Shown: one piece after another, positions 1 to 10,428 of the stretch | Layout of the letters: each line of letters starts with the position of its first letter | How positions within the stretch are numbered: position 1 is the stretch's first letter | DNA from: a virus | Length of the DNA stretch: 10,428 bases | Direction: 5' to 3' (one strand) | Virus genome (UHGV): UHGV-0062899 | Translations under genes and position numbers: made by a program | The notes under the pieces: model-generated | Told to the model about the DNA's origin: nothing | The model's input: only the letters and a program-made list of their open reading frames with translations | Databases searched by the model: none

Positions 1-1132
1 CCGCCCACCACTGCATCATTTCTCTGCGCTTATCGAAATACTGAGCATGGTTGTATATTCCGCGCACAGATCCTCCGTTGGCATGTGCCAGTTGCACTTC
101 AATAGCGTCAGCAGGCCATTCGTGCTCGTTCATAATCGTGCTGAATTCATGCCTGAATCCGTGACCGCTTTCCAGACCTTCATAGCCGATTTGTTTGATC
201 ACAAGCAGTACCGCGTTCTCGCAGATTGGCTTCTTCTTATCGTTGCGACCGGCAAAAACAAACTCTGATACTGGTTTGGTGATTGAGCTTAGCGTAGTGA
301 GAAGTTCAACCACCTGGTCTGACATAGGAACCACATGAATTTTGCGTCCCTTCATCACACTGGCGTCGATGGTGATAATCCTGTTTTCAAAATCGACGTT
401 CTTCCATAGCATGGAACGAAGCTCTTTTGTTCTGAGGGCTGTGTAGCGTAAAACTTTGGTCGCAATGAGCGATACGATGCTTCCTGAAAATGTTGCCAGT
501 GCTTTGTTAAATGCCGGGATCTGGTCTGCAGGAAGAAACGGGAAGTTTTTCTTGCGGTATCCCTTCATGGCGTCAGCAAGGTCAGGTGCCGGGTTATATT
601 TAGCCCTACCAGTGACAATAGCGTAACGGAAAACCTCTCCGCATCTTCTGCGGGCTTTATTTGCTCGCTCCATTGCACCGCGATCTTCAAATCTGCGGAT
701 TACTTCCAGCAGTTGCATCGGCTCAATCTCCTGAATTTCAAGGCCGCCGATGATAGGTAAAATGTCGTCATCAAACATTTTTGCAAGTTCAGTCGCATAC
801 CCTACTGACCATACTTGCTTCTTGTGCTCGTACCATTCCTTGTAAATCGCACTAAAGGAATTGTTGTTAGACGAAGCCTTTTTCGCCTTTACCGGATCGA
901 TGCCAACCGAGATGTCTTTCCTCGCAGTCCATGCCTTATCCCTTGCCTCCTGCAAAGTCATTAGCGGATATTTTCCTACGGTCAGGATTTTCTCCTTACC
1001 GTCAATCTTGTAGCGAAGCTGCCATACCTTTTTCCCGGATACAGGGACATAAAGGTACAGGCCATTACCATCGAGAAGGCGGTATGGTTTTTCTTTCGGC
1101 TTTGCTGCTTCAATCTGCTTAACAGTGAGCAT
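1..1132 (-). CDS. int: P4-type tyrosine integrase, partial (C-terminal end beyond window start)
   Basis: Minus-strand frame open from ATG at 1130-1132 to the window edge; absent from the ORF track because it runs off the end. Translation starts MLTVKQIEAAKPKEKPYRLLDGNGLYLYVPVSGKKVWQLRYKIDGKEK, the arm-binding N-domain pattern of P4/CP4-57-type integrases. Near the window start it reads HGFRHEFSTIMNEHEWPADAIEVQLAHANGGSVRGIYNHAQYFDKRREMMQWW, giving the H-x-x-R box and catalytic Tyr region. About 377 codons are present; the last ~30-40 are missing. Confidence 0.9.
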   Translation of the reverse strand, partial: MLTVKQIEAAKPKEKPYRLLDGNGLYLYVPVSGKKVWQLRYKIDGKEKILTVGKYPLMTLQEARDKAWTARKDISVGIDPVKAKKASSNNNSFSAIYKEWYEHKKQVWSVGYATELAKMFDDDILPIIGGLEIQEIEPMQLLEVIRRFEDRGAMERANKARRRCGEVFRYAIVTGRAKYNPAPDLADAMKGYRKKNFPFLPADQIPAFNKALATFSGSIVSLIATKVLRYTALRTKELRSMLWKNVDFENRIITIDASVMKGRKIHVVPMSDQVVELLTTLSSITKPVSEFVFAGRNDKKKPICENAVLLVIKQIGYEGLESGHGFRHEFSTIMNEHEWPADAIEVQLAHANGGSVRGIYNHAQYFDKRREMMQWWA

Positions 1133-1148
1133 GGGTAAAAATCCGGTG

Positions 1149-1166
1149 GGATAAATTATTTTATCC
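1149..1166. promoter_or_regulatory. Inverted repeat GGATAAA-TTAT-TTTATCC just upstream of the integrase start
   Basis: Perfect 7-bp arms with 4-bp spacer, 17 bp upstream of the int ATG, in an AT-rich leader with no strong Shine-Dalgarno. Function as operator or IHF-like site is inferred only. Confidence 0.3.
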
Positions 1167-1293
1167 ACTTTTTACCCGTCATGGAGTGCGGCTGTCAACG
1201 ATCTGAAGCGAACCATGACGAACTATGAATCTACGGAAGGCTTGATATTAAGGGGGTTTTGCGGACTGGTACGGATGGGAGCGAACTGATAAA

Positions 1294-1316
1294 TGGCGTC
1301 CCTGCAGGAATCGTCT
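1294..1316 (-). other. Candidate att core: tRNA 3-prime-end-like fragment (T-arm/acceptor/CCA-like)
   Basis: Minus strand reads GACGATTCCTGCAGGGACGCCA, resembling the end of a tRNA (GATTCC T-loop-like, 7-nt acceptor-like, ends CCA). From memory it resembles a tRNA-Arg-type 3-prime end. The adjacent ~75 nt are AT-rich and cannot fold as a tRNA body, so this is a fragment. It lies ~160 bp upstream of the P4-type int, where P4-like attP cores sit. Confidence 0.35.
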
Positions 1317-1444
1317 TTTAATTTAACTTATTGATATTTATTGATTATAGTTTTATTGGCTGTTAGATGTACCCGTTATTGTACCCGTTTGATAGCGTAC
1401 TACTGGCCTGTTATTAGCGATATCTATCACCGCTGTTAAAGCAC

Positions 1445-1470
1445 TGCAACCCCTATAGATAGGGGCTGCA
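1445..1470 (-). terminator. Hairpin immediately downstream of the Ogr/Delta-like gene; possible terminator
   Basis: TGCAACCCCT-ATAGAT-AGGGGCTGCA: a 10-bp stem with one G-U position, starting 8 nt past the stop at 1478. The minus-strand RNA continues GUGCUUUAACAG, only a weak U-tract. Confidence 0.4.
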
Positions 1471-1477
1471 TGGGTAT

Positions 1478-1711
1478 TTACAGCGTTTTTTCCTGGTGGC
1501 TGATCGGGAACTTGTCCGGTGGAAGGGCTTCAAGGGTATGTGATGGCAAATCGGGACGGTTAAGCGTGCAGTAAATCTCTGTCATAGAGATAAACGTCAG
1601 GCCACACTTAAGGTTCTGGCACTGATGATAGCTTTTTCTTACCAGGTCGCTGAGTTCAACGCTGGTTCTTGTCTTCGCCGTTGCATGGCATTGAGGGCAA
1701 CGCATAGCCAT
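1478..1711 (-). CDS. Ogr/Delta-family zinc-finger late transcription activator (77 aa)
   Basis: MAMRCPQCHATAKTRTSVELSDLVRKSYHQCQNLKCGLTF has the C-x2-C-x22-C-x4-C spacing and the RTS / YHQCQN motifs of P2 Ogr and P4 Delta. GAGGAG Shine-Dalgarno sits 8 nt upstream of the ATG. Confidence 0.85.
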   Translation of the reverse strand: MAMRCPQCHATAKTRTSVELSDLVRKSYHQCQNLKCGLTFISMTEIYCTLNRPDLPSHTLEALPPDKFPISHQEKTL

Positions 1712-1726
1712 ATGCGCTTCTCCTCT

Positions 1727-1770
1727 GGTCTGGTTAGTATCGCAATAATAATACCATACTGAACCAGACC
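1727..1770. promoter_or_regulatory. Long imperfect inverted repeat between the capsid-like gene and the Ogr/Delta-like gene
   Basis: GGTCTGGTTAGTAT (1727-1740) and ATACTGAACCAGACC (1756-1770): 14-bp arms with a one-base bulge around a 15-nt AT-rich loop. The stem base abuts the GAGGAG Shine-Dalgarno at 1720-1725 and no U-tract follows, so it is not a classical terminator. Confidence 0.35.
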
Positions 1771-1779
1771 GGAGACGGG

Positions 1780-2817
1780 TTAACGCTGATCGTTACCCCA
1801 GATAATCCCTTCAATCAGGCATCCCTTGCCGTAGTCTTCGACCACATAGGCGTTATTCCACGAATCATAGGTTGAGACGCGGTTAAATTCCGGTTCTTCC
1901 GAGATTTTGCGGCGGTGTGTTCCTGTTTGCCAGTACAAAGACAGATTATCAAGCGAAGTAACCAGCATCGCATTTTGAGGAAAGAACGGAATTGGGCAAA
2001 CGGGAAGCCCTCCGATCTGACGGTTCTCATTTTGTAATGCTAAAGCGAGCAACTCTTTATTTGGTGTCACTCCAAGATTATTAACAAAGGGATAATACTT
2101 TCCTGTAATCAATGAGAGATTACAAATAACAACAAGATCTGAATCCCCGGTGTGCCACGGATCTAATAATTCCTGATATGCCTCCATCGTCAGAGAGTCA
2201 ATAGTACCGTAATCCCCGCTGGACTCGATAATATTGGCGTTATTGCGGCGACTGACCGATACACCATTAACCACGCGGGCTGAGGCATTTCGCCGCCACT
2301 TTTCTAACCAGCCGGTATTAACATCCTGAAGCAACGGGTTAGCAGTAATATCTGATTTAGCCGCATGGTGAGTGCCATAAATGCCAGTCAGTATTACATC
2401 CAGTGCCTGACGGCGATAAATCTGGCTCTCCATATGCCCGAAGAAATTATCAAGGCCCGCCCACTGATCCAGTTTCTCATAAGAAACATAGGTATCAGTA
2501 TTCACCTGCTCACAACGGTATCGGTCAGTCTCTGCTGTACAACCTTGTACGGGCTGGCGTGCCTCTGTCGTTGAGTTGTTCGTACTGGACAGCGGTACAG
2601 ATGTAAGCCCGATCGACTCTTCTTCCTGCTCGTCCACTTCCAGAATATTTATCTGTTTAAGTAAATCTGCGCTTTCCTGCATCTTATCAACAATAGTTTG
2701 CGATGCAGATGGTGTAAGTGAAAAGGAAATCCCATCCAGCTTTGAACTGTTCAGCTTATTTTGTGATGCCTGCAATAAGCACCATGCATCATATTTTTCT
2801 CTGGTGCTGTTTTTCAT
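1780..2817 (-). CDS. P2 gpN-family major capsid protein homolog (345 aa)
   Basis: Conserved blocks match my recollection of P2 gpN along the whole length: MQESADLLKQINI, RQP, RYRCEQVNTDTY, NPLLQDVNTGWLEKWR, SGDYGTIDSLTMEA, DPWHTGDSDLVVI, GKYYPFVNN, LDNLSLYW, THRRKISEEPEFNRV, YVVEDYGKGCLIE. Length is close to gpN (about 357 aa). GGAG lies ~10 nt upstream of the ATG. Confidence 0.75.
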   Translation of the reverse strand: MKNSTREKYDAWCLLQASQNKLNSSKLDGISFSLTPSASQTIVDKMQESADLLKQINILEVDEQEEESIGLTSVPLSSTNNSTTEARQPVQGCTAETDRYRCEQVNTDTYVSYEKLDQWAGLDNFFGHMESQIYRRQALDVILTGIYGTHHAAKSDITANPLLQDVNTGWLEKWRRNASARVVNGVSVSRRNNANIIESSGDYGTIDSLTMEAYQELLDPWHTGDSDLVVICNLSLITGKYYPFVNNLGVTPNKELLALALQNENRQIGGLPVCPIPFFPQNAMLVTSLDNLSLYWQTGTHRRKISEEPEFNRVSTYDSWNNAYVVEDYGKGCLIEGIIWGNDQR

Positions 2818-2854
2818 ATAAAAAACTCCATTGATGGTATGAATTTAATCAAGA

Positions 2855-3592
2855 CTATTTTCTGAATGGCTCAATCCCCGCCGCCAGTCTCTTCTTATAA
2901 TCCATATCAGAGCGTGCTTTAGATTCCTGAATTGGCGAAGGACTGTTATTTAACGCATGGTTAATACTGCCAGACAATGCACCGGGGAAAAATGCCAGTA
3001 CAGGATCGCTGAAAAGACTACTGTCAGCATCACTCAATAATTCACGTACAACCGTTCTGGAGTCAACGCGAAGTAACTTCATAAATTCATCTGATAATAT
3101 TCTTTCTGCATCACTGGTGTTTAATCCTGCCAGAGAATAAAGCCCAATGACGACAGACAATCGCTCACCAACCAGCGCTCTGAGGTCGTCTTTAAGAGAC
3201 TGGAGAAAAGAATCCGCAATCACTGACGAAAGTTTAAAATAAGCCTCTTTCGTCTGGCGTGCCTGGCTTGCGGTTTGAATCCGTAGATCAAGCACCGTCA
3301 GGCTCTGGGATTCAATCAACTCCTGGATTTTTTGAAGCTTTACCATCACCTGCGCTGCGGACAGTGCCGCACCATCTGTTTCCGCACTTTCAACGCCTCC
3401 GTTCCTGAGCAACGCAAGCCCCCAGTCACCGGCACTATGGCCCGCGTTTGACTCCACTTCTATTTTTCGCTTTGTCTCGCTCAGGTTGGCAAGCACCTTC
3501 TCTTCGTCTGAAAGAGACTTATAGGCACGGTCAAATAGCTCTTTCTGCTGCTGGTAACTCACGAGTAATGCCTGCATGTTGTTTTGTGTCAT
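2855..3592 (-). CDS. Alpha-helical protein, possibly a Sid-like external scaffold / capsid size-determination protein (245 aa)
   Basis: Real-looking ORF forming an operon with the two genes downstream. It is rich in L/A/E/Q/S helical segments. Its size (245 aa vs 244 for P4 Sid) and position upstream of an Ogr/Delta-like gene fit Sid, and a segment SAGDWGLALLRNGGVES loosely matches what I recall of Sid. Functional call is tentative. Confidence 0.45.
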   Translation of the reverse strand: MTQNNMQALLVSYQQQKELFDRAYKSLSDEEKVLANLSETKRKIEVESNAGHSAGDWGLALLRNGGVESAETDGAALSAAQVMVKLQKIQELIESQSLTVLDLRIQTASQARQTKEAYFKLSSVIADSFLQSLKDDLRALVGERLSVVIGLYSLAGLNTSDAERILSDEFMKLLRVDSRTVVRELLSDADSSLFSDPVLAFFPGALSGSINHALNNSPSPIQESKARSDMDYKKRLAAGIEPFRK

Positions 3593-3747
3593 CGTCCTGC
3601 ACCTTGTGATTATTGCGATGGGAAAATGATTGCAGGAAAAATAAATCCAGTCGCACCGTTAAGGTTGTCAGGGGTGTACTACACCTATAAGCATCATTCG
3701 TCCCGGACGGTTTGCGCAGATAATGCAGACAGGCCAAAGGAGGAACT

Positions 3748-3957
3748 ATGCCCACATTACCCAGAAATAACAGGTCGGTGCTGAAATCACTGAGGATCCC
3801 CAATGAACTGGATCAGTACATAGTGGCGATGAGCAAGCGAAGTGGTGCGAGCTATTGTCGTTGCCTGATCGAACTGGCCGGTGCGGGTCTGCTGGCTAAA
3901 GGGATCGGGCGAATAGCCGTTCCTGAGATCGATTCCTGCCGGAAACATCGAATATAA
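3748..3957 (+). CDS. Small ribbon-helix-helix-like DNA-binding protein (69 aa), candidate regulator
   Basis: AAGGAGG Shine-Dalgarno 4-5 nt upstream of the ATG. KSLRIPNELDQYIVAMSKRSGASYCRCLIELA fits the beta-strand/helix/helix pattern of Arc/MetJ/CopG-type proteins. It is the only plus-strand gene and is divergent from the morphogenesis operon. A GATAAT -10-like hexamer lies at 3719-3724. Confidence 0.55.
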   Translation: MPTLPRNNRSVLKSLRIPNELDQYIVAMSKRSGASYCRCLIELAGAGLLAKGIGRIAVPEIDSCRKHRI

Positions 3958-4126
3958 CCCCGCCCAGCCCGTACGAGCGGGTGTATTACACATCCAGCCG
4001 CATACGCTCATATGGTACAGATCTGCCCTTGAATCCTTCACGATCTAGCCTGATGGGTGCCGTTCCCTTCAAAAAAATTGATGCATTAACACAAAAAGAT
4101 GTGATCAACTACCAGATGCAATATAA

Positions 4127-4160
4127 GCCTCTCAGAGCCACGCTGAGAGGTGTTTTCATT
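4127..4160 (+). terminator. Rho-independent terminator (plus strand)
   Basis: GCCTCTCAG-AGCCACG-CTGAGAGGT: a 9-bp stem with terminal G-U and 7-nt loop, followed by GTTTTCATT. It lies 170 bp downstream of the RHH-like gene. Confidence 0.5.
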
Positions 4161-4253
4161 ATCCACCTTCCTGCATTACCCATCTATAAAACGCATCACA
4201 TCAAGCCGGAGAATAATCAGGATATGCCATCCTGTCTCACCTCTCAGCGCGCG

Positions 4254-4281
4254 CTTGTTCCCCCGCCTCGCCCGCACGCAG
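4254..4281 (-). other. cos-like site (P2/P4/186-type cohesive-end sequence)
   Basis: Minus strand reads GGCGAGGCGGGGGAACAAGCGCGCGCTGAGAGG. The first 12 nt equal the start of the P2/P4 19-nt cohesive end as I recall it (GGCGAGGCGGGGAAAGCAC), and a CGCGCTGA block follows as I recall for P4. A chance 12-mer match in this window is improbable. Confidence 0.5.
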
Positions 4282-4589
4282 AAAGCCCGCTTTTTTGTGC
4301 AAATGTGCAGTCCGGCCAAAGCCGTGCCCCGTCTGGGCTGGAGTGGCAAAAGTACCATCAAAAAAATTGTGCATTAGCGTGCAAATTTGTGCGGTGATTT
4401 TGCAGCGATCATTTTCACCTTAAAAAGAGCCAAACTCCGGCTGCGCCCGGGCCAGTTATGCACGCTGTTTTCGTGTTGCACAATGTTGATTTATTGCCCT
4501 CGGTGCACGCTGATTTGAAAGTGAAGTGTGAAAAAAGGGTTAACAGAAAAAGAGCTGTTTTACTGAAAAACTGAGGGGAGGTACGGAAG

Positions 4590-4860
4590 TCGGTTACAAC
4601 GGTTACGGGGGTGAAATAATATGCTTAACTCAATGATTTATATTAATTAAATTTGTAACCTTTGTGAGGTTACAAAAGGTTCCATTAAAGTTACACCCAA
4701 TAAAATCAATCAGTTAAATATCTAAGTTGTAACTTTAGATAAGGTTACAGAGTAACCCGATCGTAACCCGGTTGTAACTTTTCCAAGTTGGTGAAAATTA
4801 CATATAAATCAATATAATATATTTATATCTTTACTTTGTAACTTTTGTAACCCGTTTCCG
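4590..4860. repeat. Iteron array (about 12 copies of GGTTACAA/TTGTAACC, both orientations) around an AT-rich core; putative replication origin or integrase arm sites
   Basis: Copies at 4592-4599, 4601-4607, 4653-4660, 4668-4675, 4689-4696, 4736-4743, 4743-4750, 4751-4758, 4761-4768, 4772-4779, 4836-4843 and 4846-4854. An AT-rich stretch at 4795-4835 lies among them. The array is non-coding and sits just downstream of the int2/primase operon. Confidence 0.6.
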
Positions 4861-5127
4861 ATCCCCCCCCTCAAATTCTGGAAAATCTGCTTTTTTTTAA
4901 AAAAGGCTTCTTTTCTGTTAAATGTTTTGTCATTTCGCCAAATGTCCGGCAATGGCTCCACTCCGGCAAACACTGCCACTTACGGCAGTGCTGGCCATAC
5001 ATCGAGTACAGTCATTTTTAACCGTGCTGCAGAACGGTCAGAAACGACGGTGATCCGGGCGATGAGGGCGTAATGCAGAACAGCTAAAAACGAAGGGAAT
5101 ATATCTACGCTACGAGGGAAAGGGGTA

Positions 5128-5147
5128 AACCGGCCCGTCAGCCGGTC
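5128..5147 (-). terminator. Possible terminator hairpin directly after the P2-type integrase stop
   Basis: Minus-strand RNA has a GC-rich stem ACCGGC/GCCGGU with a 5-6 nt loop, followed by UUUACCCCUUUCCC. The stem is short. Confidence 0.35.
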
Positions 5148-5149
5148 AT

Positions 5150-6130
5150 TCAGAGGCTGATTCCGCCAGAAAGGGGATTGAGTGAAACGGCGTGTTGCAG
5201 ATAGTCAGGCGCAACATGCGCATAAACCATCGTCTGCTGGATACTGGCGTGACCAAGAATTTGTTGTAAGGCGATAATATTGCCCCCGTTCATCATGAAC
5301 CAGCTTGCAAACGTATGGCGAAGCACATGCGTAGCCTGCCCGCGCGGCAGGTCCGGCTTAACCTCCCTAAGCCGCCCGCAAAAGGCTTCATAGTCAACGC
5401 TGAACAGCGGCCCGCAATCGCGGGTTTTGATCTCTTTTTCCAGTTCATCCGATATTGGGATCGTGCGCCTCTTCCCGTTTTTGGTTTTAAGAAAAGTTAC
5501 GCGTCCGTGGTTAATCTGCTCTCCCCGCAGTGTGCTGCCTTCTCCCCAGCGTGCGCCGGTGCTGAGGCACAAAAGAGCAACACGGCGATCGTCACCTGTA
5601 AGGGTATTCAATAATCGACTGATTTCCGATTTAGTAAGGTAGGTCATTGCTGCTGGTTTCTCCCTCAATGGCTCCAGCCCTTTACAGGGGTTATCAGCCT
5701 TGAATTCATCCAGTTTTATCAGGGCGCTGAACATACCCGAAAGGCGATATATATCACGGTTGACGGTGGCCGTGCTGATCCCTGAATCCAGCCGCTCGCT
5801 GCGATGCTGCGCGATGATTCGTTTAGTCAGCCGGTTAACTGCCGGGTTGCCCAGGGCTCTGATCGTTTTATCTAGGTGTCGTTTTTCGGCGTTTCCGTTC
5901 TCCAGCGTCCGGCCATACAGCAGCCACCAGATGTTTAGCAGCTCGCTGAGAGTACGCCGATCGGTGCTGGCGCCCAACCACTCTTTTTTATCGGCATTCG
6001 CCATAACATACCGTTCAAAGAGCGCTGCCTCCTGCTTTCTGTCAAAAATCCTGCGAAAGCGCTTACCGCTGCGCCCTCTGGCATAAATATCGACTTCATA
6101 ACGCCCGTCAGCCCGTTTTTTAATGGTCAT
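5150..6130 (-). CDS. int: P2-Int-like tyrosine recombinase, complete (326 aa)
   Basis: N-terminus MTIKKRADGRYEVDIYARGRSGKRFRRIFDRKQEA matches my recollection of P2/186-type integrases. Catalytic set is complete: LSTGARWGE (Arg I), KTKNGKRRTIPIS (Lys), HVLRHTFAS (His/Arg II), LGHASIQQT (His III), MVYAHV (Tyr). GAGGAA Shine-Dalgarno 8 nt upstream; start is 16 nt after the primase stop. Confidence 0.85.
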   Translation of the reverse strand: MTIKKRADGRYEVDIYARGRSGKRFRRIFDRKQEAALFERYVMANADKKEWLGASTDRRTLSELLNIWWLLYGRTLENGNAEKRHLDKTIRALGNPAVNRLTKRIIAQHRSERLDSGISTATVNRDIYRLSGMFSALIKLDEFKADNPCKGLEPLREKPAAMTYLTKSEISRLLNTLTGDDRRVALLCLSTGARWGEGSTLRGEQINHGRVTFLKTKNGKRRTIPISDELEKEIKTRDCGPLFSVDYEAFCGRLREVKPDLPRGQATHVLRHTFASWFMMNGGNIIALQQILGHASIQQTMVYAHVAPDYLQHAVSLNPLSGGISL

Positions 6131-6145
6131 ACTATTGTTCCTCTG

Positions 6146-8815
6146 CTACTGAGCGGCCGGCACTTTAAAAATCCAGCATTTCACCTGCTCAGGCTCTTTC
6201 GGGCCAGCCTCTCCACGCCCCTGATTTGCCAGTCTGGAAACCTCACTTCTTACCGTCTTCTGGCCCGTACACGGCCGCATACGCCCGTTTTTCAGGTAAT
6301 CCTGAATTTCTTTCGCCGGGGGAATATTTACACGCTGCATAGCAGCTATACGCATCAGGTGAGGGAAGTTAATGGCGATCTCGTCGCGATTCTCTTTCCC
6401 AAAATGGTTGACGCCGAAACGCTCCAGGCTATTCAGATAATCAAAGGCATCCCAGAACTCACGAACCACAGGGATATCCGCTTCCAGCGATTTAACCCGC
6501 TCCACCGCCATCACAGTAAGCTGTTCACAGGTGCGATCGAGGCGTTCTGCGGGAATATCCAGAACACAGGTCAGCGCCCTTACACATGCAATCATCTGGG
6601 CATGATTTTTGGCAATTCGGATATGACGAATTTCAGAGTGTTGTTCCAGCCTGATTTTTTCGGCCTCATACACCTCCTGAATAATCGACAATACTGCGCT
6701 TTCCCTGCATACCGCCCGGATCATAAAACCAGATACCTGATCGACCGGCAGACGCTCAAGGCGTTCAGCCGCCGCCCTGGTCAGCGATGACTGACGGCGT
6801 TTATCCGTAAACACATGGATAATACGTTCCAGTATCGCAGGTGAGGCGTTAACGGTGGCATTCTGCGCGATGACAATGCTGCCCCTGAATGGCGGCTCTC
6901 TGGTTTCATTGTTGTTGGTCTTAACACCAATCGCCCGTAATCCGCGCCCGTTGTAGAGCGGTTTTAGCTCATCGAAGTCAAAGCCGCGCAGCTTCTTCGT
7001 GTCTTGGGCGCGATCGCCTTCAAGCAGCACGACGGGAAGGTTTGAGACCTGGGCGAAGTTACGATAAATGCCCGCAACAGAACCCTTTGAAGGGTCAATT
7101 CCCTCATAGCTGTCCCTGCCACAGAGCCGCCAGAGAAAATCAATCAGCGTGGATTTACCTGTTCCCGGTTCACCGATAATCTCCAGAAAGGGAAAGCTGG
7201 CCTGCTGTTCGCGTATCTGTTCAACGAAGAATGTTCCCAGCCAGAATGCCAGCGCGACATAGCCATTTTCACCAAAAGCCGTCCAGATATCATCGGCCCA
7301 GCCTGACGAAAGCGAATTATCATCAGAATTGATATTGATTAACGGGGATCGGCTCAGTGTCTTGATATTCATCCCACCAATCTCAAAGTAATCTTCGCTG
7401 TTCAAGGAGTAGACCTTCCCGTTATGTATCGCCAGCTTATTGAATACCCATGCCCGCCAGTCCCTGTTATACCCAATAAAGTCCTGCGTCCTGACCTCTT
7501 TGATCCGGGGCAGATCCTTTTTAATCAGACCATCGAGCTGCTGGCTGGTTCCGGTATAGAGCGCACCTTTTGCCACATGGAGGAGACGCTTTTTAAACTC
7601 AGACGCAGAAGAGATCTGCCCCGCGGTAAAGGAGTCTTTCACTGCGGGTGTATTGCCTGGAAAGGCGATGCGAAAATAATACCAGGACTCGTCTGTAACT
7701 TCTGAACGCATAAAATACAGCGGTGCGGGGTGACAATTGGCTATTTCCTTAATTGCTCCAGACTCTTTCAATGCAATACTTCTGGCTTCACGTTCATCAT
7801 TAACTTTTTTATCGTTAAGGATACGCTCAACGGCCTTCATATGGCGCTCAATGTCCAGCTTAAACCAGTACACGCAGTTCCCGTATTCGAAGTGAAACTC
7901 AGGGCGTTCATTATGTTCAAACATCCGAAGCGCCTTATCTCGGGCGCTTTCCGCCAGCAACAGATCGCCGTAATAGCGGTACTCTTTCTGGTGTCGTCTG
8001 GTCAGCTTTCCGGTAAGGTGGAGATCGTTCCAGTCAGCTTTATTGCTCCCCTGTGAAGGAAGTGCGGCAACGGCTTTCCAGCCTTGTTCACGGCTCCGCG
8101 CCACATGGCGACGTATGGCTGTTTCCCCTGCTTTCCCATTGTCCAGCGCCCAGACAAGAAACGGCTTTTCTTTGCCCTGGAATTGTTCAGCAAGCGCTTT
8201 AAGCGCGGCTTCCGGGTAGTTTCCGGCAGTCATAATGGAAACGGCAGGGGTGCCGTTCTGATAAAGGCTAATGGCGTCAAAAATCCCCTCAGTTAGCCAG
8301 ATACAACTGACTTTAGCCAGATCCAGCGCTGGCGGAACCCACCAGTGACCGGCGTACTTACCGTGGAAGTTAGCCTTTCGATCAAAGCGTTCTGGCTTGT
8401 CGATAATCCGCTCCCACCAGATACCATCAGACAGGGCAAAGCGAACCGTTGCGCTTCCCATGCCGCCCTTATGGTAGCTTTCCTGCGTATAGCAGCCCTT
8501 TAAGCAGGTAGTATCCAGCCCTCTGGCTTCTCTCAGATAGGCTTCCGCAGCGGCAAAAGGCTGCTCAGGCGTGCTCTCATAGCGATCTGACCATGAGTTA
8601 AATAATTCAGGATAGAGCGATTTTACCGACAGATCAGCGCCGCAATTATTTTCCCGGCCACAGCGCAGCACCCAAGGATTTTCCATGCTGGTAAAGAGTT
8701 CTTTCTTGTTACATTCAGGGCAAATACCTGAGCGCAGATAGCCGTTCTGCTCTTTAAACTGGTAATCATGCACCAGTCGTTTTATGATTTCGGGGCGTAG
8801 ATCTTTTCTGTTCAT
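6146..8815 (-). CDS. Bifunctional primase / P-loop NTPase replication protein (zinc-ribbon + Toprim + Walker A/B), P4 alpha-like (889 aa)
   Basis: N-terminal C-x2-C-x16-C-x5-C zinc ribbon (CPECNKK...RCGRENNC); Toprim-like motifs IWLTEGIFDAISLY and LVWALDNGKAG; Walker A GEPGTGKST with downstream VVLLEGD (Walker B-like). AAGGA Shine-Dalgarno 7 nt upstream of the ATG. Confidence 0.85.
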   Translation of the reverse strand: MNRKDLRPEIIKRLVHDYQFKEQNGYLRSGICPECNKKELFTSMENPWVLRCGRENNCGADLSVKSLYPELFNSWSDRYESTPEQPFAAAEAYLREARGLDTTCLKGCYTQESYHKGGMGSATVRFALSDGIWWERIIDKPERFDRKANFHGKYAGHWWVPPALDLAKVSCIWLTEGIFDAISLYQNGTPAVSIMTAGNYPEAALKALAEQFQGKEKPFLVWALDNGKAGETAIRRHVARSREQGWKAVAALPSQGSNKADWNDLHLTGKLTRRHQKEYRYYGDLLLAESARDKALRMFEHNERPEFHFEYGNCVYWFKLDIERHMKAVERILNDKKVNDEREARSIALKESGAIKEIANCHPAPLYFMRSEVTDESWYYFRIAFPGNTPAVKDSFTAGQISSASEFKKRLLHVAKGALYTGTSQQLDGLIKKDLPRIKEVRTQDFIGYNRDWRAWVFNKLAIHNGKVYSLNSEDYFEIGGMNIKTLSRSPLININSDDNSLSSGWADDIWTAFGENGYVALAFWLGTFFVEQIREQQASFPFLEIIGEPGTGKSTLIDFLWRLCGRDSYEGIDPSKGSVAGIYRNFAQVSNLPVVLLEGDRAQDTKKLRGFDFDELKPLYNGRGLRAIGVKTNNNETREPPFRGSIVIAQNATVNASPAILERIIHVFTDKRRQSSLTRAAAERLERLPVDQVSGFMIRAVCRESAVLSIIQEVYEAEKIRLEQHSEIRHIRIAKNHAQMIACVRALTCVLDIPAERLDRTCEQLTVMAVERVKSLEADIPVVREFWDAFDYLNSLERFGVNHFGKENRDEIAINFPHLMRIAAMQRVNIPPAKEIQDYLKNGRMRPCTGQKTVRSEVSRLANQGRGEAGPKEPEQVKCWIFKVPAAQ

Positions 8816-8826
8816 ATAAAATCCTT

Positions 8827-8849
8827 AAGCGCCGCTCATCACGGCGCTT
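8827..8849. promoter_or_regulatory. Stem-loop abutting the primase ribosome-binding site
   Basis: AAGCGCCG-CTCATCA-CGGCGCTT, a perfect 8-bp stem, between the 87-aa ORF stop (8855) and the primase Shine-Dalgarno (8823-8827). On the plus strand a T-rich run follows (TTTTATTTCAC). On the sense minus strand it is followed by UUAAGGAUUUUAU. Confidence 0.35.
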
Positions 8850-8854
8850 TTATT

Positions 8855-9118
8855 TCACTCTTTGTCTTCTTGTACAGCATGTCCCAGATATTTGTCACAA
8901 ATCCCCAGGCGTTTAACTTCCTGTAGTACTGATGAAATATCTTCACTGATATAACTGAAAATATCCGGTATCCATAAGAGTGGCATCGCGTTAGCTTCAC
9001 ACTGGCGAATATGTAAATGCATCTGAAATGCGACATTCCTCGCGCGATTCAGTTTGTGATAATTCTCAATACTGAGGTGAGACGGATTAACACTCTGAAT
9101 ATGATTACTTGTTGTCAT
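8855..9118 (-). CDS. Hypothetical protein (87 aa)
   Basis: AGAGGA Shine-Dalgarno 5-6 nt upstream of the ATG; same strand as the replication operon; no family recognised. Confidence 0.5.
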   Translation of the reverse strand: MTTSNHIQSVNPSHLSIENYHKLNRARNVAFQMHLHIRQCEANAMPLLWIPDIFSYISEDISSVLQEVKRLGICDKYLGHAVQEDKE

Positions 9119-9195
9119 GGCATAGTCCTCTTTCGACGGATGAAGGCATCCCCCGAAAATTAATTCGGTTTAAACTGACTCAGATTAAATACGTG

Positions 9196-9429
9196 TTATC
9201 GGCTCTGATTAATAAATAATGGCGTGATTATTTCCAGCACCTTTAGCGCTTTAAAATGCGTTAATCCTTCCCAACGTAGCTGGGCCGTAGCCCGGATTAT
9301 TGCATCATCGCGATTAAGCGCCTCAACCGTCACCTGTGCACTGCGCGTATAACCTTTACGCGTCACCGCATAACCAGAAACCTGATAAGATTTATTCCTT
9401 GTTACTTTACCGCGAAAGATATTAGCCAT
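9196..9429 (-). CDS. Hypothetical small protein g5 (77 aa)
   Basis: Start ATGGCTAA overlaps the stop of the upstream gene by 8 nt (translational coupling). Basic protein; no family recognised. Confidence 0.55.
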   Translation of the reverse strand: MANIFRGKVTRNKSYQVSGYAVTRKGYTRSAQVTVEALNRDDAIIRATAQLRWEGLTHFKALKVLEIITPLFINQSR

Positions 9430-9616
9430 GTTTCACCTTCCCGACTGTTACGGTGTATTCATTATCATCGGCATATTTCCCGTTACAGGTAATAACATCG
9501 GCCATTTTACAGGCTGCTTTCACCGCCTTAACGGATGATTTATATTCCTGCGTGCTTTGATAATTTTGTATTTCGCCAGTAATAACGTTACGGCAGGTAA
9601 TGAACAGTTTATACAT
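9422..9616 (-). CDS. Hypothetical small protein g4 (64 aa), paralog of g3
   Basis: Start taken at the internal ATG (MYKLFIT...) preceded by GGAGG and overlapping the g3 stop (ATGTATAA). N-terminus and length resemble g3. Confidence 0.55.
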   Translation of the reverse strand: MYKLFITCRNVITGEIQNYQSTQEYKSSVKAVKAACKMADVITCNGKYADDNEYTVTVGKVKHG

Positions 9617-9800
9617 TTCCGGCCTCCGCAATTTTCACAATACATTCATGCGTTACGGTGCCGATGGCATTCTTATGGATATACGCCATTTTCTGCGCGT
9701 CTTTCCATGCAGCTTCGCGGGTTTTATAGCGGCCAATGTGAACCAGTTCGCGCCGGTCGCCAGCTTCGTGATTAATCAGGGTGATAAGCAGTTTAAACAT
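9609..9800 (-). CDS. Hypothetical small protein g3 (63 aa), paralog of g4
   Basis: Start taken at ATG (MFKLLIT...) overlapping the g2 stop (ATGTTTAA), preceded by GAGGTGG. The track ORF is 4 codons longer at its 5-prime end. Confidence 0.55.
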   Translation of the reverse strand: MFKLLITLINHEAGDRRELVHIGRYKTREAAWKDAQKMAYIHKNAIGTVTHECIVKIAEAGNV

Positions 9801-10047
9801 GAGCCACCTCACGAGCTGTTATCCGATCTTTTAATTCAGCAATTAAGCGGTTCAGGACGTCCCGCCCTTTATCGTTCAAAGCGTCAAGGCCGTAATCGTA
9901 AGCGGCAAAAATGGCGATCTCCATTTCACGCGAATCTATTTCAACCGTTACTTTTGTACCTGGCTTGATGAAAGCTGGCGGCGCGTAGTGGTTATCATGG
10001 AACGGGTTAAGTGTTGCGGCTTTTTGGTTATCAAGGGGGTTAAACAT
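9793..10047 (-). CDS. Hypothetical small protein g2 (84 aa)
   Basis: Start taken at ATG (MFNPLDNQ...) overlapping the g1 stop (ATGTTTAA), preceded by GAGGTGG. C-terminus is REVAHV, the same as g1. Confidence 0.55.
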   Translation of the reverse strand: MFNPLDNQKAATLNPFHDNHYAPPAFIKPGTKVTVEIDSREMEIAIFAAYDYGLDALNDKGRDVLNRLIAELKDRITAREVAHV

Positions 10048-10237
10048 GGGCCACCTCGCGAACCGGCAGACGACCGGCAAAAGAGGCGATAAATTCACGC
10101 GCTATAACGCGGCGTGCGGCCTGATAGGTTGAGGCGGTGACTTCTTCACGGTGTGGACGTGCGGACACGTCAGAACGGCGCACAGCGAGAAAAAGCCAAA
10201 CAAATTGGGGATGCAATGGGGCAGGGGTTGTCATCAT
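10040..10237 (-). CDS. Hypothetical small protein g1 (65 aa); alternative longer start at 10417
   Basis: ATG-ATG pair with AAGGAG 9 nt upstream (MMTTPAPLHPQF...). The frame stays open upstream to 10417 (125-aa track ORF), but that extension has no ribosome-binding site and contains a dyad repeat. Confidence 0.45.
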   Translation of the reverse strand: MMTTPAPLHPQFVWLFLAVRRSDVSARPHREEVTASTYQAARRVIAREFIASFAGRLPVREVAHV

Positions 10238-10266
10238 AATGATGATCTCCTTGTACTTAATTAAGG

Positions 10267-10307
10267 AGTCACCACCGGAGTTTCCACGCTCATGATTGGT
10301 GGTGACA
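10267..10307. promoter_or_regulatory. Dyad symmetry element upstream of the small-ORF cassette; candidate operator
   Basis: AGTCACCACC (10267-10276) and GGTGGTGACT (10298-10307): perfect 10-bp inverted arms with a 21-bp spacer, ~30 bp upstream of the g1 start. A near-palindrome TCATCATAATGATGA (10231-10245) covers the start codon. Confidence 0.3.
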
Positions 10308-10428
10308 CTGACAGGGGTGGAAATACCGGCGTACAAGGAGACCGGCCAGCCCGAAAGCTGCCCTGCCAGAGCCACCATTGATACTGCGCGGATCTGCTCC
10401 GCTGAATATGGTGGCACTGATTTAACGA

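Follow-up and report, generated by a model that had tools for sequence, protein, structure and literature searches.

A P4-sized satellite at the argW tRNA gene of Escherichia coli with P4-type control genes and its own P2-type capsid gene

P4-like satellites, as SatelliteFinder defines them, are characterised by int, alpA, epsilon, alpha, sid, delta and psu. The stretch of DNA analysed here (UHGV virus genome UHGV-0062899, 10,428 nucleotides, called the window) combines P4-type genes with parts of P2-like phages, which raises the question of what kind of element it represents and what use such an element would have for a phage capsid gene. A preliminary description had called it satellite-like and a mosaic or distinct lineage with a non-canonical gene order, but it overlooked the capsid gene at 1780-2817, which is the main and most unusual feature of the satellite, as well as the probable iteron origin and the P4-CI-type immunity RNA. 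No description of this satellite lineage was found in the searchable literature.

The satellite occupies 11.63 kb of an E. coli chromosome and is inserted at tRNA-Arg (argW), a hot spot for tandem islands. About 78% of it lies in the window (1314-10428), the right edge of which cuts the element. A 17-nt att core, GTCCCCTGCAGGAATCG, is present at both ends, 11,627 bp apart in L001, compared with the 11,624 bp of the P4 genome. The att repeat in the window (1294-1313, no strand) is a copy of the argW 3' end, short of one C, and marks the ogr-side boundary. Two GTACCCGTT repeats (1369-1389, no strand) probably serve the P4-type integrase of the satellite as arm-type sites, and ACGGGTAC repeats also occur beside the att core at the int side, beyond the window. 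Positions 1-1313 hold the intS of a neighbouring cryptic prophage plus the att repeat and adjoin tRNA-Arg in satellite-free strains too. The P4-type int formerly assigned to the window is thus the neighbour's CPS-53/KpLE1-type integrase gene (1-1132, minus strand, last codons lost at the window edge), which is annotated as intS in NZ_CP054407 and lies outside the satellite. Its product shares only 32% identity with the P4-type integrase of the satellite itself, a protein of 419 aa that is 52% identical to P4 Int and is encoded, together with AlpA, 1-2.3 kb past the right edge of the window.

When the flanks were examined for a larger conventional prophage, an att-bounded 11.63-kb unit was found. 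No portal, terminase, gpO scaffold-protease or tail gene was annotated or found as an ORF in the 11.6 kb, Psu is absent from the satellite, and no defence genes were detected in it. The term satellite-like suits the element, and it is very probable that the parts are identified as stated and that they make up a satellite. Moreover, the satellite part differs from the copy in KCJ3K291 by 2 nt in 9,116 (99.98% identity), while the adjacent flank is 95.8% identical (4.2% different), and a third flank lies beside the element in L011. This occurrence of a near-identical element in differing chromosomal backgrounds points to recent mobility.

The late operon follows a TGT-N12-ACA Ogr/Delta box (3666-3683, no strand), the sole such motif in the window, which marks a late, Psid-like promoter. 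From the centre of the box down to the sid-like ATG there are 82 nt, against 82-86 nt in four other satellites and 81 nt at P4 Psid. Behind it, a Sid homolog is followed by a gpN-type capsid gene and then by ogr. The capsid gene (1780-2817, minus strand) encodes a full-length P2-family major capsid protein of 345 aa (PF05125, 6e-99), which aligns with gpN of PDB 7jw1_A over residues 1-341 (8.8e-79) and is 40% identical to P2 gpN. The sid-like gene (2855-3592, minus strand; 245 aa) encodes a protein distantly homologous to Sid of P4, an external scaffold that determines capsid size, in agreement with the earlier assignment. Pfam, phmmer and BLAST did not detect this homology; it was found by profile-profile comparison and fold searches, and the protein retains the (S/T)PxQ contact motif common to P4 Sid. 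The Ogr/Delta assignment is likewise upheld by a zinc-finger late activator gene at 1478-1711 (minus strand; 77 aa, single domain; PF04606, 9.8e-16), whose product shares 32% identity with P2 Ogr and 33% with P4 Delta. Divergent from this operon, a 69-aa gene (3748-3957, plus strand) occupies the position of the helper phage's terminase and portal genes. Its product has no match in Pfam, PHROG or NCBIfam and is probably a ribbon-helix-helix (RHH) DNA-binding protein, as suggested by the N-terminal motif KS[IL]R[IVL]P.E.D kept in five satellites; dN/dS is 0.44, from few substitutions.

The head genes appear to be maintained as parts of an established lineage. The sid-like and capsid genes are adjacent in all six other elements with late regions read (L004, L006, L015, L020/L021, L022 and L023), and are co-inherited over 13 protein clusters at 50% identity. 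The shared architecture spans several genera, where it is combined with three different replication proteins. Satellite capsids form one clade in 200 of 200 bootstrap replicates, distant from all sampled phage capsids, in a tree built by neighbour-joining only, in which such a clade could reflect long-branch attraction. Among Sid-contact positions, M184 is changed to V or I and N209 to T in four of four satellite capsids, and L221 to V in two of four; satellite-specific changes cluster in the N-arm/cleaved region (gpN 1-75) and the sir loop. The recurrent gene pair, capsid monophyly and the lineage-specific Sid-contact changes together argue for a lineage rather than an accident. Furthermore, all satellite ORFs are intact, and dN/dS against variant elements is 0.04-0.11 for Int326 (a P2-type integrase, 0.04), primase (0.06), ogr (0.05-0.08), capsid (0.08) and sid-like. 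Such values indicate purifying selection on the capsid, sid-like and P2-type integrase genes, which are therefore maintained.

The gene order is not non-canonical as had been proposed, but shows P2 synteny, in which cos normally separates the replication genes from the head genes. The phage order is N <- O / P -> Q - cos - ... - A, and that of the satellite is ogr <- N <- sid-like / RHH -> cos - ori - Int <- primase. The cos region (4231-4406, minus strand) was correctly recognised and is of the P2 family; a 19-nt cohesive end, GGCGAGGCGGGGGAACAAG, is predicted at 4255-4273 (minus strand), and its flanks match the P2 junction at 15/15 and 9/9 positions. The cos match stops where the genomes of Salmonella phages SEN4/5 end. 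Additionally, about 43 E. coli genomes contain a cos that shares 80% identity with the region over 175 bp; in 730V1, the one of these inspected, the matching cos lies within a P2-like prophage at cpxP. The site is almost the same as the cos of E. coli P2-like prophages, which is situated downstream of their portal gene, and KCJ3K291 has no second copy of the satellite's cos type.

Beside cos, an AT-rich iteron cluster (4593-4851, no strand) contains nine copies of (G)GTTACA(A) in both orientations. Nine of the twelve GTTACA copies in the window fall inside it, and no shuffle reached twelve. By k-mer clustering it ranks first in the window, and this approach also recovered P4 ori and crr. In a Scandinavium relative, the position is taken by different iterons, GTGGGAACA (at least 13 copies), and the primase is non-homologous, while the k-mer method found no iteron cluster in relatives of the gpA type. 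As the iterons co-vary with the replication protein among relatives, 4593-4851 is the probable origin for the satellite primase. The latter (6146-8815, minus strand; 889 aa; Toprim_2/3; phrog_1139 at full length) is the large primase that had been described as alpha-like, which holds for its architecture but not for its family. It is a primase-helicase of the phiCTX/RSY1/ESSI2_ev239 type, which occurs in P2-like phages, with tblastn identities of 56% to ESSI2_ev239, 47% to RSY1 and 43% to phiCTX orf37. Against P4 alpha, blastp gave no significant similarity (E 0.06), and P4 was missing among the tblastn matches.

The early small-ORF operon noted before is present as well. It includes an epsilon homolog (8855-9118, minus strand; 87 aa; PF25738, 6.2e-20), a helper derepression protein that shares 47% identity with P4 epsilon (5.8e-17). 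At 9196-10048 (minus strand), four small early ORFs that overlap are annotated as CDS in NZ_CP054407. Searches of Pfam, PHROGs, NCBIfam and PADLOC gave no match for them, and the Scandinavium relative has the region at 91% identity. An Ash/eta-like gene (10041-10428, minus strand; 199 aa; PF10554, 4e-28), of which the 3' part lies in the window before its right edge, has a product 50% identical to that of the P4 'cI 137' ORF. Embedded in this gene is a P4-CI-type immunity RNA (10295-10382, minus strand; Rfam C4, RF01695), matched over the full model length at 79 bits (gathering score 45; E 1.3e-14; folding z-score -4.3). The isrK and c4-a1b1 target elements are located shortly past the edge of the window.

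Judged by its sequence, the satellite is, as the preliminary description had suspected, a mosaic lineage. P4-type Int, AlpA, Ash/eta with CI RNA, epsilon, a Sid homolog and the Ogr box are joined to P2-type capsid, Ogr, cos and Int. The satellite resembles P4 in these P4-type parts, AlpA/Vis included, in the tRNA target of its integrase, in the P2-family cos, in genome size and in the distance of the Ogr/Delta-activated promoter from the Sid homolog. Unlike P4, it lacks Psu, has a phiCTX-type primase instead of alpha, a Sid homolog so diverged that ordinary searches miss it, a complete capsid gene of the gpN type in the late operon, an extra P2-type integrase, a single-domain Ogr instead of the two-domain Delta, and cos, ori and int ordered in P2 fashion. 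With P2-like phages (Peduoviridae; cpxP prophages such as that of 730V1, Salmonella SEN4/SEN5) it shares the capsid family, Ogr, cos core and flank, an Int with 82% amino acid identity to that of the 730V1 prophage, and local synteny (N, O position, divergent promoter, P/Q position, cos). However, it is one third their size, without portal, terminase, gpO, tail and lysis genes, its capsid is only 49% identical to that of the candidate helper discussed below, and a Sid homolog and the RHH-like gene replace gpO and P/Q. Gram-negative PICIs follow a four-zone plan with late-gene capture (Tommasini, Mageeney and Williams 2023, PMC10111431). [quoted passage not shown]

Of the accounts considered for this satellite and its life cycle, the following is reasonably likely overall. 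In the integrated state, the CI-like RNA would keep the early operon terminated, as in P4. Epsilon would derepress a resident P2-like helper, the Ogr proteins of helper and satellite would cross-activate late promoters, including the satellite's Psid-like promoter, and the primase would replicate the excised circle from the iteron origin. The satellite capsid protein and its own Sid-type external scaffold would then form small P4-sized (T=4) procapsids. The helper would provide the gpO scaffold-protease, portal, terminase, head completion, tail and lysis functions, and its terminase would cut and package the 11.6-kb genome at the satellite cos. The P2-like prophage lineage at cpxP (730V1) is a candidate helper, since it has the same cos type and an Int 82% identical. 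The own capsid gene beside a Sid homolog suggests that the satellite builds its own small shells, beyond reshaping those of the helper; this proposal draws solely on homology, genome size and conservation, and the chances that small shells are assembled from the satellite's own capsid protein are judged about even. As this protein is only 49% identical to that of the candidate helper, it is uncertain whether it can work together with the gpO, portal and head-completion proteins that the helper supplies. In more distant relatives the capsid genes are longer (393-420 aa) and the elements seem to exceed 11.6 kb, which means that T=4 may not be a strict rule for the whole family.

The capsid protein might instead serve mainly as a weapon, co-assembling with helper gpN and spoiling or diverting T=7 helper heads, while satellite DNA would travel mostly in shells that the helper encodes and the Sid homolog shapes. 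The model is Ccm of SaPIbov5, a homolog of the helper's major capsid protein that redirects capsid size. The satellite capsid is indeed a diverged paralog of helper capsids, its changes in gpN 1-75 and the sir loop could alter co-assembly, and the (S/T)PxQ motif is shared with a Sid that acts on helper gpN. Nevertheless, the protein is full length and strongly conserved over the entire Pfam model, and its dN/dS and stable linkage to the Sid homolog suit a structural partner at least equally; this reading is rather unlikely as the main role, although both roles could coexist. cfPICIs also encode a homolog of the helper's major capsid protein (PMC10085698). Both SaPIbov5 and cfPICIs involve other phage families with no sequence relation, and the argW satellite differs from them in that an external Sid-type scaffold accompanies its capsid homolog. 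That the argW satellite makes complete heads itself and steals only tails, as cfPICIs do, is scarcely credible: it encodes a capsid and a scaffold-like protein, but cfPICIs possess a complete module for heads and packaging, while portal, maturation protease, head-tail adaptor/connector, TerL and TerS are absent from its 11.6 kb.

An ordinary P4-like satellite with extra genes gained as cargo in a variable hot spot would account for the P4-type Int, AlpA, epsilon, CI RNA, Ogr/Delta and Sid homologs and the P4-like size. This is quite improbable, as Psu is missing, the primase that stands in for alpha is of another family, the search for defence genes found none, and the capsid gene lies within the late operon between sid-like and ogr, outside any cargo region, and is co-inherited with sid-like across the 13 clusters. 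Still less likely, and disfavoured, is a decaying fusion of a P4-like island with a P2-like prophage remnant by deletion, leaving capsid, ogr and the second int without a role. Synteny of the late half with P2-like phages (N, O position, P/Q position, cos), the likeness of Int326 and cos to one particular prophage lineage and the tandem-island site would fit such an event. Against it, every ORF is intact and under purifying selection, the att repeats enclose exactly one P4-sized unit, the architecture recurs in several genera with three replication proteins, satellite capsids are monophyletic and distant from sampled phage capsids, and a near-identical element occurs in different chromosomal backgrounds.

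In the preferred account of a capsid-building satellite, the least certain step concerns the second integrase, Int326 (5150-6130, minus strand; 326 aa; PF24624, PF00589), which directly follows the primase as first reported. The likeliest role for it would be action on helper-type att sites, to use the helper's attB or to excise the helper, but this is doubtful. No cognate attP was recognised for it, with no P2-type or helper-type arm repeats nearby, and the relative L023 is without an integrase of this type. By its sequence features, Int326 is a working gene: its product has Int_N and catalytic domains with intact catalytic residues and is 51% identical to P2 Int over the full length.

P4 is the textbook satellite: it has no structural genes and merely reshapes the capsid of its helper. 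The element described here belongs to a related lineage, spread over several enterobacterial genera, which carries a Sid homolog together with its own gpN-type capsid gene, the latter under purifying selection. A full-length match to the window was found in one of 5,426 complete E. coli genomes, that of strain KCJ3K291 (NZ_CP054407). Its gene order starts at a tRNA-Arg gene (argW), followed by genes for a tyrosine integrase of 419 aa and an AlpA-type regulator, an "Icd-like"/Ash gene and small ORFs; then come a toprim gene, one annotated "phage integrase", two for hypothetical proteins, one for a P2-family major capsid protein and one for an Ogr/Delta protein, and finally intS and remnants of the CPS-53/KpLE1 island. 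When the flanks were extended in search of element ends and a tRNA, as the preliminary description had proposed, both were found: the 17-nt 3' end of argW, GTCCCCTGCAGGAATCG, has a second copy 11,627 bp away (the P4 genome measures 11,624 bp), located at window 1294-1313 and lacking one C. From the spacing and position of this repeat, the satellite therefore extends from window position 1314 to about 2.5 kb past the right edge, and window 1-1313 is part of the neighbouring island. The "P4-type int" formerly assigned to the satellite is thus the intS of that island. Its identity to the integrase that the satellite itself encodes is only 32%, and the two are unrelated members of the P4 integrase family. 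The satellite's own enzyme (419 aa), encoded outside the window beside tRNA-Arg, shares 52% identity with P4 Int and is built of Arm-DNA-bind_3, Phage_int_M and Phage_integrase domains; the AlpA-type regulator, also outside the window (PF05930, 8e-19), is 31% identical to P4 orf88.

In the satellite part, 2 of 9,116 positions differ from KCJ3K291 (99.98% identity), while the adjoining flank is 4.2% different. For this intS flank, identity is 99.9% to E. coli strain S1 and 95.8% to KCJ3K291, and a third flank was seen in another sample. As the satellite is near-identical while its flanks diverge, the same element resides in different backgrounds; these comparisons indicate that the element moves. 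A Logan contig of 11,631 bp, considered as a possible circular form, was uninformative, being a unitig bounded by the two att cores. PLSDB contained no plasmid with the element, and PADLOC detected no defence genes in it. The argW locus holds two tandem islands (window 1-1313, and positions 5900-16300 of the KCJ3K291 locus), and intS and the satellite integrase both use the same tRNA 3' end.

The gene at 1780-2817 (-), left out of the preliminary description, encodes a full-length P2-family major capsid protein (PF05125, 6e-99), which aligns end to end with gpN of PDB 7jw1 (8.8e-79). It lies between the gene for a 245-aa protein (2855-3592, -) and ogr (1478-1711, -) in a single operon. In a distance-based (neighbour-joining) tree, the satellite capsids form one clade with 200/200 bootstrap replicates. 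They share 53-63% identity among themselves, as against 44-54% with phage capsids of the nearest subgroup and 40% with P2 gpN, pointing to an old, satellite-specific clade. Their departures at positions conserved in phage capsids concentrate in two regions, the first 75 residues (Y12W and E42V in all four satellite capsids) and the sir loop, where M184 is replaced by V or I and N209 by T in all four, and L221 by V in two. The L221V change is known as a sir allele (PMC7552001). Against variants 87-97% identical at the nucleotide level, dN/dS was 0.11 for the sid-like gene, 0.08 for the capsid gene, 0.05-0.08 for ogr, 0.04 for the second integrase gene (Int326; 5150-6130, -) and 0.06 for the primase gene (6146-8815, -), and by this measure all five genes are maintained.

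The 245-aa protein had no match in Pfam, NCBIfam, phmmer against the PDB or tblastn against phages, and only a weak one in PHROGs, to a family of unknown function (E 0.002). A word-indexed search returned just two near-identical proteins, and a genome-collection scan for the Sid-like family just two species representatives. An exhaustive HMMER search of 1.84 billion representatives recovered 13 Sid-like clusters of 219-270 aa, and their profile matched that of P4 Sid homologs with 93.5% probability (E 2.3e-7) over 129 colinear columns. A 3-sequence alignment gave an unusable AF2 model (pLDDT 49.7); the HMMER-derived alignment gave an AlphaFold model with pLDDT 87.4 and pTM 0.74. Only the exhaustive search supplied enough diversity for the good model and the profile. 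Among 350,542 PDB chains, Foldseek ranked P4 Sid at the top (7jw1_E, prob 0.99, 236 columns) and P4 Psu second. The most conserved motif of the family, SPSPIQ(E/Q)S, with P220 and Q222 invariant, aligns with Sid T219-P220-A221-Q222-R223-K224, the segment that touches the gpN "sir loop" (Kizziah et al., PMC7552001). The protein is a remote Sid homolog, and the Sid-like assignment made earlier is borne out by remote homology only (profile-profile and fold search). gpO was rejected as its source (hhalign probability 0.1%).

The sole TGT-N12-ACA of the window, at 3666-3683, has its centre 82 nt before the start codon (ATG) of the sid-like gene. In the Scandinavium, Pantoea, Rahnella and L015 relatives this motif is found at a distance of 82-86 nt, and at P4 Psid it is 81 nt away. 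Following the established P2/P4 late-promoter model, it is a putative Ogr/Delta-activated promoter. The Ogr/Delta gene was correctly recognized at the outset: its product is a PF04606 zinc finger, with one domain like Ogr rather than two as in Delta.

The sid-like and capsid genes are adjacent in all six other elements with a readable late region (read in the E. coli variants L020 and L021, Pantoea stewartii L004, Rahnella L006, L015, L022 and L023); the Scandinavium contig stops within the sid-like gene, leaving the capsid beyond view. The replication gene varies among these relatives, being a phiCTX-type primase, a DUF927-type primase or gpA, and is followed by a P2-type integrase in five of six; one relative is without an Int326-type integrase. 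The element with a sid-like and a capsid gene is a lineage and not an accident.

The cos site at 4246-4279 (reverse strand) reads TGCGGGCGAGGCGGGGGAACAAGCGCGCGCTGA, compared with GGCGGGCGAGGCGGGGAAAGCACTGCGCGCTGA at the P2 junction. It departs from P2 at four of the last seven positions; an exact P2 cos search allowing up to three mismatches gave no match, and the site came to light on visual inspection and then in a short-word BLAST. Similarity to the Salmonella phages SEN4/5 ends exactly at their genome terminus, and about 43 E. coli genomes show 80% identity over 175 bp to the satellite cos region. In 730V1, the one genome inspected, the match lies inside a P2-like prophage, downstream of the portal gene, with a nearly identical core. 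The P2-junction likeness, the SEN4/5 terminus and the E. coli matches all uphold the cos proposed in the preliminary description. A 138-aa ORF at 3981-4397 (+) crosses cos (a 114-aa gene in one Logan contig) and is probably not a real gene.

Nine of the 12 window copies of GTTACA are packed in the AT-rich segment 4593-4851, the probable replication origin and the top cluster of the window in a k-mer scan that also picks out the annotated ori and crr of P4. The Scandinavium relative matches the window in the early operon (91% nt), in the cos/RHH/sid region (90% nt) and in the integrase (79% aa), yet its replication protein is non-homologous to the window primase (blastp E 0.25), and the corresponding position holds at least 13 copies of another iteron, GTGGGAACA. 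The k-mer scan detected no iteron cluster in relatives with a gpA-type initiator. The iteron type therefore goes with the primase rather than with the integrase, and their reading as Int326 arm sites was rejected on the same Scandinavium evidence. The Scandinavium epsilon-position gene and primase (L008 4152-4517 and 4573-7239) are swapped for unrelated ones between flanks of 90-91% nucleotide identity, with sharp module breakpoints. The window primase is related to those of phiCTX, RSY1 and Escherichia phage ESSI2_ev239 (43-56% identity). P4 alpha is absent from its tblastn matches and aligns by blastp at the P-loop only (E 0.06), while the overall Toprim plus NTPase architecture is analogous. 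Of the "alpha-like primase" proposed earlier, the primase is thus real; membership of the alpha family is not borne out.

The early small-ORF operon is P4-like, as had been described. It encodes an epsilon homolog (8855-9118; PF25738, 6.2e-20; 47% identical to P4 epsilon) and contains an Ash/eta-like gene that shares 50% identity with the "cI 137" ORF of P4; inside the Ash/eta-like gene lies a C4/CI-type RNA (10295-10382; 79 bits, Rfam gathering score 45). Rfam also placed isrK and target elements just beyond the window.

The second integrase was rightly noted: Int326 is a 326-aa P2-type protein, 51% identical to P2 Int. No clustered arm repeats, either P2-type (TGTGGACA) or helper-type (TTGTCTACA), were found near it, and no core sites were recognised. 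In E. coli it is matched best by P2-like prophages whose Int also has 326 aa, for example the prophage at cpxP in 730V1 (82% protein identity). This prophage, a candidate helper, also carries the matching cos type, and its capsid is 49% identical to that of the satellite; hence integrase and cos are close to the helper lineage, whereas the capsid is old and satellite-specific. The phage order N <- O / P -> Q - cos - ... - A is syntenic with the late half of the satellite, ogr <- N <- sid-like / RHH -> cos - ori - Int <- primase (RHH being a putative ribbon-helix-helix gene, 3748-3957, +). The arrangement called non-canonical because it is odd against P4 is consequently the P2 order. A tandem of TGTGGACG and TGCGGACA at 10152-10167 (+) is similar to the arm repeats of P2-type Int (P2 P' arm, CTGTGGACACTGTGTGGACAC); the tandem sits in the Ash/eta-like ORF, 4 kb from Int326, and could be chance or a distant arm site.

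Of the seven P4-like core markers of SatelliteFinder, int, alpA, epsilon and delta are clearly present, sid is recognizable remotely, and alpha and psu are missing; no ORF of the element matches P4 Psu, the sid-like product being its sole Sid/Psu-fold protein. Marker-based tools may therefore miss such elements, with three of seven P4 marker genes absent or unrecognisable. Unlike P2-like phages (Peduoviridae), the element has no full set of head, packaging and contractile-tail genes (Q, P, O, N, M, L, tail), its 11.6 kb holding only N (capsid), ogr, int and cos. Neither is it a cfPICI, since portal, protease, head-tail adaptor, connector, TerS and TerL are all absent and only the capsid gene is present. 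The four-zone order of Gram-negative PICIs, described with late-gene capture for lambdoid helpers (PMC10111431), is found here as Int and AlpA, Bro/Ash with C4/isrK RNAs, replication and late genes (read from the KCJ3K291 locus and L010, RNAs by Rfam), but the "captured" capsid is an old, satellite-specific clade. A full-text search of open-access papers and preprints found no description of a P4-like satellite with a gpN-type capsid gene.

By analogy with the P4/P2 paradigm, the CI-RNA would give immunity, epsilon would derepress the helper and Ogr activation would run both ways between satellite and helper. Replication would start at the iteron origin; small shells would be built from the satellite capsid, guided by the satellite's own Sid-type scaffold; the helper would provide gpO, portal, terminase, head completion, tails and lysis; and the genome would be packaged at cos. 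It is tentatively proposed, as a possibility with the odds against it, that a private, co-evolving capsid and Sid pair builds the small shell from satellite-encoded subunits and an external scaffold, with Int326 acting on helper att sites. The main rival to the P4/P2-style account is that the satellite capsid may act chiefly as an assembly poison. Were the pair indeed private, size redirection would be independent of, and immune to, 'sir'-type escape in helper gpN, and the element would be more autonomous than P4, which lacks structural genes, but less so than cfPICIs, with their full head module. Int326 could, for example, supply the Int lacking in a non-inducible P2-type prophage after epsilon-mediated derepression, or give the satellite access to the attB of its helper. 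For Int326, the best guess is that it acts on helper-type att sites, and its role is the least certain part of this account.

Helper resistance via capsid mutations may be bypassed, because the target of the satellite Sid homolog would be the capsid protein that the satellite itself encodes, and the matched capsid and scaffold offer a natural experiment on capsid-size control. A helper-type integrase within a satellite also raises the question of how satellites manipulate non-inducible P2-type prophages. As for gene flow, exchange of defence genes between P2 and P4 is, according to a 2026 survey (PMC13586616), almost absent. The present element mixes P4-type and P2-type core genes.

Several features of the relatives deserve mention. 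The Rahnella element (L006 8332-8658, -) and L015 (249-554, -) encode 101-108-aa proteins consisting of the Terminase_5 (gpP N-terminal) domain alone, which may be a packaging-redirection factor; both genes lie beside cos, adjoining the RHH gene, and neither has a counterpart in the E. coli window. The capsid genes of distant members are longer than the 345 codons seen here (L022 10741-12003, 420 aa; L023 10728-11909, 393 aa). Both of these and the Pantoea element adjoin mug(UDG)-rpoD-dnaG-rpsU, which looks like a second integration hot spot of the family. Additionally, one Pantoea stewartii genome carries a complete 186/P2-like prophage at a distance of about 1.8 kb from the satellite's ogr end (L005 13191-21050, compared with L004), at a site that is empty in another Pantoea stewartii genome, and the two may possibly form a natural satellite-helper pair.

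Follow-up and report, generated by a model that had tools for sequence, protein, structure and literature searches.

A displaced argW 3′ end between intS and a satellite-like island, very probably an internal attachment junction of a tandem array

Features around an orphan argW 3′ end

The window, that is, the whole stretch of 10,428 nucleotides analysed here, belongs to the virus genome UHGV-0062899. Its left end (1..1132, minus strand) holds the first 377 of the 385 codons of intS, identified from E. coli annotations, from identity to phage int genes and from Pfam. Its start codon is the ATG at 1132-1130 (and not at 1133), the gene is read leftward, and all 377 in-window codons are uninterrupted. 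Its product carries the Pfam domains Arm-DNA-bind_3, Phage_int_M and Phage_integrase, so that the “P4-type int” of the initial annotation is right as a family description, the gene being specifically intS. At the DNA level, intS is 96% identical to the int genes of HK620, Sf6 and CUS-3. The phage records of HK620, Sf6, CUS-3 and IME10 match positions 1-1307 at about 96% and have annotated attP or attL cores there, the 16-nt core being annotated in the HK620 and CUS-3 records. In a megablast search of 5,426 complete E. coli genomes, about 2,200 matched just positions 1 to ~1313, their annotation for the gene being “prophage integrase IntS”, and a tRNA-Arg gene continues straight from 1313 in the majority of them. 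The left integrase is thus IntS, of the KplE1/CPS-53 and HK620/Sf6 type, which integrates at argW.

Positions 1133..1292 (minus strand) correspond to the P′ arm of the IntS attL and contain the intS promoter, as judged from identity to the attL of strain S1, from motifs and from the published attL of KplE1. Motif searches gave arm-type-like sites GGGTAAAA at 1170-1177 and GGATAAAA at 1159-1166 (both minus strand), and an inverted GGGTAAAA over the intS start codon at 1133-1140 (plus strand); a promoter-like −35/−10 pair was predicted from 1182 to 1155 (minus strand). For KplE1 (CPS-53), a defective prophage of E. coli K-12, a duplicated core of 16 nt, CTGCAGGGGACACCAT, has been defined, the intS promoter overlaps the P′ arm of attL, and the arm-type sites of IntS contain TAAA (PMC2951348). 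Since the GGGTAAAA and GGATAAAA sites and the promoter-like site fit this published attL, we identify 1133-1292 as the known P′ arm of IntS.

The initial annotation had noticed a tRNA-end-like segment about 160 bp upstream of the integrase gene, with no tRNA body adjoining it. Such a segment is indeed present, 162 bp upstream of the intS start: the last 20 nt of the E. coli tRNA-Arg gene argW occupy 1294-1313 (minus strand), one G short and without a tRNA body. The plus strand reads TGGCGTCCCTGCAGGAATC at 1294-1312 (reverse complement GATTCCTGCAGGGACGCCA), and identity with argW reaches one base past 1312, to 1313. In KCJ3K291 and strain S1, where the tRNA gene sharing this end was found, argW ends in GATTCCTGCAGGGGACGCCA, from which the fragment differs by a single missing G within the G-run at 1300-1302 (GGG in the window versus GGGG). 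ARAGORN found no tRNA anywhere in the window and Rfam gave no RNA family match on 1000-1800 at E ≤ 1, so the fragment is truly orphaned.

Strain S1 reads ...GGTTCGATTCCTGCAGGGGACGCCA|TTTATCAGTTCGC..., a complete argW followed by exactly the sequence of the window from 1293 leftward, and it is this join that identifies the orphan fragment as the last 20 nt of argW. Positions 1-1313 are 99.92% identical to the argW-intS attL of S1, the missing G being the sole difference. On the B side, where an IntS attL has the body of argW, the sequence beyond 1313 is unrelated to argW and contains no tRNA.

From an alignment of eight sequences (A2) and from comparison with argW and phage att sites, we delimited the core (CGATTCCTGCAGGG-ACGCCA+T), which is the argW 3′ end in a displaced copy, at 1293..1313 (minus strand). 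Matches to phage attP sites end at 1307 and those to argW-attL sites at 1313. At 1307-1293 the window reads CTGCA-GGGACGCCAT, the 16-nt IntS core with one deletion and one substitution. The substitution (A>G) falls at the discriminator position and also occurs, alone, in the intact attL of strain S1.

Positions 1314..1400 (minus strand) form the P arm, or right end, of a satellite-like island; they are related neither to the argW body nor to the P arm of HK620 in alignment A2. The tandem direct repeat GTACCCGTT reported by the initial annotation at 1369-1377 and 1381-1389 is present and really consists of two direct copies of TGTACCCGTT (1368-1377 and 1380-1389; AACGGGTAC on the minus strand) with a spacing of 12 bp. 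Between these repeats and the core, TATCAATAAGTTA at 1324-1336 (minus strand) matches the IHF consensus WATCAANNNNTTR; the ATCAAT core is aligned at the same place in E92 and HK620 in A2, and the ATCAA element may be an IHF site. The TTGAT(A/T)T motif, which had been put forward as a further arm-type site, was rejected: it has two copies in the region (1242 and 1331) and eight in the whole window, without enrichment, and one of the regional copies lies inside the IHF-consensus match. TTGATTA at 1341 does not fit the motif and was discarded as a third copy.

Further right, a hairpin with an 11-bp stem (1441..1470, minus strand; inverted repeat I1; fold −21 kcal/mol, z = −3.05) lies just 3′ of the stop codon of the ogr/delta gene. 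A terminator scan of 1050-1800 called none, the hairpin having no U-tract, and it probably marks the end of the ogr/delta transcript. The last gene of the island (1478..1711, minus strand) encodes a homologue of the Ogr/Delta zinc-finger late-gene activators of 77 aa (PF04606, 9.8e-16; phrog_603). The island body (1780..10428, minus strand) contains a P2-family major capsid gene (345 aa, 1780-2817; PF05125, TIGR01551, phrog_70), a 245-aa ORF (2855-3592), a second tyrosine recombinase (326 aa, 5150-6130; Int_N and Phage_integrase, Xer-like by NCBIfam), a toprim-domain primase (889 aa, 6146-8815), small ORFs and the start of an Icd-like gene, all on the minus strand.

The argW locus in complete E. 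coli genomes

Among the 5,426 complete E. coli genomes, megablast returned one full-length match to the window, KCJ3K291, with 99.5% identity. In the direction of the tRNA strand, the order in this genome is yfdC, an intact argW, a 419-aa tyrosine integrase, HTH and Icd-like genes, five small ORFs, the 889-aa toprim primase, the 326-aa tyrosine recombinase, the 245-aa hypothetical protein, the P2-family major capsid (345 aa), Ogr/Delta, a core copy, intS, a decayed prophage of about 10 kb containing pseudogenes and IS elements, torI, another copy of the core and dsdC. The other boundary of the element, whose mapping the initial annotation had recommended, is thus found in KCJ3K291, where argW and the 419-aa island integrase lie side by side about 2.5 kb past the end of the window, argW being 11.6 kb to the right of the junction.

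The three core copies of KCJ3K291 (locus L001) are located in argW (31921-31995), at the junction (20294-20313) and on the torI side (9841-9854); the window has the middle one, and the first alone sits on a complete tRNA. There, argW ends in ...CGATTCCTGCAGGGGACGCCAT|GACACC..., followed 115 bp further on by GCGGGTACAAAAACGGGTAT, an inverted GTACCCGTT and the start of the integrase gene. The argW 3′ end, repeated directly over 22 bp, flanks the island, of about 11.6 kb, on both sides. A P arm of the HK620 type lies beside torI, where the prophage remnant ends, and is followed by the third core copy, which is one G short and abuts host DNA of the dsdC side. The 20-mer of the orphan fragment has argW and the junction as its sole sites in the 48 kb KCJ3K291 locus, with a chance expectation of 0.

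The comparison of the window with KCJ3K291 (L001 19001-29429) revealed a mosaic. Positions 1-1313 exhibit 55 differences (95.8% identity), the last of them at 1297 and 1299, inside the core, and positions 1314-10428 only 2 differences in 9,115 bp (99.98%). Because identity switches in this way at the core, the two flanks have separate histories, and such a sharp switch is the expected look of a site-specific recombination seam between two unrelated elements. The same island is therefore found beside two intS alleles differing at 55 of 1,313 positions, which suggests either a recent horizontal spread of the island between lineages or a replacement of the intS side by recombination. The discriminator sequence is ACGCCA in the argW of KCJ3K291 and ACACCA at its junction, and the junction of the window has ACGCCA, as in attL sites of the S1 type; this pattern fits a crossover 5′ of the discriminator base.

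The junction of KCJ3K291 has GGGG and that of the window GGG, in spite of virtually identical islands. The missing G is therefore most simply explained as a later slip in a redundant copy, or as a homopolymer error. The same GGG was found in the torI-side attR of KCJ3K291 (L001 9841-9854), all other copies examined having GGGG. One G was thus lost independently in two non-tRNA copies and never in the copy completing argW, which suggests slippage under relaxed constraint, or again homopolymer sequencing error. If real, the one-base deletion could impair strand exchange by either integrase.

The same chromosomal site is empty in 912 of the 5,426 genomes, in which yfdC, argW and dsdC are contiguous (the query was an in silico fusion of argW with the dsdC-side flank); the native, uninterrupted end in ATCC 8739 is GGGGACACCA. 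An IntS attL is present at argW in about 1,890 of these genomes. The window-type island was recovered in KCJ3K291 alone (1/5,426) and an island/IntS junction of the E92 type in 20. The E92 island is divergent, its primase being 60% and its integrase 77% identical to those of the window-type island, and has argW on one side and, on the other, the intS of a P22/Sf6-like prophage that appears intact.

Within the 48 kb KCJ3K291 locus, GTACCCGTT has 3 copies for 0.22 expected, all of them in the two att arms of the island, and the motif recurs beside the island's own integrase (L001 31760-31805). The E92 island exhibits the same layout, with two direct GGGTAC in P and two direct plus one inverted in P′. 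This conservation and this position, next to the island's own integrase and in E92, are the reasons why the GTACCCGTT/CGGGTAC repeats are best read as candidate arm-type sites of the island integrase and not of IntS. The suggestion that the repeats are arm-type sites could thus be retained, although not for the adjacent integrase.

We then compared the att geometry of the window (1133-1400) with L001 31742-31925 and L004 1368-1470. The IntS and the island systems are nearly superimposable: 12 bp separate the P-arm sites, which lie some 60-75 bp away from the core; the distance between the core and the first P′ site is 115-116 bp; and an inverted arm site is located at the start of the integrase gene. 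The arm-site sequences differ between the two systems (ACGGGTAC versus GGGTAAAA; candidate arm-site oligonucleotide sequences for the two integrases are AACGGGTACAA and GCGGGTAAAATA), a difference that could keep both elements independent. An ACGGGTA kernel is nevertheless common to both (TACCCGTCAT at 1173-1182 versus TACCCGTTAT at 1370-1379). The island integrase (419 aa) is 31% identical to IntS and has the same three domains. In view of the shared geometry and of the ACGGGTA kernel, the two integration modules look like diverged homologues targeting the same core.

Origin of the junction

We propose, with a probability of about 0.9, that the fragment is an internal att junction of a tandem array at the tRNA-Arg gene argW. 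One possibility raised by the initial annotation, that its first integrase belongs to a second element in tandem, is the correct one, as the island's own integrase beside argW, the seam at the core and the gene order of KCJ3K291 show. The core is at once the attR core of the island and the attL core of the IntS prophage. At least three direct cores and an integrase for each unit in KCJ3K291, an uninterrupted attB in other genomes and independent histories of the two flanks characterise the locus. The window stops before the island integrase and argW, and the tandem structure was read from KCJ3K291, whose island side is 99.98% identical and whose intS allele is different; the genome from which the window derives presumably continues in the same way.

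The following order of events would account for the junction. A prophage of the IntS type (KplE1/HK620/Sf6 family) would have integrated first at argW, producing an argW-core-P′-intS attL as in strain S1. The island of about 11.6 kb, whose attP would share about 22 bp with the argW 3′ end, would then have entered the same tRNA 3′ end by means of its own P4-type tyrosine integrase. The core copy brought by the island would now complete argW beside the island integrase, and the older copy would have been displaced 11.6 kb downstream, between the P arm of the island and the P′ arm, promoter and gene of IntS. The resulting site would be P(island)-core-P′(IntS), an island attR fused to a prophage attL, and the missing G would have arisen after integration. 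A circular form of the island may coexist with the integrated one.

Tandem arrays formed by re-use of restored cores have been documented (PMC7192596). In these Islander/TIGER arrays, a second element enters the core restored by the first, so that a complete tRNA is followed by element 1, a copy of the core, element 2 and one more core, each unit having an integrase. The present locus follows the same scheme in every essential respect; its two integrases, distant homologues with 31% identity, use the same core. The IntS side resembles the argW module of KplE1 (CPS-53), HK620, Sf6 and CUS-3 in its integrase gene (about 96% DNA identity to the phage versions) and in its P′ arm, whose TAAA-containing arm sites overlap the start codon and the promoter. 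Its core matches the 16-nt sequence except for one deletion and one substitution. Unlike in the KplE1 attL, the B side is the end of another mobile element instead of the argW body, and the core is one G short.

The initial annotation had read the segment as an attP configuration, possibly of an excised or episomal form. A single excised element with the adjacent int as its integrase would explain why mobile-element genes lie on both sides without a tRNA body, and two related islands of about 12 kb (L007 and L008) are whole, circularly permuted contigs that could be circular forms. We nevertheless consider this reading highly improbable. The true IntS attP, that of HK620, is ...CCAATGGGTAAAATAGCGGGTAAAATATTTCTC...CAAGTAGATGT|CTGCAGGGGACACCAT|TTATCAGTTCGC..., and has a different P arm: the window shares with it the core and everything leftward (alignment A2), but reads ...AAACGGGTACAATAACGGGTACATCTAACAGCC...TATCAATAAGTTAAATTAAAAGA|CGATTCC... 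to the right of the core, and the HK620/KplE1-type P arm (GGGTAAAATAGCGGGTAAAATA, about 60 bp from the core) is absent from 1314-1400. The arm motifs also differ from one side to the other (GGGTAAAA versus CGGGTAC), the core is where identity to KCJ3K291 rises from 95.8% to 99.98%, and the island of KCJ3K291 has its own integrase by argW, flanked by the same CGGGTAC motif. Finally, this complete genome has the same junction in its chromosome, an intact argW and a second integrase being located 11.6 kb to its right. We attach a negligible probability to an assembly chimera and to a fortuitous likeness to a tRNA end. The core is found in three or more copies at the locus, and repeated sequences may lead to misassembly, but this repeat measures just about 22 bp, the junction recurs in a complete genome that was assembled independently and its analogue in 20 others, and the expectation for the 20-mer makes chance an implausible source.

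The remaining alternative concerns present activity alone and is compatible with a tandem origin: the junction could be an inert, decayed scar that neither integrase recombines any longer, both elements being fixed. Tyrosine recombinases generally need matching overlap regions, and the core is one G short compared with every copy examined except the GGG attR of KCJ3K291. The IntS prophage of KCJ3K291 is heavily decayed, with IS elements and pseudogenes. Moreover, the 220-bp attL substrate used in vitro includes tRNA T-arm sequence (primer, PMC3509656), which is mostly replaced here. We consider this reading doubtful, since intS is intact across all 377 in-window codons, the two arms are intact in all other respects and differ little from functional ones, the presence of a 99.98% identical island in two strains with different intS alleles argues for recent mobility, and KplE1 still excises despite its decay (PMC2951348). 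The “old scar” of the initial annotation is thus acceptable in the narrow sense of a displaced, redundant copy of the tRNA end that lost one G, and not otherwise.

A tandem array at argW would be an ordinary outcome of two integrative elements sharing one tRNA site, and its IntS side has already been characterised experimentally; as tandem arrays at tRNA genes are well documented, the junction is of low interest by itself. It carries a lesson for annotation, in that an orphan tRNA end amid element genes is usually the seam of a tandem array and not an attP, and such seams can be placed to the base by strain comparison. With their common core and distinct arm sites, the two homologous integrases also provide a natural system for studying the arm-site specificity of co-resident elements. 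The more unusual item at the locus is the island, with its own capsid gene.

Gene content and relatives of the island

The capsid gene is full length, PF05125 matching over positions 2-327 of 327 (6e-99) and phrog_70 with 5e-108, and scores above the TIGR01551 equivalog cut-off. No deposited phage capsid protein is more than 49% identical to its product, and all matches are to P2-like phages of 31-37 kb. The island of about 11.6 kb combines a full-length, divergent P2-family capsid with an absence of portal, terminase and tail genes. The primase matches those of P2-like phages, with 56% identity for ESSI2_ev239 and 47% for RSY1 (Ralstonia); P4 does not appear among the best 15 of its 42 matches.

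The island resembles P4 at leuX by its P4-type integrase (Arm-DNA-bind_3), its attP just upstream of int, the duplication of a tRNA 3′ end, its Ogr/Delta-type activator, its Icd-like gene and its large primase, the island integrase lying outside the window. Unlike P4, it targets argW instead of leuX, carries a second tyrosine recombinase as well as a P2-family major capsid gene of full length, and gave no Pfam, PHROG or NCBIfam match to the capsid-size and decoration proteins Sid and Psu in the ORFs scanned. We thus call the right-hand element satellite-like and do not file it as a member of the P4 family. With its capsid, 245-aa ORF and Ogr/Delta gene, this element of about 11.6 kb may represent an undescribed kind of P2-parasitising satellite, and our literature searches found no description of satellites with a P2-family capsid or of such islands. 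The 245-aa protein had no Pfam, PHROG, NCBIfam or PDB sequence match, and a scan of genome contigs with it gave 0 relatives.

The same scan with the primase recovered 7 loci and showed that Kluyvera, Izhakiella and Erwinia dacicola have relatives in which this gene set is accompanied by other integrases; none of the 7 is at argW and none has the core. Two related islands cover whole contigs, L007 (12,723 bp) and L008 (11,984 bp), and are circularly permuted relative to each other, as would be expected for circular, episomal or multi-copy forms; the Bacillota MAG label of L007 is probably a binning error. As for the window-type island itself, an exact search for its P-arm repeat in IMG/VR viral contigs gave 0 matches, so that no packaged or circular form of it was found.

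More speculatively, these islands might form an undescribed class of enterobacterial satellites of about 12 kb, defined by a divergent P2-family capsid, an Ogr/Delta activator, a primase of the P2-phage type and a second recombinase. Their integration module would be a diverged IntS module in which GGGTAAAA changed to CGGGTAC, allowing them to stack by IntS prophages without cross-excision. If this tentative reading, for which we see less than even chances, were true, the att junction would be a functional orthogonal double site and not a scar.

The 326-aa recombinase gene lies directly downstream of the primase gene, and its product is 86-87% identical in the Kluyvera, Izhakiella and Erwinia relatives, whose terminal integrases differ; dimer resolution and an inversion switch are possibilities for its role. 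An AT-rich stretch of about 750 bp (window ~4400-5150) has no annotated gene in KCJ3K291 and may contain an origin, iterons or operators of the island. Within it, the motif AAAGTTACAA/TTGTAACTTT is present four times, in both orientations, at 4687-4698, 4727-4736, 4770-4781 and 4836-4845.

Follow-up and report, generated by a model that had tools for sequence, protein, structure and literature searches.

A P4-like satellite in Escherichia coli carries a P2-family major capsid protein gene beside a gene for a Sid-like protein

Satellites that remodel or encode capsids

P4 is the textbook satellite that has no structural gene of its own and remodels the capsid protein of its helper from outside. 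The external scaffold Sid is responsible for this; the features of the Sid/Psu fold family are a length of about 244 aa, a long body formed by a helical hairpin, and a helix at the C-terminus by which the protein docks on the sir loop of gpN, the major capsid protein of P2. The core gene set of P4-like satellites, according to Moura de Sousa and Rocha, reportedly comprises int, alpA, alpha, epsilon, delta, sid and psu. Satellites of other families encode capsid proteins themselves. SaPIbov5 produces Ccm, a capsid homolog that resizes helper capsids, co-assembles with the capsid protein of phage phi12 and has been placed by cryo-EM in the pentamers of SaPIbov5 procapsids of the T=4 size (PMC8569155). 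PmCI172 also carries a capsid homolog (PMC6092414), and in the cf-PICIs the gene set for head and packaging is complete, with capsid, portal, protease, connectors, TerS and TerL (PMC10085698). Because of these examples, a capsid homolog encoded by a satellite is not new in general. In the literature searched we found no description of a gpN homolog in a P4-like satellite, in agreement with the first-pass annotation of the DNA described here, which had been made from the sequence alone and had proposed a different hijacking strategy. Such a strategy would be new for P4-like elements, but Ccm, PmCI172 and the cf-PICIs are precedents elsewhere.

A P4-like element integrated at tRNA-Arg

The DNA analysed (the window, 10,428 nucleotides of the UHGV virus genome UHGV-0062899) contains the greater part of a P4-like satellite of 11.6 kb that is inserted at a tRNA-Arg gene. 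The left border of the satellite is an att core repeat at positions 1293-1314, the partner of which lies in the 3' end of the tRNA-Arg gene, beyond the right end of the window at a distance of 11,627 bp; in the surrounding 48-kb locus (L001) these two 22-nt direct repeats, 95% identical, are found at 20293-20314 and 31920-31941. The similarity of the window to IntS and attP-phage sequences stops at 1313, and both flanks of the element are core E. coli genes. The IntS gene at the left edge of the window is part of an adjoining prophage remnant and not of the element. Neither the element nor the 19 kb on either side of it contains a gene for a portal, a terminase subunit (large or small), gpO or a tail protein; profile searches of the whole 48-kb locus gave no portal, terminase, gpO or terS, and the element has no scaffold gene. 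A complete P2-like prophage is ruled out by the spacing of the att repeats and by the lack of portal, terminase, gpO and terS genes in the locus, and the first-pass view of a satellite-type element devoid of terminase, portal and tail genes was borne out.

The likeness to P4 extends to the size of the element (11,627 bp, compared with 11,624 bp for P4), to the absence of portal, terminase and tail genes, and to the presence of a P4-type integrase acting at a tRNA gene, AlpA, a C4/CI immunity RNA, an Epsilon protein, an Ogr/Delta activator and a P2-family cos. The integrase gene is located about 1.6 kb past the right end of the window and its product is 52% identical to P4 Int; the first-pass annotation had listed a P4-type integrase among the genes of the element, but the integrase inside the window, at 5150-6130, is a different one. 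The alpA gene (PF05930, E 8e-19) also lies outside the window, at 29729-29950 of L001. Inside the window, the minus strand carries the C4-family antisense RNA (the P4 CI-type immunity RNA) at 10295-10382, which matches Rfam RF01695 at full length with 79 bits (gathering score 45), and, at 8855-9118, the gene for an 87-aa Epsilon-like helper-derepression protein (Pfam Derepression, PF25738, E 6e-20) that is 47% identical to P4 Epsilon. In contrast to P4, no ORF of the element matched the Psu family in profile searches.

The replication gene is another point of difference. The position of P4 alpha is occupied by a gene (6146-8815, minus strand) for an 889-aa Toprim and P-loop protein of the primase/helicase type, a putative functional counterpart of alpha that matches Toprim_2/3 and phrog_1139 (1082 bits) and probably comes from a different family. 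The alpha-like primase announced in the first-pass annotation is thus present as a primase/helicase, but its similarity to P4 alpha is faint, since BLASTP gave an E of 0.007 over 27 aa, with traces of the Toprim and Walker-A motifs only. Also unlike P4, the element contains an extra internal tyrosine recombinase of 326 aa (5150-6130, minus strand; Int_N and Phage_integrase in Pfam). It is 66% identical to the 326-aa integrase of a Pantoea element, is also found in the related elements L009, L019, L020 and L023, lies directly 3' of the replication gene in those related elements that are seen at full extent, and its gene shows a dN/dS of 0.04. An AT-rich block at 4593-4851 (GC 0.37) is a putative replication origin with iterons, as it holds 9 of the 12 TGTAAC/GTTACA hexamers of the window, in both orientations, 3.5 being expected window-wide. 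A divergent ORF of 69 aa (3748-3957, plus strand), annotated in RefSeq and with no family match, is kept in close variants (it is called in L007 and L023).

Comparison of the window with phage termini by blastn revealed a cos site, as the first-pass annotation had anticipated. The cohesive-end sequence GGCGAGGCGGGGGAACAAG (4254-4272, minus strand) was identified by alignment across the SEN5 genome ends and compared with the termini of P2, P4 and SEN5. With the left end of SEN5, a P2-like phage of Salmonella, it has a single mismatch; its flanks are homologous too, and the cos region as a whole spans about 300 bp (approximately 4100-4402). The P2 cos 19-mer was absent, both as an exact match and with up to 3 mismatches; the element has a cos of the SEN5 type, which contains an extra G, in contrast to the P2/P4 type found in P4. 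No second cos of the same type was found in the host genome, so that it harbours no cognate helper. The host genome carries one other P2-like terminase match. The element itself was found in only one of 5,426 complete E. coli genomes.

The capsid gene and its neighbours

A gene at 1780-2817 (minus strand), preceded by a GGAG ribosome-binding site that can be read 8 nt 5' of its ATG, encodes a protein of 345 aa that, judged by its sequence, is a full-length P2-family major capsid protein, as had been claimed from the first reading. It matches Pfam Phage_cap_P2 (PF05125) with an E of 6e-99 and 331.7 bits (cutoff 27), residues 9-338 covering positions 2-327 of the 327 in the profile, scores 236.4 bits with NCBIfam TIGR01551, above the cutoff of 219.65 bits, and also matches phrog_70. 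Furthermore, residues 1-341 align with the solved structure of P2 gpN (7jw1_A, HK97 fold; E 8.8e-79), and full-length alignment with P2 gpN and the SEN5 capsid protein gave 40-49% identity, the upper value being that of SEN5. Phage and satellite capsid proteins have 42 invariant columns in common. It has been described that gpN is cleaved after residue 31 (PMC7552001), and the residues around the site cut by gpO (xF|S/T..PS) have been preserved in the capsid branch of the window, with ISF|SLTPS compared with KKF|TVEPS.

With the head module of P2 and SEN5 (Q-P / O-N-M-L) the element therefore has in common a capsid protein that is similar over its full length and a cos that is nearly that of SEN5, but the surroundings of the gene are different. 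In P2-like phages N follows O and precedes terS, near the portal and terL genes, and this arrangement of the portal-terminase/gpO-N-terS module was found in 79 of 80 species-representative genomes, the sole exception being a Pantoea satellite. In our element there is no portal, terL, gpO or terS gene in the 48 kb around the capsid gene, and the capsid gene follows a gene for a 245-aa protein, upstream of it, and is followed downstream by that of an Ogr/Delta-type activator, an order already noted in the first-pass annotation. Four near relatives of the capsid gene (P0005, P0007, P0012 and P0013) lie in complete P2-like head modules and not in satellites.

The 245-aa protein (2855-3592, minus strand) had been regarded as Sid-like for its helical nature, size and position, and our analysis supports this view through an apparent distant homology to Sid, the external scaffold of P4. 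The protein had no match in Pfam or NCBIfam, phmmer did not find Sid, and a profile search for Sid gave an E of 5.5. When the family alignment was used as input, the predicted model was all-helical with a pLDDT of 87 (47 for the single-sequence AF2 model), and a Foldseek search of the PDB with this model ranked Sid first and Psu second, with TM values of 0.56-0.58 to Sid over 242 columns. According to hhalign, the Sid-like protein has a probability of 73% for Sid and of 1.7% for Psu. In addition, its most conserved motif, PSPxQ, aligned to TPAQRK at Sid 219-224, and residues of Sid aligned with this motif are among those that contact gpN (PMC7552001). The identity with the internal scaffold gpO was ruled out, as the two proteins have no similarity. 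The distant relationship to Sid is itself a difference from P4. The family comprises 13 clusters at 50% identity in a full HMMER scan, and word-indexed homolog searches gave few of its members. Exact peptides of the protein were absent from GTDB representatives and IMG/VR, tblastn against phage records returned nothing, and a BFVD fold search with the model returned coiled-coil noise only.

The activator, a zinc-finger protein of 77 aa (1478-1711, minus strand; Pfam Ogr_Delta, E 1e-15), shows an identity of 33-36% with either half of P4 Delta and of 46% with the Ogr of the Pantoea element, and it has a single domain like Ogr, unlike the two-domain Delta. A candidate site for such an activator is the TGT-N12-ACA dyad at 3666-3683, 91 nt upstream of the ATG of the Sid-like gene, which would belong to a promoter of the P2 late type, similar to Psid. 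This motif occurs once in the window, where 1.8 matches are expected by chance. Its position agrees with that upstream of P4 sid (-90); among the related elements, five have it at -91 to -95 and a sixth at -122. The late operon of our element points away from cos, which is not the case in P4.

The set of Sid-like, capsid and Ogr genes is not confined to this element: small elements from Citrobacter, Pantoea, Rahnella and further E. coli carry it as well, together with different replication modules. The satellite capsid proteins (n = 7) formed a single clade with 97% bootstrap in a tree made by neighbour-joining only. Purifying selection was apparent in the capsid gene (dN/dS 0.05-0.08 across variants differing at 43-68 nucleotides), with values of 0.07-0.12 for the Sid-like gene and 0.05-0.17 for the activator gene. 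These data bear on whether the capsid gene could be a remnant without a role, left by a decayed P2-like prophage or captured recently by chance, an idea to which the rarity of the gene in E. coli and the adjoining prophage remnant with IntS lend some weight. We disfavour it as highly improbable, because the ORF is intact and under purifying selection, the gene set is common to several genera despite the different replication modules, the capsids of the satellites form a single group that is deeply separated from every phage capsid sampled, and the gene is inside an att-bounded element and under a conserved late-promoter motif. It may be, although we would stop short of calling it probable, that a lineage of P4-like satellites of Enterobacterales has long kept a private capsid protein that co-evolved with a private Sid-type scaffold and forms with it a satellite-only shell, while portal, protease, terminase and tail are stolen.

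Possible use of the satellite capsid protein

A P4-like satellite combining a Sid-like protein with a capsid gene of the helper type is new within the literature searched. We lean, with caution, to the reading that small heads are made from a capsid subunit which the satellite itself provides and which fits its Sid-like scaffold, the rest being taken from a SEN4/SEN5-like helper of the P2 family. The late operon (Sid-like, capsid and Ogr/Delta genes) would be transcribed from an Ogr/Delta-responsive promoter when a P2-family helper with a cos of the SEN4/SEN5 type either enters by infection or is released from repression through the Epsilon-like protein, and the Ogr of the helper and the Ogr/Delta protein of the satellite would activate each other's late genes. 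The satellite capsid protein would then form small shells (P4-sized, probably T=4) directed by the matched Sid-like external scaffold; portal, gpO protease/scaffold, head-completion protein, tail and lysis functions would come from the helper, the terminase of which would cut the cos of the satellite. We infer that the 345-aa protein enters the particles and that these have small capsids. The gpN of the helper is also made during the helper cycle, which bears on whether its replacement is full or the two subunits mix.

The element would resemble SaPIbov5 and PmCI172 in that a satellite without portal or large terminase subunit encodes a homolog of the HK97-fold capsid protein of its helper, and in that this homolog is tied, in our element presumably, to small capsids. 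It differs from them because they belong to the PICI family, have other hosts and other helpers and are devoid of an external Sid-type scaffold partner; moreover, the pentamer role of Ccm was seen by cryo-EM, whereas that of the 345-aa protein is a proposed one. With the cf-PICIs it would have in common the use of its own capsid protein and the provision of the rest, at least the tails, by the helper, but it contains only the capsid protein and the Sid-like scaffold and none of the portal, protease, connector, TerS and TerL genes.

Ccm provides the precedent for another reading, namely that the satellite capsid protein co-assembles with helper gpN at specific positions, for example in pentamers or at Sid-bound hexamer positions, and biases assembly to the small size. 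Such mixing is conceivable because the satellite capsid protein is 43-55% identical to phage gpN and has all the invariant positions in common with it, so that the interfaces could be compatible. In P2/P4 biology, furthermore, the helper gpN is co-expressed in every helper cycle. Nevertheless, we regard a mosaic shell as rather unlikely. A Sid-like size determinant is present, and in P4 Sid is sufficient to resize shells of pure gpN (PMC7552001). Four of the seven clade-specific capsid residues fall in the 42-residue sir loop to which Sid binds (p about 0.005, in a post hoc comparison of 7 positions uncorrected for relatedness), and these changes are not obviously at capsomer interfaces. The N-terminal extension of about 90-135 aa found in the capsid proteins of the branch that unites Citrobacter with E. 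coli L019 and L020 also hints at a more autonomous assembly.

A dominant-negative subunit that poisons the heads of the helper, without being structural in the transducing particles, could protect the host population or favour the satellite. Satellites commonly disturb helper morphogenesis. In addition, the authors of the Ccm study regard the acquisition of capsid homologs as one of the ways in which pirate elements suppress phage multiplication (PMC8569155). We consider it improbable that the 345-aa protein is such a decoy, since its gene is predicted to be co-transcribed with that of the Sid-like scaffold and it conserves its full length and every fold-critical position, a degree of constraint beyond what a poison subunit would require; the cos and the P4-like size are those expected of a packaged element, and no match to the PADLOC defence-system profiles was found.

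If there is indeed a lineage with a satellite-only shell of a private capsid protein and its co-evolved Sid-type scaffold, it would stand, both in evolution and in mechanism, between the satellites that remodel capsids, such as P4, and the capsid-forming cf-PICIs. Where the surface of the capsid protein on which Sid docks evolves together with the Sid of the satellite, the redirection of size would no longer depend on the capsid allele of the helper, and this would be a built-in answer to helper resistance of the sir type. These elements may serve as a natural system to study the matching of an external scaffold to a shell subunit (sir loop and Sid helix), whether having its own subunit allows a satellite to defeat helper escape mutations, and how satellites gain structural genes. 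Prophage and satellite finders will misclassify such elements if they take the P2-family capsid for a phage hallmark or if their rules demand sid and psu profiles. Finally, the presence of a Sid-type scaffold together with a separately evolving capsid protein in the same satellite suggests that there is no sharp border between remodelling and capsid-forming satellites.

Capsid gene and satellite borders

The minus-strand gene at 1780-2817 encodes a P2-family major capsid protein of 345 aa, which matches Pfam PF05125 (E 6e-99, profile positions 2-327 of 327), scores above the equivalog cutoff of TIGR01551 and matches phrog_70 in PHROGs. The solved structure of gpN, the P2 major capsid protein (7jw1_A), aligns with residues 1-341 (E 8.8e-79), and the capsid protein of SEN5, a P2-like Salmonella phage, is 49% identical. 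A 245-aa ORF (2855-3592, minus strand) stops 37 bases upstream of the capsid ORF, and an ORF for a 77-aa Ogr_Delta zinc-finger protein (1478-1711, minus strand; E 1e-15) starts 68 bases downstream. According to these family matches and flanking ORFs, the first-pass annotation was therefore right in placing a gpN homolog between a Sid-like and an Ogr/Delta-like protein at these coordinates, and the profile comparison confirms the homology over the full length. All the genes of interest in the window are on the minus strand except a divergent 69-aa ORF (3748-3957, plus strand), which has no family match and is kept in two close variants of the element (L007 and L023); at its position, the related Rahnella and L013 loci have three small genes, one of them for a Terminase_5-domain protein.

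The window is 99.5% identical to the chromosome of E. coli KCJ3K291 (NZ_CP054407.1); of 5,426 complete E. coli genomes, only one has it as a whole. The annotated 48-kb locus of this strain (L001) shows the element enclosed by tRNA-Arg and IntS genes and bordered by a 22-bp direct repeat (window 1293-1314 and the tRNA-Arg 3' end) whose copies are separated by 11,627 bp, compared to 11,624 bp for the P4 genome. Core genes lie beyond it: yfdC and mlaA are on one flank, and the other has an AraC-family regulator and an alcohol-dehydrogenase pseudogene. Profile HMMs found no P2-type portal, large terminase, gpO (protease/scaffold) or small terminase in the 48-kb locus, as had been noted for terminase and portal from the window. 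These att-type borders, core flanks and lack of a head module argue against the alternative that the window is part of a complete P2-like prophage. At the left edge (1-1132, minus strand) there is an intact IntS integrase of the P22/Sf6/HK620 type, which belongs to a decayed prophage at the same tRNA-Arg (L001 9929-13338); the satellite and this older prophage remnant are thus tandem insertions.

From the tRNA, the gene order is a P4-type integrase, AlpA (PF05930), an Ash/Icd-like gene, a C4-family RNA, several small ORFs, an Epsilon homolog (47% identical to P4 Epsilon), an 889-aa Toprim primase/helicase, a 326-aa Int_N-type tyrosine recombinase, an AT-rich TGTAAC block, cos, the divergent ORF and the Sid-like, capsid and Ogr genes. 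The P4-type integrase that had been reported is thus in the element (52% identical to P4 Int), but its gene lies outside the window; the primase is also present, but its similarity to P4 alpha is only faint. At the right edge of the window, within or beside the Ash/Icd-like gene, is the full-length C4-family antisense RNA (10295-10382, minus strand; RF01695, 79 bits), whose family includes the CI immunity RNA of P4. A 259-bp AT-rich block (4593-4851, GC about 0.37), located between cos and the internal integrase, has nine TGTAAC/GTTACA hexamers in both orientations and is probably a replication origin with iterons.

The Sid-like protein and a candidate late promoter

The 245-aa protein has no Pfam or NCBIfam family match, and PHROGs gave one weak match to a function-unknown family (phrog_3548, E 0.002). 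A PDB search with the single sequence gave nothing relevant, and its family profile reached Sid, the external scaffold of P4, only at E 5.5. When 1.84 billion representative proteins were scanned in full with HMMER, only 13 clusters of this family were found, all of 219-270 aa. The AF2 model built with the 13-cluster alignment is all-helical (pLDDT 87.3, pTM 0.73), as had been anticipated, and Foldseek ranked P4 Sid (7jw1_E) first among 350,542 PDB chains (probability 1.00, E 0.03; TM 0.56/0.58 over 242 columns), with P4 Psu (3rx6) in second place. Furthermore, hhalign aligned the family profile to P4 Sid with 73% probability (E 3e-5) over 115 collinear columns, which include the family-invariant W and G (the DDW...GGV stretch of Sid) and an AYxxAH motif. 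The most conserved motif of the family, PSPxQ, aligns with Sid TPAQRK (219-224) once Sid is added, and precisely these Sid residues are reported to contact the sir loop, the Sid-docking part of gpN (Kizziah et al., PMC7552001). Against Psu and gpO, hhalign of the family profile reached a probability of only 1.7% and 0.1%, respectively. None of these lines of evidence is significant singly, but they converge on a probable, remote homology to Sid, in keeping with the initial guess.

A TGT-N12-ACA dyad (3666-3683), the signature of Ogr/Delta-activated P2/P4 late promoters, begins 91 nt upstream of the start codon of the Sid-like gene; it is the single match in the 10.4-kb window, where about 1.8 are expected by chance. 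The dyad of P4 sid starts at -90, and in related loci it starts at -91 to -95 (L002, L009, L013, L020, L007, and L008) or at -122 (L019) from the Sid-like gene. This candidate Psid-like promoter would drive the Sid-like and capsid genes, and possibly the Ogr gene, as a late operon.

A lineage of capsid-bearing elements

Some of the nearest capsid relatives (P0005, P0007, P0012, and P0013) sit in complete P2-like head modules; other near relatives are in small elements with a Sid-like gene adjoining the capsid gene. In Pantoea stewartii (L002-L004), these encode CI, gpA, a 326-aa Int, a 219-aa Sid-like protein, an 86-aa ORF, the capsid protein and Ogr; the Rahnella locus (L009) has a P4-type Int, ASH, gpA, Int_N, a small Terminase_5 protein, the Sid-like protein, a 79-aa ORF, capsid and Ogr, and the SRA assembly contig L013 resembles it. 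Citrobacter freundii (L019) has a P4-type Int, ASH, primase, Int_N, Ogr, Sid-like and a 427-aa capsid protein with an N-terminal extension, and E. coli L020 is the same with a 450-aa capsid protein. The SRA assembly contigs L007, L023, and L024 are close variants of the window element. Identity between Pantoea and window proteins is 66% for the internal integrase, 46% for Ogr, 52% for the capsid and 24% for the Sid-like protein (E 5e-19).

In a NJ tree of 43 capsid proteins, all seven satellite-borne ones form one clade (97% bootstrap). In comparisons of the window with L023 and L024, the capsid gene has 43-68 nucleotide differences and a dN/dS of 0.05-0.08; the Sid-like gene has a ratio of 0.07-0.12, Ogr 0.05-0.17, the primase 0.06 and the internal integrase 0.04. 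The recurring gene sets, the clade and the low dN/dS thus indicate that the capsid gene is a long-standing, selected part of this satellite lineage. When GTDB species representatives were scanned with the alignment of satellite capsids, 80 loci were obtained, 79 of which have, where the contig allows, the canonical portal-terL/gpO-N-terS module; the remaining one, from Pantoea stewartii, has a Sid-like gene and lacks the portal-terL/gpO-terS genes. In two genomes of this species a 186/P2-like prophage directly adjoins the small element (L003 and L004, both 13191-21050), and the pair may be a helper-satellite tandem.

Other genes of these elements deserve mention. In members seen at full extent, the internal tyrosine recombinase (Int_N and Phage_integrase, about 326 aa; window 5150-6130, minus strand; L002 7127-8107, L009 6067-7098, L019 7095-8072, L020 14275-15261) is directly downstream of the replication gene, be it primase or gpA, with or without an additional P4-type integrase; it could serve as the true integrase, as a resolvase of multimers or in another role. 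Proteins of 101-108 aa with homology to the N-terminal domain of gpP, the large terminase of the helper (L009 8332-8658 and L013 249-554, both minus strand; Pfam Terminase_5, E 1e-12 to 1e-19 against a gpP profile), are candidate packaging-redirection factors; the window element has no such gene. It also lacks the 78-86-aa ORF found between the Sid-like and capsid genes (L002 9732-9992, L009 9753-9992, L013 1731-1967), whose C-terminus (..VDY/..AEY) is similar to the way in which certain gpO scaffolds end (..VDY, ..ADC), a very weak hint that it might mimic a scaffold. Finally, the 427-450-aa capsids of Citrobacter and the second E. coli branch (L019 10738-12021, L020 10717-12069) have, in place of the usual N-arm, an extension of about 90-135 aa, possibly a delta-like or scaffold-like domain that became fused.

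Helpers, assembly and relation to other satellites

The exact P2/P4 cos 19-mer was not found in the window. The right end of SEN4 and SEN5 matches window 4273-4402, and alignment across the SEN5 termini placed a cos, a site like which had been reported for the element, at 4254-4272 (minus strand), with the cohesive end GGCGAGGCGGGGGAACAAG, one mismatch from that of SEN5 (GGCGAGGCGGGGGAACGAG); that of P2 and P4 is GGCGAGGCGGGGAAAGCAC. The likely helpers are therefore P2-family phages with the SEN4/SEN5 (Senquatrovirus) cos type. Among the 5,426 E. coli genomes, about 43 have prophages whose cos is related (about 80% identical). In the KCJ3K291 genome, a second cos like that of the satellite was not found; NZ_CP054407.1 matches P2/SEN5 large-terminase DNA at one further place, which makes a resident P2-family prophage probable in this host.

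The satellite capsids retain each of the 42 columns without variation among phage and satellite capsids, and in the window's branch the sequence around the gpO cleavage site is also kept. Both are compatible with exploitation of the helper's portal and its gpO protease/scaffold. When clade-specific positions were defined as residues present in at least six of the seven satellite capsids and in at most 10% of the 36 others, four of the seven such positions fell in the Sid-docking sir loop (42 residues, gpN 183-224; hypergeometric p about 0.005, post hoc and ignoring phylogeny). Together with the conserved C-terminal motif of the Sid-like protein, this suggests a co-adapted scaffold-subunit pair, and the P4-like length of the element fits a T=4-sized head. 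Because of these features, the preferred model is one where the satellite's own Sid-like cage would direct the assembly of small capsids, with the satellite protein as a shell subunit; the portal, gpO, the terminase, the tail, head completion and lysis would come from the helper. The satellite protein could either replace the helper gpN or co-assemble with it, as the SaPIbov5 capsid homolog Ccm does with its helper capsid protein, in pentamers (PMC8569155).

The surveys of P4-like satellites (PMC8628076, PMC10085698, PMC13586616, PMC13612085) yielded no description of a gpN homolog, nor did a capsid-piracy review and full-text literature searches for these elements, in line with the first-pass annotation. 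The proposed different hijacking strategy would be new in P4-like elements, but it has precedents elsewhere, as satellite-encoded capsid homologs are known in SaPIbov5 (Ccm; PMC8569155) and PmCI172 (PMC6092414), and cf-PICIs (capsid-forming PICIs) carry whole head modules (PMC10085698). The window element does not belong to the cf-PICIs, since it lacks their portal, protease, connectors and terminases. It has most, but not all, of the features that define P4-like satellites: Psu is missing, and only remote similarity or analogy allows Sid and alpha to be recognised. Lying between remodelling and capsid-forming satellites, the element is of specialist interest and directly testable.

What the first reader, a model, noticed from the sequence alone, without database searches (positions are those of the whole stretch)
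3593..4160. Lone divergent RHH-like gene with strong ribosome-binding site and its own terminator
This is the only plus-strand gene, divergent from the morphogenesis operon across a 155-bp intergenic region, and it lies next to cos. A small RHH protein here is a candidate immunity or morphogenesis-operon regulator, or an orphan antitoxin-like repressor, since no partner ORF follows it.
Basis: partly seen in the sequence, partly recalled or inferred. Interest (0 to 1): 0.45.

Follow-up and report, generated by a model that had tools for sequence, protein, structure and literature searches.

The report
Late-expressed small DNA-binding-like satellite gene
A real, conserved 69-residue gene of a P4-like phage satellite sits where its helper-type phage keeps its terminase and portal genes; it appears to be switched on late by the Ogr/Delta activator and probably encodes a small ribbon-helix-helix-type DNA-binding protein, not an immunity repressor or an antitoxin.

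Summary
ORF 3748-3957 (+) is the only plus-strand gene. It has AGGAGG 4 nt before its ATG, a 155-bp divergent intergenic region, a stable conserved hairpin with a U-tract at 4127-4160, and a P2-type cos at 4254-4272.

It is a real gene: pN/pS is 0.03 over codons 1-53. It has syntenic homologues in three other satellites that carry their own capsid gene (Pantoea, Rahnella, one metagenomic contig).

The locus mirrors the left end of phage P2, which reads cos, tQ terminator, Q and P leftward, one shared activator site, then O and N rightward. Here the single TGT-N12-ACA dyad of the window (3666-3683) lies 47 bp from a GATAAT -10. The same geometry occurs in all four satellites. ORF69 is therefore most likely an Ogr/Delta-dependent late gene.

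The ribbon-helix-helix (RHH) fold is plausible but unproven:
- Against or uninformative: no Pfam or PDB sequence hit, and an uninformative monomer model.
- For: an invariant G-x-S loop, helices where expected, and an in-register profile match to verified RHH proteins (0 of 300 shuffles reach it).

Conserved 13-bp GTG-N5-CAC palindromes beside the dyad suggest a CopG-like feedback operator.

The immunity and antitoxin readings are not supported. Immunity is supplied by a C4/CI RNA 6 kb away, and there is no toxin partner. Interest is moderate.

The parts
3748..3957 (+). ORF69, a 69-aa protein. Conserved core is residues 1-53: a basic N-terminal tail, a putative beta-strand K13-S-L-R-I-P18, helix 19-32, the G33-A-S35 loop, and helix 36-45. 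The tail 54-69 is variable.
   Evidence: Purifying selection: pN/pS 0.03 for codons 1-53. Homologues in L017, L022 and L025. AF2 helices. RHH profile tests.
3738..3743 (+). Shine-Dalgarno sequence AGGAGG, 4 nt upstream of the ATG.
   Evidence: Sequence. Invariant in 8 loci. AGGAG or AGGAGG sits at the same place in L017 and L022.
3666..3683 (.). TGT-N12-ACA dyad (TGTCAGGGGTGTACTACA), centre 3674.5. Candidate Ogr/Delta activator site shared by the two divergent promoters.
   Evidence: It is the only such dyad in the 10.4-kb window and is invariant. There is exactly one dyad in the equivalent intergenic region of L017, L022 and L025. The P2 record annotates one activator site (3057-3087) for both pP and pO, 55-56 bp from each transcription start. 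The consensus is stated in PMC3931495.
3719..3724 (+). -10 hexamer GATAAT of the ORF69 promoter, with no -35 match. The start is predicted near 3730-3731, giving a leader of about 17 nt.
   Evidence: It lies 47 bp from the dyad centre. TATGAT, TATGAT and TAGCAT lie 46-47 bp from the dyad in L017, L022 and L025. No complete sigma-70 promoter was found in the intergenic region. The start site is inferred, not measured.
3626..3634 (-). Candidate extended -10 (TGcAATCAT) for the divergent Sid-like/capsid/Ogr operon, 46 bp from the dyad centre. The start is predicted near 3619.
   Evidence: Weaker evidence: no equivalent hexamer passed my filter in L017 or L022, and P2's own late promoters do not pass it either.
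3673..3685 (.). Perfect 13-bp palindrome GGTGTAcTACACC (GTG-N5-CAC), overlapping the ORF69-proximal half of the dyad. Candidate operator.
   Evidence: Invariant. L017, L022 and L025 carry AGTGAnnnTCACT (also GTG-N5-CAC) 21.5-22.5 bp from the dyad centre, at about -34 of the small-ORF promoter. Binding has not been tested.
3980..3991 (.). Second palindrome copy, GGTGTAtTACAC, 23 nt after the stop codon.
   Evidence: two exact hits in the window against 0.2 expected (the pattern was derived after the fact). It is invariant inside a stretch where 30% of columns vary.
3958..4126 (+). 3' untranslated spacer. Poorly conserved (51 of 170 columns variable), with 1-nt indels, so non-coding.
   Evidence: No remnant of the Terminase_5 gene found in relatives (tblastn).
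4127..4160 (+). Intrinsic terminator: a 9-bp stem, a 7-nt loop and a U-tract. It is the positional equivalent of P2 tQ.
   Evidence: z = -3.5. Conserved. P2 tQ lies at 160-181 from cosL. SEN5 has a hairpin at the same distance from cos. L022 has a strong terminator after its operon, before its cos-like site.
4254..4272 (-). cos cohesive-end sequence GGCGAGGCGGGGGAACAAG (P2 family, Senquatrovirus-like).
   Evidence: No variable column in 4253-4275 across loci.
1478..3592 (-). The divergent late operon: a Sid-like 245-aa protein (2855-3592), a P2-family major capsid protein (1780-2817) and an Ogr/Delta zinc-finger activator (1478-1711).
   Evidence: Pfam Phage_cap_P2 at 6e-99 and Ogr_Delta at 1e-15. 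PHROGs. Weak similarity to P4 Sid.

Best explanation
ORF69 is a genuine late gene of a P4-like satellite that carries its own P2-family capsid gene.

The locus copies the left end of a P2-type helper, which reads cos, terminator, P/Q operon leftward, one shared Ogr-binding dyad, then O-N operon rightward. In the satellite the terminase and portal genes are replaced by this single 69-codon gene.

Proposed sequence of events:
1. Ogr from the helper, or the satellite's own Ogr/Delta, binds the dyad at 3666-3683.
2. It fires both divergent promoters. Leftward transcription gives Sid-like protein, capsid protein and Ogr/Delta, which is a positive feedback loop. Rightward transcription gives ORF69, starting near 3731 and stopping at the 4127-4160 terminator just before cos.
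3. ORF69 folds as a minimal ribbon-helix-helix dimer of the Arc/CopG type.
4. It binds the GTG-N5-CAC palindromes at or next to the activator site and downstream of its own gene. This damps or times the late promoter pair, giving negative feedback on the self-activating Ogr/Delta loop.

Shown: the gene is real and under selection, the family is syntenic, and the dyad/-10/terminator/cos geometry is conserved.

Inferred: activator dependence, the RHH fold, palindrome binding and the direction of regulation.
For: Coding status and family:
- pN/pS is 0.03 for codons 1-53 against 0.38-2.0 in the other frames.
- Syntenic homologues exist in Pantoea (BLASTP 7e-12), Rahnella and L025.
- M1, R6, K13, S14, R16, P18, E20, D22, Q23, I25, S29, G33 and S35 are invariant.

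Promoter architecture:
- The window holds a single TGT-N12-ACA dyad, and it falls inside the 155-bp intergenic region.
- All four satellites have exactly one dyad, with a -10 hexamer 46-47 bp away toward the small ORF.
- The P2 record annotates one activator site 55-56 bp from both the pP and pO starts, with a terminator and cos beyond Q.
- The TGT-N12-ACA consensus and shared PP'/PO' dyads are described in PMC3931495.
- An Ogr/Delta gene sits at the end of the divergent operon.

RHH fold:
- Predicted helices at 19-32 and 36-45.
- A G-x-S loop between them.
- A home-made RHH HMM scores the family above shuffles: 51, 11 and 1 of 2000 shuffles reach the observed scores.
- hhalign against ten Pfam-verified RHH proteins gives P 0.0011-0.0013, in register with Arc residues 11-39, and 0 of 300 column shuffles reach that score.

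Candidate operators:
- There are two exact GTGTAnTACAC palindromes flanking the gene against 0.2 expected, both invariant.
- AGTGAnnnTCACT lies at about -34 in the three relatives.
- Background GTG-N5-CAC density is 0.2-0.4 per kb.
Against: - No RHH-clan Pfam, NCBIfam or PHROG family and no PDB sequence is matched, even at E = 10.
- An exhaustive phmmer search of 1.84 billion representatives finds only the protein's own cluster.
- The AF2 monomer model is of low confidence (pLDDT 64.6). It shows no N-terminal strand. It retrieves only generic helical folds.
- Dimer or family-MSA prediction could not be run.
- The palindrome pattern was derived from the data. Its position relative to the dyad differs between the window family (+4.5 bp) and the relatives (+22 bp).
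- The palindromes could belong to another factor.
- No transcription data are available.
- In two relatives the gene is translationally coupled to a Terminase_5-domain protein, which points toward packaging rather than transcription control.
Confidence: 0.45

Rival explanations
1. Packaging accessory. ORF69 is a small DNA-binding or terminase-binding factor that helps the helper terminase recognise or prefer the satellite's cos. It occupies the P/Q (terminase/portal) slot. In some relatives it works with a satellite-encoded domain resembling the N-terminus of the large terminase subunit.
For: - It sits about 300 bp from cos, in the slot where P2 and SEN5 carry their terminase and portal genes.
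- In Rahnella L022 and in L025 it is the first gene of an operon with overlapping stop and start codons. The next gene encodes a 101-108-aa Terminase_5 (PF06056, 7e-10)/HTH protein.
- Late co-expression with the capsid genes fits a packaging role.
- The hairpin at 4127-4151 repeats the cos-flank motif CTGAGAGG, and this covaries with SEN5's CTGAGGGG. That hints that this stretch is part of the packaging signal.
Against: - The window and Pantoea satellites lack the Terminase_5 partner, and no remnant of it is detectable.
- The candidate palindromes lie at the promoter, not at cos.
- No similarity to any small-terminase or Rpp-like family was found.
Confidence: 0.2
2. A small protein that is not DNA-binding and acts on a helper or host protein. 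Examples would be interference with helper capsid assembly, portal or the late activator. On this view the RHH-like pattern is coincidental.
For: - No significant RHH hit was found in any library, and the structure model is uninformative.
- Satellites often carry small orphan interference proteins (general knowledge).
- No ORF69-type palindrome occurs in SEN5 or in the P2 head region.
Against: - The invariant residues map onto the RHH strand and the G-x-S loop.
- The profile tests exceed their shuffled controls.
- Conserved palindromes lie next to the gene in all four lineages.
Confidence: 0.15
3. A Vis-like recombination directionality factor or regulator. A late-promoter-driven small DNA-binding protein would assist one of the satellite's tyrosine recombinases, for example the neighbouring 326-aa SEN5-type integrase. 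P4 Vis works this way when expressed from P_LL.
For: - The P4 record annotates ORF88 (Vis) as an 'excisionase and transcriptional regulator'. It is the first gene on the side divergent from sid.
- The 326-343-aa recombinase is syntenic with the small ORF in the window, Pantoea and Rahnella elements.
Against: - The element already has an AlpA-type HTH gene next to its P4-type integrase.
- ORF69 has no AlpA or excisionase Pfam hit.
- RHH-type excisionases are, to my knowledge, not typical.
- No palindrome copies were found in the stretch between cos and int2.
Confidence: 0.1
4. One reading: an immunity repressor of the satellite, or an orphan antitoxin-like autorepressor.
For: It is small, shows an RHH-like pattern and stands alone.
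Against: - Immunity is already accounted for by a C4/CI antisense RNA at 10295-10382 (79 bits against a gathering score of 45).
- The promoter lacks a -35 element and has the activator-dependent late geometry.
- No toxin gene is adjacent in any of four lineages.
- The C-terminal tail is nearly neutral and is absent in the relatives.
- There are no PADLOC hits.
Confidence: 0.05

Closest known systems
CopG (RepA) of plasmid pMV158 and Arc/Mnt of phage P22, which are minimal RHH repressors
   Same: - Size of the conserved core, about 45-50 aa.
- The order strand, helix, G-x-S, helix, aligned without gaps to Arc residues 11-39.
- A 13-bp symmetric element in or near the protein's own promoter. CopG binds a 13-bp pseudo-symmetric element overlapping -35 (from my own knowledge).
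   Different: - No significant sequence match to any RHH family.
- The promoter is activator-dependent and late, not a constitutive autoregulated sigma-70 promoter.
- The fold and DNA binding are not demonstrated.
The pP/pO divergent late promoter pair of phage P2, with tQ and cosL
   Same: - One activator dyad about 55 bp from both starts.
- The leftward unit ends in an intrinsic terminator 100-160 bp from cos.
- The rightward unit begins with the scaffold and capsid genes (compared).
   Different: - No detectable sequence homology between the two intergenic regions (alignment score equals the shuffle mean).
- The leftward unit encodes a 69-aa protein in place of terminase and portal.
- The rightward unit carries a Sid-like protein in place of gpO, and it ends with the activator gene itself.
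P4 Vis (ORF88), expressed from P_LL, which lies divergent to P_sid
   Same: A small putative DNA-binding protein that is the first product of a delta/Ogr-responsive promoter divergent from the sid operon.
   Different: - Vis is an AlpA-type HTH protein, and it heads a long operon (cI, epsilon, alpha).
- ORF69 is monocistronic and RHH-like.
- The element has a separate AlpA-like gene.
Small redirecting-packaging proteins of PICIs (Rpp, TerS-like)
   Same: Satellite-encoded small proteins next to the packaging site. The relatives L022 and L025 add a protein resembling the N-terminus of the large terminase subunit.
   Different: No sequence or family similarity. The role in packaging is untested.

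Membership tests
Ribbon-helix-helix (Arc/MetJ/CopG) superfamily | Significant match to an RHH-clan profile (Pfam RHH_1, Arc, RHH_5, FitA-like and others) or to a solved RHH sequence | tested here: not met
   - No RHH family is matched at E up to 10 for ORF69 or for the Pantoea and Rahnella homologues.
- PDB profile searches return only noise.
- Ten known RHH proteins run as positive controls all hit their own families.
Ribbon-helix-helix (Arc/MetJ/CopG) superfamily | Secondary-structure order: an N-terminal beta-strand, then helix A, a short loop and helix B, within about 45 residues | tested here: inconclusive
   The AF2 monomer gives helices at 19-32 and 36-45, as expected. Residues 13-18 are coil and mean pLDDT is 64.6. 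The strand forms only in the dimer, which could not be modelled.
Ribbon-helix-helix (Arc/MetJ/CopG) superfamily | G-x-S/T/N loop at the N-terminus of helix B | tested here: met
   G33-A34-S35 is present. G33 and S35 are invariant in the window family, Pantoea and Rahnella. L025 has G-E-A, with the loss of the serine.
Ribbon-helix-helix (Arc/MetJ/CopG) superfamily | Profile-profile similarity to verified RHH proteins, in register | tested here: inconclusive
   - hhalign gives P 0.0011-0.0013 and probability 18-20%, aligned to Arc residues 11-39.
- The score is 19.3 against a column-shuffle mean of 8.8 (sd 2.0, maximum 17.8). 0 of 300 shuffles reach it.
- HMM scores are 1.9, 5.5 and 9.3 bits.
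- This is suggestive but below database-level significance.
Ribbon-helix-helix (Arc/MetJ/CopG) superfamily | Intertwined homodimer that binds repeated or palindromic operator DNA through the beta-ribbon | not testable with these tools
   Candidate GTG-N5-CAC palindromes exist. Binding and dimerisation need experiments or a multimer prediction.
P2/P4 Ogr/Delta-dependent late promoter | TGT-N12-ACA dyad centred about 55 bp upstream of the transcription start | tested here: met
   - The dyad at 3666-3683 is the only one in the window.
- A -10 hexamer lies 47 bp from its centre.
- The same holds in L017, L022 and L025.
- The reference geometry comes from the P2 record and PMC3931495.
- The start site itself is inferred.
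P2/P4 Ogr/Delta-dependent late promoter | Weak or absent -35 element, with a cognate zinc-finger activator available | tested here: met
   No full sigma-70 promoter occurs in 3593-3747. An Ogr_Delta gene lies at 1478-1711.
P2/P4 Ogr/Delta-dependent late promoter | Transcription depends on Ogr/Delta | not testable with these tools
   This needs reporter assays or RNA-seq with and without the activator.
Type II toxin-antitoxin antitoxin (orphan) | Adjacent co-transcribed toxin gene, or a recognisable remnant of one | tested here: not met
   - The unit is monocistronic and ends at a terminator before cos.
- The 3' spacer is non-coding, with indels and 30% variable columns.
- The partners in the relatives are a Terminase_5/HTH protein and an unknown 61-64-aa ORF, not toxins.
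- There are no PADLOC hits.
Type II toxin-antitoxin antitoxin (orphan) | Conserved C-terminal toxin-neutralising extension | tested here: not met
   The tail 54-69 has pN/pS 0.81 and is absent from the 57-60-aa homologues.
Satellite immunity repressor | It is the element's maintenance or immunity determinant, located in the lysogeny control region | tested here: not met
   The P4-type C4/CI antisense RNA (RF01695, 79 bits) lies at 10295-10382, beside the epsilon, Icd and AlpA genes and about 6 kb away. ORF69 lies in the late/morphogenesis module.
P4 Vis/AlpA family | AlpA-type winged HTH (Pfam Phage_AlpA) | tested here: not met
   ORF69 has no such hit. A separate HTH regulator gene lies next to the P4-type integrase.

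The most novel reading that the evidence does not exclude
ORF69 founds an undescribed family of satellite 'piracy' proteins that replaced the helper-type terminase/portal operon. It would be a minimal RHH protein, made only when the helper's late activator fires. On this reading it does one of two things. Either it retargets the helper's packaging machinery to the satellite's cos, which would explain its coupling to a Terminase_5-domain protein in relatives. Or it throttles the shared Ogr-type late promoters so that satellite-encoded capsids win over helper capsids. This would be a new mechanism of helper exploitation in a previously undescribed class of P4-like satellites that carry their own capsid gene.
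Probability: 0.2. Interest if true: 0.7.

Novelty: new member of a known kind. Interest (0 to 1): 0.42.

Why it matters
If the model is right, the locus shows how a satellite rebuilt the head-gene control region of its helper. The satellite kept the helper's cos, terminator and bidirectional Ogr-dependent promoter. It swapped terminase and portal for a 69-residue regulator, and it put its own activator under that same promoter.

That yields a compact, testable feedback circuit of activator plus candidate repressor, which would control when satellite capsids are made.

It also flags a small, unannotated protein family, and a group of P4-like satellites carrying their own P2-type capsid gene. 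I found no description of these satellites in the searchable literature.

The gene by itself is a fairly ordinary small phage-type regulator candidate. The interest lies mainly in its context.

Tried and rejected
- **Remote homology.** Pfam, PHROGs, NCBIfam and PADLOC gave no hit. The word-indexed search of 5.8 billion proteins and the exhaustive phmmer search of 1.84 billion representatives found only the protein's own cluster. PDB sequence searches with two profiles gave noise. BLASTP against Arc gave nothing.
- **Collection scans for more relatives.** Genome contigs returned one near-identical locus. Viral contigs and metagenome contigs returned none. Relatives were finally reached through the neighbouring capsid gene.
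- **Sequence homology of the intergenic region to P2's P-O region.** None was found; the score equals the shuffle mean.
- **A decayed Terminase_5 gene in the 3' spacer.** Rejected.
- **The hairpin directly after the stop codon (3959-3981) as a terminator.** Rejected: z = -1.1 on both strands and no U-tract on the plus strand.
- **Alternative ORFs.** ORF 3981-4397 (+) and ORF 3787-4041 (-) are not conserved, because indels break the frame and the frame statistics are poor.
- **ORF69-type palindromes in a likely helper.** None in SEN5 or in the first 6.5 kb of P2.
- **Known RNA families in 3593-4160.** None.
Full report
**What the window is**

The window is a P4-like satellite prophage at tRNA-Arg in E. 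coli KCJ3K291. Only 1 of 5426 complete E. coli genomes carries this stretch in full.

On the minus strand it encodes:
- an Ogr/Delta zinc-finger protein (1478-1711);
- a P2-family major capsid protein (1780-2817);
- a 245-aa protein weakly similar to P4 Sid (2855-3592; 27% identity over 171 aa);
- a 326-aa tyrosine recombinase (5150-6130);
- a P4-alpha-type primase (6146-8815);
- an epsilon-like derepression protein (8855-9118).

A C4/CI antisense RNA lies at 10295-10382. The first 1313 bases belong to an Sf6/HK620-type intS gene of a neighbouring element.

**Check of the observation**

ORF 3748-3957 (+) encodes 69 aa. AGGAGG lies at 3738-3743, 4 nt before the ATG. The divergent 245-aa gene starts at 3592, so the intergenic region is exactly 155 bp.

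A 9-bp hairpin at 4127-4151 is followed by GUUUUCAUUAU. Its MFE is -16.2 kcal/mol, z = -3.5, and 0 of 200 shuffles fold as well. It lies 170 nt beyond the stop codon. The hairpin directly after the stop (3959-3981) is not significant.

On the minus strand, 4254-4272 reads GGCGAGGCGGGGGAACAAG. This shares its first 12 nt with P2/P4 cos. With its flank, it matches the physical end of P2-family Salmonella phages SEN4/SEN5 at 38 of 42 positions. All parts of the observation are confirmed.

**Is it a gene?**

I collected the locus from E. coli, Salmonella, Scandinavium and metagenomic assemblies, giving 8 distinct sequences.

- In the ORF69 frame, pN/pS is 0.15. It is 0.03 for codons 1-53 and 0.81 for codons 54-69.
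- The other five frames give 0.38-2.0.
- Several first-position changes are synonymous Arg or Leu switches.
- The ribosome-binding site is invariant.
- The 170 nt after the stop codon vary at 30% of columns and carry 1-nt indels.

The ORF is therefore translated and under purifying selection. The long overlapping ORFs 3981-4397 (+) and 3787-4041 (-) are not genes.

**Relatives**

By sequence the protein is an orphan. There is one 90%-identity cluster of 17 sequences from Enterobacterales. An exhaustive phmmer search of 1.84 billion representatives found nothing else.

Relatives came through the neighbouring capsid gene. Satellites in Pantoea stewartii (L017), Rahnella (L022) and a Logan contig (L025) have the same layout. 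Each carries a 57-60-aa ORF in the same divergent position.

- The Pantoea protein matches ORF69 at 44% identity over 34 residues (pairwise E = 7e-12).
- Invariant residues cluster in K13-S14-x-R16-x-P18-x-E20-x-D22-Q23-x-I25, S29, G33 and S35.
- In L022 and L025 the gene is the first of three with overlapping stop and start codons. The second encodes a 101-108-aa Terminase_5 (PF06056, E = 7e-10)/HTH protein.
- The window and the Pantoea element have only the small gene. No remnant of the partner is detectable.

**Architecture and regulation**

The P2 reference record annotates the following, in order from the left end:
- cosL at 1-19;
- terminator tQ at 160-181;
- Q and P, transcribed leftward from a start at 3016;
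- a single 'activator binding site; pO, pP promoters' at 3057-3087;
- the O-operon start at 3127.

So one site lies 55-56 bp from both starts. PMC3931495 states the TGT-N12-ACA consensus and describes a shared PP'/PO' dyad in another P2-like phage.

In the window, the only TGT-N12-ACA dyad (3666-3683) lies in the 155-bp intergenic region.

- Its centre is 47 bp from GATAAT (3719-3724) on the ORF69 side.
- Its centre is 46 bp from TGcAATCAT (3634-3626) on the capsid-operon side.
- No complete sigma-70 promoter is present.
- L017, L022 and L025 each have exactly one dyad in the equivalent region. TATGAT, TATGAT and TAGCAT lie 46-47 bp away toward the small ORF.
- The intergenic sequence is not alignable with P2's, so the resemblance is architectural.
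- L022 also has a strong terminator after its operon and a cos-like site beyond it.

I conclude, by inference, that ORF69 is an Ogr/Delta-dependent late gene. It occupies the slot of the helper's terminase/portal operon and ends at a tQ-equivalent terminator just before cos. The satellite's Ogr/Delta gene is the last gene of the divergent operon, so the activator is predicted to stimulate its own synthesis.

**Is it ribbon-helix-helix?**

Negative or uninformative results:
- No RHH family or solved RHH sequence is matched, even at E = 10.
- The AF2 monomer has pLDDT 64.6.

Positive results:
- Predicted helices 19-32 and 36-45 are where RHH helices A and B should be. They are preceded by K-S-L-R-I-P and separated by G-A-S, which is the G-x-S/T/N loop.
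- The segment aligns without gaps to Arc residues 11-39.
- Ten RHH proteins, written from memory, were verified against Pfam.
- An HMM built from those ten scores ORF69, the Pantoea protein and the Rahnella protein at 1.9, 5.5 and 9.3 bits. These scores are reached by 51, 11 and 1 of 2000 shuffles.
- hhalign of the family against the ten gives P 0.0011-0.0013 in the correct register. The score of 19.3 exceeds all 300 column-shuffled controls (mean 8.8, sd 2.0, maximum 17.8).

This is suggestive but not proof. I put the RHH fold at roughly two in three.

**Candidate operators**

- A perfect palindrome, GGTGTAcTACACC (3673-3685), overlaps the ORF69-proximal half of the dyad.
- A second copy, GGTGTAtTACAC (3980-3991), lies 23 nt after the stop codon.
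- There are two exact hits to GTGTANTACAC in the window against 0.2 expected. The pattern was derived after the fact.
- Both copies are invariant, the second within a stretch where 30% of columns vary.
- The three relatives carry AGTGAnnnTCACT 21.5-22.5 bp from the dyad centre, at about -34 of the small-ORF promoter.
- All four palindromes share GTG-N5-CAC, whose background density is 0.2-0.4 per kb.
- The residues predicted to face DNA, S14 and R16, are invariant.
- A 13-bp symmetric element at or near the -35 region is how CopG represses its own promoter (my own knowledge).

Hence the working model: ORF69 is made together with the capsid operon. It then binds at or next to the activator site and limits the self-activating late promoter pair.

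**Alternatives**

- The coupling to a Terminase_5-domain protein and the position next to cos keep a packaging role alive. So does a further observation: both arms of the 4127-4151 hairpin repeat the cos-flank motif CTGAGAGG, and SEN5 has CTGAGGGG at both equivalent places.
- No ORF69-type palindrome occurs in SEN5 or in the P2 head region. So there is no sign that the protein targets helper promoters through that motif.
- The immunity and antitoxin readings fail. Immunity is provided by the C4/CI RNA. The promoter is of the late type. No toxin is present in four lineages. The C-terminal tail is unconstrained.
- A Vis-like role as a recombination directionality factor is possible, but nothing beyond synteny with the 326-aa recombinase supports it.

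**Verdict**

The gene is real, probably encodes a DNA-binding protein and is probably a regulator of the morphogenesis module. It is a late gene under Ogr/Delta control, not an immunity or antitoxin gene.

It is best filed as a new, very divergent candidate member of the RHH regulators, set in a P2-style bidirectional late promoter.

Interest is moderate (0.42). Most of it comes from the context: an apparently undescribed group of P4-like satellites that carry their own capsid gene, with helper-derived cos, integrase and promoter architecture.

Noticed in passing
window 1478-3592 (-): This P4-like satellite has an alpha-type primase, an epsilon-like gene, a C4/CI RNA and a Sid-like gene. It also carries its own P2-family major capsid gene (Pfam 6e-99), about 43-55% identical to phage gpN proteins, followed by an Ogr/Delta gene. 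I found no description of P4-like satellites that encode a capsid protein in the searchable literature.
   Followed up: partly
window 5150-6130 (-): A second tyrosine recombinase (326 aa) lies between the primase and cos. It is 83% identical over its whole length to the integrase of P2-family Salmonella phage SEN5. The cos site is also SEN4/SEN5-like. The element additionally has a P4-type integrase at its tRNA-Arg end. The role of the helper-type integrase is unexplained.
   Followed up: partly
window 10295-10382 (-): C4 antisense RNA (Rfam RF01695, 79 bits against a gathering score of 45). This is the P4 CI-type immunity RNA.
   Followed up: no
window 4128-4152 and 4238-4250; L024 (SEN5) about 20-36 and 145-165: The cos-flank motif CTGAGAGG(T/C) recurs in both arms of the terminator hairpin. 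There is a 12-nt perfect inverted repeat at 4141-4152 / 4238-4249. SEN5 has CTGAGGGG at both equivalent positions, so the repeat covaries between phage and satellite. The hairpin may double as part of the terminase recognition region.
   Followed up: partly
window 4276-5149: The stretch between cos and the 326-aa recombinase is hypervariable among otherwise 90%-identical elements. Most alignment columns differ and there are large indels. Salmonella variants have a called 111-113-aa ORF there. It may correspond to the cos-proximal variable/defence hotspot described for P4-like satellites (PMC8628076).
   Followed up: no
L022 4141-4837 (-); L025 74-787 (-): In two related satellites the ORF69 homologue is followed by two further genes with overlapping stop and start codons. 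These encode a 101-108-aa Terminase_5 (gpP N-terminal-like)/HTH protein and an unknown 61-64-aa protein. A satellite-encoded fragment-like terminase domain is unusual.
   Followed up: partly
L017 5976-5993; L022 4912-4929: The 18-bp activator dyads of the Pantoea and Rahnella satellites are exact reverse complements of each other: TGTCGCCGCTCTCCGACA and TGTCGGAGAGCGGCGACA when both loci are read in the same gene orientation. The site has therefore been flipped between lineages, as expected for an element that works in both directions.
   Followed up: no
L012-L014 8285-10951; window 6146-8815: Salmonella copies of the element keep the ORF69/capsid/cos module but carry a different primase (888 aa; Zn_Ribbon_Prim with DUF927). 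This indicates modular exchange of the replication module.
   Followed up: no
contigs behind L004, L005, L010, L011: Several independent assemblies contain the element on contigs of 12,188-12,245 bp. These may be the whole excised or packaged satellite genome. The contig ends were not examined.
   Followed up: no
window 1-1313: This stretch is 96-97% identical to the integrase/attP region of Sf6, HK620 and CUS-3-type phages (intS). The satellite sits in tandem with another integrase gene at the argW locus.
   Followed up: no

Follow-up and report, generated by a model that had tools for sequence, protein, structure and literature searches.

A putative SEN4/SEN5-type cos site in a P4-like satellite that encodes a P2-family capsid protein

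Does a 12-nt match to the start of the P2/P4 cohesive end, found in a 10,428-nt stretch of the virus genome UHGV-0062899 (hereafter, the window), mark a site at which DNA is packaged, and if so, by whose terminase and for what kind of element? Monomeric P4 circles are cut by the helper terminase at cos, which P4 has in common with P2 (PMC2231350; PMC9122126), and the helper's cut leaves 19-nt cohesive ends (PMC9594776). A common 55-bp cos with 19-nt 5′ cohesive ends is attributed for P2, P4 and 186 to Ziermann and Calendar (1990), as quoted in later papers (PMC9594776; PMC2231350). An earlier note on this DNA had proposed that the match belongs to such a site. The 12-mer, GGCGAGGCGGGG, is present as described, at 4261–4272 on the minus strand and as a single copy in the window. 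The further block reported downstream is real as well (CGCGCTGA, 4244–4251, minus strand; seen in the sequence and in alignments), but it lies 3 nt outside the range of 4254–4281 given for the site. It follows directly after a 19-mer and is in register with GCGCGCTGA, the sequence after the 19-mer of P2. A chance origin draws on shuffled windows, where GGCGAGGCGGGG with at most one mismatch is expected 0.06 times per window and occurred at least once in 10 of 200 shuffles (5%).

Read on the minus strand, the site runs from GCGTGCG through GGCGAGGCGGGGGAACAAG into CGCGCGCTGAGAGG. The central 19-mer (4254–4272, minus strand), which has the start GGCG(A/T)GGCGGGG, is the predicted cohesive end. 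It agrees with the reported SEN4/SEN5 sticky end, ggcgaggcgggggaacgag (PMC5261728), at 18 of 19 positions, compared with 15/19 for P2 and P4 and 14/19 for 186, and the canonical P2/P4 19-mer, GGCGAGGCGGGGAAAGCAC, has no match in the window within three mismatches. In the record for 186, the 19-mer has the top-strand cut at its 5′ end and the bottom-strand cut at its 3′ end, giving 5′ overhangs; by analogy, the predicted minus-strand nick is 5′ of 4272 and the plus-strand nick opposite 4254, again with a 5′ overhang. Aligned without gaps in a frame of −30 to +25, the 55-bp core matched SEN5 at 53/55 positions and three E. coli prophages at 42–52/55. Alignment to P2, P4 and 186, the comparison by which the earlier note had wanted its match judged, gave 36/55, 36/55 and 33/55, above the best score in 200 window shuffles (31–32), and the 28 nt before the nick differ from P2 throughout.

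Similarity to phage cos junctions extends over a block of ~175 bp (4231–4407, about −135 to +42 from the nick), which is 77–83% identical to SEN4/5, to E. coli prophages and to 23 IMG/VR contigs. With a 271-nt query around the site, BLAST returned the right end of SEN4/SEN5 (77% over 130 nt, E = 3e-19), in an alignment that halts at the last base of the SEN5 record, equivalent to the 4272/4273 boundary. The left end is found in the first 42 nt of the same record, which opens with GGCGAGGCGGGGGAACGAGCGCGCGCTGAGGGG and aligns to 4231–4272 at 90%. The SEN4/5 ends were probably assigned from their similarity to P2 and not mapped; the methods name only Ion Torrent assembly (PMC5261728). Among 5426 complete E. 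coli genomes, 43 (~0.8%) matched the block, at up to 83% over ~175 nt and with E-values reaching 5e-36. The three loci that we opened were all P2-like prophages, with the match ~190 nt after the portal gene, and the counterpart sits in each between the portal gene and the gpA-side arm, the canonical position of cos (n = 3). An exact pattern of the 44-nt core found the 23 IMG/VR contigs, all of them P2-like phages with the same portal, terminase or gpA; the portal gene adjoins cos in 21 of the 23, these being the 21 whose fetched stretch includes it. The match thus outlasts a chance GC-rich 12-mer, the outcome that would have undone the earlier proposal: chance is refuted by the BLAST matches (E = 3e-19 to 5e-36 over 130–178 nt, with targets at phage cos positions) together with the comparison of the 55-bp core.

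We then aligned nine cos junctions at the nick and compared their flanks: those of the window and another copy of the satellite, of SEN5 and three prophages, and of P2, P4 and 186. GCGCGC directly follows the 19-mer in 9/9, and TGCA stands at −29 in 9/9. All but P2 have a second TGCA at −35 to −38 (8/9), and the window, SEN5, P2, P4 and 186 have further copies at −101 and −111. The window's own copies begin at 4298, 4306, 4370, 4380 and 4401, and form a proximal pair followed by an A-run (4298–4309, 29 and 37 nt from the nick) and a distal group (4370–4404; 101, 111 and 132 nt). At about −140 to −160, close to where the aligned region starts, T-runs occur in SEN5, locus L011, P2, P4 and 186. 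Judged by this shared spacing, the TGCA repeats to the right of the 19-mer are elements of cos, and they are plausibly the recognition sites of the terminase; the papers searched name no binding site for that enzyme.

The earlier note had placed an iteron region beside the site. The TGCA repeats next to the 19-mer belong to cos, and a denser, separate array of GTAAC/GTTAC lies at 4593–4851 in AT-rich DNA (36% GC), with 12 of the 27 copies in the window falling within 281 nt (0.7 expected). This array is a candidate replication origin for the 889-aa primase-helicase described below, or a candidate set of arm sites for the second integrase; the region had no blastn similarity to the helper attP, and nothing attP-like was found downstream of the second integrase. 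Repeats that contain TGCA can also be read as iterons or operators, but their offsets are kept family-wide and the GTAAC array is the better iteron candidate. We therefore give next to no credence to the view that the site is a chance 12-mer or a group of replication or regulatory repeats with no packaging role.

The cos block is non-coding, adjoins the head-gene cluster and lies between converging transcription units, with a terminator-like structure on either side. To the right, a hairpin with a T-run (4428–4442, minus strand) would halt leftward transcription from the primase and integrase genes before it reached cos. To the left, a hairpin (4127–4151, plus strand; −16.4 kcal/mol, z = −2.2) follows the 69-aa open reading frame (ORF) and is terminator-like; it may keep rightward transcription from reaching cos, as a counterpart of tQ of P2, which lies between gene Q and cosL at 160–181 from cosL. 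There were no Rfam matches in 3900–5200. A perfect 12-nt inverted repeat pairs 4141–4152 with 4238–4249 (CGCTGAGAGGTG and CACCTCTCAGCG), and thereby connects the terminator hairpin, by its 3′ arm, with the left flank of cos. The left flank of P2 likewise has an inverted CGCGCTGA...TCAGCGCG.

The gene set of the window recurs on four metagenome-assembled contigs. Conservation of cos within this family was judged from the two other copies that span the site, L014, which is nearly identical to the window, and L013, with 7% difference from it across the non-coding region. Segment by segment, L013 and the window are identical at 95.5% of positions in the cos block (4231–4407), 88.6% in 4161–4230, 79.9% in 3958–4120 and 63.5% in 4407–4530. 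Thus, among the non-coding stretches, conservation between the two satellite copies is highest in the cos block, and the limits of this island coincide with the limits of the similarity to phages. Three more TGCAC motifs at 4458–4508 lie outside the block and are not conserved in L013.

Packaging by a P2-like helper terminase, as the earlier note had proposed, is supported by the homology, the motif spacing, the synteny described below, the terminators and the conserved island. The type of helper needs revision: the P2-like family holds, but the site points to phages like SEN4/SEN5 (Senquatrovirus, Peduoviridae) and not to P2 or P4 proper (53/55 against 36/55). SEN4, SEN5 and the related E. 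coli prophages have the same TGCA offsets, the same GCGCGCTGA block and the same orientation to a divergent late promoter and a capsid gene. P2, P4 and 186 resemble the window in the GGCGAGGCGGGG start, GCGCGC, the TGCA motifs at −29, −101 and −111, a T-run ~140–150 nt upstream and converging transcription units; they differ from it at positions 13–19 of the overhang and in the 28 nt before the nick. P4 uses several P2-like helpers. One could accordingly suppose that the cos is of the classical P2/P4 type and that packaging is by P2, 186 or close relatives of these, not by SEN4-type phages, and the shared first 12 nt, GCGCGC and TGCA offsets, along with a second P2-family match in the host genome, fit that view. 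We consider it unlikely, given the 15/19 overhang and 36/55 core against 53/55 for SEN5, the differing 28 nt before the nick, and an integrase and activator-site sequence that point to the SEN4 lineage.

The exact 19-mer of the window, ending in GAACAAG, is restricted to the three satellite copies and identical to that of no phage, SEN4/SEN5 included. Phage variants end in GAATGAG (22 copies), GAACGAG (3), GAACCAT (1) or GAGCAAG (1). Position 16 varies among phages whose terminases are near-identical (97–100% to one reference prophage). Judged by all these variants, positions 14–19 of the 19-mer seem to tolerate change. A SEN4-type cos block also occurs in a separate 32,330-bp record of an E. 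coli assembly, NZ_JBQJRQ010000002.1, which probably represents a P2-like phage from the candidate helper lineage, assembled as its own replicon.

What carries this site? The window is 99.5% identical to the chromosome of E. coli KCJ3K291 (NZ_CP054407.1), the only one of the 5426 complete E. coli genomes in which most of it is present. In that locus (L001), 22-nt direct repeats 11,627 bp apart set the limits of an integrated element, compared with 11,624 bp for P4. One repeat is in the window (1293–1314), and its partner, in tRNA-Arg(CCT), is outside. From the tRNA, the gene order is an arm-type integrase (419–420 aa), AlpA (PF05930) and an Ash/Icd-like gene (PF10554, Phage_ASH), these three lying just outside the window, then small ORFs, a primase-helicase, a second integrase, a 1.2-kb non-coding region, the 69-aa ORF on the opposite strand, a 245-aa gene, a capsid gene and Ogr/Delta. 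An 87-aa ORF at 8855–9118 matches PF25738 (‘Derepression’). The primase-helicase (6146–8815, 889 aa, Toprim and P-loop, phrog_1139) resembles P4 alpha in local motifs only (E = 0.007). A C4/CI-type antisense RNA at 10295–10382 on the minus strand (Rfam RF01695, 79 bits) is, by its sequence, a P4-type immunity RNA. Because of this gene set, and because the RNA is 77% identical in DNA to the P4 cI immunity region, the backbone of the element is P4-like. The ORFs are all intact, and genes for portal, terminase, scaffold (gpO), tail and lysis are missing from the 11.6-kb element. Window positions 1–1313, beside the att repeat, hold an IntS integrase gene of the Sf6/HK620 type, unrelated to the element, and a partial tRNA-Arg; the satellite is inserted in the same argW site as this older prophage remnant.

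The late region to the left of cos combines P4-like and P2-like traits. The 69-aa ORF (3748–3957, plus strand) reads towards cos, takes the place of the portal and terminase genes Q–P, and is conserved in L013 and L014. The RHH label it had been given found no support in Pfam, NCBIfam or PHROG, and its AlphaFold model is of low confidence (pLDDT 64.6). We considered whether it could be a remnant of gpP and rejected this. A 155-nt divergent promoter region holds the window's sole copy of TGT-N12-ACA (3666–3683), which we take to be the consensus of the Ogr/Delta site. The motif recurs at the equivalent place in SEN5, in the SEN4-type prophage L009 and in a Rahnella satellite. In P2 and in 186, a single activator site lies between the divergent late promoters, and by analogy 3666–3683 is a candidate site serving both promoters here.

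The first gene of the late operon encodes a helical protein of 245 aa (2855–3592, minus strand) that is possibly Sid-like. P4 Sid has 244 aa, and the similarity between the two is marginal (BLASTP E = 0.004; hhalign E = 0.003, probability 10%). Its AF2 model (pLDDT 49.7) is too poor for comparison of folds. A search of PDB sequences gave nothing below E = 0.25, the protein database contained just two clusters of such proteins, and scans of GTDB genomes and IMG/VR found no further relatives. Identity as gpO was rejected (E = 0.35). No ORF in the element is Psu-like, and hhalign of the 245-aa family against Psu gave E = 0.54. Next come a full-length major capsid protein of the P2 family (1780–2817, minus strand; 345 aa, PF05125 at 6e-99, 49% identity to the helper-type capsid) and an Ogr/Delta zinc-finger late activator (1478–1711, minus strand; 77 aa, PF04606 at 1e-15). 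In P4, the place of this capsid gene, which is flanked by the Sid-like gene and ogr, is taken by delta and psu. DNA identity to SEN5 is 73–75% for ogr and for the capsid gene at its 3′ end. Read along the minus strand, the order is therefore the TGCA flank, cos, a terminator, a gene that reads towards cos, divergent promoters and capsid-bearing genes that read away from it. This is the P2 order, cos / Q–P / O–N, as found in SEN5 and L009, with the 69-aa ORF standing for Q–P and the 245-aa gene for O. In SEN4/SEN5, cos follows the portal gene, whereas here it follows the 69-aa ORF and terminator; their right flank is a variable region and gpA, whereas here it is the GTAAC array and an integrase.

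The site is far closer to the phage lineage (~80% in nucleotides, 53/55 in the core) than are the structural genes alongside it (capsid, 49% in amino acids). Such a contrast would be expected where cos must satisfy the terminase of a helper. It also bears on whether the site is still in use, since the element might instead be an inactive relic, a decaying mosaic that acquired cos, the late promoter, the capsid gene and the integrase from a P2-like phage by recombination. Several helper-like segments do lie together in the element, which is very rare (1/5426 complete E. coli genomes); there is no cognate cos elsewhere in NZ_CP054407.1, and the 19-mer is identical to that of no phage. Yet all ORFs are intact, the size is exactly P4-like, every family-wide feature of cos is kept, no other non-coding stretch is as well conserved as cos between copies with 7% difference in the region, and the capsid has diverged far more than cos, as matching to a helper terminase predicts. 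We regard decay as quite improbable. Our favored reading, which we hold to be likely, is that 4231–4407 is the cos of an 11.6-kb P4-like satellite, that it copies the cos of SEN4/SEN5-type (Senquatrovirus) phages and that it is used by such a helper.

Since NZ_CP054407.1 has no second SEN4-type cos, no cognate helper is resident there, and since it has one further P2-family match elsewhere in the genome, the element would either await an incoming helper or rely on a less well matched resident one. When a SEN4-type helper grows in the cell, the satellite would leave tRNA-Arg as an 11,627-bp circle and replicate, and its late genes (Sid-like, capsid and Ogr) would be expressed from the divergent promoter with the candidate Ogr/Delta site. 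The helper terminase (homologues of gpM/gpP) would recognize the TGCA-repeat flank and the GC-rich core and nick the circle 19 nt apart at 4254–4272, and the linear molecule would be packaged into a small head; the genome is as long as that of P4, so a small head fits. One end of the linear form would begin with GGCGAGGCGGGGGAACAAG and lead to the 69-aa ORF, Sid-like gene, capsid gene and ogr, and the other would lead to the TGCA repeats, the GTAAC array and the helper-type integrase. The earlier note had also fixed the ends of the linear form here; by homology, they would indeed lie at cos, and the cleavage positions, the identity of the helper and packaging itself are likewise what the comparison with known phages predicts.

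How does this element compare with known satellites? The core set of P4-like satellites in SatelliteFinder is int, psu, delta, sid, alpA, ash/epsilon and alpha, and the element fits most of this definition (PMC10085698). It shares with P4 a length of 11.6 kb, tRNA integration, an arm-type integrase, AlpA, Ash, the C4/CI RNA, Ogr/Delta and a cos of the helper lineage. In contrast to P4, it is without Psu, has a P2-family capsid gene in the late operon and carries an extra, helper-type integrase; its primase-helicase is not detectably related to P4 alpha beyond the local motifs, and its similarity to Sid is, as noted, marginal. The cos of P4 lies between psu and int (PMC8628076), whereas here it is upstream of the late operon, between the divergent-promoter module and the primase and second integrase genes. 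Like the cfPICI, the element is a satellite with its own major capsid protein (PMC10085698). However, cfPICI carry a portal, protease, adaptor/connector, TerS and TerL, whereas here the P2-family capsid protein stands alone, with no terminase gene. Classification as a cfPICI is ruled out by the missing portal, terminase and adaptors, and classification as a P2-like phage (Peduoviridae) by the missing gpQ–L head operon, tail genes and gpA.

We found no description of such a capsid-bearing P4-like satellite in the literature searched. A satellite of the P4 type should have a cos, and the one here is, by its sequence, a P2-family cos of the SEN4 subtype; the satellite around it is the more novel point. 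One tentative reading, to which we give slightly less than even odds, is that cos is one piece of a miniaturized P2 left arm inside a P4-like satellite and that the element, with its Rahnella relative, represents an undescribed kind of satellite. With the same reservation, leaning a little towards doubt, the arm would comprise cos, the terminator, the small ORF, the candidate Ogr/Delta site, the Sid-like gene and capsid gene N, plus ogr and the integrase. It is also possible, though we would stop just short of an even chance, that heads are built from the satellite's own P2-family capsid protein, with a Senquatrovirus-type helper supplying just the portal, terminase and tail. Borrowing goes further in this element, and it could be a minimal satellite with a capsid gene of its own. 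More generally, a cos site predicts which phages can mobilize a satellite, here SEN4-type P2-like phages, a specific and uncommon lineage; it gives an exact, testable pair of DNA ends, and the ~175-bp block is a ready-made packaging signal for cosmid work with that lineage.

The Rahnella relative, in Rahnella sp. ChDrAdgB13 (L020, JAEMGT010000082.1), has the same layout, with a gpA-type replication protein replacing the primase. Besides a capsid protein and Ogr, it encodes a relative, 249 aa long, of the 245-aa protein. The corresponding intergenic region has a candidate cos, GGCGTGGCGGGGGACAGCG, at L020 7897, in inverted orientation with respect to the capsid gene. It is a motif-level candidate, with no match in phage records. 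Between this candidate and the late promoter lies a gene (L020 8332–8658, minus strand) for a stand-alone 108-aa homologue of the N-terminal domain of gpP (32% identity, E = 2e-14), which might modulate the helper terminase.

Finally, the second integrase of the window (5150–6130, minus strand; 326 aa), an intact tyrosine integrase, is of the helper type, with 82% amino acid identity to the integrase of the SEN4-type prophage L009 and 76.5% nucleotide identity to SEN5 int. The SEN4-type prophages with the related integrase adjoin cpxP, whereas the satellite sits at tRNA-Arg by means of a different, P4-type integrase. Near this gene, a stretch of ~90 nt with a hairpin (~4962–5052) is 81–89% similar to two intergenic places in SEN5, and 73–75% similar to a third place in SEN5 and to one in L009. 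From these matches, it looks like a small repeated intergenic element common to the helper lineage.

Follow-up and report, generated by a model that had tools for sequence, protein, structure and literature searches.

Why does an island in the E. coli chromosome carry, in DNA without annotated genes, a dozen short repeats in both orientations among AT-rich blocks? Are these repeats the origin from which the island replicates, or do they serve the integrase whose gene lies beside them, the packaging of the DNA, its partition or the control of flanking genes? The window that we analysed, the whole stretch of 10,428 bp, belongs to an 11,627-bp island at tRNA-Arg(CCT) of the E. coli KCJ3K291 chromosome. 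The island is bounded by two direct copies of a 22-nt att sequence from the tRNA-Arg(CCT) 3' end, 11,627 bp apart, and the repeat array is intact and lies mid-island. The gene order starts with a P4-type integrase by the tRNA (outside the window), an HTH gene, an Icd-like gene and four small ORFs, and continues with an epsilon-like derepressor, an 889-aa Toprim protein and a 326-aa recombinase. After the gene of the 326-aa protein come 1.2 kb without annotated genes, with the array inside, then two hypothetical genes and, at the end, a P2-family major capsid gene and an Ogr/Delta gene. By megablast, the exact DNA of the region was found in one of 5,426 complete E. coli genomes, that of KCJ3K291; this search gave no plasmid match, and there was no phage match even in distant mode. 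The island is a P4-sized phage satellite, and the array is most likely its replication origin.

The array and its parts

The initial annotation had read this region as about twelve 8-bp repeats in both orientations around a strongly AT-rich core, and the cluster itself is borne out by the counts: twelve GTTAC cores in both orientations lie within 4593-4851, the single GTTAC cluster of the window. Altogether there are 27 GTTAC/GTAAC copies in the 10,428 bp, where 13.4 ± 3.6 are expected (none of 200 shuffles reached 27), and 12 of the 27 fall in this segment. The densest 295-bp span holds 12 cores; in 1000 dinucleotide shuffles the densest span held 2.5 on average and never more than 5, and when the AT-rich segment 4500-4950 alone was shuffled, as a local control, the average was 1.2 cores and the highest count 6. 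When GGTTACAA was sought with at most one mismatch, 9 of the 14 matches in the window were located in 4592-4852. Five GTTAC copies are on the + strand (4593, 4602, 4669, 4690 and 4744) and seven on the - strand (4655, 4729, 4752, 4763, 4774, 4838 and 4847). The consensus of the array repeat is rGTTACAa, and a degenerate thirteenth copy, GGTTCCAT, is present at 4678-4685, where a relative has a good repeat at the aligned position. The GC content goes down to 0.31-0.37 over 4501-4900. The proposed AT-richness stands, but the single core does not: the AT-rich DNA forms two blocks, at 4614-4652 (87% AT) and 4795-4835 (90% AT), which set the outer, inward-facing repeat pairs apart from a central cluster of eight copies. 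Ranked among all 41-mers of the window, 4795-4835 is the least stable (z 4.3) and 4614-4652 the third least stable (z 3.6).

Including its caps, the array extends over about 4567-4882 as a quasi-palindrome of about 300 bp, the outer parts of which form a 32-nt imperfect inverted repeat, I2 (4575-4606 with 4838-4869). The array nevertheless has a direction. An nhmmer profile built from 13 arrays scored 4882-4567 on the - strand with an E value of 4e-75 vs 1.5e-24 on the + strand, and across the loci one array was found per element, the primase-sense strand always being the better scored. The whole unit (4567-4882, - strand) is colinear, copy by copy, with the array of phage ESSI2_ev239 and with 13 others. 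On the side of the primase it has a cap at 4853-4870 (- strand), GGGGGGGGATCGGAAAC, a G-run followed by TCGGAAA, and next to it is a pair of direct repeats, GGTTACAAAAGTTACAA, at 4836-4852 (- strand), in a 9-bp phase; both the pair and its phase are kept in every related array. AT block 1 (4795-4835), a candidate unwinding element, has a conserved TTGAT/ATCAA core inside. The central cluster (4653-4781) comprises eight repeats and the degenerate one. Read along the primase-sense strand, it opens with three forward copies spaced in 11-bp phase and goes on with copies that point either way, two near-palindromic pairs among them; relatives keep this layout. At 4704-4716 (+ strand), mid-array, AATCAATCAGTTA agrees perfectly with the established IHF consensus, WATCAANNNNTTR, and is a predicted IHF site; its counterpart in enterobacterial arrays is the conserved stretch TAACTnATTGAT. 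AT block 2 (4614-4652) contains a second predicted IHF-like site, AATCATTGAGTTA, on the - strand at 4638-4626. The distal repeat pair at 4592-4608 (+ strand), GGTTACAACGGTTAC, also in 9-bp phase, mirrors the proximal one and is part of I2. Beyond it lies the distal cap at 4573-4591 (+ strand), which is degenerate here, GAGGGGAGGTACGGAAGTC, where relatives read GGGG...TCGGAAA; in relatives this far end is closed by TTTCCG, the mirror of the CGGAAA cap. Three elements are invariant in 14/14 aligned arrays, which range from Enterobacterales to Burkholderiales: CGGAAA, the repeat's T and A positions, and the ATCA....TT of the distal AT block, which matches the core of the IHF consensus. The array lies 290 bp downstream of the gene for the 326-aa protein, which itself comes after that for the 889-aa protein, and the spacer (4871-5149, - strand) includes a hairpin at 4965-4996 (inverted repeat I13).

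No DnaA box was found inside the array, the nearest 9-mer with one mismatch being at 4159, outside it. The single-strand fold of the array is significant (z -5.9), as would be that of any quasi-palindrome. We rejected an RNA or DNA structure element: an Rfam search of 3500-5300 gave no match at E values up to 1, and the directly repeated copies also change in concert among relatives, which pairing does not explain. Calls of a terminator scan inside the array correspond to the repeat palindromes.

Partition sites and some operators are likewise clusters of short repeats in two sets. Could the array be a centromere-like partition site or an operator array, acting on a plasmid state or on a flanking operon, and no origin? 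Weak promoter-like matches do overlap it, and the assembly of one relative has a terminal redundancy of 507 nt, as might be expected of a circular or tandem form. The promoter-like matches are nevertheless at chance level (4 vs 2.5 ± 1.7 in shuffles), annotation and domain searches found no ParA-, ParM- or ParB-like gene in the island, and among relatives the array and the primase are constant, with gene content free to vary on either side of the array. We regard a partition or operator function as extremely unlikely.

Distribution among relatives and distance to cos

Related elements were sought first in viral contigs and then in species-representative genomes with an alignment to the primase, which gave 438 relatives, and 80 loci were retrieved. 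Such a search for the motif had been suggested as a check in the initial annotation. The architecture of the array is present beside primase homologues in at least 22 loci, including P2-like phages, and its hosts include Enterobacterales, Vibrio, Alkalilimnicola, Mycoavidus and Paraburkholderia. Neither the profile nor a sequence-independent signature, on the other hand, revealed an array within ±10 kb of the primase in about 60 of the 80 species-representative loci; these loci are mostly from high-GC hosts and their primases have 44-49% identity. The linkage between array and primase is therefore demonstrated for only part of the family. The signature consisted of a cap, a 5-mer occurring twice, its reverse complement occurring twice and a mirrored cap; it matched 11 loci and 0/294 shuffles and added no new loci. 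Pairs of CGGAAA and TTTCCG in high-GC loci were discarded as coincidences in coding DNA, except for that in locus L028. A reverse search, starting from the array DNA, found matches in 20 E. coli genomes, all of them intergenic or unannotated, and in 3/3 inspected loci a toprim primase is beside the match.

The order of the parts is conserved: a CGGAAA cap, two direct repeats, an AT block and the central cluster, then an AT block with an IHF-like site, two inverted repeats and a TTTCCG cap. The repeat alone is swapped, in all copies at once, between GTTACA, ATTACA, RTCACA, CTTACT, GAGTAAYA, GGTGAG and CTTAC. The repeat is CTTACT in Vibrio, GAGTAAYA in an uncultured phage, GGTGAG in Alkalilimnicola, GTTACA in Mycoavidus and CTTAC/CTAAC in Paraburkholderia. 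The clearest case is the array of ESSI2_ev239, which reads RTCACA at every copy where ours has GTTACA; its caps are as here (TTGAGGGGG...ATCGGAAA at one end and TTTCCGAT at the other) and its AT blocks are alike. Since this array stands apart from the attP of the phage and carries RTCACA in every copy, it is a distinct unit, the repeat of which has changed in concert.

Among the satellites, the synteny is HTH, Icd, small ORFs, epsilon, primase, a slot, array and then Ogr, a 245-aa protein and capsid, and an Int fills the slot only in some. Four satellites (L011-L014) have the order primase, Int, array as in our island. In five others (L008, L015-17 and L025) the array begins about 180-210 bp past the primase stop and there is no Int, and the gap in L091 is alike; two more (L019 and L021) have the ATTACA repeat and other cargo in the slot. 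The far flank of the array is a cargo slot too, as in L015, where an RmrT/RmrA defence pair stands before cos.

A P2-type cos-like sequence, GGCGAGGCGGGGGAACAAG, is found at 4254-4272, about 320 bp from the array. The cosB of lambda consists of R sites and an IHF site. Is the array a similar accessory site for packaging, at which the small terminase of the helper would bind beside cos? Its IHF-like sites would suit this role, and in phage L009 the array adjoins ORFs of the size of portal and terminase genes. But a cosB-like element should keep a fixed position beside the cos nick site, as in lambda-type phages, and the distance between array and cos is about 0.3 kb here vs about 2.1-2.4 kb in L015, L017 and L019, with the RmrT/RmrA cassette lying between the two in L015. 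Since this distance varies between 0.3 and 2.4 kb, the array is not part of cos; its polarity and proximity are fixed to the primase instead. Moreover, the satellites are without a terminase of their own, yet satellites and phages of the same host genera differ in the repeat. There is hardly any likelihood that the array is a packaging site.

The adjacent integrase

The protein encoded next to the array is a full-length P2-type Int of 326 aa, with an arm-binding N-terminus and catalytic residues (E 9e-86 to P2 Int, PDB 5c6k), and is 82-83% identical to the Ints of SEN4, SEN5 and phiT5282H and 65% identical to those of P2, Wphi and L-413C. The attP of P2-type phages is located downstream of int and uses IHF. 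The initial annotation had left room for the repeats to be arm-type sites of this recombinase, and in its full version this proposal places them in an attP-like or resolution site, as arm-type or accessory sites, and lets the AT blocks and IHF sites serve the intasome. There are indeed likenesses to a P2-type attP: the array adjoins int and lies downstream of it, it has short repeats, the outer ones paired as arm sites are, and IHF-like sites in AT-rich DNA, and no other attP-like site for the 326-aa Int is visible. P2-type Ints of three lineages, with a mutual identity of 52-59%, sit immediately before or after the array in E. coli satellites which already have a P4-type integrase, and no recognisable attP was found for any of these three lineages.

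The comparison with known attP sites does not bear the proposal out. In L-413C, SEN5, phiT5282H and ESSI2, two and two arm repeats are arranged around a core, starting from the int stop: L-413C has two copies of TGTCCACA in 11-bp phase, the core and two more copies, SEN5 and phiT5282H have TGTCTACA laid out in the same way, and the arms of ESSI2 are GTCCACA. In the relatives of the 326-aa Int these repeats begin about 20 bp or less past the int stop, as opposed to a gap of 290 bp and 12 copies in both orientations here, and neither the arm motifs of SEN5 and P2 nor the shared attP core occur in or beside the array. It thus differs from a P2-type attP in the number, orientation, sequence and position of its repeats and in having no core. 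In ESSI2_ev239 both sites are present and separate, attP (GTCCACA arms and core) following straight after int, about 1.4 kb from the repeat array and with one gene between them. This arrangement would explain why no array was found near the primase in ESSI2-like prophages: the array lies beyond attP and hence is expected at the far end of the prophage.

If the repeats were arm sites, they should also occur and vary together with the integrase. The same repeat and architecture are instead present without any Int in the satellites L008, L015-17 and L025, and the architecture also in L019 and L021. Conversely, the three Int lineages all flank one and the same repeat, GGTTACA, whereas the Ints of P2 and SEN5, which are 67% identical, already differ in their arm motif. 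The place of the gene is not constant either: the 981-bp int gene stands between primase and array in our island, and in L091 it lies past the array, which is thus upstream of int. The P2-like phages RSY1 and Dobby have no such recombinase beside the primase, and in ESSI2 it is part of a separate lysogeny module. The spacer which follows int here (4871-5149) is homologous to the spacer of about 200 bp that joins the primase stop straight to the array in L008 and L091, which indicates an insertion of int. The int gene has thus entered as cargo between the primase and the array, and it lies outside the putative origin. Together these results make a role of the array as arm sites very unlikely.

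The origin reading of the initial annotation, in which the repeats are iterons next to unwinding DNA and a neighbouring primase, fared better. As a cis element the array is conserved and polar, and it accompanies primase homologues with or without an integrase; its AT blocks rank among the least stable DNA of the window. We consider it quite probable, on comparative sequence grounds, that the satellite uses the array as its origin of vegetative replication.

The primase-helicase and known origins

Which protein would act at such an origin? The presumed trans-acting initiator is the 889-aa primase-helicase (6146-8815, - strand; Pfam Toprim_2 and Toprim_3), which phrog_1139, 'DNA primase', matches from end to end (E 0). 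Its layout is a Zn-ribbon-like N-terminus, a Toprim domain, a Walker-A NTPase and a helical C-terminal region. A full-length search found more than 2,400 homologous clusters, and there were 438 matches in species-representative genomes; a search with the C-terminal 220 aa alone yielded 5 fragments, and the full-length query was used instead. Databases name members of the family merely 'toprim domain-containing protein'. Its phage relatives are primases of P2-like phages: ESSI2_ev239 (56% identity), Ralstonia RSY1 (47%) and the Pseudomonas Dobby/phiCTX group (43%). Besides Int and capsid, the primase is the sole protein with BLAST-level similarity that the island shares with the compared part of ESSI2_ev239. 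We rejected a kinship with the alpha protein of P4, since BLASTP against alpha found similarity in the Walker-A region (E 0.007) and in Toprim (E 0.23) only; P4 is also absent among the phage matches listed for the protein. No sequence match was found in the PDB, including the solved Reps.

We infer that rGTTACAa is recognized by the C-terminal region of the 889-aa protein. Within the primase family, divergence is greatest over the C-terminal ~230 aa. Residues 670-889 were modelled with confidence (pLDDT 92); the model ends in a helix-strand-helix-helix-strand-strand unit, and its longest fold alignments, weak ones, are with two initiator helicases, SaPIbov1 Rep and SCCmec Cch. Could the repeats of an origin be read by another protein, be it a host factor or a small protein of the satellite or helper, which then recruits the primase-helicase? 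The fold matches give weak evidence that the C-terminus binds DNA, and several small conserved ORFs with no assigned function are located upstream in the operon. We also saw no co-variation between the type of repeat and residues or segments of the primase (60-aa bins and specificity columns), apart from one or two candidate columns; the C-terminal region of ESSI2, with its RTCACA repeat, is as similar to that of the 889-aa protein as are the regions of group B, which has GTTACA-type repeats. But neither ESSI2_ev239 nor the other phages with the array have detectable counterparts of the small ORFs, the primase alone being shared, and a host factor does not explain why the repeats differ among elements within the same host genera. 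It is therefore unlikely, though less so than a role as arm sites, that another protein reads the repeats, and the primase-helicase itself is our preferred candidate.

How does the array compare with origins which have been described? The origins of SaPIs consist of 6-12 short iterons just downstream of rep, with an AT-rich centre and at least two iterons on each side in opposite directions; the SaPI Rep is a self-loading helicase whose C-terminal winged helix reads the iterons, and in some islands a primase is fused to it (PMC9371898). The PICIs of Gram-negative bacteria have the same module, and their pri-ori segment supports the replication of a plasmid (PMC6092414). Our array resembles these origins in having 12 copies of a 5-7-bp core, within the range of 6-12, downstream of the primase operon, and outer pairs (4592-4608 on the + strand and 4836-4852 on the - strand) that face inward with AT-rich DNA between them. 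It is likewise part of a helper-dependent chromosomal island, primase and helicase are joined in one polypeptide as in PriRep5, and the modelled C-terminal region tentatively recalls SaPIbov1 Rep and the related Cch. It differs in that the initiator is from the Toprim_2/phrog_1139 family, with no sequence match to the solved Reps, in its two AT blocks, central eight-copy cluster, conserved CGGAAA/TTTCCG caps and IHF-like sites, and in that this type of origin serves bona fide P2-like phages too.

P4 is the other obvious comparison, as a satellite of a P2-type helper with a genome of nearly the same size (11,624 bp vs 11,627 bp for our island). In the P4 record, crr begins right after alpha and has 8-bp repeats in both orientations, the first pair in 9-bp phase, and all these features of the repeats recur here. 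The position just past the primase is also that of the array in L008, L015-17, L025 and L091, while in our island int is inserted at this point and the homologous spacer is kept. An epsilon-like derepressor upstream of the primase is a further likeness. The repeat itself is different: as had been noted at the outset, rGTTACAa is not the octamer of P4, which we read directly from its ori and crr as TGTTCACC. In addition, the 889-aa initiator is no homologue of alpha, each element has one array, while P4 has a bipartite ori and crr 4.5 kb apart, and the array is a dyad, unlike the two 120-bp direct repeats of P4.

The iteron origins of plasmids such as pSC101, R6K and RK2 contain direct repeats of 17-22 bp and DnaA boxes and depend on loading of the host DnaB; their Rep proteins, of the RepA, pi and TrfA type, are winged-helix proteins that act neither as helicase nor as primase. 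Common to these origins and the array are repeated initiator sites, an IHF site and an AT-rich unwinding element, all of them predicted here. The array differs in its repeats of 7-8 bp and mixed orientation, in having no DnaA box and in its neighbour, a primase-helicase. The best reading of all these comparisons is that the array is an iteron origin beside its initiator in a phage satellite, which would work like the ori of SaPIs and PICIs or the crr of P4. We found no description of this origin type in the literature; our coverage was incomplete and an earlier description is possible.

We hypothesize that derepression, triggered by the helper, would lead to synthesis of the 889-aa primase-helicase from the operon which ends just upstream. 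The C-terminal region of the protein would read the short rGTTACAa repeats, and the inward-facing outer pairs together with the central cluster would nucleate the protein on either side of both AT blocks. IHF, or a similar bending protein, may fold the ~300-bp unit at the conserved ATCA..TT sites, and the AT blocks would then melt. The protein would load itself as a helicase, probably one ring on each side, and its Toprim domain would prime. Bidirectional theta replication would give circles that a P2-type helper could package via cos, about 320 bp away. The binding of the primase, the role of IHF, the melting and the mode of replication are all conclusions that we draw from the layout of the DNA and of the protein.

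The array may also have additional roles, given its closeness to cos and the P2-type Ints that recur beside it in E. coli satellites. There is a slight chance that, besides being an origin, it is a site or landmark for these integrases, which have been captured recurrently, the three lineages independently of one another. Int possibly resolves replicated multimers at or near the origin into monomeric circles for P2-type terminases, or possibly it acts on the att sites of the helper prophage; if either is true, the origin region would be a combined hub of replication and recombination.

The general picture of how such origins work is unchanged by the array. What it would add, if our reading is correct, is a cis-acting origin for a large and uncharacterised family of primase-helicases with more than 2,400 protein clusters, a family that would replicate many P2-like phages (Peduoviridae) as well as P4-sized satellites which carry their own P2-family capsid gene. 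The arrays, with their distinctive conserved dyad, apparently form a widespread family that is itself uncharacterised. In islands of this kind the array can serve as an annotation landmark that tells the core from the cargo slots. Its conserved scaffold with a swappable repeat offers a system for the evolution of initiator specificity, and the same scaffold is suited to the study of how satellites avoid or exploit cross-talk with the replication of their helpers.

Caps, hairpin and repeat of the array

The GTTACA-type repeat array, which we read as a candidate replication origin, is closed at both ends by a cap (window 4853-4870 and 4573-4591) that is present in all related arrays. Each cap consists of a G-run followed by (T)CGGAAA, or, in mirror form, of TTTCCG(A) followed by a C-run, and CGGAAA is unchanged across hosts, including arrays which are built from a different repeat. 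The GTTACA repeat of the E. coli satellite is also found in an element of Mycoavidus, a fungal endosymbiont belonging to the Burkholderiales (L072 11862-12188), whose primase is only 46% identical to the 889-aa primase of the satellite. Either the two elements arrived at GTTACA by convergence, or the specificity for this repeat has been retained in spite of their large divergence.

The spacer upstream of the array contains a hairpin, GGCAAACACTGCC / GGCAGTGCTGGCC (window 4965-4996), which is conserved in the related loci L008 and L091; in both of these it comes immediately after the gene for the primase. By analogy with t-alpha, which precedes crr in P4, it may serve as an operon terminator.

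Island boundaries and two integrases

The island, 11,627 bp in size, is bounded by a 22-nt direct repeat corresponding to the 3' end of tRNA-Arg-CCT, one att copy lying at window 1292-1313 (8893-8914 in the numbering of L001, the retrieved locus covering the same island) and the second at L001 20520-20541. The next gene leftward of the island is intS (window 1-1131), which is part of the remnant of an adjacent prophage, so that two integrated elements, this one and the satellite, are arranged in tandem at tRNA-Arg-CCT. A copy of the island in a Logan assembly, L095, is 96.7% identical, and differs in having another P4-type integrase of 469 aa, an additional 273-aa gene and another tRNA-like att (L095 239-2466 compared with L001 19083-20342). 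Since the primase-Int-array block is retained in this copy, the integration module has been swapped independently.

Besides the P4-type integrase at the tRNA, the island encodes an intact P2-type Int (window 5150-6130, minus strand), with counterparts at L091 4980-5945, L092 6482-7483 and L093 6373-7374. No attP for the P2-type Int was recognisable. Across different E. coli satellites, three Int lineages, mutually only 52-59% identical, have inserted directly beside the array, on one side of it or the other.

The metagenomic contig L012 carries a 92%-identical satellite and was binned as a Bacillota MAG, probably wrongly. It has an exact terminal redundancy of 507 nt (1-507 and 12208-12714) whose start lies within the array. 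A circular or tandem form is thereby suggested, its unit being about 12.2 kb long.

The cos-like site and the capsid genes

About 320 bp from the array we found a P2-type cos-like sequence, GGCGAGGCGGGGGAACAAG (window 4254-4272, minus strand), whose first 12 nt are all identical to the P2 cohesive end. The site falls within an unannotated 138-aa ORF (3981-4397) which matched no family and is probably not a real gene. In Pectobacterium satellites the stretch that separates the array from the cos-like site holds an RmrT/RmrA defence pair detected by PADLOC (L015 13326-15054), and this region is therefore a hotspot for cargo or defence genes.

The P4-sized satellite has its own gene for a major capsid protein of the P2 family (window 1780-2817, minus strand), as do the related loci L011-L014, L019, L021 and L091-L093. 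Capsid identity is about 41% between satellite groups and about 24% between the satellite and the P2-like phage ESSI2. The adjoining gene (window 2855-3592, minus strand) encodes a conserved 245-aa protein without a family match, possibly a scaffold. Ogr/Delta is present in the satellite; Sid and Psu are absent. Whereas classical P4 remodels the capsid protein of its helper, the present satellite instead carries a capsid gene of its own.

Follow-up and report, generated by a model that had tools for sequence, protein, structure and literature searches.

We propose, with a probability of roughly 0.55, that in capsid-encoding P2-dependent satellites, a widespread family, a site-less, swappable integrase of the helper type acts on the att sites of the helper, either excising the helper or blocking its integration or excision. 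The gene concerned, which we call int or the inner integrase gene, was found in the window, by which we mean the whole 10,428-nucleotide stretch of virus genome UHGV-0062899 that was analysed. Satellites are now modelled with one integrase, which serves their own integration. A helper-type integrase that is selected and conserved while lacking a site suggests a further, new level on which satellites and helpers interact, that of prophage excision or integration. In the literature searched, subscription journals excepted, we found no description of a helper-type or second integrase in satellites.

The satellite and its boundary at argW

Judged by its gene content (Table 1), the window holds most of a P2-dependent, P4-like satellite of ~11.6 kb, which has tRNA-Arg (argW) as its integration site and forms a tandem with the KplE1/CPS-53 remnant. 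Escherichia coli KCJ3K291 carries a near-identical copy. Its att repeat, the only one that was itself mapped among the integrated copies examined, is GTCCCCTGCAGGAATCG, a match to the tRNA-Arg 3' end. The window and this copy differ at 57 positions, 55 of which lie at or before position 1299, leaving 2 in the remaining 9.1 kb, so that divergence drops abruptly at this point.

Table 1. Features of the satellite in the window (positions in the window; aa, amino acids)
Feature	Position	Strand	Basis
Satellite end: att repeat, partial copy of the tRNA-Arg (argW) 3' end	about 1294..1313		17-bp exact repeat in the KCJ3K291 copy
TGTACCCGT direct repeats	1369..1389		9-mer otherwise present only close to the far end (about 12757-12797, KCJ3K291 coordinates)
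Ogr/Delta-like zinc-finger late-gene activator, 77 aa	1478..1711	-	Pfam PF04606, 9.8e-16
P2-family major capsid protein homologue, 345 aa	1780..2817	-	Pfam PF05125, 6e-99, full length
245-aa protein, scaffold position upstream of capsid gene	2855..3592	-	Beside capsid gene in relatives, 31% identity
P2-type cos site	4245..4279	-	L-413C cos junction matched at 20/22 and 23/28 positions
Iteron array with dyad symmetry; GGTTACA-type boxes (13, both orientations) separated by AT-rich gaps and bordered by 32-nt inverted repeats	4575..4869		
Non-coding block of ~90 nt with invariant GTGCTGCAG, common to P2-like prophages	4962..5052		
GC-rich hairpin ACCGGC-TGACGG-GCCGGT then TTT, directly past the int stop; probable primase-int operon terminator	5122..5145	-	Sequence reading
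P2-family tyrosine integrase (Peduoviridae-type), intact, 326 aa	5150..6130	-	Pfam, PHROG, alignments
Primase-int spacer, 15 nt, with GAGGAA ribosome-binding site	6131..6145	-	Sequence reading
Primase-helicase, 889 aa: zinc-finger, Toprim, Walker A GEPGTGKST	6146..8815	-	Pfam Toprim_2/Toprim_3; PHROG 1139
87-aa protein, P4 epsilon-like position	8855..9118	-	78% identical homologues directly 5' of primase in relatives
Icd/Ash-family gene, cut by the window end	10040..10428	-	Pfam Phage_ASH, 4e-28 (KCJ3K291 copy)
C4/CI-type antisense immunity RNA, head of early operon	10295..10382	-	Rfam RF01695

The integrase gene at the left edge of the window (1-1132, minus strand) has the domain set of the P4 type, and its last codons are cut off by the window edge. 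It is 94 to 99.9% identical in DNA to the intS annotated in ~2,200 E. coli genomes, and positions 1-1313 recur in other E. coli genomes, with up to 99.9% identity, as intS and a 3' fragment of tRNA-Arg. The near-identity and the argW fragment that follows are those of IntS of KplE1/CPS-53 at argW, and the gene is the intS of this resident prophage. It lies beyond the att repeat, has a separate history and is no part of the satellite. The first-pass annotation had seen in the left-edge gene and int two recombinases of one element, a view that has to be abandoned. With IntS being part of the adjacent remnant, the two genes belong to separately bounded islands, which that annotation had itself named as grounds for giving up its claim. 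Its further suggestion of two tandem elements is right for this pair of genes and wrong for the P2-like recombinase, which lies deep inside the satellite. Tandem islands at argW are easily mistaken for a single element.

The outer recombinase of the satellite is a 419-aa P4-type integrase that adjoins tRNA-Arg ~1.9 kb past the right end of the window in the KCJ3K291 copy. This enzyme can be taken to carry out the satellite's own integration, and the TGTACCCGT repeats near the left end are probably its arm-type sites. In each integrated copy examined, the P4-type integrase gene is terminal and the P2-type gene internal.

With P4 the satellite shares its size, a P4-type integrase that targets a tRNA gene (the end integrase and the duplicated tRNA att were seen in the KCJ3K291 copy, as this end is outside the window), an AlpA-type regulator (8e-19), Ash- and epsilon-type genes, a C4/CI RNA, a Toprim primase-helicase analogous to P4 alpha, an iteron origin 3' of the primase, an Ogr/Delta activator and a P2-type cos. 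The immunity RNA matched its Rfam model with 79 bits (gathering threshold, 45; E = 1.3e-14), and the primase matched PHROG 1139 'DNA primase' with 1082 bits over its full length. The match at cos takes in GGCGAGGCGGGG of the 19-nt cohesive end. For the 87-aa protein, which belongs to PHROG 10016, a family of unknown function, the homologue in relative L013 carries the Pfam domain PF25738 'Derepression'. The true start of the Icd/Ash gene is probably near 10238. Read from these features, the early operon runs from the C4-type immunity RNA through icd/ash, the epsilon-like derepression protein and the primase to int, which comes last. The 245-aa protein had no match in Pfam, PHROG or PADLOC, and the primase had none to PF03288, the published search model for P4 alpha (PMC8628076).

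The inner integrase and its exchangeable segment

The product of int belongs to the P2-family integrases by its domains, its length (~326-337 aa in the family) and its catalytic residues. It matched Pfam Int_N (PF24624; 9.7e-32) and Phage_integrase (PF00589; 1.1e-19) and PHROG 1 'integrase' (1.3e-81). Aligned over 100% of the length, it has 82.5% identity with the SEN4/SEN5 Int (Salmonella phages) and 65% with P2/L-413C Int; the value for Int of Enterobacter phage phiT5282H is 82.7%. The reading frame is open throughout, and the catalytic set, which consists of R194 (in STGARWGE), the Lys of the KTKNGKRR hairpin, H268-x-x-R271, H294 and Y303, is invariant across the phage Int alignments. The earlier call of an intact P2-Int-like recombinase with full catalytic residues is therefore confirmed. 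Its co-orientation with the primase also stands; the gap between the two genes is 15 nt and not the 16 nt first given. The ribosome-binding site lies 8 nt 5' of the int start codon. The terminator call past the stop is tentative because a consensus terminator scan missed the hairpin.

Comparison of the window with the Kluyvera, Izhakiella and metagenome copies gave a dN/dS of ~0.07 for int (dS ~1.15, dN ~0.08), on par with the ~0.06 found for the primase in the same copies. The inner integrase is thus under purifying selection and, by such evolutionary criteria, functional. The order primase then int was seen in all relatives examined, namely L005-L008, L013-L016 and L032, which come from genomes and metagenomes, and the E. 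coli strains E94, TUM1880, M15, A36 and K_EC180, and the primase-int junction was found in ~28 of 40 sampled rows drawn from 94 matching E. coli genomes. Even where primase identity between subfamilies drops to 58-60%, int keeps its position. Its ORF is uninterrupted in almost every copy, and the copies span several genera and no fewer than five Int types.

The sequence of the integrase itself is far less stable than its position. The satellites of E94, TUM1880 and M15 have primases that are 97.8-99.6% identical, and Ints with 47-55% identity. From icd to the capsid gene, their ~9 kb backbone (92-99.5% identity) contains a single non-homologous segment, which runs from ~10 nt 5' of the int ATG to ~codon 260. 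The spacer and the iterons 3' of int follow the backbone and primase subfamily, not the Int type. Each type has its own counterpart among P2-like phages: SEN4/SEN5/phiT5282H for the window type (82-87%), P88 for the E94 type (77%), Chuche/P884B11/Shae_phiSM for the TUM1880 type (81-82%) and vB_EcoM-569R5 for the M15 type (89%). A prophage int present in ~320 E. coli genomes also has ~90.7% DNA identity with the M15-type int. ST131 and UTI89 strains are among the carriers of these prophage matches.

Binding to the arm sites is a function of the N-terminal domain, and integration specificity one of the core-binding domain (PMC3448106). The first ~36 and the last ~70 codons of int are satellite-specific. 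In four of the five types compared, residues 1 to ~40, the arm-binding part, share only 62-72% identity with the closest phage Int, against 78-98% for residues 41-260; the E94 type has a phage-like arm domain (88%). The part from the int start to ~codon 260, which covers the arm-binding, core-binding and proximal catalytic regions, thus behaves, as far as these alignments tell, as an exchangeable cassette that tracks the Int types of the Peduoviridae. Sequence comparison also indicates that the inner integrase is derived from P2-like helper phages.

Where the inner integrase may act

For an integrase of the P2 family, an attP with two arm repeats on each side of the core would be expected just past int. 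The attP sites of SEN5, phiT5282H and L-413C were read as references, and the window was paired with SEN5, E94 with P88, M15 with 569R5 and TUM1880 with Chuche. In none of these four satellite lineages did we find a cognate attP with arm repeats and core. A BLAST search with positions 3501-6400 of the window showed that DNA homology to SEN5 is confined to the int ORF (6076-5187), and as it ends within the ORF and the search for the arm and core pattern was empty, a SEN5-type attP in the satellite was rejected. An arm-like match (13/15) between E94 and P88 is, by our estimate, at chance level. The A36 satellite seemed by its coordinates to use the attB of the phage, but this likeness is coincidental; its site is between gcd and hpt, and its own integrase gene lies at the gcd-side end.

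Across a whole family of such satellites, the part of Int that determines specificity is exchanged in keeping with different P2-like phages, which makes the helper, and not the satellite, the most likely target. We infer, tentatively and at somewhat less than an even chance, that the helper-matched Int acts in trans on the att sites of the helper prophage. The int gene of P2 is transcribed from Pc (the Pc operon). Once the prophage is derepressed, Cox would shut off Pc, and in the most likely case the satellite would supply the Int that the derepressed P2-type prophage lacks. Together, the Cox of the helper and the Int of the satellite would excise the helper. The helper could then replicate and turn on its late genes, and the satellite would meanwhile replicate and be packaged via its P2-type cos. 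P2 Cox is known as a repressor of Pc, as a protein needed for excision and as an activator of P4 (PMC3936717), and in situ replication of P2 before excision has been reported (PMC10111431). That the satellite gains from excision of its helper is a conjecture. Classical P4 exploits a P2 prophage without excision, which counts against our reading, and so does KCJ3K291, a carrier of the satellite in which no SEN4-type prophage int was found at megablast sensitivity. Given the divergence of the arm domain in four of the five types, binding to the arm sites of the helper is not assured; by our own count, the N-terminal domains of P2/L-413C and SEN5 are about equally divergent, and their arm repeats are one base apart.

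The same divergence would suit a second form of action on the helper, which we consider unlikely. Here Int would be an arms-race cargo protein that occupies the core sites of the helper or of a competing P2-like phage, or forms mixed tetramers with the helper Int, so that integration or excision is blocked or corrupted; for example, helper excision and packaging would be stopped, or lysogenisation prevented. An arm domain that differs, joined to a core-binding part that matches the nearest phage in four of five types, fits core occupancy without a productive intasome, although the phage-like arm domain of the E94 type does not. A hypervariable cassette in a near-identical backbone resembles defence and counter-defence loci, the region 3' of the primase is a minor cargo hotspot of P4-like elements (PMC13586616), and the block past int borders cargo hotspots in P2-like phages. 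On the other hand, a pure blocker would not need all its catalytic residues or strong purifying selection across a dS above 1, and neither Int nor the neighbouring small ORFs matched any PADLOC defence-system model.

Slightly less likely still is a recombinase that acts in cis on the satellite. It would serve either to integrate the element at another site in the chromosome or in multimer resolution or replication-coupled recombination near the origin during plasmid-like replication. Both roles had been considered at first pass, and int does adjoin an origin-like iteron array and is co-transcribed with the primase; moreover, two family members were assembled as ~12 kb circles, and 32-nt inverted repeats border the array. 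A second integration system is at odds with the missing attP and with the internal position of the P2-type gene behind a terminal P4-type integrase. Multimer resolution or replication-coupled recombination is not supported either, given the swapping of the DNA-specificity part among near-identical satellites with unchanged cis DNA: systems of the Cre/loxP, ResD/rfsF or Xer/cer type would have a cis site that co-varies with the recombinase, and none was found from icd to the capsid gene.

The repeats themselves also speak against a role in cis. The array seen beyond int in the first-pass annotation is present and dense, with 13 of the 35 GGTTACA-type matches (at most one mismatch) of the whole window lying within 4592-4852. 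Its boxes and layout are kept where the primases are only 58-60% identical, regardless of Int type. Since the array tracks the primase lineage and not the Int type, it is best read as an origin and not as a recombination substrate, and by analogy to the P4 ori and crr iterons it is a putative replication origin for the primase-helicase. We considered the iterons as arm sites of Int, given their likeness to the phage arm repeats GTCTACA/GTCCACA, and rejected this because boxes and layout are unchanged with strongly different Int N-terminal domains (E94, M15, P0077) and track the primase family. An invertible switch of the FimB/FimE type was also checked, and the iteron segment between the 32-nt inverted repeats had the same orientation in 9 of 9 aligned sequences. 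The iteron arrays 3' of the distant primase relatives L009-L011 were not informative.

Three roles considered for the spacer between int and the array (recombination site, small ORF, RNA) were likewise rejected. The best-conserved 90 nt of this spacer are P2-family sequence, which phages have well away from int and attP, and the 13-6-13 inverted repeat at 4965-4996 is lost in relatives. The block at 4962-5052 is 95% conserved between satellite lineages with an int dS above 1, and copies with 77-85% identity are found at operon ends of P2-like prophages, after gpA or a tail-fibre assembly gene. No codon periodicity was detected in the block, the spacer had no Rfam match, and a 26-mer of the block had no match in viral contigs.

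Least probable is that int is a passenger without a function of its own, which stays in place while co-resident P2-like prophages overwrite it time and again with their own int sequence, by homologous recombination via conserved motif-coding stretches at both ends of the gene. In favour of this, the gene is mosaic, with breakpoints at the start codon or close to the conserved KQEA..FERY region on one side and within the ~70 conserved C-terminal codons on the other, and some copies have decayed, by a frameshift (Ca. Erwinia dacicola) or by a truncating deletion (K_EC180). Against it stand a dN/dS equal to that of the essential primase at saturated synonymous divergence, the intact ORF in nearly all copies of several genera and Int types, and the position kept next to distant primases.

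If the inner integrase indeed acts on the helper, the satellite would control its helper by carrying the recombinase specificity of that helper, and would change it via cassette exchange as helpers change. The exchange of the segment from the start to ~codon 260 would then be a natural case of Int specificity being re-targeted. As a point of annotation, many 'phage integrase' genes of the Enterobacterales are satellite-borne.

Comparison with phage integrases and other satellites

The inner integrase and the Ints of P2-like phages (P2/L-413C, SEN4/SEN5 and P88) are alike in family, length, catalytic residues and domain order (N-terminal arm-binding, core-binding and catalytic), with identities of 65-87%. 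In the satellites as in the phages, for which this was described previously (PMC3448106), the Int types vary mainly in the core-binding region. Unlike its phage counterparts, the satellite int has no neighbouring C/Cox switch and no adjacent attP, and it lies inside a primase operon.

Cross-talk between satellite and helper in the recombination or induction machinery has parallels. In Vibrio cholerae, the integrase of the satellite PLE reportedly takes a protein of the helper phage as its directionality factor. EPIPs are satellites reported as inducers of the helper prophage (PMC12822802). In these systems the recombinase acts on the satellite itself or the mechanism of induction is unknown, whereas here we have a helper-type recombinase without a site in the satellite.

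Compared to P4, Psu and Sid were not found in the satellite by Pfam on the scanned ORFs or by PHROG, the absence of Sid being less certain because there is no Pfam model for it; capsid and scaffold-position genes are present instead. The morphogenesis genes of the satellite, unlike those of P4, share the orientation of the early operon. Satellite-finding pipelines presume one integrase per satellite (PMC10085698), and this satellite differs from P4 in having an additional integrase of the helper type.

Boundaries and anatomy of the satellite

Over its whole length the window matches 1 of 5,426 complete E. coli genomes, that of strain KCJ3K291 (99.5%), where the order is dsdC, torI and other KplE1/CPS-53 remnants, intS, the satellite, tRNA-Arg (argW) and yfdC. 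[quoted passage not shown] Other E. coli genomes carry window positions 1-1313 simply as intS followed by tRNA-Arg. Window and KCJ3K291 differ at 57 positions, 55 of them up to and including 1299 and just 2 in the 9.1 kb that follow, which indicates separate histories on either side of the att repeat. The intS flank (1-1299) thus differs by 4.2% and the satellite (1300-10428) by 0.02%; very recently, therefore, the same satellite has come into different chromosomal backgrounds, by entry or by recombination. The first-pass annotation had placed the left-edge integrase, intS, in one element with the inner, P2-type integrase; intS proves to lie outside the att repeat, where the divergence shifts, and the two belong to separately bounded islands, an arrangement that the annotation had named as refuting its proposal. 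The satellite does have two tyrosine recombinases, but the partner of the inner one is a P4-type integrase at argW. The satellite is ~11.6 kb long and extends beyond the window's right end, where KCJ3K291 carries an AlpA-type gene and this 419-aa integrase, which adjoins tRNA-Arg. TGTACCCGT repeats are confined to the neighbourhood of the satellite's two ends (window 1369-1389; KCJ3K291 L001 ~24757-24797) and are probably arm sites of the outer integrase.

Features of the satellite in minus-strand order, 5' to 3' (window coordinates)
Order	Feature	Position	Strand	Remarks
1	C4/CI-type antisense immunity RNA	10295-10382	-	Rfam RF01695, 79 bits
2	Icd/Ash-family gene		-
3	Four small ORFs		-
4	87-aa protein		-	Homologue in a relative bears the 'Derepression' Pfam family
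5	Primase-helicase	6146-8815	-	Toprim, 889 aa
6	P2-type int	5150-6130	-	326 aa
7	GC hairpin			After int
8	Conserved spacer			After the GC hairpin
9	Iteron array	4592-4852 (GGTTACA-type boxes)		AT-rich gaps, 32-nt terminal inverted repeats
10	P2-type cos site	4245-4279	-	GCGTGCGGGCGAGGCGGGGGAACAAGCGCGCGCTG agrees with the cos junction of L-413C and covers the beginning of its 19-nt cohesive end
11	245-aa protein, P2-family major capsid protein (6e-99), single-domain Ogr/Delta gene	1780-3592 (capsid-245-aa region)	-

The element is a P4-like, P2-dependent satellite that encodes its own capsid protein. The 245-aa protein, encoded upstream of the capsid gene in the position of a scaffold, had no family match. 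The immunity RNA falls within the ORF annotated by RefSeq as 'Icd-like' (window 10041-10640), so translation of this gene probably begins downstream of the RNA, at the ATG near 10238. Two contigs of the satellite family are circular assemblies: L006 (12,723 nt) with a 507-bp exact terminal redundancy, and L007 (11,984 nt) with one ORF unbroken across the contig ends. These ~12-kb circles suggest that the elements were episomal, excised or packaged in the samples concerned. The assignment of L006 to a Bacillota MAG is probably a binning error.

The inner integrase and the search for its attachment site

The inner int is an uninterrupted ORF with Int_N and Phage_integrase Pfam domains. Its product is 82.5% identical over the full length to the integrases of the Salmonella phages SEN4/SEN5, 82.7% to that of Enterobacter phage phiT5282H and 65% to P2/L-413C Int, and in the alignments the catalytic set (R194, the hairpin Lys, H268-x-x-R271, H294 and Y303) is invariant with respect to the phage proteins. 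The intact P2-Int-like recombinase recognized in the first-pass annotation is therefore present, as are the primase gene before it, at a gap of 15 nt that holds a GAGGAA ribosome-binding site, and the iteron array after it.

In P2-like phages attP lies directly 3' of int. In SEN5 and phiT5282H, it consists of two TTGTCTACA arm repeats from 5 nt past the stop codon, a core (…CCCCCACATCATGTGGGGGAAGACAGGGATGGTG, adjoining cpxP in Salmonella) and two further arm repeats; L-413C has GTGTCCACA arms and an identical core. DNA homology between the satellite and SEN5 stops inside the int ORF (window 6076-5187), and none of the phage arm or core sequences was found in the whole element. No cognate attP was found either in three further satellite lineages, each set against its nearest phage (E94 against P88, M15 against 569R5, TUM1880 against Chuche).

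The spacer 3' of int is non-coding, and its sequence remains highly conserved even where the int genes of the satellites compared show dS above 1. Its best-conserved part, a block of ~90 nt (4962-5052, invariant GTGCTGCAG), is 77-85% identical to copies in P2-like prophages (L020, 9001-9090; L021-L024, around 3001-3099), at operon ends beside two known cargo hotspots, after gpA or the tail-fibre assembly gene. Because these prophage copies are far from int, we rejected spacer conservation as evidence for an Int target.

Thirteen of the 35 window matches to the GGTTACA-type box (at most 1 mismatch) fall in the iteron array. These boxes resemble the phage arm repeats GTCTACA and GTCCACA, but they were rejected as Int arm repeats, as they keep the same sequence and dyad layout despite very different Int N-domains. 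They track the primase family across lineages, and P4 alpha has ori/crr iterons; by this analogy the array is best read as a putative replication origin. There was no sign of inversion among the aligned copies of the segment, since all nine have a single orientation.

Exchange of the specificity region

With the primase as query, a scan turned up near relations of the satellite in Kluyvera, Izhakiella, Ca. Erwinia dacicola and one metagenome bin, all with int 18 nt past the primase and Ints of 86-87% identity; the arrangement is also found on further metagenome contigs. A more distant subfamily (primase 58-60% identity) occurs in dozens of E. coli genomes with the same order as the window: HTH, Icd, primase, int, GGTTACA array, Ogr, capsid. 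Between the window and the Kluyvera group, inner int has a dS of ~1.15 and a dN of ~0.08, and the resulting dN/dS of ~0.07 (primase ~0.06) indicates that the gene is under purifying selection. Few copies are broken: the degenerate genome of the Erwinia symbiont has a frameshift in int, and K_EC180 has a deletion that took away int's 3' half together with the iteron array and the beginning of ogr. E94, K_EC180 and A36 carry toxin genes, MazEF or Hok, as cargo at the end distal to the capsid; E94 also has IS903 and IS5 insertions, one breaking the outer integrase, and A36 has its capsid module on the upstream side of icd.

The primases of E94, TUM1880 and M15 are 97.8-99.6% identical, whereas their inner Ints share only 47-55%. 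Along a common backbone of ~9 kb (92-99.5% identity), the sole segment without homology starts ~10 nt ahead of the int ATG and reaches about codon 260; from a point 200-240 nt short of the int stop the sequences are homologous again, spacer and iterons included. Among the Peduoviridae every Int type has a nearest phage counterpart of its own: SEN4/SEN5/phiT5282H for the window (82-87%), P88 for E94 (77%), Chuche/P884B11/Shae_phiSM for TUM1880 (81-82%) and vB_EcoM-569R5 for M15 (89%). The M15-type gene has ~90.7% DNA identity to a prophage int present in ~320 E. coli genomes, and a fifth type, P0077, is SEN4-related, and its backbone and spacer are both E94-like. What these alignments show is a specificity region exchanged without any of the backbone around it, in versions that correspond to different lineages of P2-like phages.

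The int genes are themselves mosaics. In the window lineage the first 36 codons are peculiar to the satellites, with a dN of 0.024 among them against 0.24 to phage, and residues 37-326 of the Kluyvera-group Int are nearer to phage SEN5 than to the window's Int. Domain-wise identities give a similar mosaic for the M15 type, a weaker one for TUM1880 and none for E94. The crossovers fall in stretches conserved across all P2-family ints, which fits the published picture of conserved terminal domains and a core-binding domain that sets specificity (PMC3448106). The Ints of E94, TUM1880 and M15 share an acidic tail in their last ~20 residues (…FNPVANIVITEEKEPAE), which is satellite-specific and absent from the matching phage Ints.

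Possible roles and relation to known systems

The inner int ends an early operon that also carries Ash and derepression-type genes. We infer that its product may act in trans on the att sites of a matching helper. In the version that we prefer, at a probability of roughly 0.4, the satellite would derepress the helper prophage and the inner Int would then supply Int for its excision. P2 int is transcribed from Pc. Excision of P2 requires Cox, yet Cox represses Pc (PMC3936717), and in situ replication of P2 before excision has been reported (PMC10111431). It is unlikely that the protein instead interferes, type by type, with integration or excision of the helper. Somewhat less probable is a role in cis, in integration or resolution, against which stands the finding that, in the ~9 kb of backbone compared, no DNA co-varies with Int type. 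That int is a passenger overwritten by gene conversion is improbable given its dN/dS.

In sequence, domains and catalytic residues the inner Int is a member of the P2-family integrases, but those of phages have attP and the C/Cox switch nearby and the inner int has neither. Satellite surveys presuppose one integrase per element (PMC10085698), and a helper-type second integrase finds no mention in published surveys within the literature searched, which largely excludes subscription journals. The satellite works like P4, yet departs from canonical P4-like elements: no Psu or Sid was found in it, it has a capsid gene of its own and its genes are ordered differently. It looks like a capsid-encoding branch of the P2-dependent satellites, which P4-based marker sets may miss.

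Follow-up and report, generated by a model that had tools for sequence, protein, structure and literature searches.

Five overlapping small genes downstream of a putative CI RNA in a probable P4-type early operon of a satellite element

The 10,428-nucleotide stretch of viral DNA analyzed here (UHGV virus genome UHGV-0062899, referred to as the window) carries on its minus strand five small open reading frames, g1 to g5, that are chained by four overlaps of 8 nt of the form ATGNNTAA. The question raised by this locus is what such a cassette contributes to the early region of a satellite. A first-pass annotation had recognized no family for any of the five products and had placed the cassette upstream of the primase, a position holding helper-derepression, immunity and interference functions in satellites, as the best candidate for an undescribed helper-manipulation, anti-defence or toxin-like system. 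The features that bear on the answer are as follows.

10040-10428, minus: 3' part of an Ash/eta-like ORF (199 residues in full, continuing past the end of the window)
10295-10382, minus: putative C4/CI-type immunity antisense RNA (Rfam RF01695), homologue of the P4 CI RNA, within the eta-like ORF
10246-10256, minus: seqC-like target GTACAAGGAGA from a complementarity search (11 nt, containing the g1 Shine-Dalgarno AAGGAG)
10237-10040, minus: g1, kil/Icd-like gene (65 residues, pI 11.5)
10047-9793, minus: g2, putative accessory cassette (84 residues, pI 5.5)
9800-9609, minus: g3, paralogue of g4 (63 residues, pI 9.3)
9616-9422, minus: g4, modelled as beta-beta-alpha-beta (64 residues, pI 8.8); the fastest-diverging of the g3-g4-g5 trio
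9429-9196, minus: g5, modelled as beta-beta-alpha-beta with a basic N-terminal tail of low confidence (77 residues, pI 10.7); the most conserved of the trio
8855-9118, minus: epsilon-family helper-derepression gene (87 residues; Pfam PF25738 Derepression, 6e-20)
6146-8815, minus: primase/helicase (alpha), the distal gene of the operon (889 residues; Toprim_2 and Toprim_3)

The chain of five small ORFs is genuine. From g1/g2 to g4/g5 the junctions read ATGTTTAA, ATGTTTAA, ATGTATAA and ATGGCTAA, 8 nt each, and Shine-Dalgarno-like motifs precede all five starts (AAGGAG, GAGGTGG, GAGGTGG, GGAGG and GAAGGTG for g1 to g5), those of g2 to g5 lying within the final codons of the preceding gene. When the 1042-nt region was shuffled 2000 times with its dinucleotides preserved, no junction of this -8 type between ORFs of at least 55 residues arose, as compared with the four observed, and the reading of the region as five coupled small early ORFs on one strand stands. 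The first-pass annotation had named conservation across related elements as a test, and g2 to g5 are indeed kept in relatives; nine relatives at the species level (L003-L011) conserve the -8 overlaps, including cases in which g5 starts with GTG or the stop is TGA. The dN/dS values are 0.06-0.34 for g1, g2, g4 and g5 (0.13-0.22 for g1 and 0.08 for g2); for g3, judged on the two sufficiently divergent pairs (L009 and L011), they are 0.16-0.25. Genes g2 to g5 are under purifying selection. No terminator-like site was found on the minus strand in a scan of 9196-10237, and the only promoter-like match on that strand of the interval (9255-9227) lies inside g5; the three promoter-like matches in the whole scanned region represent no excess over shuffles, for which the mean was 3.5.

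The earlier failure to recognize a family for any of the five holds for g2 to g5, for which Pfam, NCBIfam, PHROGs, PADLOC, PDB sequences and the P4 proteins gave no match, but not for g1. The g1 product matches the NCBIfam Icd-like profile NF033153 over its full extent (1-48) with 61.2 bits (cut-off 25, E 7e-17) and the P4 kil region (8177-8365) with 44% identity over 63 residues (pairwise E 6e-14) at a syntenic position; the Icd of phage PY54 is also detectably similar (36% identity). On these matches g1 is identified as an Icd-like homologue of P4 Kil and would be a member of the known cell-killing gene kil, with killing attributed by homology. Toxicity of over-expressed Kil/Icd-like proteins was reportedly described by Forti et al. 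in 1999. Within the window g1 forms the 3' end, in frame, of a longer ORF running past the window end. It constitutes the final 65 codons of this 199-residue ORF, a RefSeq CDS at 13790-14389 of locus L001, in which Phage_ASH (PF10554) matches residues 50-146 (4e-28), the Icd-like region occupies residues 135-199, and PHROG 6928 matches with 2e-51. RefSeq annotates g1 merely as part of this 199-residue "Icd-like" ORF, and surveys that take the Ash profile as "epsilon" mislabel this region.

Two functions that had been expected at this position, immunity and helper derepression, are accounted for by neighboring features. The match of the putative CI RNA to RF01695 is full length (1-87) and scores 79 bits (gathering threshold 45). 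The RNA lies upstream of g1, 58 nt from its ATG, and in L004, L009, L016 and L027, relatives that carry the trio, the same RNA is again present upstream of kil. Its hairpin loop, TCTCCTTGTAC, pairs perfectly with all 11 nt of the seqC-like box. A second, shorter copy of 8 nt (seqA-like, GTACAAGG) is located just beyond the window at 13960-13967 of L001, within an isrK Rfam match, and a promoter-like site with this isrK/seqA-like leader lies directly upstream in L001. We assign the immunity function to the predicted C4/CI RNA and helper derepression to the epsilon-family gene, which begins 77 nt downstream of g5 and whose product is 45% identical to P4 epsilon by tblastn. The cassette does lie upstream of the primase, in the same operon, but is not its direct neighbor, since the epsilon-family gene (9118-8855) intervenes.

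This organization closely resembles the left (early/replication) operon of P4, the architecture and mechanism of which are described in section 20 of PMC10111431 and in which the order is PLE/PLL, seqA, cI RNA, seqC, kil/eta, epsilon, orf151, cnr and alpha. In both elements the C4/CI RNA lies inside the Ash/eta ORF and is accompanied by seqA-like and seqC-like complementary boxes, kil corresponds to the last 65 codons of eta (44% identical), and the last codons of kil host the start of the next gene by an 8-nt overlap. The junction type is in the style of the P4 left operon rather than peculiar to this element; in P4, GTGCGTAA is found at kil/epsilon and a further 8-nt overlap at epsilon/orf151. 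Downstream, both operons continue with a derepressor of the epsilon family and a primase. Upstream, the full element, which in E. coli KCJ3K291 is located at tRNA-Arg, likewise carries a gene of the AlpA type and an integrase of the P4 type. Unlike P4, the window element has four extra genes (g2 to g5) separating kil from epsilon; it lacks orf151 and cnr (DUF5375) by tblastn, BLASTP and hhalign; at E 1e-3, tblastn with its primase, named in RefSeq as a toprim domain-containing protein, gave nothing in the P4 genome; and the satellite has a second tyrosine integrase after the primase and a P2-family capsid gene in its late region, with no psu found. Comparison of g2 to g5 with P4 gop, beta, cII, cnr, orf151, eps, eta, vis, sid, delta and psu by tblastn, BLASTP and hhalign gave no similarity, so that collinear homology to the early proteins of P4, which the first-pass annotation had considered for all five genes, extends to g1 but not to g2 to g5. 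The operon is apparently of a type already known from P4, here with g2 to g5 as additional genes without a family.

A second parallel is provided by the c4-icd-ant region of phages P1 and P7, where a gene of the Icd family likewise follows a C4-family antisense RNA with complementarity to the gene's ribosome-binding site. As reported by Biere, Citron and Schuster in 1992 and by Riedel et al. in 1993, the downstream gene that overlaps icd needs icd translation in order to be transcribed and translated itself. In P1 this coupled gene is the antirepressor ant, whereas here it is replaced by a chain of four small ORFs followed by an epsilon-type derepressor.

We favor, with a probability of about 0.6, the reading that g1 to g5 make up the translated section nearest the promoter in a P4-type "left" early operon that combines a CI/Rho switch, a swap-in slot for small genes and a trio of binders. 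In the immune state, by homology with P4 and P1, the CI RNA would cover the ribosome-binding site of kil; the untranslated RNA would be subject to Rho termination, leaving g2 to g5, epsilon and alpha silent, as in P4, for which Rho-dependent early termination when kil is untranslated is described in PMC10111431. When kil is translated, or full-length eta is translated from an upstream promoter, ribosomes would be relayed from gene to gene through the overlaps, keeping the RNA covered and yielding roughly stoichiometric early proteins.

The kil-epsilon interval would in addition serve as a slot for small-gene cassettes, each bringing its own leader (a Shine-Dalgarno, an ATG and the stop of the upstream gene), and recombination at these leaders would add, remove or replace genes. 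The evidence for the slot comes from several comparisons. Loci that are otherwise collinear differ in the presence of g2, which among the trio-bearing loci is found only in the window element and L010; in L009 an additional g3-like copy stands where g2 would be, and in Salmonella g2 sits among different genes. The 20-mers at the kil/g2 and g2/g3 junctions are nearly the same, the nucleotide identity rises from approximately 76% in kil to approximately 97% in g3 and falls to 80% in g4 in L006 and L007, and other satellites have different genes docked at -8 on kil. The relatives of g2 form 16 clusters at 62% identity or more, and g2 itself appears to be a swappable accessory cassette, one add-on to the chain. 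A P4-type early operon would accordingly possess a built-in docking site, with Shine-Dalgarno, start and stop within the last codons of kil, into which different satellites plug different small genes, and any gene docked at this site would automatically come under the RNA immunity switch.

The remaining three genes behave as a unit. The products of g3 and g4 are paralogues (38% identity over 39 residues by BLASTP, E 1e-5, with a full-length alignment also obtained); g5 was considered as a divergent member of the same family and rejected, as hhalign gave no similarity at all. The order g3-g4-g5 is preserved in two satellite lineages down to about 33-52% identity. The trio occurs in at least a dozen genera of Enterobacterales and, in a distant DNA search, in 1 of 5426 complete E. 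coli genomes, and tblastn found no homologue of g5 in 50,697 GenBank phage records or in PLSDB plasmids. All of the trio-bearing loci recovered have one satellite backbone, with no spread across elements, and the trio travels with the primase type of the window element (57-92% identity where detected) and with the second integrase. The distribution points to a strongly conserved, co-inherited and satellite-restricted set of small basic proteins (pI 8.8-10.7).

Profile and structure searches, which had been recommended for all five proteins, gave the Icd-like family for g1, no family for g2 to g5 and generic folds only for g4 and g5. No recognizable catalytic domain or family match was found in g3, g4 or g5, and scans of Pfam, NCBIfam, PHROGs and PADLOC with single sequences and whole families produced only sub-threshold noise for g2 to g5 (RskA_N, CBM_4_9, CSD and PDC-M58B). 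DUF1508 (YegP) and DUF2188, the names given in UniRef to some g4 relatives, were not reproduced by the Pfam profiles. The AlphaFold models of g4 and g5 both have a beta-beta-alpha-beta topology (confidence 87 and 81), a fold that is very common in uncharacterized phage proteins of about 60 residues. The g4 model is matched by topoisomerase domains, PurS and ClpS as well as by AcrIC8, at sequence identities of 10-25%, and the g5 model has an eL20-like fold. Ribosomal eL20/LX, T7 Gp2 and AcrIC8 are fold comparators from unrelated genomic contexts, and the g3/g4, g5 and g2 profiles have no significant match among PDB sequences: All3315 for g3/g4 was too weak (E 0.31), and the HEAT-repeat/alphaRep designs found for g5 (E 0.0016) are all-helical repeats, in contrast with its confident beta-beta-alpha-beta model. 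T7 Gp2 shares the topology of the g5 model and has no profile similarity to the g3/g4, g5 or g2 alignments; a role for g5 as a Gp2-like RNA polymerase inhibitor was rejected on the opposite charge (pI 10.7 versus 4.6) and an hhalign probability of 0.4%. For g2, a ribbon-helix-helix assignment (Arc/CopG) was rejected at hhalign probabilities of 4% and 0.2%. Its likeness to proteins of the SdhE/CptB type lies far below the NCBIfam threshold (E 0.03, with 14 bits where the cut-off is 120; hhalign probability 15.5% over the same 31 residues) and was likewise rejected as an assignment, being retained as a weak lead only.

As to what these proteins do, g3 to g5 most likely act, at low confidence, by binding stoichiometrically to some macromolecule of the host, the helper or the satellite in the early phase. 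With its eL20-like fold, its basic tail and a pI of 10.7, g5 may bind nucleic acid. A more specific proposal, which we put forward tentatively, is that g3-g4-g5 form an undescribed, satellite-specific set of three early effectors in which g5, the invariant and basic member with the eL20-like fold, has as its target a nucleic acid or something conserved in the host or helper, and specificity comes from g3 and g4, a duplicated pair that evolves faster. Such a set could seize control of a process in the helper or host, or act against a defence, and, since no psu was found in the satellite, its target might even be the Rho/CI-RNA termination switch itself. The trio is a compact target for work on the exploitation of hosts and helpers by capsid-carrying P4-like satellites in which no psu is found. 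We consider it unlikely that the trio is instead an accessory of the replication module, an analogue of P4 Cnr or orf151 that regulates the 889-residue primase or the copy number or binds the origin. The position upstream of alpha in the same operon, the shared inheritance with the primase type and the second integrase, the missing homologues of cnr and orf151 and a basic g5 compatible with nucleic acid binding would all fit this role, but L033 has a primase 65% identical and no trio, profile similarity to Cnr or orf151 was not detected, and the trio is always separated from alpha by epsilon or an unrelated gene "X".

Anti-defence or toxin functions of g2 to g5, as suggested in the first-pass annotation, receive no support from any family match; in Pfam, NCBIfam and PADLOC no match of g2 to g5 fell below E 0.03. 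That g3 to g5, and possibly g2, counter host defences in the manner of anti-CRISPRs, being expressed at entry and shielding the satellite and incidentally the helper, is doubtful: the fold that links g4 to AcrIC8 is generic and fits the other matched proteins equally, the trio is basic whereas DNA-mimic inhibitors such as Gp2 are acidic, g5 is strongly conserved whereas anti-defence genes are usually patchy, and the trio is confined to one satellite backbone among the recovered loci and absent from the phage records searched. Kil/Icd-like proteins are toxic on over-expression (PMC10111431), and g2, with its faint likeness to SdhE/CptB-type proteins, immediately follows kil, so that one or more of g2 to g5 might neutralize Kil or temper its toxicity as the antidote in a toxin-like module. 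This is improbable because RGxxE is not conserved in the hhalign register as read, the SdhE score is low, toxin-antitoxin and defence families gave no match, most kil genes, including that of P4, have no such partner, and most of the elements that have the trio and this same kil lack g2. It is scarcely credible that the small ORFs are non-functional translated spacers that shield the RNA from Rho; their shortness, the lack of family matches and the ability of coupling alone to keep frames open would agree with such a role, but dN/dS remains at 0.06-0.34, g4 and g5 give confident models, the gene order is retained despite extensive sequence divergence, and motifs of g5 are invariant between lineages that are about 40% identical.

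The five small ORFs g1 to g5 lie in a chain on the minus strand that leads toward the primase:

10237-10040, minus strand, g1, 65 aa
10047-9793, minus strand, g2, 84 aa
9800-9609, minus strand, g3, 63 aa
9616-9422, minus strand, g4, 64 aa
9429-9196, minus strand, g5, 77 aa
9118-8855, minus strand, epsilon-family (helper-derepression) gene, PF25738, 87 aa, 77 nt after g5
8815-6146, minus strand, toprim primase (alpha), next gene after the epsilon-family gene

The four g1-g5 junctions are exact 8-nt overlaps (ATGTTTAA, ATGTTTAA, ATGTATAA, and ATGGCTAA in order), and the Shine-Dalgarno-like motif for each start codon sits in the final codons of the upstream gene. The overlaps are conserved across nine species-level relatives, and 2000 dinucleotide-preserving shuffles of the region yielded not one 8-nt junction joining ORFs of 55 aa or more, which bears out the five coupled small ORFs described in the first-pass annotation. 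It placed them upstream of the primase, but the 87-aa gene intervenes after g5. A scan of the minus strand from g1 to g5 found no terminator-like site, and the single promoter-like match (9255-9227, inside g5) represents a rate not above that of shuffled sequence.

The window is 100% identical to an element of ~11.7 kb adjoining tRNA-Arg in E. coli KCJ3K291 (NZ_CP054407). This element begins with a P4-type integrase, an AlpA-like HTH gene, and a 199-aa "Icd-like" ORF, continues with g2-g5 (annotated as hypothetical), a fifth hypothetical protein, the toprim primase, and a second "phage integrase," and ends with a 245-aa ORF, a P2-family major capsid protein, and an Ogr/Delta zinc-finger protein; by this gene order it is classed as a P4-like satellite. 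Of 5426 complete E. coli genomes, just 1 has DNA similar to the g3-g5 stretch.

The first member of the chain does belong to a family, contrary to the initial reading. g1 scores 61 bits against the NCBIfam "host cell division inhibitor Icd-like" model (cut-off 25) and, over 63 residues, shares 44% identity with P4 8177-8365, where an ORF labeled "cI gene product" in GenBank has its 3′ end. It is the in-frame 3′ portion of a longer ORF that extends past the window end; in the enclosing 199-aa ORF, the Icd-like part comes after a Pfam Phage_ASH domain. P4 kil is reportedly 65 codons long, a length ascribed to Forti et al. in 1999. A full-length C4 antisense RNA (Rfam RF01695, 79 bits) is located at 10295-10382, 58 nt 5′ of the g1 ATG, and the loop of its CI hairpin, TCTCCTTGTAC, is complementary at every position to GTACAAGGAGA (10256-10246), a site that includes AAGGAG, the Shine-Dalgarno sequence of g1. 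In P4, kil forms the end of eta, an ORF that also harbors the CI immunity RNA, and the Rfam C4 and isrK models pick up relatives of CI and of its target box seqA (PMC10111431). Two further matches lie in the full element (L001 of the numbered loci compared with the window), just past window position 10428:

L001 13919-13996, isrK-family RNA match
L001 13883-13912, sigma-70-like promoter match immediately 5′ of the isrK leader

The isrK match contains a shorter copy of the loop-complementary box, GTACAAGG, and ends in a terminator-like hairpin; together with the promoter it resembles the PLE/leader portion of an immunity region severed by the window edge. The isrK and C4 pair precedes kil in all four trio-bearing relatives scanned (the trio being g3-g4-g5). 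The immunity function, sought by the first-pass annotation within g1-g5, is that of the upstream C4/CI RNA. Helper derepression, sought in the same place, is most probably encoded just downstream of g5, because the 87-aa protein matches the Pfam "Derepression protein family" (PF25738, 6e-20) and is 45% identical to P4 epsilon. A survey of P4-like elements took the Ash profile PF10554 for "epsilon" (PMC8628076); this profile actually matches the eta/kil ORF, true epsilon homologues belonging to PF25738, and gene labels in surveys that use it in this way may be off by one gene.

P4 itself has two such 8-nt overlaps, one of epsilon with the kil/eta ORF (GTGCGTAA) and one of orf151 with epsilon; the junction style of g1-g5 is P4's own. 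In E. coli ECONIH5 (L036 7184-8249), a gene for a 291-aa tyrosine recombinase overlaps the Icd-like gene by 8 nt, and the docking site therefore takes large genes too. From these junctions, the final codons of kil (...EV..V*) encode the Shine-Dalgarno sequence, start, and stop that receive the next gene. Overall, the layout matches the known left operon of P4, and what is novel is the insert carried here.

The interval from kil to epsilon differs in content among satellites and is thus a variable slot. The order kil-g3-g4-g5 is collinear in 9 of 9 genome loci. A distant lineage (IMG/VR contigs of 8-27 kb) has eta, g3′ (48-52% identity), g4′ (33-37%), g5′ (40-44%), a ~100-aa protein, an 889-aa primase (58%), and a second integrase. 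The trio is absent from a satellite whose primase is 65% identical (L033), with a 140-aa protein and a 118-aa ORF in the slot, and from the Salmonella elements L012-L015, which have a 140-aa protein, a g2 homologue, and a 159-aa protein. Of the trio-bearing genome loci, only the window element and Scandinavium (L010) have g2; in Klebsiella indica (L009) an additional g3-like gene replaces it. These comparisons indicate that the trio, inherited as a unit, is widespread in the slot and that g2 is a separate cassette. The 20-mers at the kil/g2 and g2/g3 junctions are nearly identical, G[C/T]GAGGTGGC[C/T]CATGTTTAA, and g1 and g2 therefore both end in REVAHV. An identical leader links kil to g3 in loci without g2, and g2 homologues that precede other genes have different C termini. 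Compared with its relatives, the window element jumps from ~76% nucleotide identity in kil to ~97% in g3; in L006 and L007 the figure drops to 80% for g4 and recovers to 90% for g5. The junction repeats and identity jumps are evidence for shuffling at the junctions.

For g2-g5, the reported absence of a recognizable family was confirmed: searches of Pfam, NCBIfam, PHROGs, and PADLOC with single sequences or 25 family members, of PDB sequences with family profiles, and of P4 proteins with BLASTP and hhalign gave nothing at or near threshold. The only lead for g2 is a weak similarity to proteins of the SdhE/CptB type, with an NCBIfam E of 0.03 and an hhalign probability of 15%, both falling on one 31-residue stretch; by our reading of the hhalign register, the RGxxE motif is not conserved. 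The families are small, with 16 clusters for g2, 12 for g4, and 35 for g5 at 90% identity (5.8 billion proteins) and 18 at 50% identity for a g3+g4 profile (full HMMER scan of 1.84 billion representatives). By source name, members come from Escherichia, Salmonella, Klebsiella, Enterobacter, Citrobacter, Kluyvera, and Scandinavium and from Izhakiella, Erwinia, Serratia, Edwardsiella, Symbiopectobacterium, and Apirhabdus; neither 50,697 phage records nor 72,556 plasmids yielded a match to g5.

g3 and g4 align end to end (38% identity over 39 residues, E 1e-5) and are paralogues; g5 has no sequence similarity to either. AlphaFold2 models of g4 (pLDDT 87) and g5 (pLDDT 81) are both strand-strand-helix-strand, with basic, low-confidence termini in g5, and the g5 model resembles many uncharacterized ~60-aa phage proteins in BFVD. 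Such matches reflect a common small fold and assign no function. The pI values are 5.5 (g2), 9.3 (g3), 8.8 (g4), and 10.7 (g5), and the g5 motifs GYAV...G.T (first hairpin) and THF(K/R)ALKV (last strand) are invariant in both lineages.

Read from the DNA, the region has the anatomy of a P4/P1-type RNA immunity switch on the g1 ribosome-binding site and an unbroken chain of overlapping, Shine-Dalgarno-bearing genes that runs on to epsilon and the primase. P1 c4-icd-ant is a second analogy for the switch and, as there and in P4, CI pairing would block kil translation. The naked transcript would then be terminated by Rho, leaving the entire operon silent in the immune state, steps for which P4 is the analogy (PMC10111431). 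When kil or eta is translated, ribosomes would be handed on via the overlaps, and this relay would shield the RNA and co-express g2-g5 with epsilon and alpha.

Size, models, charge, and conservation suggest that g3-g5 bind rather than catalyze, their target being presumably something present wherever the satellite backbone occurs; g5 is a candidate nucleic-acid binder. A role of the trio as a replication accessory ranks first among four rivals but is unlikely, and an anti-defence role, second, is slightly less probable still. Third, and improbable, is an antidote to Kil. That the small ORFs are mere translated spacer comes last and is very hard to credit: dN/dS against the nine species-level relatives is 0.13-0.22 for g1, 0.08 for g2, 0.06-0.34 for g4, and 0.09-0.22 for g5, with 0.16-0.25 for g3 from the two sufficiently divergent pairs (L009 and L011), and all five are real genes.

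In several relatives, the place of epsilon ahead of the primase is taken by an unrelated ~100-aa protein that follows g5 and matches no Pfam or PHROGs family; it may be an alternative derepressor:

L004 6315-6560
L009 6334-6561
L010 6316-6582
L016 4266-4565
L027 5472-5777

A GC-rich hairpin (8827-8849) between epsilon and the primase start reads as an intrinsic terminator on the plus strand, with a T-run after it, but on the coding strand it is no more than a hairpin; it could block antisense transcripts or reduce entry into alpha by attenuation. The remaining features are as follows:

5150-6130, minus strand, second tyrosine integrase, 326 aa, Int_N PF24624 and PF00589
2855-3592, minus strand, Sid-sized ORF, 245 aa, no Pfam match
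1780-2817, minus strand, P2-family major capsid gene, 345 aa, PF05125, 6e-99
1478-1711, minus strand, Ogr/Delta gene, 77 aa

The capsid gene is flanked by the Sid-sized ORF and the Ogr/Delta gene, and psu was not found in the window satellite; a helper-type capsid gene is out of the ordinary in a P4-like satellite. The second integrase starts 15 nt beyond the primase stop, is additional to the P4-type integrase at tRNA-Arg outside the window, and is 45-87% identical in most related elements examined. Between it and the Sid-like gene, ~1.5 kb with few ORFs (3600-5150) is a candidate ori, cos, or late-promoter region; it holds several short repeats, both direct and inverted, and a 69-aa plus-strand ORF (3748-3957) that looks ribbon-helix-helix-like by eye.

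Follow-up and report, generated by a model that had tools for sequence, protein, structure and literature searches.

The left operon of P4, which carries the CI RNA, kil/eta, epsilon, orf151, cnr and alpha, is the closest described counterpart of the locus analysed here. Translation of kil/eta reportedly prevents Rho-dependent termination of this operon, and the P4 kil protein is likewise said to be 65 aa long. The antisense RNAs of such systems have defined targets, namely seqA and seqC in P4 and a2 and b2 in P1. In the immI region of P1 and P7 (c4 RNA, icd and ant), transcription of ant is said to need translation of icd, as work of the 1990s reportedly found. At a more general level, tailed phages are said to exchange modules in a mosaic manner at gene boundaries, according to the model associated with Hendrix and Hatfull, and 'linker' sequences have reportedly been described at the gene boundaries of lambdoid phages. 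PMC10111431 gives a summary of how antitermination in P4 eta/kil depends on translation. P4-like satellites carry accessory genes between 'epsilon' (PF10554/Ash) and alpha. Moura de Sousa & Rocha (2021, PMC8628076) name two families as frequent there: 90% of the elements have cnr, and 61% have a 75-aa protein. In the passages of PMC8628076 that a keyword search returned, the reuse of gene junctions and the paralogy of the genes g3 and g4, both presented below, are not described.

Here, we analyse a viral DNA of 10,428 nt (UHGV-0062899, the window), in which a first-pass annotation had noticed near-identical junctions and paralog-like proteins within a cassette of small genes and had proposed expansion by duplication and divergence, as in fast-evolving counter-defence or specificity modules. 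The window has the gene order and strand logic of the P4 left operon. Like P4, it contains a C4/CI RNA with a loop complementary to the kil ribosome-binding site, a 65-aa kil nested in an eta/Icd-like ORF, an epsilon gene and a primase gene, and 8-nt overlaps are found in P4 too, at kil/epsilon and epsilon/orf151. Unlike P4, which has none there, the window has four extra small genes (g2-g5) between kil and epsilon. Its primase, at 889 aa, is longer than that of P4 (777 aa), and we see no homolog of orf151 or cnr. The element further has a capsid gene of the P2 family and a second integrase, of P2 type.

Results

The window is a P4-like satellite located at tRNA-Arg in E. coli KCJ3K291, to which it is 100% identical. 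Beside the tRNA gene in KCJ3K291 lie int, an HTH gene, an Icd-like gene, five hypothetical genes and the toprim primase gene. This region holds the early ('left') operon of the satellite, which is under immunity control: we find a C4/CI RNA, sites complementary to its loop, and kil, epsilon and alpha in this order on the same strand. The full order on the minus strand, on which all features below are located, is C4/CI RNA, eta/kil (g1), g2, g3, g4, g5, epsilon and the alpha primase. The C4/CI-type antisense immunity RNA, a homolog of P4 CI, lies at 10295-10382 and matches the Rfam model RF01695 over its full length (79 bits, gathering score 45, E 1.3e-14). Its loop, UCUCCUUGUAC, is the perfect complement of the seqC-like ribosome-binding site of kil, GTACAAGGAGA (10246-10256), and this pairing, at -19.6 kcal/mol, is the best duplex that the loop forms in the whole operon. 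The loop reaches -18.0 with a second site, GUACAAGGCGAC, which is seqA-like and lies upstream at ~10469, just beyond the window. The third-best match to the loop falls in the 3' end of epsilon (8864-8875); it is not conserved in L014 (relatives are given here by L numbers) and is probably due to chance.

The first gene, g1, is kil (65 aa, 10040-10237), which scores 61 bits against NCBIfam phage_ICD_like (NF033153; cutoff 25) and matches PHROGs 6928 and 1743. It is the C-terminal part of a longer eta/Icd-like ORF that extends past the window end, and RefSeq annotates a 199-aa Icd-like protein at this locus. At the other end of the operon, the epsilon-type helper derepression protein (8855-9118; Pfam PF25738 Derepression, E 6.2e-20) is followed by the last large gene, that of the alpha-type primase (Toprim; 6146-8815; Pfam Toprim_2 and Toprim_3, RefSeq annotation). 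Between kil and epsilon, the families of g2-g5 found no match in Pfam, PHROGs, NCBIfam or PADLOC, and tblastn with g2 and g3 found none in 50,697 GenBank phage records. With neither a family nor a fold assigned, these results speak neither for nor against the counter-defence or specificity role raised in the first-pass annotation. The cassette is nearly absent from E. coli: in 5,426 complete genomes searched with megablast and blastn, the whole cassette occurs in one, and four others have g2-like genes only.

The four junctions from g1 to g5 are all 8-nt overlaps (ATGNNTAA) with a Shine-Dalgarno-like GAGG or AAGG ahead. In this design, the overlap of the ATG with the upstream stop reads ATGNNTAA or ATGNNTGA, and the Shine-Dalgarno sequence, GAGGTG or AAGGTG, is located 4-5 nt ahead of the ATG. 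The start/stop overlap is also given as ATGTTTAA. Across 69 genome loci and the window, we counted 51 junctions of -8 and 88 of -4; the consensus of the -8 junctions is RGRGGYG-N4-ATG-NNT-RA, and the clade of the window is a minority, with g2-g5 and -8 junctions instead of -4. The design fixes the end of the upstream protein as ~x-E/K/G-V-x-H/N-V/G and the start of the downstream one as M-x-K/N/D/E, and neighbouring proteins share terminal peptide motifs because the junction dictates both. Translation confirmed the first-pass observations that g1 and g2 both end REVAHV and that g2 and g3 both start MF. Both peptides are by-products of the junction, the REVAHV tail being the upstream-frame translation of the ribosome-binding region of the downstream gene.

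RNA folding of the four junctions against shuffled controls revealed no structure that sequesters the Shine-Dalgarno sequences (z -0.05 to -0.8), so that coupling would rest on termination-reinitiation alone. Taken together with the published biology of P4, the sequence design suggests that the junctions provide such termination-reinitiation coupling. Ribosomes starting at kil would keep the whole operon translated and shielded from Rho-dependent termination, C4/CI pairing at the kil ribosome-binding site would silence all downstream genes, and a gene entering the operon would need to adopt the same junction. In addition, the conserved junction and the conserved first codons may serve as short homology for module exchange among satellites and P2-like helpers.

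Other readings of the junctions were considered and rejected. Integron-type, attC-bounded cassettes do not fit junctions with no significant structure and no inverted repeat, next to integrases of phage type. Programmed frameshifting at GTTTAAAC does not agree with a UUUAAAC heptamer that lies outside the g2 and g3 frames, both ORFs being complete with their own start and stop. REVAHV as a functional C-terminal motif (a degron or binding tag) is contradicted by the g2 homologs, which end in at least six other tails.

Two of the junctions form a repeat. The kil/g2 junction (TCGCGAGGTGGCCCATGTTTAA, 10040-10061), which contains the Shine-Dalgarno sequence GAGGTG and, within an 8-nt overlap, the start ATG of g2 and the stop TAA of kil, and the g2/g3 junction (TCGTGAGGTGGCTCATGTTTAA, 9793-9814) are identical at 20 of 22 positions. 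With up to three mismatches allowed, the window has no further match, and 200 dinucleotide-preserving shuffles yielded none; their near-identity, already noted in the first-pass annotation, is thus borne out. In a repeat search, the pair grew to 29 nt with 83% identity, its two starts lying 247 nt apart, and the g3/g4 junction joined it as a third, weaker copy (62%). Because the repeats span ribosome-binding sites and the operon is under C4/CI control, they might be read as extra targets of the RNA, through which immunity would directly block translation of g2 and g3. When the whole C4 RNA is treated as unfolded, the region of the g1/g2 junction forms the third-best duplex by energy. With the accessible loop, however, the junctions reach -9.2 to -11.7, values matched at many other places, and the best sites are the kil ribosome-binding site (-19.6) and the upstream seqA-like site (-18.0). 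The junction also shares sense, not complementarity, with the 5' stem strand of C4. We therefore regard a role as antisense target as very improbable.

The gene between the two repeats, g2 (84 aa, 9793-10047), is a portable small gene whose last residues, AREVAHV, come from a kil tail. It had been proposed that g2 is a diverged copy of g1, as g4 would be of g3, and the common REVAHV as well as the pairwise scores of g1 and g2 (BLASTP E 1e-4, Smith-Waterman z 5.7) are what such a whole-gene duplication would leave. But the similarity is confined to the last six residues, and the profiles of the kil and g2 families align with an hhalign probability of 1.1%. Moreover, g2 homologs with other tails have zero similarity to kil, kil is Icd-like while g2 has no family match, and g2 is present in a P2-like phage without kil. 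A duplication of g1 is hardly credible in the face of these comparisons, and g1 and g2 are unrelated proteins, not paralogs. The predicted structure of g2 (pLDDT 65) was too poor for structure search.

Comparison with relatives indicates how the junction was probably doubled, by joining a kil-g2 left arm to a kil-g3-g4-g5 right arm. The crossover would have taken place between the 3' ends of g2 and kil, leaving g2 with a kil tail and the 22-nt junction twice. The repeat would then be the mark of recombination at a translational-coupling junction. In seven relatives (L014, L015, L016, L018, L019, L020 and L021), kil is directly followed by g3, and their kil/g3 junction, TCGTGAGGTGGCTCATGTTTAAACTGCTTAT, equals the g2/g3 junction of the window in six, L020 being one base off. 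A MAFFT alignment of the window with L013, L014, L015, L019 and L003 delimits a 247-bp block carrying g2 (9815-10061, or equally 9793-10039, the position being ambiguous within the 22-nt repeat), which is present in the window and L013 and missing as a clean indel from the kil-g3 relatives L014, L015 and L019. Compared with these loci, the window is 77-81% identical in kil at the nucleotide level but jumps to 96-98% in g3. In the family alignment, g2 has a conserved body and at least seven tails (AREVxHV, xARYA, GQ, GAGRG, GSNRG, GQGNYRGIL and GR), the REVAHV tail goes with the kil clade regardless of the next gene, and a g2 homolog is found in the early operon of a P2/186-like prophage. Because of the indel, the identical junction of the relatives and the other tails of g2, we propose that g2 was joined to a pre-existing kil/g3 junction. 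No clear microhomology was resolved at the crossover between g2 and the kil tail.

Alternatively, selection may have driven each junction independently to the same optimal coupling signal (the Shine-Dalgarno sequence GAGGTG, a short spacer, ATG, TTT and AA), without copying or recombination. The exact 18-mer GAGGTGGCNCATGTTTAA is located at five distinct junctions of unrelated proteins on IMG/VR contigs, all encoding ...EVAHV*/MF(K/N)..., a strong consensus is common to 36 distinct -8 junctions, and the copies are still identical at 18-21 of 22 positions though the third codon positions of g2 are down to 57%, which points to strong constraint. Since the 18-mer joins unrelated gene pairs, part of the similarity could be convergent. 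Convergence as the only cause, however, is unlikely. The g2/g3 junction agrees base for base with the kil/g3 junction of six relatives, including the non-consensus TCGT..GGCTC, the 247-bp indel is clean, and nucleotide identity jumps sharply at the junction. Furthermore, this tail of g2 occurs only where g3 follows, other tails being found elsewhere, and REVAHV follows the clade of kil, independently of the gene that comes next.

The indel could also have the opposite polarity, with kil-g2-g3 as the older arrangement in the clade and the kil-g3 elements formed by deletion between the 22-nt direct repeats. Direct repeats around exactly one gene are a classic substrate for precise deletion, the indel is clean, and the kil-g2-g3 arrangement is old, having diverged to 80% nucleotide identity (L082). 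We nevertheless consider this order of events quite unlikely. For g2 to have a kil tail, it must first have been joined to a kil 3' end, hence deletion cannot have been the first event, and the other g2 tails, that of the P2-like phage included, look primary. In any single lineage, g2 may have been gained, or may have been lost again later by deletion between the repeats. The contrast between kil (77-81%) and g3 (96-98%) also implies that the kil-g3 elements are not simple deletion derivatives of the lineage of the window. The account that we favour, and judge to be probable as a whole, is that of an operon built on coupling junctions, in which one junction was copied by recombination and g3 and g4 go back to an old tandem duplication.

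The evidence for the paralogs lies in the proteins themselves. g3 (63 aa, 9609-9800) belongs to a small beta-beta-alpha-beta-beta family (AF2 model, pLDDT 92), with homologs in 24 clusters, Enterobacterales in all of them. g4 (64 aa, 9422-9616) is adjacent on the same strand and starts MYKLFIT, compared with MFKLLIT in g3. The two align with a Smith-Waterman score of 49 (z 6.2, reached in 0 of 500 shuffles) and a BLASTP E of 1e-5, improving to 2e-8 with a bridging homolog, and the profiles of their families match with an hhalign probability of 95.9% (E 5.5e-9). A 38-sequence alignment of the g3/g4 family runs end to end, with M1, N10, Y25 and A31 invariant. The family has one copy in Serratia symbiotica L008 and Klebsiella L011, two in the window, L013-L016, L018-L020, L041, L082 and L007, and three in Klebsiella indica L017. 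These alignments and the varying copy number identify g3 and g4 as tandem paralogs of old standing, in a small protein family of which each element has 1-3 copies. Expansion by duplication and divergence is therefore upheld for g3 and g4 and fails for g1 and g2, whose similarity is confined to the junction-encoded tail. When the g3/g4 profile was searched against 1.84 billion representatives, only ~30 small clusters were found, none of them an annotated relative. The chain of 8-nt overlaps is closed by g5 (77 aa, 9196-9429).

Median dN/dS values are ~0.10 for g2, 0.21 for g3, 0.20 for g4 and 0.18 for g5. Values of 0.10-0.21 mark the genes as real, and the suggestion of a 'fast-evolving' cassette is not borne out at the sequence level. 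Turnover affects gene content and order. Compared with L003, L083/L087 have g2 and a 140/141-aa gene in the opposite order, the 5' end of L005 is chimeric, and the window and L019 are separated by a divergent patch that runs from ~24 nt into g4 to ~50 nt into g5.

Discussion

Our analysis explains the odd repeat of this cassette as a likely scar of module exchange at a translational-coupling junction. The evolutionary mechanism is ordinary phage mosaicism, not a new system. Shared terminal peptides such as REVAHV and MF/MY-K are not evidence of homology, which is a warning for annotation and for the calling of paralogs. The comparison also defines a variable slot in P4-like satellites that is distinct from the known psu-int defence hotspot. 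This slot holds small conserved proteins (g2, the g3/g4 family and g5) that are predicted to be expressed once immunity is lifted, and at least one of them, g2, is shared with P2/186-like helper prophages. They are reasonable candidates for the manipulation of helper or host.

A more far-reaching reading is possible but, in our view, doubtful: the stretch from kil to epsilon/alpha may be a recombinase-independent cassette array, whose junction, SD-N4-ATGNNTRA, would have two roles. On the one hand, it would keep each inserted gene under the single C4/CI immunity switch. On the other hand, it would provide portable homology for swap, duplication and reordering among satellites and P2-like helpers, g2 being found in elements of either kind. 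If true, such an array would be a dedicated diversity generator for proteins that manipulate the helper or the host.

As far as the passages of PMC8628076 on these genes go, the g2-g5 interval of the window is the accessory interval of that study, and its cnr and 75-aa families correspond to the kil[-4]75[-4]106 arrangement found at ~35 loci here. The locus resembles immI of P1/P7 in that a C4-family antisense RNA is directed against the ribosome-binding site of an Icd-like first gene, on which, by analogy, the downstream genes would depend. Unlike in immI, these downstream genes are g2-g5, epsilon and alpha and not an antirepressor, and their dependence on kil translation is a predicted one. 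In common with the mosaicism of tailed phages, the satellites display jumps in identity, gain, loss and reordering of genes, and joints located at junctions or a few tens of nt from them, and short conserved junctions are common to otherwise unrelated neighbours. Unlike the lambdoid linkers, however, the junction of the window is a coupling signal made of an overlapping start and stop, and it belongs to both coding frames, so that exchange there would rewrite the last residues of the upstream protein, as reflected in the variable tails of g2 and of the 140-aa gene.

The repeat at the two ends of g2

g1 (10040-10237, minus strand, 65 aa), g2 (9793-10047, minus, 84 aa), g3 (9609-9800, minus, 63 aa) and g4 (9422-9616, minus, 64 aa) had been interpreted in the first-pass annotation as a cassette expanded by duplication and divergence. 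Its description of the ORFs held: g1 and g2 both end in REVAHV, and g2, g3 and g4 begin with MFNPL, MFKLLITLINHEAG and MYKLFITCRNVITG. The near-identity it noted between the g1/g2 and g2/g3 junctions was also borne out. On the minus strand, TCGCGAGGTGGCCCATGTTTAA at 10040-10061 and TCGTGAGGTGGCTCATGTTTAA at 9793-9814 agree at 20 of 22 positions. No further match to this 22-nt repeat, allowing up to 3 mismatches, was found within the window, and none arose in 200 shuffles. A repeat search lengthened this pair to 29 nt (83% identity, spacing 247 nt) and placed the g3/g4 junction in the same repeat family at 62% identity.

The repeat reads as a translation signal

The four junctions from g1/g2 through g2/g3 and g3/g4 to g4/g5 all have an 8-nt overlap of start and stop (ATGNNTAA), preceded by GAGGTG, GGAGGC or AAGGTG 4-5 nt 5' of the ATG. 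The same overlap design joins kil to epsilon and epsilon to orf151 in P4. A kil profile run against 185,579 species-representative genomes picked out 69 loci; in these and the window, the chains downstream of kil contain 51 overlaps of 8 nt, 88 of 4 nt and 13 of 11 nt. The consensus of 36 distinct 8-nt junctions is RGRGGYG-N4-ATG-NNT-RA. This signal encodes x-E/K/G-V-x-H/N-V/G-stop in the upstream frame and M-x-(K/N/D/E) in the downstream frame, which indicates that REVAHV and MF are the translated ribosome-binding and start/stop signal. Consistent with junction-encoded N-termini, g3/g4 superfamily members from a search of 1.84 billion representatives begin M-(F/Y)-(K/E/R/Q), in two cases behind one additional residue.

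A recombination joint marked by the repeat

The supposed g1/g2 duplication did not survive profile comparison. The kil and g2 family profiles gave an hhalign probability of 1.1%, the pairwise signal is confined to the six-residue tail, and g1 and g2 are not paralogs. Origin of g2 by whole-gene duplication of g1 was rejected on this probability.

In seven same-clade species-representative elements (L014, L015, L016, L018, L019, L020 and L021), g3 comes immediately after kil. Six of them have the junction GTTCGTGAGGTGGCTCATGTTTAAACTGCTTAT, the same as the g2/g3 junction of the window from TCGTGAGG onward, and L020 has one base changed (GGCTTATG). A five-element alignment contains a clean 247-bp block, carrying g2 and bounded by the 22-nt repeat, that separates the window and L013 (Scandinavium sp.) from L014, L015 and L019. 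The window and the kil-g3 relatives share 77-81% of nucleotides in kil and 96-98% in g3, so the left and right arms differ in history and the change between them falls at the junction. The body of the g2 family is conserved up to ...LKDxI(T/K) and then takes at least seven alternative tails: AREV(A/T/V/L)HV, (G/E)ARYA, GQ, GAGRG, GSNRG, GQGNYRGIL and GR. Among g2 loci of examined context, the kil-like tail is restricted to those with g3 downstream, namely L013, L082 and the window. In kil itself, the REVAHV tail tracks the kil clade, whether g2, g3 or a 66-aa gene comes next, and other kil clades end in QEVHHV, QGAQHD or VEVSRA.

The repeat is thus the mark of a recombination joint. Its simplest reading is an unequal crossover in which the g2 3' end of a kil-g2 element recombined with the kil 3' end of a kil-g3-g4-g5 element; this would have put the kil tail on g2 and left the junction in two copies. 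Convergence, in which junctions become alike without copying, is supported to some degree by IMG/VR contigs (L088-L095). These have the exact 18-mer GAGGTGGCNCATGTTTAA at five distinct true junctions, which join unrelated proteins and read ...EVAHV*/MFK or MFN.... Of the contigs, L090 and L092 appear P4-like and the rest come from unrelated phages. Convergence, however, leaves unexplained the clean indel, the base-for-base match to the kil/g3 junction and why the tail should depend on which gene lies next to it. Some lineages may have lost g2 by repeat-mediated deletion, but this cannot be the first event. The joining of g2 to the kil tail is old, judging from L082, which has the same arrangement and has diverged to 80% nucleotide identity (57% at third codon positions). 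Its junction copies are still identical at 18 of 22 positions, a retention that reflects the triple constraint of a Shine-Dalgarno sequence and two reading frames with start and stop.

g3 and g4 are related along their whole length

The proposed paralogy of g3 and g4 was upheld by BLASTP (E 1e-5) and by family profiles (95.9% probability, E 5.5e-9). Their joint alignment runs end to end, and a Salmonella homolog in the g4 position forms a bridge (E 2e-8 to g3). g3 and g4 are true, old tandem paralogs. Most elements have two copies; Serratia symbiotica and one Klebsiella element have one, and Klebsiella indica has three, the first with a kil-like tail, SGVAHV. The predicted g3 model is confident (pLDDT 92) and has a beta-beta-alpha-beta-beta order. 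A 32-nt inverted repeat, 78% complementary, connects the epsilon gene with g3 (8957-8988 and 9662-9693).

Module shuffling downstream of kil

Shuffling of modules is a general feature of this slot. E. coli relatives have kil, g2, a 141-aa gene and a 132-aa gene, and Salmonella relatives have kil, a 140-aa gene, g2 and a 135/159-aa gene; at both termini of each protein, a few residues vary with its neighbour. In locus L005, a 69-aa ORF (2336-2545) shares the first 12 residues of g2 (MFNPLDNRKAAA) and then diverges wholly; it is a chimeric 5' end made by recombination just inside the gene. The window and L019 diverge over a patch whose ends lie within g4 (about 24 nt in) and g5 (about 50 nt in), which places the joints just inside the conserved 5' ends.

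In addition, a g2 homolog (65% identity, tail ITGR) lies between Cox and Fil in the early operon of a P2/186-like prophage (L085, 2501-2743; L086, 2129-2371), in the order int, C-type repressor, Cox, orf, g2 homolog, DUF4761, Fil and without the 8-nt junction. Satellite and helper-type phages thus have this small gene in common.

The immunity module of the satellite

The window is a P4-like satellite, identical (100%) to a locus beside tRNA-Arg in the E. coli KCJ3K291 chromosome. A C4 antisense RNA (Rfam, 79 bits) lies at 10295-10382 on the minus strand; the P4 CI and P1 c4 RNAs belong to this family. g1 is kil, since it forms the last 65 codons of an eta/Icd-like ORF (minus strand; NCBIfam phage_ICD_like, 61 bits). 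Downstream of g2-g5 are an epsilon-type derepression protein (8855-9118, minus; PF25738) and an 889-aa Toprim primase (6146-8815, minus). The kil ribosome-binding site, GTACAAGGAGA at 10246-10256 (minus), is the exact complement of the C4 loop UCUCCUUGUAC. A second pairing site, the seqA-like GUACAAGGCGAC, lies just past the window end at about 13360-13370 of L001, the KCJ3K291 locus. Together, the RNA and its two sites indicate an intact, canonical P4-type immunity module.

The junction repeats were rejected as C4 targets, and the targets of the immunity RNA are distinct from them. The third-best C4-loop match (GUACAAGAAGAC, 8864-8875, one mismatch) lies at the epsilon 3' end, with the alpha start about 50 nt downstream of it. 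The epsilon tail of L014 does not conserve this match, which is probably due to chance. The 256-aa Eta ORF of a Klebsiella element (L011, 2238-3008) holds two tandem kil-like domains, a separate internal duplication in the same operon.

Discussion

Median dN/dS is 0.10-0.21 across kil and g2-g5, so these are real genes under purifying selection. These values do not fit the first-pass comparison with fast-evolving modules; what changes quickly is gene content. No match to g2-g5 was found in Pfam, PHROGs, NCBIfam or PADLOC, nor to g2 or g3 among 50,697 GenBank phage records. Fold comparison returned generic matches only, and the predicted g2 model was unusable.

Our analysis showed how the junctions are built, where the joint lies, that g3 and g4 are paralogs, and that the immunity RNA and its targets are present. 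By analogy with P4 and P1, C4/CI pairing at the kil ribosome-binding site would stop kil translation, and Rho would then terminate the untranslated RNA. With kil or eta under translation, ribosomes that terminate at one gene could use the 8-nt overlap to reinitiate at the following one, and the chain up to epsilon and alpha would be translated and protected. Since folding detected no RNA structure at the junctions, this coupling would rest on termination-reinitiation alone. Only genes adopting the junction could enter the operon. Both the junction and the first codons are conserved, and together they would offer short homology for exchange. In P4, kil/eta translation is reported to keep Rho from terminating the operon (Forti et al. 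1999). Translation-dependent antitermination in P4 eta/kil is summarised in PMC10111431.

The g3-g5 cassette occurs in only 1 of 5,426 complete E. coli genomes, and close relatives occur in Scandinavium, Kluyvera, Klebsiella, Enterobacter, Erwinia, Izhakiella and Serratia symbiotica. On this distribution, the element looks like a recent arrival in E. coli. The primase is followed closely by a second integrase (5150-6130, minus, 326 aa), 82% identical in protein to that of the P2/186-like prophage L085 (521-1501), the carrier of the g2 homolog; beside tRNA-Arg there is a further, P4-type integrase of the satellite (L001, 14383-15642). The satellite encodes a P2-family major capsid protein (1780-2817, minus; PF05125, E 6e-99) as well as an Ogr/Delta zinc-finger activator (1478-1711, minus). 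An adjacent 245-aa ORF (2855-3592) has no Pfam match. Neither Psu nor Sid was recognised in the satellite. A P2-type capsid gene also lies beside the kil operon in the relatives L003-L007, L083 and L087.

The outcome is an explanation of the repeat and a caution on junction-encoded pseudo-homology. The small early proteins, one of them common to helper phages, are worth testing. The region is a P4-type early operon whose small-gene slot is expanded, and it has evolved in the manner known for mosaic phages, with exchange at gene boundaries. For this interval, Moura de Sousa & Rocha (PMC8628076) noted two families that are frequent in most P4-like elements; they correspond to the arrangement of kil, a 75-aa and a 106-aa gene joined by 4-nt overlaps in about 35 of our loci. 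The window falls in a minority clade, whose genes differ from these and whose junctions overlap by 8 nt.
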